Assembly: GCA_043228905.1 (NCBI GenBank)
Contig: JBHGNT010001402.1
Span: 1 to 8,972 of the forward strand
Origin: Azolla caroliniana
Taxonomy: Eukaryota > Plantae > Polypodiophyta
DNA length: 8,972 nucleotides
Reading direction: 5' to 3'
The position numbers and the translations under genes were made by a program. Positions 1 through 8,972 of the stretch are shown piece after piece (positions within the stretch are counted from its first letter, which is position 1; every line of letters begins with the position of its first letter). The notes under the pieces are model-generated. The model had not been told where the DNA came from. It was given only the letters and a program-made list of their open reading frames with translations, and made no database searches.

Positions 1-347
1 AATCGGGTGCTTCAATCCGTTGGGCAATTTGGATTGCCATATGGAATGTTGTCGGTCCCTGATCCATAACATGACGATATAGATCATGTCGTAACCATGG
101 TAGTAGGAAGTACAGCTTCATGGTCTCCTTCATGTTGGGGTCGACTCGAAGTAGTAGTTGTTTTAGCTTGACGGAAGTTGTGCCACCGGCTCGTTGGGTT
201 GTTGCCGGAGACTGTTTATTTGTTGTAGAGCAGATTTTGTCACATCATTGTTAGCGAAATGTTGTATGAGTTGCTCCTACAAATAGTGCCAATCGTTCTT
301 GATTTCTTCCGGTTGTTGTATAAACCACGTGGCGGCTACATGCTCAA
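1..347 (-). pseudogene. gag: Ty3/Gypsy-like LTR retrotransposon gag, 3' part
   Basis: Manual translation: EHVAATWFIQQPEEIKNDWHYL*EQLIQHFANNDVTKSALQQINSLRQQPNEPVAQ, frameshift near 175, then SVKLKQLLLRVDPNMKETMKLYFLLPWLRHDLYRHVMDQGPTTFHMAIQIAQRIE. This is a typical retrotransposon capsid pattern (A..W, W..L...L...F, L.Q...E.V, P.T...AI..A...E). In-frame stop at 277-279. Confidence 0.85.
344..347 (+). repeat. 4-bp target site duplication, left copy (TCAA)
   Basis: Directly abuts the left TIR and is identical to 7358-7361. Confidence 0.93.
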
Positions 348-372
348 GGGTAAAAGCATGCGAGTGGAAACA
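348..372 (+). repeat. Left terminal inverted repeat (25 bp)
   Basis: GGGTAAAAGCATGCGAGTGGAAACA versus the reverse complement of 7333-7357, GGGTGAAAGCATGCGAGTGGAAACA: one mismatch at position 5. Confidence 0.96.
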
Positions 373-702
373 CTATTATAGCTAATTAGCTACTAAAATG
401 GCCATAGCTAATTAGCTATTTGTTTAGCTAGTCTTTCTTGTGGGAAAATCAAATATTTGAAAAACTAATTTATGAAAAAACTCAAATATTTGAACTTCTG
501 TTTCAGACGTAGTGGAACTTGGGGAATATCACCATCATCTAAGGTCGACTTCAATGTCATCAATTTCCTGTTTAGCCTAAGTCTGATTTTGAACGCAGAT
601 GGAGTACTCAGAGCACGAACGCAGACGTAGCTCCCGCAACAGCAAAAAATCGACATTGCAGATTGAGAGCTACAACACAGAACCCGCTCGATCATCGTCC
701 AG

Positions 703-798
703 GTATGTTTCAGTTACAGAAACCCCAAACATTTGTTTTTTCTTTTTGACTACTGTCTGAACTTTGGTGCCGATTCATATTTCCCCAAAATCGAATAG
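703..798 (+). other. Possible 5'-UTR intron of the accessory gene
   Basis: Strong donor CAG|GTATGT at 703, T-rich interior, candidate acceptor AATAG ending at 798, upstream of the ATG at 827. Confidence 0.45.
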
Positions 799-826
799 GG
801 CGAAGTCCTTGGAGTCCCATACAAGG

Positions 827-2752
827 ATGTCTCGCAAATCGGGGAGTAGCAACAGGTGTGTTTATATTACTTTTTTTGTGTTTAATCCTGTCTTTAGTGA
901 TTAGGGTTTGTGATTGAAATTTCTGATTAGGGTTTGTGATTGAAATTTCTGATTAGGGTTTTTGATTATAAATTTCTGATTAGAATTTCTGAATAGGGTT
1001 TCTGGTTACAAATTTTGATTACAAATTAGAATTTCTGAATAGGGTTTTTGTTTATAAATTTCTGCTTAGGATTTCTGATTAGGGTTTGTGATTGAAATTT
1101 TTTATTAGGGTTTCTGATTGAAATTTCTGATTAGGGTTTTTATTATAAATTTCTGATTAGAATTTCTGAATAAGGTTTCTGGTTACAAACTTCTGATTAC
1201 AGATTTTGATTAGGGTTTCTGATTTCAAACTTCTGATTACAGATTTTGATTAGGGTTTCTGATTTCAAATTTCTGAATACAAATTATGATTAGGGTTTCT
1301 GATTTGCTAAGTTAAAGATTTTGCACCATTTTTGTTGTTGTTGATTGGGGTTTTTGATTCTCACATATTCTGATTTTGCACTATTTCTGATTTCTGAAAT
1401 GATATTTCAGATGGCTCGTTCCTCCGTATACGAGAGTGTTAAACTTCGCAAAATTTTGCGAGACAAAGGAGGACTTCCACAACACCTATGGTCTGTCACT
1501 CGAGGGTGTTGACCCTGCTGTCCTAAGTGATAAATTGATCAGTGATATAGACTGGATGACAGTATATACAGTGCCTAGAGTCAAAGGCAAGGTCAAGTTG
1601 AAGCATGTACGAGCCGACTTGTACGATGACTGCATGAGACTGCACCAGAAAGTTCATCAGGAGATCCCAGTCAACAATGAGTTGTCAGTTTCATTTGCTA
1701 GAGCATTTGCATATGAGTACTGCAAAACAGCGAAGGAATCTAGAGACCCTGAAATGTATAGGGTAGCTTGGGCAGTCTATGGTGAGGCATCGGTAAAAAG
1801 ATGCCGAAAGATGGGGACCTTGGCACAAAAAATAGACAGATTTTGGAGCATGGCAGCTGTTGATGCAACTGCCGACTCCCAGCAAGACCGGGGGCATACA
1901 CCACACCGACACCCAAGGAAAGCCAATGTCGATGATACAGGTGAGACATTGGTTAGCTATATGCTAAAAAATGTCCATGAAGCCTGTGAGACATTGGCAT
2001 TTTTTAAGACTAATTTAGAGAAAGCCACAATGGCTTCTGCAATGGAGAGCAAAGTTACTTCTGCTGTTACAACAATTAGAAATAAGATTCAGGTAACTAT
2101 TGTTTTGCTGGTATGTGATTGTGTTATAAATAACGGGTAAAATGTGCTAATCAAGCATTATCTGGAATAGGTTGCGCAACAGGAGCTTGAATTAGAGGGG
2201 CCACTGGATCCCCAGCGTAAAATAGAACTGCAAATAGAGATCCAGGTTCTTTCAATGAACCTGGACCTTCTAGGTGTAAATACTGTTGCAGATTACAATT
2301 TGGATAAGCTTCAAGTAAGTTAACGATTCCTGAGCAAAGTTGGTGTATCTTTCAACAACAAGAATAATTAATCGGTAAATTTCTCTGTTGCGTTGAAGGA
2401 ACAATACATTCATCAAGAACAGGTAGTTAGCTGCCTTAAGAAGAAGCTACATTTTGTGGAGGGAATGGTAAGGACCAGACAGGATTTGGACCTGAACATT
2501 CTTGCTCCCTTACCAAATGAAGTAGAACCAGAAAATGATTTATTGACAGTTCAAGCACGTTGCATCGCTTGCGGGTTAGGTGTGGAGGACAAAACTGCGT
2601 CTTTGTTGGTTCACCTACAACCATGCAACCACACATACCATCTGCTTTGTTTTCAACATGCCTGTCGAATTGCTGCATTCTGTTTGGGAGATTGCAGTAC
2701 AACTCTACCAAATGAGTGGAGAAAACAAACAGGTATACCATACTGTAGCTAA
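827..2752 (+). CDS. Spliced transposon accessory gene, ~402 aa: unassigned N-terminal domain, coiled-coil-like region, C-terminal RING-H2-like zinc finger (putative E3 ligase)
   Basis: Predicted exons 827-855, 1411-2092, 2171-2314, 2399-2752 (1,209 nt, no internal stop). All three introns are GT-AG and frame-compatible (AG|gtgtgt..ttcag|A; CAG|gtaact..aatag|G; CAA|gtaagt..tgaag|G). Protein MSRKSGSSNRWLVPPYTRVLNF...CIAC-x16-CNHTYHLLC-x10-CLGDC...W. The model joins ORFs 1436-2140 and 2393-2752. Confidence 0.8.
899..1305 (+). repeat. Telo-box-containing minisatellite (~26-bp unit GATTAGGGTTTGTGATTGAAATTTCT plus 13/39-40-bp variants) in intron 856-1410
   Basis: About 11 copies of TAGGGTTT (reverse complement of telo-box AAACCCTA), with first units at 899, 925 and 951. 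Confidence 0.9.
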
Positions 2753-3376
2753 TAAGCTTAGTCTTTTCTAATTAGCTATCCTACTAGCTAATTAGCTACT
2801 GGCAGCTAATGAGCTACTAGCTAATTAGCTATCCTAGTAGCTAATTAGCTATGGTACTAGCTAATTAGCTAGTACCATAGTTGTGTAAAAAAGCTAAATA
2901 GCTATCCTACTAGCTAATTAGCCACTGGCAACTAATTAGCTATCCTAGTACCTAATTAGCTACTGCCATAGTTGTGTAAAGTAGCTAATAAGCTATCCTA
3001 GTAGCTAGTTAGCTATGGTACTAGCTAATTAGCTAGTACCATAGTTGTGTAAAAAAGCTAATTAGCTATCCTACTAGCTAATTAGCTACTGGCAACTAAT
3101 TAGCAATCCTACTAGCTAATTAGCTATCCTACTAGCTAATTAGCTATCATAGTAGCTAATTAGCTACTGACATAATTGTGTAAAGTAGCTAATAAGCTAT
3201 CCTAGTAGCTAGTTAGCTATGGTACTAGCTAATTAGCTAGTACCATAGTTGTGTAAAAAAGCTAATTAGCTATCCTACTAGCTAATTAGCTATCCTACTA
3301 GCTAATTAGCTACTGACATAGTTGTGTAAAGTAGCTAATAAGCTATCCTAGTAGCTAATTAGCTACTGGCAGCTAA
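2746..3376. repeat. Palindromic satellite array A (core TAGCTAATTAGCTA, ~20-bp units, higher-order blocks marked by TTGTGTAAA)
   Basis: Directly visible; lies between the two convergent genes and contains three perfect 32-bp palindromes at 2849-2880, 3013-3044 and 3217-3248. Confidence 0.95.
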
Positions 3377-5934
3377 CTTCACAGAGATCAATATTTCACT
3401 ACTCAATTCATTTGGACACCACCTAAATCTAGTAGGGCCACAATCTTGACATAAACCCATGACACATTTATGAATATGGAAGATAGCGTCAGTTTCTCTC
3501 GGACACAATATTGAATCTAATAAATAACTCATGGAAGAGATAACGTGCTCAGATGATTTACACTCCTCTTGCGGGCTTGATCGACAGATTGGGCACCCAC
3601 ATGTGCAAACTGTATTAGTTAGGGATGCGCTATGGTGACGTAGTAGATTAACAGAGTCCTTCAGAAAACCCATCTGTACATGGTAAATGCAACAACATGT
3701 GTATCGATCCTTTAAGCGTCTCACAAAGTGTGGCTTAAGAGACTCGAATGTTCGTAGTTGAACTTTGATAGTTGGATGCATTCGTTTGAACCTAATAAAT
3801 AAATCGACCTGCGTAATAAAGGGGAATTAGTTATTCTCGTAACTAGCTAACTATCCTAGTAGCTAATTAGTTGTCCTAGTAGCTAATTAGCTATCATGGT
3901 AGTTAATTAGCTGTCGTAGTAGCTAATTAGCTATCATGGTAGCTAATTAGCTATTCTAGTAGCTAATTAGCTATCATGGTAGCTAATTAGCTGTCGTAGT
4001 AGCTAATTAGCTATCATGGTAGCTAATTAGCTGTCCTAGTAGCTAATTGGTTGTCCTAGTAGCTAATTAGCTATCATGGTAGCTAATTAGCTGTCATAGT
4101 AGCTAATTAGCTATTCTAGTAGCTAATTGGTTGTCCTAGAAGCTAATTAGCTATCATGGTAGCTAATTAGCTATCGTAGTAGCTAATTAGCTATCATGGT
4201 AGCTAATTAGCTATTCTAGTAGCTAATTAGCTATTCTAGTAGCTAATTAGCTATCATGGTAGCTAATTAGTTGTCGTAGTAGCTAATTAGCTATCATGGT
4301 AGCTAATTAGCTGTCCTAGTAGCTAATTAGTTGTCCTAGTAGCTAATTAGCTATCATGGTAGCTAATTAGCTGCTCTAGTAGCTAATTAGCTATCATGGT
4401 GGCTAATTAGCTATTCTAGTAACTAATTAGCTATCATGGTAGCTAATTAGCTGGTCTAGTAGCTAATTAGCTATCATGGTGGCTAATTAGCTTTCCTAGT
4501 AACTAATTAGCTATCATGGTAGCTAATTAGTTGGTCTAGTAGCTAATTAGCTATCGTGGTAGCTAATTAGCTGGTCTAGTAGCTAATTAGCTATAATGGT
4601 GGCTGATTAGCTTTCCTAGTAACTAATTAGCTATCATGGTAGCTAATTAGCTGGTATAGTAGCTAATTAGCTATCATGGTAGCTAATTAGCTATCACGGT
4701 GGCTAATTAGCTGTCCTAGTAACTAATTAGCTATCATGGTAGCTAATTAGCTGGTCTAGTAGCTAATTAGCTATAATGGTGGCTAATTAGCTATCCTAAC
4801 TAATTAGCTATCATGGTAGTGGCTATTGAGAGTAGCCAGTTACCTATGTAGTAGCTATCATAGTAGCTAATTAGCTATCATGGTAGCTAATTAGCTTTCC
4901 TAGTAGCTAATTAGCTGGTAATAACGAAATAGCTAACTAGCTACCATGATAGCTAACTAGCTAGCAGTACAGCTAATTATCTGGTAGTACCTAAATTAGC
5001 TATTGAGAATAGCTAATTAGCTATCATGGTAGTAACTATTGAGAGTAGCTAGTTACCTATGTAGTAGCGATCCTAGTAGCTAACTGAGGTAAATGTAACT
5101 GATAAGCTAATTAGCTTTTCTGCTAACTGAGCTAATTAACTTTCCGAGTAGAGTCAAAACAAATGTTGAGATAAATGTAAATACCTAAGGTACATCAAGA
5201 AGATGAATGGGATGCTCCTCGTATTGATTTCTTCCAACACGTTTCCTGCATAAATCCTTTTTATTGGGTGAAACCCTACTCTCATTAGTCCAAAACATTG
5301 TGATTACATCCTTGATTTCAAATGTTATGGGTGTCATTGGCTTACATCTTGTAGTTAGCTTTAGTAGACTAGTTCCTTCACCCGAGGAAATTATACGGTT
5401 CATTGTATTGTACACTTTTTTTCTACTAACACCAATTACCTTAGATAGCTCACTGATGTTTATATCGTCAACATCACTATTAAGTAACATCATTAGACTA
5501 GATCTTTTTAAGACAAGATCATCTTCTGACCTACTCATGGATACGAAACTATTACGAAGATTATTTACTAAAATAGATGATATGTTTGCATTAAGACCAT
5601 CACAATCAACTAAGTCCTTTATCGATGGATCATTACATATTCCATAAAGTACTACCTTCTTTTCTTCATTGCTGATGTGCTTGGTTTGAACATTGAAATT
5701 GTCTACAACCTTTCTCTCTATGATGGTAGTCGCATTACTTACATTCTCAGCTAAACTATCCTTACCTTTACTGAGTGTGGCTTTCGTATCCTTCAACAAT
5801 TGACGATGTTTCCTTTTTTTTTCTGCCCAATAGTTTCGTATGGCTTGTTGTGTCCTGATAACATCATCCCTATCCTTATGATCATTGAGGGGTAATTCTA
5901 AACACCATTCTTCCCCTTCCATTTGGCTAGACAT
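3377..5934 (-). pseudogene. Sola-like transposase, N-terminal ~394 codons only; nonsense codon and no catalytic domain
   Basis: Exon 5934-5185 has an HTH-like ISELSKVIGVSRKKVY and FW...SRVSPNKKD...HLL. Donor TAG|GTATTT at 5184; acceptor with CTAAT branch point and TTACGCAG ending at 3809. Exon 3808-3377 reads VDLFIRFKRMHPTIKVQLRTFESLKPHFV...TCCCIYH...CP...C..G.C..CG. This resembles the Sola2-type SR..P.KKD / F...HP......F..L(R/K)P / C.C..H succession. The last codon of exon 1 is TAG (probably ex-CAG). Confidence 0.75.
3843..5138. repeat. Palindromic satellite array B (14-bp palindrome + 6-bp spacer, 20-bp period) filling the transposase intron
   Basis: About 47 units in exact 20-bp register from ~3860 to ~4795, then degenerate to ~5138; lies within predicted intron 3809-5184. 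Confidence 0.95.
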
Positions 5935-6269
5935 GTTAAAACCCTAAATTTCCAGAAAAAAAAACAAGTATTAAAGATGGCTATGGGCAACAACAATACA
6001 CAAAAATATTCCACACAATACACAAGATTAGACACAACAATACACAAGATAATCAATAGACAGAAAAGTTATTGCAATCCAAGACCAAACAGTAGAGGAT
6101 TTCACTCTGTTGGATCCAACAGTTGAGGAGGCGATCCAAGACCGACCAATGGCAACAACTGAGTGTAGAATGTTGCCGTTGGATGAGTGAACTCCGTCAA
6201 ATCGAAATGTGGAAGCAATCCGGGACTGGACAGTAGTGGCAACTGAGTATAGAATGATGGCAATGGAGG

Positions 6270-7004
6270 AGAGAACCCCGTCAGATTGAACAGTTACCGA
6301 TGATGCTTGAAACGCACATAGAAGGCACTTGAGAATAGAGTGGCATAGAGAAGAGAACCCCGTCAGATTGAACAGTTACCAATGATGCTTGAAACGCACA
6401 GTAGCGGCCCCTGAGTGAGAGTGGAAAAGAGAAGAGAACCCCGTCAGATTGAACAGTTACCAATGATGCTTGAAACGCACAGTAGCGGCCCCTGAGTGAG
6501 AGTGGAAAAGAGAAGAGAACCCCGTCAGATTGAATAGCTCTTTGATTATGCTTGGAACGCACAGTAGCAACCCCTGAGTGTAGAGTGGCAAAGAGAAGAG
6601 AACCCCGTCAGATTGAACAGCTCTTTGATGATGCTTGGAACGCACAGCAGCGGCCCCTGAGTGTAGAGTGGCACAGAGAAGAGAACCCCCTCAGATTGAA
6701 CAGCTCTTTGATGATGCTTGGAACGCACAGTAATGGCCCCTGAGTGTAGAGTGGCACAGAGAAGAGAACCCCCTCAGATTGAACAGCTCTTTGATGATGC
6801 TTGGAACGCACAGTAATGGCCCCTGAGTGTAGAGTGGCACAGAGAAGAGAACCCCGTCAGATTGAATAGCTCTTTGATGATGCTTGGAATGCACAGTAGT
6901 GGCCCCTGAGTGTAGAGTGTCACAGAGAAGAGAACCCTGTCAGATTGAGCAGCTCTTTGATGATGCTTGGAACGCACAGTAGCGGCCCCTCAGTGTAGAG
7001 TGGC
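6270..7004. repeat. 81-83-bp tandem repeat, 9 units, upstream of the transposase
   Basis: GAACC anchors at 6273, 6355, 6436, 6517, 6600, 6683, 6766, 6849 and 6932. Unit ~AGAGAAGAGAACCCCGTCAGATTGAACAGCTCTTTGATGATGCTTGGAACGCACAGTAGCGGCCCCTGAGTGTAGAGTGGCAC. Degenerate relics near 6159 and 6243. Confidence 0.96.
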
Positions 7005-7332
7005 GGCAGGTGGACTCGATAGGGTTTAGCAACAGTGGTAGCAACTAACCCACAGTACTCAACTAGAGATGGCCTACGTGATGTGGCAAAGGATCATGCA
7101 TAATGGACCTAGGAATTCGATATATAATTTATGGTACACATTTATGGTGCACACATCAATTTATGTTGCACATTTATGGCACTCATTTACATATGTAATT
7201 AAAACACTCTAGTATTTTCAATGGTAGTTTTTTGCATACTTAATTTATTAATGATGGCTTTTTACTAAAATGACTATTTATCAATGGTAGCTTTTTGCAT
7301 AGCTAATTAGCTATGTCAAGGACATAGCTAAT

Positions 7333-7357
7333 TGTTTCCACTCGCATGCTTTCACCC
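7333..7357 (-). repeat. Right terminal inverted repeat (25 bp)
   Basis: TGTTTCCACTCGCATGCTTTCACCC, 24/25 inverted match to 348-372. Confidence 0.96.
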
Positions 7358-7361
7358 TCAA
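7358..7361 (+). repeat. 4-bp target site duplication, right copy (TCAA)
   Basis: Directly abuts the right TIR; keeping one copy gives minus-strand ACA ATA TTT GAG CAT GTA (TIFEHV) in frame. Confidence 0.93.
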
Positions 7362-7665
7362 ATATTGTTCGCATCTCCAATGCTTTTCTTTCATCATTCC
7401 AATAGTGATAGCTTGCGACGAGGTCAAAATGATCTAGCCAAGCTAGTATATCCTCTGTGGGGAGACCGGAGAATGATCTTGGACGTATTCGGGAATCTTT
7501 TCTTTGATCACTTATTGTTCCTATAGATTGAGATTGAAAGGTGAGCCATGTTATGAGTGCTTGATTCGTGTGATTACTTGAATCATCATCGTAGACATCG
7601 CTTGGAACATTTGCTCTAGCTAATTCGGGTAAAAATGAAGGTTTAAAATTTGTTAATACCGTCAA
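7358..7665 (-). pseudogene. gag: Ty3/Gypsy-like gag, 5' part (same gene as 1-347)
   Basis: ORF 7303-7665 contains PRSFSGLPTEDILAWLDHFDLVASYHYWNDERKALEMRTIF, the P..F.G...ED...W...F......W gag N-terminal pattern. The ORF's last residues (GESMRVET...) are read-through into the TIR. True start codon uncertain. Confidence 0.85.
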
Positions 7666-7876
7666 ATTTTGCTAAGGCCAAAGCAATAGTACATGTATTA
7701 GTAGTTACAAATTACAATTCATAGGCTATAGCATATAGTTTTATTTGAGAAGGGTAAATGTGTAAACATATGTTATGTGATATGATAAAGGAGAAAAAGT
7801 GCCCGAACATATGCATAGTGTGAAAATAAACTTAGGGCTTCTTCTCTTTTCAGCCCATTCCTCTCTTTTGCCTGTT

Positions 7877-7892
7877 TCTCTCTCTCTCTCTC
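7877..7892 (+). repeat. (TC)8 microsatellite in a pyrimidine-rich tract
   Basis: Directly visible. Confidence 0.85.
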
Positions 7893-8068
7893 TTTCTCTA
7901 GCCACGCCATCACACCACAATACATTTCACACATGAGCTCTCTGACATATATTCTCGACATGTTCAAGCCCATCTCTCCTCCCTTGATCCATCCCTACCT
8001 TTAGAGAGCCTTAGTATGTAAAACTCACACACATCCTTCACTCCGCAACAATTAGCAGTTTCCCATAT

Positions 8069-8532
8069 ATGAAACACTTCAATCAAGGTAGATTAGGATC
8101 TATGCCACAAAATAGATGGTATGATGACGATTGTAGGAACTTACATAGACAACTTACAATATTGCAACTCAGTGGTAGTATTACCTCAGTACAAGCTCGC
8201 AAAGAAATGCACAAGATGGCACGTCATAAGAGACGAGCATGGGAGGCATCCCAATCTTGGGAAATCTACCATATGCTCATGAGTAGCGATTGCGCCACTG
8301 CATGGAAGAGATTACGGGAACTAAGACCACAAACACCCATCGAAGATCCTGAAACCTGGCACACATATAAAGAGAGACTTTACCAATTCCCAAACCAACC
8401 ACCCATTCCAATGCCTTCTACACCCCGACCTACCGTGGGGACACTTTTCATGACCTCTAGGGTCGTGAAGGTCATAAAGAAATTACAACATAGGAAGTCC
8501 ATGGACCACAGAAGATTGCGAGCAGAATACAT
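8069..8532 (+). pseudogene. Non-LTR retrotransposon (LINE) ORF2 fragment: linker between endonuclease and reverse transcriptase
   Basis: WYDDDCR (W.D.EC motif), AWKRLR, W.....LY, then F....V...IKKLQHRKSMDHRRLRAEYI resembling the K(A/S).G.D.I..E motif at the start of the LINE RT region. The sequence changes abruptly at 8533. Confidence 0.8.
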
Positions 8533-8972
8533 TGTTGGGAACACCGTCTTCTAATGCGGAACAAGCTCAACACTCTTCTAAGATAAGATCGTAAATGGAT
8601 GCAAGATCATAGCTTTGATGGCAACAAAGAAAGAAAGTAAAAGACAACTACTTTGCAAGAGAGAGAGAGTTAGAGTTCAATGAAGTTTATTACAAACTTT
8701 TTAGAAAATGAGCAACCAACCCATTGTCGTGAAGATTTCCGGCTATAGTGTGAAACCGGGGTGGAATAGGGCAAGTCGGTGGTTCAACATGTGCACATGT
8801 ATAGTAGGAAACGGTGTATAGAATAAAGGGGAGTATTTGTCCCACATTGTAACGCCCTCCCCTCCTTGGTCTATAAAAGGAGGGAGGGGTCCCTTGTTGA
8901 GGGGTTGCCCATTTTGAGTTAGGAGGGTATATTGTTAGATTTAGGGTTAGACAGTTTCTCTTATTCTTGCTT
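8533..8972 (+). mobile_element. Probable LTR of an LTR retrotransposon, running off the window
   Basis: Starts with TGTTGG exactly where LINE similarity ends; CTATAAAAGG TATA box at 8871-8880; TTAGGGTT and a pyrimidine-rich tract downstream. The other end is not visible. Confidence 0.6.
8855..8889 (+). promoter_or_regulatory. TATA box within an inverted repeat (putative LTR promoter)
   Basis: CCCTCCCCTCCTT (8855-8867), TATAAAA (8872-8878), AAGGAGGGAGGGG (8877-8889). Confidence 0.55.

Follow-up and report, generated by a model that had tools for sequence, protein, structure and literature searches.

A dead copy of a young two-gene Sola2 transposon in Azolla caroliniana, with a second gene that may encode a palindrome-binding helper

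Results

The window analysed here, the whole of the 8,972-nt contig JBHGNT010001402.1 of Azolla caroliniana (GCA_043228905.1), contains a transposable element at positions 348-7357 (Table 1), lodged in a retrotransposon relic of which an uninterrupted natural paralogue (L201) gives a Pfam Retrotrans_gag match (E 4e-7). As a first-pass annotation of this DNA had described, the element is bounded by 25-bp terminal inverted repeats (TIRs) with GGG/CCC ends; they differ at one position, and this mismatch is fixed, the same A/G asymmetry recurring in all listed TIR pairs. The 4-bp target-site duplication (TSD) that it had proposed also holds, TCAA being the sole exact duplication in the flanks when k=2-11 was tested, and the empty site that it had considered reconstructable has a natural counterpart at ~17.3356 Mb of C4 (G000:C4), where the flanks are joined by a single TCAA. 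This empty allele and the window flanks are 99.7% identical over the left 347 nt and 97.2% over the right 1615 nt (20 substitutions and 2 indels in total), and the insertion point is uninterrupted in 8 of 10 further fetched paralogues. Because the assembly that contains the window also carries this empty allele, on its chromosome C4, the insertion is likely to be polymorphic and recent.

Table 1. Features of the window and the evidence for each.
Positions	Strand	Feature	Evidence
1..343	-	Left part of insertion target, a decayed LTR-retrotransposon gag outside element	Resumes from 7362 rightwards
344..347		Left TSD, TCAA	Single copy in natural empty allele
348..372	+	Left TIR, 25 bp, GGG end	Exact TIR search
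380..417		Two subterminal copies of 12-bp palindrome AGCTAATTAGCT, at 380 and 406	Sequence scan
799..855	+	First coding exon of accessory gene, ATG at 827	In X1 and X2, loose contig ends carry 823-852 immediately ahead of 1408
856..1410	+	Accessory intron with degenerate 13/26/40-bp repeat (898-1305)	Repeat scan, contig ends
1411..2092	+	Exon: ~150-aa A-domain and start of likely coiled coil	Unmatched in Pfam and in fold searches
2171..2314	+	Accessory exon, 48 codons	Three RNA-like runs skip intron 2093-2170 (GT..AG)
2399..2732	+	Exon encoding RING-H2-like finger (2561-2695); donor at 2733 in phase 1	Weak Pfam RING; homologues with RING
2766..3376		Palindrome array 1, ~20-bp unit, remnant of accessory long intron	Repeat scan
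3374..3376		Internal deletion junction, ~4.6 kb, 3-nt TAA microhomology	Comparison with full copies
3375..3808	-	Transposase exon 2 remnant, 144/613 codons, Cys/His-rich region, without DDD core	Copy comparison
3809..5184	-	Transposase intron, site of palindrome array 2 (3841-5134, 20/40-bp period)	Copy comparison
5185..5934	-	Transposase exon 1, 250 codons, ending in a stop in window copy; HTH match weak	Pfam, copy comparison
6230..7004		83-bp tandem array, 9.3 copies, upstream of transposase, without palindrome core	Repeat scan
7301..7336		Right subterminal palindrome (7301) and partial site abutting TIR	Sequence scan
7333..7357	-	Right TIR, 25 bp	TIR comparison
7358..7361		Right TSD, TCAA	Flank comparison

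The family to which this element belongs is a young, many-copy, two-gene Sola2 cut-and-paste transposon. The genome-wide TIR search that the annotation had suggested yielded 552 exact matches (0 for a reversed-TIR control), and a 4-bp TSD flanks all 32 exact-TIR pairs, the window included, where 0.25 would be expected from mismatched pairs; one pair with both ends on the same strand (L231/L232) was excluded before this count, and one additional, older copy with near-match TIRs has no TSD. The duplicated sites are 74% AT, compared to 58% in the flanks. At least 54 copies are identical across the 193-residue catalytic core. Full copies measure 11-12 kb. All 25 copies that were fetched in their entirety retain the A-domain exon of the accessory gene, and 17 of them retain the A-domain, the NIF domain and the DDD core together. 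Searches of the genome with distant transposases recovered only this family among the scored candidates.

The window copy itself is dead, being internally deleted, and recently inserted. The two convergent intron-containing genes of the first-pass annotation are both present, but with ~4.6 kb missing both are truncated: the deletion removed the acidic and NIF exons, the 3' UTRs and transposase exon-2 residues 145-613, including the DDD core. In addition, the last codon of transposase exon 1 is TAG here, against CAG in 22 of 23 readable copies. The defective copy may have been moved in trans by the transposase of an intact copy, or the deletion may have come after insertion.

Full copies encode an 863-aa transposase, with an intron whose position is the same in 20 related loci. 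The DDD residues (D215, D298 and D339 of exon 2) are conserved in at least 90% of 46 homologues, the D2-D3 spacing of 41 is that of Sola2-2_HM, and the catalytic core is predicted to adopt an RNase H fold (Z ~10). Nine of ten Sola2 motifs were found in the copy tested, and the tenth, a one-residue variant there, is present in the window copy. Pfam searches of the window ORFs and the catalytic exon returned no transposase family and no MULE match, Foldseek against the PDB gave nothing for the transposase at E<=0.001, and the structure matches included no Sola2 transposase. The tail of the protein is predicted to be BAH-like: in a whole-protein model, residues 485-604 are covered by 7 rows, each of them a BAH-bearing protein (Z 6.2-6.7, rmsd 2.8-3.9 Å, 79-96 residues aligned), at middling scores. 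Sequence and profile comparison with BAH (PF01426) gave an HHalign probability of 2.3% and no PDB or Pfam BAH match, the domain is not among the 18 BAH matches in the genome, and ESM Atlas returned only unnamed eukaryotic clusters (0.89). This tail, predicted from structure only, had been missed in the annotation.

In full copies the accessory gene encodes, in order, the A-domain, a likely coiled coil, the RING, an acidic linker and a degenerate FCP1/NIF domain; the continuation into the acidic and NIF exons had likewise escaped the annotation. A donor-like site suggests an upstream non-coding exon ending at 702. RNA-like contigs show two accessory introns spliced in a relative, the homologue P0128 is continuous and intronless across the 2093-2170 intron position, and the unspliced frame past the donor at 2733 stops at 2752. 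No contig spans the RING-to-acidic, acidic-to-NIF or transposase splice junctions and, given this gap between the acidic and NIF exons, NIF may be made separately or as an alternative product; the predicted proteins P0201 and P0272 unite A-domain, RING-like region and NIF.

FCP1/SCP phosphatases carry the catalytic motif DxDx(T/V). The accessory gene resembles these and the UBLCP1 HAD phosphatases in its NIF match (PF03031), which lies above cut-off (E 2.5e-7, with a weak UBLCP1 alignment), but the motif is not intact, reading ELDKV here and DLNGV, DLNGL or DMNGL in relatives, and the domain is likely inactive or atypical, judging from these residues. In comparisons with four diverged copies, dN/dS was 0.21-0.37 for the A-domain, 0.33 for NIF and 0.38-0.55 for the linker, and reached 0.71 in one RING comparison.

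The A-domain is mildly basic (K+R 23, D+E 21) and its predicted structure was modelled confidently. Foldseek against the PDB and searches of BFVD and ESM Atlas (best 0.78) gave no match to its fold, nor did a wide VIA search, whose 6 chains lay at Z 2.0-2.6; the domain may represent a new fold, the absence of a match being no proof. DUF1985/DUF287 (VANC) was found neither in the window exons nor among the best 25 of 34 weak families for 46 A-domain homologues, Fanzor/TnpB in no scanned exon, and there was no methyltransferase match. Two predicted proteins in which A-domain matches are fused to gag (P0199, P0282) were read as likely chimeric gene calls, because the window element itself sits in gag.

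Of 80 metagenome loci, 6 likewise have convergent accessory ORFs next to distant transposases (HHalign 96%). These loci fall on both large subclades of a tree built by a quick method and containing no named Sola references, and the gene recurs alongside transposases 39-48% identical. A TIR pair with TSD was sought in 20 long metagenome loci and none was found. The fixed second gene that the annotation had surmised is borne out by the A-domain exon in every fetched copy and by the gene pair in distant relatives.

The internal repeat arrays of the annotation are confirmed and include palindrome arrays in two introns. The same core occurs in these two separate introns, at both ends and in the region between the genes, with ~95% of sites deep in introns and others 8-60 bp inside both TIRs. 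Array length varies among copies (35-91 perfect cores in main-family copies >10 kb), while the core is retained as unit length and spacer differ between subfamilies, a conservation whose figure is inflated by selection of sites with up to 2 mismatches. One diverged copy has no full right-end palindrome site, yet its TSD is perfect. Other lineages have their own 9-mer arrays in 6 of 12 long introns and none in the other 6, by a test that passes any tandem repeat; in L102 and L106 each locus's own motif recurs inside the intron as well as outside it, the relatives' motifs are palindromic in only some, and L112 has the accessory gene with no array in that intron. C-to-T differences among copies are ~4 to 16 times as frequent at CG/CHG as at CHH, and the copies have therefore been methylated over time.

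Discussion

We assign the element to Sola2 with little doubt. The ends here are GGG, which may correspond to the 5'-GRG termini ascribed to Sola2. Ordered DDD motifs, a 4-bp AT-rich TSD (the 4-bp length being a stated Sola2 feature) and short TIRs are common to the element and to Sola2 (PMC3627910), and the ordered match to the published alignment upholds the placement made by the annotation. Compared with Sola2 as described there, this element adds a spliced second gene that is fixed and convergent, palindrome arrays in its introns and a predicted BAH-like C-terminal domain; the alignment ends before the C-terminal region and says nothing on the tail of animal Sola2 (PMC3627910).

The view in the annotation that Sola elements are usually transposase-only and mostly from non-plant hosts, with this possibly a poorly described plant lineage, was overstated. 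SOLA elements in Azolla and Sola in Physcomitrella are already in print, a Cupressus preprint reports Sola2 as the most abundant DNA superfamily there, and two-gene Sola elements have been published. The Sola2-Fanzor elements of Dictyostelium and Polysphondylium, as presented in PMC3627910, likewise combine a Sola2 transposase, a second gene and a 4-bp TSD, with Fanzor as cargo there and no Fanzor match in the exons scanned here. Sola1-1_Ec32 of Ectocarpus (PMC12477816) is a large Sola whose accessory gene, on the opposite strand, has been proposed to act on the element that carries it, but it is a Sola1 with ParB and amino-methyltransferase cargo, as opposed to the unclassified domain, RING and degenerate NIF found here. 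Plant Sola2 and Sola cargo genes are thus known, while accessory cargo of this kind was not found in the literature searched, where neither the accessory gene nor a transposase with a BAH tail is described; the family may yet be in sources beyond that search, among them Repbase Reports, subscription journals and bioRxiv supplements such as the Cupressus TE library.

Taken as a whole, we read the locus as a recent but dead insertion of a young two-gene Sola2 whose second gene would encode a palindrome-binding helper, an explanation to which we give a probability of about 0.4. The helper mechanism is tentative, at somewhat below even odds. The A-domain, joined to the coiled coil, would dock on the 50-90 AGCTAATTAGCT palindromes of the two long introns and both ends, and the RING, acidic linker and probably inactive FCP1-like domain would recruit or remove host factors, such that transcription and splicing could go ahead across DNA otherwise methylated at CG/CHG, an effect that VANC and Spm TnpA have on their own elements. 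Helper binding would keep the element expressed and active despite host silencing, and the predicted BAH-like tail may read chromatin at target sites.

En/Spm TnpA, a transposase-derived protein of the CACTA superfamily, is a second protein that regulates its own element via short subterminal motifs; the present element would be akin to it in both respects, with an A-domain that shows no link to a transposase. VANDAL elements are MULE-type. The short motifs targeted by VANC form tandem repeats in introns and differ between related families, and binding and demethylation have been demonstrated (PMC5735166). The likeness to that system lies in an accessory gene accompanied by short family-specific tandem motifs in non-coding DNA, which other lineages show in 6 of their 12 long introns; the differences are that here there is no MULE match, the TSD is 4 bp, DUF1985/DUF287 is not among the families listed and helper binding is putative.

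In favour of the helper reading are the retention of the A-domain exon, dN/dS below 1, the recurrence of the gene pair beside distant transposases, the persistence of the palindrome core across subfamilies and the separate arrays of other lineages. Several observations count against it. The A-domain resembles no known DNA-binding fold, is no more than mildly basic and matches no VANC family among those listed, and a transposase usually binds near the TIRs, which the palindromes flank too. The C-to-T excess at CG/CHG points to methylation of the copies over time, arrays are absent from that intron of L112 and from half of the long introns of other lineages, the motifs of only some relatives are palindromic, NIF may belong to another product, and dN/dS was 0.71 in one RING comparison. 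The transposase itself might bind the palindrome, the intron arrays being amplified copies for autoregulation or synapsis and the accessory protein a cofactor without DNA specificity. hAT and CACTA transposases bind subterminal sites, the palindromes lie just inside both TIRs, and the exon 1 HTH match (E 6.5e-5) is just short of the Pfam cut-off. A 2026 preprint, which reports transposases as sequence-specific activators, is in line with this (10.64898/2026.08.24.746577). We nevertheless consider it unlikely: nearly all sites lie deep in introns, the diverged copy with a perfect TSD lacks a full right-end site, and the conserved A-domain is left unexplained.

Still less probable, in our estimation, is that slippage within long introns has expanded the arrays as neutral minisatellites, with the accessory gene kept for a job that is not sequence-specific, likely to counter a host silencing factor as an E3 ligase or a pseudo-phosphatase decoy. 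The variable array length, the growth of unrelated 13-bp and 83-bp repeats in the element, and the nature of RING and degenerate NIF as protein-interaction modules are consistent with it, but neither one core shared by two introns, both ends and the intergenic region, with spacers differing in two subfamilies, nor the motifs repeated inside and outside the intron of L102 and L106, would be expected. Membership of a different DDD/E superfamily or of an unnamed sister group, with recent Pack-type cargo, is very improbable: the catalytic core has no Pfam family and the element was assigned by published Sola2 motifs, but the ordered alignment match, the AT-rich 4-bp TSD, cargo common to such diverged transposases and dN/dS below 1 all argue otherwise.

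In its widest form the helper reading is doubtful, namely that an old land-plant Sola2 lineage has a VANC-independent, self-addressed anti-silencing system, in which a new-fold DNA-binding domain with RING and pseudo-phosphatase would co-evolve with family-specific intron arrays and a BAH reader would steer insertion by histone marks. To our knowledge, sequence-specific anti-silencing has been proven for few plant transposons. If true, this would be a second, unrelated system with protein-motif pairs matched in each of several families, making a recognition code testable, and could yield a new programmable chromatin tool. With its many core-identical copies and likely polymorphic insertion, the young family is a candidate for the first Sola2 transposase biochemistry, and may also serve for the study of a possible BAH-guided DNA transposase.

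The insertion, its boundaries and an empty allele

The exact boundaries, 25-bp TIRs and 4-bp TSD proposed in the first-pass annotation were confirmed (see table), and the empty site that it had reconstructed was found as a natural unoccupied allele on chromosome C4 of the same assembly. The C4 locus lacks the element and diverges from the window flanks by ~1%, with 1 substitution across the left flank (347 nt) and 19 substitutions and 2 indels across the entire right flank (1615 nt); it alone among 40 scored matches was collinear over 7600-8972. As the window is one entire contig of 8972 bp and the empty site lies in the same assembly, the window is most simply, and probably, the alternative haplotype, in which case the assembly contains both alleles and, we infer, the insertion is polymorphic; a recent segmental duplicate is a possible alternative. 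The insertion target was a decayed retrotransposon gag.

Features of the window copy and of loci compared with it
Feature	Position or locus	Remarks
Element	348-7357	25-bp TIRs with a one-base difference; TCAA flanking either end
Second-gene exons	799-855, 1411-2092, 2171-2314, 2399-2732	GT-AG phases compatible
Degenerate intron repeat	898-1305	rich in TTAGGGTTT
Deletion junction	3374-3376	~4.6 kb absent; TAA microhomology
83-bp tandem array	6230-7004	upstream of transposase
High-copy repeat, right flank	7902-8532	at least 38 further matches at 91-94%; includes a 179-aa ORF that belongs to no Pfam family
Stretch resembling an LTR start	8690-8972	TATA-like motif and purine runs (by eye only)
Unoccupied site	G000:C4:17335229-17337167 (L200, L217)	single TCAA joining both flanks
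13-codon repeat	L032:4100-4250 (fetched copy)	in exon preceding NIF; copy number varies, always in frame
Convergent accessory ORF, NIF	L105, L108 (metagenome loci)	
Convergent accessory ORF, A-domain	L112 (with RING), L114, L115, L173 (metagenome loci)	HHalign 96%

Both convergent, intron-containing genes annotated earlier are present, but through the deletion the window copy has lost its catalytic core as well as the second gene's 3' exons. The last codon of its transposase exon 1 is moreover a stop, against CAG in 22 of 23 readable copies; this copy is dead.

A young family with 4-bp target site duplications

The genome contains 552 exact TIR matches, compared with 0 for a reversed-TIR control. 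When TSDs were tabulated for 31 inward-facing pairs among the first 100 TIR matches listed, and for the window, an exact 4-bp duplication was the longest match in 32/32 pairs (0.25 expected), in keeping with the annotated TSD length; one older copy, which came to light in a different way, had no matching TSD. The duplicated sequences differ between copies and are 74% AT. Full copies are mostly 10-12 kb, and main-family exons depart from their own majority by a median of 0.3% (transposase, A-domain) to 1.3% (NIF). In 11/26 copies the reading frame of the 613-codon transposase exon is open, and a 193-residue core is identical in 54 of 150 scored genome matches. This is a young family and probably an active one. 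C-to-T changes at CG and CHG are ~4 to 16 times those at CHH among main-family copies, an excess that reads as a plant-type methylation footprint. On chromosome C1 (37.3 Mb), 20 of the 21 exact TIR matches listed fall at 9.4-24.4 Mb, an interval chosen post hoc; either targeting or selection could account for this central clustering.

A highly probable Sola2 transposase with a predicted BAH-like tail

The transposase of full copies comprises 250 + 613 residues. The Sola2-like identity held up on an ordered motif match to the published alignment (PMC3627910, Additional file 10), with 9 of 10 patterns in the tested copy and the tenth in window exon 1, and on the DDD core and 4-bp TSDs; the element is, with high probability, a Sola2. 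The second Asp of the triad precedes the third by 41 residues, the distance found in Sola2-2_HM (PMC3627910). The structural model (pLDDT 86.5) contains an RNase H core resembling integrases and Mos1 (Z ~10), and for its residues 485-604 the only structural alignments are with BAH-bearing proteins (DNMT1, ZMET2, MTA1, ORC1, DIM2, EBS and ORC1b; Z 6.2-6.7). This C-terminal domain is kept in 55 of 120 homologues examined; sequence tests of it gave no support for BAH. The BAH-like tail is a prediction of the model.

Named homologues come from moss, liverwort, ferns and conifers. Full-length copies yielded the expected core, and in a tree built from 108 core sequences by a quick method all named plant members and the Azolla family fell into one clade (SH-aLRT 99), with a fish sequence outside, although this tree included no Sola reference rows and carried long-branch warnings. 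The source of the fish homologue P0115 names it a sentrin-specific protease, which suggests that an animal relative bears a fusion of Ulp1 type. A set of loci holds intronless transposases, 28-36% identical (L120-L123, L129, L133, L136, L138, L145-L151, L160, L167, L168); those included in the tree lie near conifer sequences, and no accessory gene was detected in any of these loci.

A second gene retained across copies

Contigs of three RNA-like runs skip intron 2093-2170 precisely and two connect 1411 with the first coding exon, whereas run X5 reads across the intron unspliced; these runs stem from one study of a relative ~95% identical, and their RNA status is guessed. In full copies, a phase-1 acceptor after the array leads into an acidic exon with a basic end and, beyond it, an exon encoding a NIF/FCP1-like domain (E 2.5e-7) with a changed catalytic motif. 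A single gene is favoured for the acidic and NIF exons because two predicted homologues, P0201 and P0272, carry every module within one chain. The N-terminal A-domain is modelled confidently (pLDDT 93.5); a search of 1.84 billion representatives gave 148 relatives at E<=0.001, and Pfam, PDB, BFVD and Atlas gave no match.

That the second gene is fixed was borne out: the A-domain is kept in 25/25 fully fetched copies (with NIF and the DDD core in 17/25). A convergent accessory ORF occurs in 6/80 metagenome loci. The remaining loci are mostly short or decayed, and several long ones show none. Against four diverged copies, whose decay raises the values, dN/dS was 0.21-0.37 for the A-domain, 0.33 for NIF, 0.38-0.55 for the linker, 0.35 and 0.71 for the RING exon and 0.29-0.40 for transposase exon 2. 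Variants of the 13-codon repeat give ORFs of 353, 366, 379, 392 and 405 aa; VANC proteins likewise bear variable peptide repeats (PMC5735166).

The observation itself is real, and its novelty is narrower than first annotated. Plant Sola elements are already reported, in Physcomitrella (PMC10741241) and Azolla (PMC6786969), with Sola2 the main DNA superfamily in Cupressus (preprint); nor are cargo genes as such new, given Sola2-Fanzor (PMC3627910) and Sola1-1_Ec32 (PMC12477816). In the literature searched we found no account of the A-domain/RING/NIF cargo, of the arrays or of a BAH tail.

Palindrome arrays and a putative helper

The annotated internal repeat arrays were substantiated. The window contains the 12-bp palindrome 54 times, and each main-family copy >10 kb contains it 35-91 times: the left end holds two and the right end one, a few lie between the genes, and the two long introns hold the remainder; tandem pairs occur at 7378 genome places. 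A diverged subfamily shares the palindrome core at 19/33-bp rather than 20-bp spacing. Diverged copies also carry an array related to the 83-bp one, phased differently. The degenerate intron repeat resembles telomere/telo-box motifs.

Both exon ends were located in 37 loci, where the intron is absent (17), short (7) or long (13). An over-represented 9-mer marks 7/13 long introns, one being that of the Azolla family, and the motif differs by lineage; in the short-intron group a palindrome array sits in another intron. A related Sola2-like family (L142, L143, L149, L154) has a ATTAGTACTAAT palindrome array in an intron within the catalytic region.

From the DDD core and TSDs it follows that transposition is cut-and-paste, with a stagger of 4 bp. 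Akin to the element's arrays, VANC targets are short, family-specific motifs amplified into intronic tandem repeats (PMC5735166), and for this likeness of layout we tentatively prefer a VANC/TnpA-like helper (probability roughly 0.4). A credible though less probable rival is that the transposase itself binds the palindrome; that the arrays are neutral and the helper non-specific is less likely still. As a VANC/TnpA-like helper, the second-gene product may be a binder of motifs of its own element.

Follow-up and report, generated by a model that had tools for sequence, protein, structure and literature searches.

A palindrome shared by the ends and predicted intron arrays of a Sola2-type transposon family in Azolla caroliniana as a possible address for an element-encoded protein

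Related systems and the identity of the family

Sequence-specific anti-silencing has so far been shown, in the literature surveyed, only in Mutator-like and Spm elements of flowering plants. The Sola elements, also considered here, were reportedly first described by Bao et al. in 2009. In the VANDAL/VANC system, short family-specific motifs are described as lying in tandem in introns and in intergenic and terminal non-coding DNA, and as differing between families (PMC5735166, PMC10398659). The targets of VANC21 sit in introns, and the VANC6 motif is also present in AT9TSD1, which is an unrelated element (PMC5735166). Spm TnpA and the AtMu1 transposase are reported to be sequence-specific activators whose targeting needs a high motif density (bioRxiv 10.64898/2026.08.24.746577). 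Sola2 elements have a 4-bp TSD, short TIRs and a DDD transposase (PMC3627910, PMC10741241), and Sola clusters are described as rare among active plant TIR elements (PMC12973397). Sola1-1_Ec32 of the brown alga Ectocarpus carries a ParB-methyltransferase gene, for which a role in binding and modifying the element itself has been proposed (PMC12477816).

The window analysed here is an 8,972-nucleotide stretch of Azolla caroliniana DNA. It holds an element at positions 348-7357 with 25-bp TIRs, which match at 24 of 25 positions, and the 4-bp TSD TCAA (Table 1); this element is a broken, internally deleted member of a young Sola2-type DNA transposon family of about 11.7 kb, which we call F1. About 4.7 kb is absent from the window copy, namely the rest of array A, an acidic exon, a NIF-like exon, a 3' motif cluster and the DDD core of the transposase, and because of this loss and of a premature stop that closes the first transposase exon, the copy is non-autonomous. 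The F1 TIR pattern has 552 exact matches in the 523-Mb genome. We examined 23 copies, consisting of the window element and 22 facing TIR pairs picked among the first 100 TIR matches listed, and all 23 displayed a perfect 4-bp TSD together with two motif copies at the left end and one at the right end at fixed places. Long copies measured 10.5-12.2 kb, and the median difference among 22 copies over a 600-bp exon stretch was 0.7%, indicating that the family is young. An assembly artefact was rejected because of the genome-wide TIR and motif matches and the TSDs in 23 of 23 copies.

Table 1. Features of the F1 element in the window, in order of position
Feature	Positions	Strand	Remarks
Left TSD TCAA	344..347		4-bp TSD present in 23/23 copies
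Left TIR, 25 bp	348..372	+	Genomic TIR-pattern matches: 552 exact, control 0
Subterminal palindrome copy 1	379..392		Exact; same place in 23/23 copies at ≤2 mismatches
Subterminal palindrome copy 2	405..418		Exact; half-site TTAGCTA next, at 424
13/40-bp array	898..1305	+	11 copies of TAGGGTTT, presumably a telo-box word; upstream of accessory coding exons; without palindrome
Accessory first long coding exon	1412..2092	+	Conserved N-domain of ~135 aa, then start of coiled coil; end inferred from GT donor
Accessory coiled-coil exon, predicted	2171..2314	+	AG/GT sites and by-eye likeness to homolog P0130
Accessory RING-like exon, predicted	2399..2732	+	Weak Pfam RING matches, below cut-off
Array A	2746..3372		Units of 20/18/33 bp; 13 exact copies, 27 at ≤2 mismatches; ended by deletion
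Deletion junction	3374..3376		~4.7 kb missing; 3-bp microhomology TAA at motif half-site
Transposase long exon, remnant	3374..3808	-	Cys-rich start; catalytic part deleted in window copy
Transposase intron, predicted GT-AG	3809..5184	-	1376 bp; both sites in 21/23 copies; flanking exons in frame
Array B	3840..5142		20-bp unit, 40-bp higher order; 23 exact copies, 53 at ≤2 mismatches
Transposase N-terminal exon	5185..5934	-	Weak HTH; premature stop at exon end in window copy
83-bp tandem array	6230..7004		Upstream of transposase; without palindrome
Right subterminal palindrome	7300..7313		Exact; distance from end constant in 23/23 copies
Hyphenated inverted repeat	7305..7333		7305-7317 / AAG / 7321-7333; 13-bp arms, 3-bp gap; read from sequence
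Right TIR	7333..7357	-	Matches left TIR 24/25
Right TSD TCAA	7358..7361		Duplicates left TSD

Judged by its TSD, TIRs and transposase motifs, the element is of the Sola2 type. The transposase of a full copy (P0001, copy L034) contains the series DFAENY..Q.EIQS.HW, ISDD..HD, SDGAASQFK and W.FF.S.HGK...DG.G...KR, which agrees by eye with the Sola2 alignment in an additional file of PMC3627910; Pfam gave no match on P0001. Named homologs come from a moss, a liverwort, ferns and gymnosperms. F1 thus has the 4-bp TSD, the short TIRs and a DDD transposase with a matching motif series in common with Sola2, whereas the second gene and the palindrome arrays in predicted introns set it apart. An AT-rich AWWT target preference is reported for the amoebozoan Sola2 families of PMC3627910, which does not give it as group-defining; in contrast, the TSDs of the 23 F1 copies were varied.

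F1 shares with VANDAL/VANC an accessory gene, amplified family-specific intronic motifs and the occurrence of the motif in an unrelated element. Conversely, the F1 motif is a perfect palindrome, and the predicted accessory protein gave no Pfam match to a VANC domain (DUF1985), though a distant kinship may exist, and bears RING- and NIF-like parts; VANC has a local effect on CG methylation, whereas the F1 arrays are nearly free of CG. Clustered family-specific motifs near the element ends are common to F1, TnpA and AtMu1. The effect of the latter two is confined to termini, whereas the F1 word lies mostly deep inside introns, and TnpA derives from a transposase, whereas no such link was seen for the accessory N-domain of F1. 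F1 has GGGT ends and a 4-bp TSD, unlike Spm, which has CACTA ends and a 3-bp TSD. VANDAL elements are Mutator elements, for which a TSD of 7-12 bp is given (PMC10741241). A Mutator or CACTA identity was rejected because of the GGGT ends, the 4-bp TSD and the Sola2-type transposase. Sola1-1_Ec32 is likewise large, and its accessory gene too lies on the opposite strand, but it belongs to the Sola1 group, its accessory protein is a different one, and its description (PMC12477816), as far as consulted, does not mention palindrome arrays. F1 therefore resembles VANDAL/VANC in layout and TnpA in its clustered family motifs, and is a member of neither. Our literature search found no description of such arrays in Sola2; subscription journals, Repbase reports and bioRxiv supplements, which lay outside it, may hold one.

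Our preferred reading, to which we assign a probability of roughly 45%, is that the palindrome may be the family's cis address for an element-encoded protein, most likely the accessory protein, that keeps cognate copies transcribed or unsilenced. A two-fold symmetric protein would bind each word; single end sites would mark termini and promoters, while the arrays, being spliced out of the mRNA and therefore free to grow, would provide a high-density landing pad. Divergence of word and protein would go hand in hand, leaving each family to address its own copies. The original prediction had similarly proposed a binding site for a dimeric protein encoded by the element, with arrays that would load or titrate it; the findings support this in part.

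Palindrome copies at the ends and in predicted introns

The word TAGCTAATTAGCTA is a perfect 14-bp palindrome. The window has 39 exact copies of it, compared with zero for every one of 200 shuffles; the left end accounts for 2, array A for 13, array B for 23 and the right end for 1. When up to 3 mismatches were allowed, the window contained 92 copies. These positions bear out the original prediction, which had placed the palindrome just inside both ends and in the two internal arrays. Its observation that the flanks hold no full copy also stood, since a search of the window found none in either flank even at ≤3 mismatches, the sole trace found outside the element within the window being a 7-bp half-site at 7617. 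The partial copy reported to abut the right TIR is present as well (TAGCTAATT, 7325-7333) and lies within one arm of the hyphenated inverted repeat. Genome-wide, TAGCTAATTAGCTA occurs exactly 19,622 times, compared with 11 times for the reversed control word.

The number of exact motif copies per element varied from 8 to 65 among the 23 copies, and the end motifs were fixed in all of them; this combination counts in favour of the preferred reading. The fixed ends also bear on a serious rival, namely that the HTH at the N terminus of the transposase binds the word, the end copies serving transpososome assembly and the arrays titrating the transposase or letting it activate transcription. We consider this explanation unlikely, and its standing as a rival comes from the fixed subterminal spacing, the weak HTH and the AtMu1 result. 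All 23 copies have their end sites at the same spacing, 7 to 45 bp inward of the TIRs, and the right palindrome is also kept exactly in a non-autonomous copy of 297 bp that has a TSD. The AtMu1 transposase alone is reported to activate cognate copies, but its peaks are described at TIRs and not in introns (bioRxiv 10.64898/2026.08.24.746577). The HTH itself matched HTH_29 on the N-terminal exon at E 0.003, below the Pfam cut-off, and PF13551, an HTH family, was found on 2 of 14 transposase homologs; the structure model of the transposase N terminus was poor (pLDDT 45). By eye, F1 and the sister family F2 have strongly different predicted HTHs, as this explanation would have it, whereas the predicted recognition helix is nearly identical in F1 and in L152, a metagenome contig with a related transposase, though the word has changed. 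In addition, for an LTR retrotransposon that carries the cluster (see below) to benefit from it, the transposase would also have to be an activator.

Both arrays lie in predicted introns, as VANC21 targets do, which again supports the reading of the word as a family address. Array A falls within a predicted GT-AG intron that starts at 2733, after the RING-like exon. Its donor and acceptor were found in 17 of 23 copies, splicing being predicted; among the six copies without both sites, four are short, deleted or divergent, and two escaped the search pattern. Full F1 copies contain further small clusters of 2-4 motif copies between the 3' ends of both genes. The frequency of CG per 100 bp was 0 and 1.4 in the arrays versus 3-6 in exons, and given the local effect of VANC on CG methylation, this near absence counts against the preferred reading.

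Array periods favoured whole helical turns, which counts for the preferred reading: 14 of 21 distinct periods of motif arrays were at most 0.15 turn off a whole number, compared with 12 of 35 for other arrays (Fisher p 0.019; the periods are not independent of one another). An earlier phasing test against random integers (p 0.00015) was set aside because the spacings are multiples of one another.

The arrays might alternatively have no protein partner, having grown by slippage and gap repair of a hairpin-prone subterminal word and being tolerated in introns, where they would act at most as a source of dsRNA or as deletion hotspots. The wide variation in array length fits this explanation, as does the predicted folding of the intron RNA, which is very stable (z -32), as is expected of any palindrome array. 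The breakpoint of the window deletion is a motif half-site, and several short copies are likewise broken within or beside arrays, in line with deletion hotspots. We nevertheless give this alternative a slim chance, since the phasing just described argues against it, as do three findings from the sister families and LTRs described below: words persist despite the turnover of spacers and periods, the F1 and F2 arrays arose at different intron positions, and 29 of 30 LTRs retain the cluster.

Words of sister families and of LTR retrotransposons

That sister families carry different motifs had been set in advance as a test, and it came out as predicted in the comparison of three distinct words. 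The sister family F2 has 203 exact TIR matches and a transposase core about 47% identical to that of F1; all four loci examined are complete, with 4-bp TSDs. The F1 word TAGCTAATTAGCTA was absent from these four loci at ≤2 mismatches. The left end of F2 bears TAGTACTA instead and its right end AGTACT, and its arrays occupy corresponding places: a 52-bp array past the RING exon and a 146-bp array in a transposase intron whose position differs from that in F1. In L152, whose transposase is 60% identical to that of F1, CTAATAGTG occurs 15 times in the homolog of the array B intron and a single time at the only end that is visible, and in its right-end inverted repeat the arms have changed and the symmetry is kept. 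TAGTACTA resembles the VANC21 motif YAGTATTAY, a likeness that we took to be a coincidence.

The change of words between F1, F2 and L152, at ends and in arrays together, supports the preferred reading, and so does their persistence across subfamilies despite different units and spacers; in older F2 relatives, for example, TTAGTACTAA has been retained in units of 41, 72, 84 and about 93 bp whose spacers are unrelated. The positions covered by F1 end 9-mers amounted to 252-294 per kb in F1 arrays, 0-1 in F2 arrays and 2-4 in exons, and the cross-table of end 9-mers against arrays was largely diagonal with two exceptions. First, the array in the F2 transposase intron shares almost no full 9-mers with the F2 ends (3 per kb; AGTAC half-words reach 38 per kb), which counts against the preferred reading. 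Second, TAATTAG words are common to the F1 ends and the L152 array (37 per kb), so that word specificity is not absolute.

Among 20 sister loci examined, a true TIR pair with a TSD was found only in the four F2 loci, the rest being partial or nested. Searches for further Sola2 families were dominated by F1 matches; nine of ten loci found with a looser pattern had no transposase match, and no array was seen in the partial metagenome contigs L164 and L165, which have transposase matches of 33-40%.

We also surveyed the word outside the family. Among the first 79 genomic sites listed, 74 fell in the Sola2 clade of F1 (a nearby TIR and transposase match being the basis for 37 of these), 5 in one Ty1/copia LTR family and none elsewhere. 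Similarly, in 600 kb of sequence taken mostly around transposase-like matches, and thus a biased sample, 0 of 109 motif sites lay outside the Sola2 clade or the copia LTR. A free genome-wide satellite was rejected because none of the 79 listed sites lay outside transposons and the word far outnumbers its control. The original prediction had tied the motif to the element; this link held, with 74 of the 79 listed sites in the clade and the ends kept in 23 of 23 copies, whereas strict exclusivity failed on the copia LTR.

Of the 30 best-matching copia LTRs, 29 hold at least two motif copies at ≤2 mismatches in their first 170 bp (U3), mostly 18 bp apart, compared with a maximum of one copy in a Markov control. 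The LTR pattern has 165 exact matches, many of them paired about 5 kb apart, a distance that leaves little room for an extra gene in the copia element. At one LTR site, 15 of 18 flanking bases match the 3' cluster of F1, compared with 9-11 in other regions (p 0.0006), suggesting that the copia and F1 3' clusters likely share descent, in either direction. The cluster in 29 of 30 LTRs counts for the preferred reading, since a site used only in transposition would not serve an LTR; the copia LTR would have acquired the cluster and would borrow the activity. At 2 loci, one end of a Ty3/gypsy LTR contains the F2 word two or three times, with only the word in common and no flank homology to F2, and this counts against the preferred reading.

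The LTR clusters of both words fit hitch-hiking, and they fit a host factor as well. Host homeodomain factors prefer TAATTA-like sites and SBP factors GTAC, so that the TAATTA and GTAC cores, which are like host-factor sites, count against the preferred reading. The words might accordingly be sites of host transcription or chromatin factors, amplified because of a boost to germline-cell expression and used independently by several transposons. The presence of both words in unrelated LTRs, with the 165 exact LTR-pattern matches, is in keeping with such an origin, and a hAT-like element of the same genome bears a palindrome array of its own. We regard this origin as distinctly unlikely, because none of the first 79 listed genomic sites lay outside transposons, the reversed control word occurred only 11 times, ends and arrays switch word together from one family to the next, and the copia cluster seems to have a common origin with the F1 3' cluster rather than a separate one.

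The accessory gene and the proposed self-recognition

The accessory gene is convergent with the transposase gene and continues after array A with an acidic exon and then a NIF-like domain. This C-terminal domain matched Pfam NIF at E 3.9e-7, which passes the cut-off. FCP1/SCP (NIF) phosphatases have the catalytic motif DxDxT, which was absent from the accessory NIF-like domain both in F1 and in fern homologs; it reads ELDKVL in F1, without the catalytic aspartate, and DLNGVL in the fern homologs. A homolog search with the N-domain found 128 representatives, and the ten that were looked up were all hypothetical proteins of Adiantum nelumboides. When 45 longer homologs were scanned with Pfam, NIF was found on 2 and a weak RING on 1, and no VANC-type family was detected on any. 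The fern homolog P0244 matched RING at E 8e-4, below the cut-off, and the fern proteins P0197 and P0251 contain the N-domain, a coiled coil, a RING-like part and NIF in a single chain. F2 carries a distant homolog of the gene. Together, the 128 representatives, the one-chain fern homologs and the F2 homolog indicate that the accessory gene is old and has been kept.

The accessory protein is favoured as the reader of the palindrome because the arrays lie far from the ends, because the gene is old and kept, and because an LTR would gain from an activator and not from a transposition site. A wider scenario, possible but doubtful as a whole, is that Sola2 elements of seed-free plants evolved self-recognition independently of VANC and TnpA, with an accessory protein combining an unknown DNA-binding fold, a RING and a dead CTD-phosphatase reading an intronic, helically phased family palindrome, and with LTRs parasitising the system. 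If this is true, anti-silencing would extend to a third superfamily, in seed-free plants, and the natural word/protein pairs would make co-evolution testable by protein swaps. It could also yield a sequence-specific DNA-binding domain of a new kind and a compact tool to maintain transgene activity, and an LTR that shares the address of a DNA transposon would be a clear case of a parasite exploiting the regulator of another.

The N-domain exon matched no Pfam family. The structure model of the domain was confident (pLDDT 93), and among fold searches with it, Foldseek gave no match at E 0.001 and the best Z was 2.3; comparison of the sequence with solved structures returned coiled-coil matches only, and every match against the Atlas was below 0.8. 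These outcomes do not imply a novel fold. The domain is only mildly basic, with a median net charge of +2 and a pI above 8 in 58% of 69 homologs, and this, with the lack of a known family, counts against the preferred reading, in which it would bind DNA. In the N-domain alignment, ten columns were mostly lysine or arginine.

The accessory gene and the repeats of the F1 element

In the accessory gene, the NIF/FCP1-like domain, located in the part deleted from the window, lacked the catalytic aspartate; the corresponding motif in its fern homologs was DLNGVL. The sister family F2 appears to carry a different C-terminal part. In some protein homologs (P0174, P0255, P0180, P0249, P0256, P0263), the N-domain had a gag, beta-propeller, nucleotidyltransferase, lipid-transfer or fasciclin segment fused to it, and these fusions are probably gene-prediction chimeras around insertions.

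Two further arrays were present in the window. One contained TAGGGTTT words, or telo-boxes, motifs bound by host TRB-type factors. The unit of the other corresponds to eight helical turns, with 84- and 86-bp versions in older relatives. In addition, full F1 copies (e.g. L033/L034, L047/L048) had one to four tandem copies of a 255-bp unit between the two genes, which contained the small 3' motif cluster.

Locations of the arrays, domain, frames and related elements
Feature	Location	Content	Position
Telo-box array	window 898-1305	11 TAGGGTTT words	5' of accessory coding exons
83-bp tandem array	window 6230-7004	9.3 copies	upstream of transposase
NIF/FCP1-like domain	L055:5090-5969		
Flank frames, minus strand	window 7303-7671 and 2-244		flanks of the window element
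Non-autonomous element	L075:1303-1598	about 297 bp	
GAAATTTC array	L180:5228-5664 (G000:C9 near 21.447 Mb)	26 palindromes	between 701-aa and 609-aa frames
Ty3/gypsy LTR	L169/L170, joined positions 3143-3544 and 8337-8770; also L087/L088	two or three TTAGTACTAA-type words	one end of LTR

Insertion site and a short relative

The flank frames, which had no Pfam match, resemble LTR-retrotransposon gag, and the window element is therefore likely to have inserted into a retrotransposon. The non-autonomous element had F1-type ends and an ACTA TSD; its right motif was exact and its left motifs were worn.

Palindromic words in other elements

The two frames flanking the GAAATTTC array were oriented head-to-head, and the 701-aa frame is a putative BED-finger-containing transposase of the hAT type; this arrangement perhaps represents an F1-like design in another superfamily. 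One Ty1/copia family (LTR about 450 bp; L073/L074, L072, L076, L187-L216) carried an F1 palindrome cluster with 18-bp spacing close to the LTR start, which was expanded in some copies. The TTAGTACTAA-type words of the Ty3/gypsy LTR correspond to the word of F2.

What the first reader, a model, noticed from the sequence alone, without database searches (positions are those of the whole stretch)
827..2752. Transposon-borne accessory protein with a RING-H2-like finger, open while the transposase is dead
Seen: four exons splice to an uninterrupted ~402-aa frame ending in C-x2-C-x16-C-x-H-x2-H-x2-C-x10-C-x3-C (last pair spaced x3, not the canonical x2), preceded by a Q/E/L-rich coiled-coil-like segment. 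Known: RING-H2 fingers are usually E3 ubiquitin ligases, and some plant TEs encode accessory anti-silencing factors (e.g. VANC of VANDAL elements). Inference: a TE-encoded ubiquitin ligase could target host silencing or chromatin proteins, or regulate the transposase.
Basis: partly seen in the sequence, partly recalled or inferred. Interest (0 to 1): 0.8.

Follow-up and report, generated by a model that had tools for sequence, protein, structure and literature searches.

The report
Sola2 transposon RING–pseudophosphatase accessory gene
This is the front part of a conserved second gene carried by a young, many-copy jumping gene of a seed-free plant (likely a fern); in intact copies it likely continues past a RING zinc finger into a predicted dead phosphatase, and its protein would likely dock on the element's own palindrome arrays and tag host silencing proteins with ubiquitin.

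Summary
The four-exon, 402-aa frame and RING-H2-like finger are real (first loop x17, not x16). The window is one internally deleted 7.0-kb copy of a young Sola2 DNA transposon (GGG…CCC TIRs, 4-bp TSDs, 553 exact TIR ends in the genome). "Open while the transposase is dead" is misleading. The deletion that removes the catalytic core also removes two downstream + strand ORFs, and 7 of 20 sister copies have both genes open. The gene therefore probably continues into an acidic/NLS-like exon and a NIF/FCP1-like domain lacking the catalytic Asp. Fern gene models show the same N-domain–coil–RING–NIF chain. Two introns plus a 5'UTR intron are spliced in a relative's contig. dN/dS is 0.13–0.32 in exons 2–4 and the NIF domain. 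The N-domain folds confidently, matches no solved structure, and sits beside distant Sola2 transposases. E3 activity and anti-silencing remain inferred. This scan noted the family before on other DNA (e1-10618503); I found no paper describing it.

The parts
344..347 (.). Left 4-bp target-site duplication (TCAA)
   Evidence: same 4 bases at 7358-7361
348..371 (+). Left TIR, 24 bp, begins GGG
   Evidence: 553 exact matches genome-wide, 0 for the reversed control
379..418 (.). Two subterminal copies of the palindrome TAGCTAATTAGCTA
703..798 (+).
   Evidence: skipped in an X1 contig, GT..AG
827..855 (+). Accessory gene, coding exon 1 (ATG)
856..1410 (+). Intron 1 with 13/26-bp TTAGGGTTT-type repeats (898-1318)
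1411..2092 (+). Exon 2: ~150-aa globular N-domain of no known family (about 1439-1885) plus start of the coiled coil
   Evidence: 137 homologues; AF2 pLDDT 93.8; best VIA Z 2.4; dN/dS 0.20
2171..2314 (+). Exon 3: coiled-coil segment
   Evidence: dN/dS 0.13
2399..2732 (+). Exon 4 with the RING-H2-like finger at 2561-2695; ends at a conserved phase-1 donor
   Evidence: dN/dS 0.32
2733..2752 (+).
   Evidence: not conserved in subfamily B, which has CAG|GTAAAA here
2766..3372 (.). Remnant of the intron-4 palindrome array (20/33/53-bp units)
3370..3376 (.). Junction of a ~4-5 kb internal deletion that removes accessory exons 5 and 6 (NIF) and the transposase catalytic core
   Evidence: compared with L014
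3373..3808 (-). 5' remnant of transposase exon 2 (CCxYH and Cys-rich region)
3809..5184 (-). Transposase intron holding a 20-bp-period palindrome array (3840-5020)
   Evidence: splice sites inferred from sequence
5185..5934 (-). Transposase exon 1 (weak HTH match); last codon is TAG in this copy
6255..6996 (.). 81-83-bp tandem repeat upstream of the transposase
7334..7357 (-). Right TIR, ends CCC; one palindrome copy at 7300
7358..7361 (.). Right target-site duplication (TCAA)

Best explanation
This is the 5' part of a conserved accessory gene of a Sola2 DNA transposon of seed-free plants, cut short in this copy by an internal deletion; the full protein (new N-domain, coiled coil, RING finger and, likely by splicing, a predicted dead FCP1-type phosphatase) likely binds the element's own palindrome arrays and would act there as a ubiquitin ligase against host silencing factors. 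Shown: element anatomy, copy number, splicing of the first coding introns in a relative, purifying selection, and conservation of the domain order. Inferred with good support (~0.75): that exon 4 splices onward, giving forms of about 574, 747 or 776 aa instead of 402. Inferred only (~0.35-0.4 together): DNA binding by the N-domain, dimerisation through the coil, E2 recruitment by the RING, and phospho-peptide recognition (for example polymerase CTD-type tails) by the pseudophosphatase.
For: Element: both ends were found in 19 of 21 copies and 18 of them have a perfect 4-bp TSD. Transposase motifs match the Sola2 alignment in PMC3627910 Additional file 10 by eye. The TIR shares its first 11 bases with an active Ceratodon Sola2 (PMC12973397 Table S2 row). 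Selection between subfamily consensuses: exon 2 0.20, exon 3 0.13, exon 4 0.32, NIF 0.25, transposase 0.16. In X1, 14 of the 23 listed exon-2 differences are synonymous (35 in all, 23 shown). Continuation: GT donor in 20 of 20 subfamily-A copies and 7 of 8 B copies shown; both downstream acceptors are in phase. Adiantum gene models join N-domain, RING and NIF in one chain in several divergent subfamilies (P0177, P0236, P0243). An N-domain profile hits 7 of 26 metagenome loci of distant Sola2 transposases, always tail-to-tail on the opposite strand (two were seeds), and L107 also has the same RING variant. Palindrome arrays lie in introns of both genes, as VANC target repeats do in VANDAL21 (PMC5735166 section 9). 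The best PDB sequence matches of exon 4 are RING-H2 E3s (RNF38, DTX2, Pirh2; E 0.02-0.09).
Against: No read or contig spans exon 3-4 or exon 4-5/6. The single X1 contig runs into unrelated sequence after 2214. Two homologues from short contigs end 35-55 aa after the RING (P0221, P0223), so RING-terminal forms may exist. The Adiantum chains are automatic gene models. No NIF hit was found in the 26 metagenome loci, and no RING in L083/L084. The 3' part of exon 5 shows dN/dS 0.66, not significant, with a stop in the B consensus from only 5 copies. The RING is below Pfam cut-offs (12-13 bits against 27-31), and the Pro and linchpin Arg of canonical RING E3s (recalled) are absent. Nothing links the N-domain to DNA: no fold match, and net charge about zero (23 K/R, 22 D/E). 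The palindrome also sits subterminally, where transposases usually bind (recalled).
Confidence: 0.4

Rival explanations
1. The protein is a transposition cofactor like MURB or TNPA: it binds the transposase and/or the terminal motifs, and its RING controls transposase level or assembly, with no role in silencing.
For: The palindrome occurs at both element ends (379, 405, 7300). The gene stays linked to Sola2 transposases at about 40% identity. MURA-MURB binding is shown in PMC12973397 (passages).
Against: Most palindromes (66 of 69 in the window) are in internal intron arrays and not at the ends. The Sola2 elements in PMC3627910 carry other cargo, so this gene is not a universal requirement (passage).
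Confidence: 0.3
2. The finger is a structural zinc or dimerisation module and the protein is a non-catalytic scaffold (DNA- or chromatin-binding adaptor) with no ligase activity.
For: Variant last-pair spacing (x3 here, x4 in homologues), sub-threshold Pfam scores, missing canonical E2-contact residues (recalled). The NIF domain is likewise degenerate (ELDKV; DLNGV in ferns).
Against: All eight ligands and the hydrophobic core are kept from this genome to ferns and to a distant metagenome element. A coiled coil followed by a RING is a common E3 layout (recalled).
Confidence: 0.22
3. A passively captured, decaying host-gene fragment (Pack-type cargo) whose frame is open only because the copy is young.
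For: Copies are 95-100% identical, so an open frame in one copy means little. The NIF part has a host relative of the DLNGVL type (23% identity).
Against: Purifying selection between subfamilies. Fixed layout in both subfamilies. Homologues are high-copy in Adiantum and lie beside distant Sola2 transposases.
Confidence: 0.04

Closest known systems
Sola2 DNA transposons (PMC3627910: passage and Additional file 10 part 1 read; PMC10741241: passage; PMC12973397: passages and four Table S2 rows)
   Same: Short TIRs, 4-bp TSD, DDD transposase motifs; about 11 kb and a GGGTGAAAGCA terminus like the active Ceratodon Sola2 cluster_4006
   Different: Carries a tail-to-tail, intron-containing accessory gene under purifying selection and large palindrome arrays. 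The cargo described for Sola2 in what I read is Fanzor1.
VANDAL/VANC anti-silencing system of Arabidopsis (PMC5735166: abstract and section 9 read)
   Same: TE-encoded second gene; short motif amplified as tandem repeats in introns and variable between copies
   Different: MULE rather than Sola2. No DUF1985/DUF287 match. VANC is not described as having RING or phosphatase domains in what I read. Binding and demethylation are untested here.
RING-H2 E3 ligases (RNF38, DTX2, Pirh2)
   Same: C3H2C3 ligand order; weak sequence matches
   Different: Last ligand pair spaced x3/x4; below Pfam cut-off; activity untested
FCP1/SCP (NIF, PF03031) CTD phosphatases
   Same: Profile match over the curated cut-off in full-length copies (31.3 against 21.8 bits)
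   Different: Motif is ELDKV in place of the DLDET/DLDHT of host genes; absent from the window copy
Sola1-1_Ec32 of Ectocarpus with ParB-methyltransferase accessory gene (PMC12477816, passages read)
   Same: Large Sola element with an opposite-strand accessory gene proposed to act on its own DNA
   Different: Sola1, and a wholly different protein

Membership tests
Sola2 DNA transposon | 4-bp target-site duplication | tested here: met
   18 of 21 copies (19 had both ends in range); feature from PMC3627910 and PMC10741241
Sola2 DNA transposon | Short terminal inverted repeats (G-rich 5' end; GRG rule recalled) | tested here: met
   24-bp TIR GGG..CCC
Sola2 DNA transposon | Sola2-type DDD transposase motifs (CxCxxH, DFAENY, SDG, HGKGxxDG) | tested here: met
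   L014 ORF compared by eye with Additional file 10; no profile score computed; catalytic part deleted in the window copy
RING-H2 E3 ligase | Eight ligands in C3H2C3 order | tested here: met
RING-H2 E3 ligase | Pfam RING profile over curated cut-off | tested here: not met
   zf-RING_2 12 of 27.3 bits; zf-rbx1 13.4 of 31; homologue P0223 20 of 27.3
RING-H2 E3 ligase | Cross-brace zinc binding and E2-dependent ubiquitin transfer | not testable with these tools
   needs biochemistry; exon 4 was not folded on its own
FCP1/SCP phosphatase | NIF domain profile | tested here: met
   (sister copy L014)
FCP1/SCP phosphatase | Catalytic DxDx(T/V) motif (recalled; seen in host genes) | tested here: not met
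   ELDKV in both subfamilies; DLNGV/DLNNV in fern homologues
VANC anti-silencing proteins | DUF1985/DUF287 domains | tested here: not met
   no such Pfam match in the window exons or in 38 and 69 homologues scanned
VANC anti-silencing proteins | Short motif amplified in tandem in the element's introns | tested here: met
   feature from PMC5735166 section 9
VANC anti-silencing proteins | Sequence-specific binding and loss of DNA methylation in trans | not testable with these tools
   needs EMSA/ChIP and methylome

The most novel reading that the evidence does not exclude
Sola2 transposons of seed-free plants encode a self-targeted ubiquitin ligase. A DNA-binding domain of new fold reads palindrome arrays in the element's own introns, a dead CTD phosphatase captures phosphorylated polymerase or silencing factors, and the RING marks them for removal. 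This would be an anti-silencing system evolved independently of VANC, with an enzymatic output, and with alternative last exons switching its targeting module.
Probability: 0.22. Interest if true: 0.85.

Novelty: new variant of a known kind. Interest (0 to 1): 0.58.

Why it matters
Few TE-encoded regulators of host silencing are known, and the mechanism of VANC-type action is still poorly resolved (recalled). This family is young and abundant, has copies with both genes open, and offers a defined candidate motif, a small well-folding domain with no structural match, and two domains with standard assays. That makes 'do plant transposons fight silencing with ubiquitin?' directly testable. It also means many 'hypothetical' RING/NIF genes annotated in fern genomes are probably transposon genes.

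Tried and rejected
Homologue search of exon 2 among longer proteins: 0 hits (the full-library search then found 137). ESM Atlas: no usable hit for exon 2 or P0223. Fold searches of the N-domain: no Foldseek match in PDB or BFVD; VIA wide gave only coiled-coil tails with the long model and best Z 2.4 with the domain alone, which does not prove a new fold. PDB sequence search of the NIF ORF: 0. No RNA holder on record was listed; X1 is treated as spliced only because its contig skips GT..AG introns. Second lay on L029 exons 5-6 and transposase: fragments only, no informative joint. Homodimer prediction of P0223 with zinc: no verdict, score 0.00, alignment not used. A distant N-domain (L083) found nothing in the own genome. 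The N-domain is not related to transposase exon 1. A CACTA reading of 'CACTA' at 371 was rejected: the true end is 348, with a 4-bp TSD. No open frame of 150 aa or more was found across the insertion site in the flanking retroelement-like sequence. Literature searches that found no description of this gene; supplement search of PMC12973397 (NIF 0, PF03031 0, zf-RING only in MULE/CACTA/hAT rows). The two ids I tried for the original Sola and DDE-survey papers were not held, and Repbase entries could not be seen, so an existing annotation there is not excluded.

Full report
1. Observation. The window holds the four exons described: 827-855, 1411-2092, 2171-2314 and 2399-2752, with GT..AG ends and 402 codons plus stop. 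The finger at 2561-2695 reads C-x2-C-x17-C-x-H-x2-H-x2-C-x10-C-x3-C. Pfam sees it only weakly, at 12-13 bits and under the cut-offs. Its best PDB sequence matches are RING-H2 ligases at E 0.02-0.09. One contig of run X1, a relative about 95% identical, skips introns 856-1410 and 2093-2170 and a 5'UTR intron at 703-798. It then runs into unrelated sequence, so the third junction is untested.

2. The element. The gene lies in a 7,010-bp element (348-7357) with 24-bp TIRs (GGG…CCC) and a TCAA duplication. Of 21 copies examined, 19 had both ends in range and 18 a perfect 4-bp TSD; most are 10-14 kb. The TIR has 553 exact matches in the 523-Mb genome and the reversed control has none. Exon 2 and transposase exon 1 each fill the 150-match list at 95-100% identity. 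The transposase of full copies carries the CxCxxH, DFAENY, SDG and HGKGxxDG motifs of the Sola2 alignment in PMC3627910 Additional file 10 (by eye). The 4-bp TSD fits Sola (PMC10741241 passage; PMC3627910 passage). An active 10.9-kb Sola2 in Ceratodon has a TIR starting with the same 11 bases (PMC12973397 Table S2). Named homologues point to a seed-free plant, likely a fern: Adiantum for the accessory protein, and mosses, liverworts, ferns and conifers for the transposase.

3. 'Open while the transposase is dead' does not hold for the family. This copy has a TAG at the end of transposase exon 1, where 17 of 19 sisters have CAG. It also has a deletion at about 3372 of some 4-5 kb. Among 20 sisters, 8 have both transposase exons open, 12 have all five tested accessory segments open, and 7 have both. 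These 20 were chosen from the 150 best exon-2 matches, so the sample is biased to young copies. Of the 72 best transposase exon-2 matches, 58 have no stop. The deleted stretch also holds two + strand ORFs: an acidic segment ending in a basic NLS-like run, and a 379-aa frame with a NIF/FCP1 domain over Pfam's cut-off.

4. The gene probably continues. A second subfamily, about 86% identical, has the same layout (12 of 20 loci fetched; 5 reach the downstream exons). A and B agree up to CAG|GT at window 2732/2733, diverge at once, and agree again from a TAG|AATC acceptor. The donor GT is present in 20 of 20 A copies and 7 of 8 B copies shown. The first acceptor is in 20 of 20 and the NIF-exon acceptor in 18 of 20 A copies. 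Both acceptors are in phase with the donor, which predicts forms of about 574, 747 or 776 aa (corrected by one base). Adiantum gene models put N-domain, coil, RING and NIF in one chain in several divergent subfamilies, and one such family has dozens of loci. Against this: no transcript evidence for the junction, two short-contig homologues end soon after the RING, and the fern models are automatic.

5. Selection and age. Between subfamily consensuses dN/dS is 0.20 (exon 2), 0.13 (exon 3), 0.32 (exon 4), 0.27 (5' of exon 5), 0.66 (rest of exon 5, not significant), 0.46 (exon-6 linker), 0.25 (NIF) and 0.16 (transposase) (the B consensus rests on 4-12 copies). In X1, 14 of the 23 listed differences are synonymous, pN/pS about 0.17 (23 of 35 shown). 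The N-domain has 137 relatives and none of 38 scanned matches a coherent Pfam family. It folds at pLDDT 93.8 with no clear structural match. In 26 partly redundant metagenome loci of distant Sola2 transposases, a profile finds the N-domain in 7, always tail-to-tail; two of these were seeds, and they amount to about four elements. L107 keeps N-domain, coil and the same RING variant. NIF was not found there, so it may be a later addition. Equal contig lengths suggest that fern-like ENA contigs also carry both genes: 9481, 7120 and 10747, and 8136 across. This is an inference only.

6. How it likely works. The palindrome TAGCTAATTAGCTA occurs 69 times in the window with up to one mismatch: 3 near the ends and 66 in two intron arrays, mostly at 20-bp spacing. 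It is also amplified in subfamily B. VANC targets likewise form dynamic tandem repeats in introns of VANDAL21 (PMC5735166). I therefore favour a self-targeted regulator: the N-domain reads the palindrome as a coiled-coil dimer, the RING recruits an E2, and the NIF domain binds phosphorylated tails. Its motif is ELDKV against the DLDET/DLDHT of host genes, so it is probably catalytically dead. Every step of this mechanism is inference, about 0.4 overall. The rivals are a MURB/TNPA-like transposase cofactor (0.3), a non-catalytic scaffold (0.22) and passive cargo (0.04).

7. Known and new. The element is a member of Sola2 by TSD, TIR and motifs. The finger is RING-H2-like but unproven as an E3. 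The C-terminal domain is NIF-fold without the catalytic motif. The protein is not a VANC homologue, though it may work like one. Eight literature searches and the supplement of a 1,007-genome TIR survey showed no description of this accessory gene. The original Sola paper and Repbase could not be seen. Verdict: new variant of a known kind, interest 0.58.

Noticed in passing
window 1-343 and 7362-7671 (minus strand): The element interrupts a gag-like ORF of an LTR retroelement (likeness recalled; no Pfam hit); LTR-like sequence follows towards 8972.
   Followed up: partly
L014 4925 and 5710: The two downstream exons start alike (E-S-x-G-L/F) with the same phase, which suggests duplicated, possibly alternative last exons. 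A strong phase-1 donor (AA|GTAAGA) inside exon 5 is kept in both subfamilies.
   Followed up: partly
window 898-1318: Intron 1 is built of 13/26-bp units containing TTAGGGTTT, resembling the plant telomere/telo-box motif (recalled); its length varies between copies.
   Followed up: no
window 6255-6996: 81-83-bp tandem repeat upstream of the transposase start, a second candidate binding array.
   Followed up: no
L014 5846-5975: A 39-bp coding repeat (13 aa) in the exon-6 linker varies in copy number (ORF 327-405 aa) while keeping frame.
   Followed up: no
L080/L081 (G000:C15:234883 and 261700): Two host NIF genes with a DLNGVL motif are the closest host relatives of the TE domain among 10 host loci tested (23% to this family, 29% to fern P0350); a possible donor lineage.
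   Followed up: partly
L083 3683-5302 and L084 7026-8732 (minus): Distant Sola2 elements encode N-domain, long acidic tract and coiled coil in one 540-570-aa frame, with no RING or NIF found nearby.
   Followed up: partly
L023 12187 and 13280; L026: L023 has two right TIRs about 1.1 kb apart; L026 spans 23 kb because of nested insertions.
   Followed up: no
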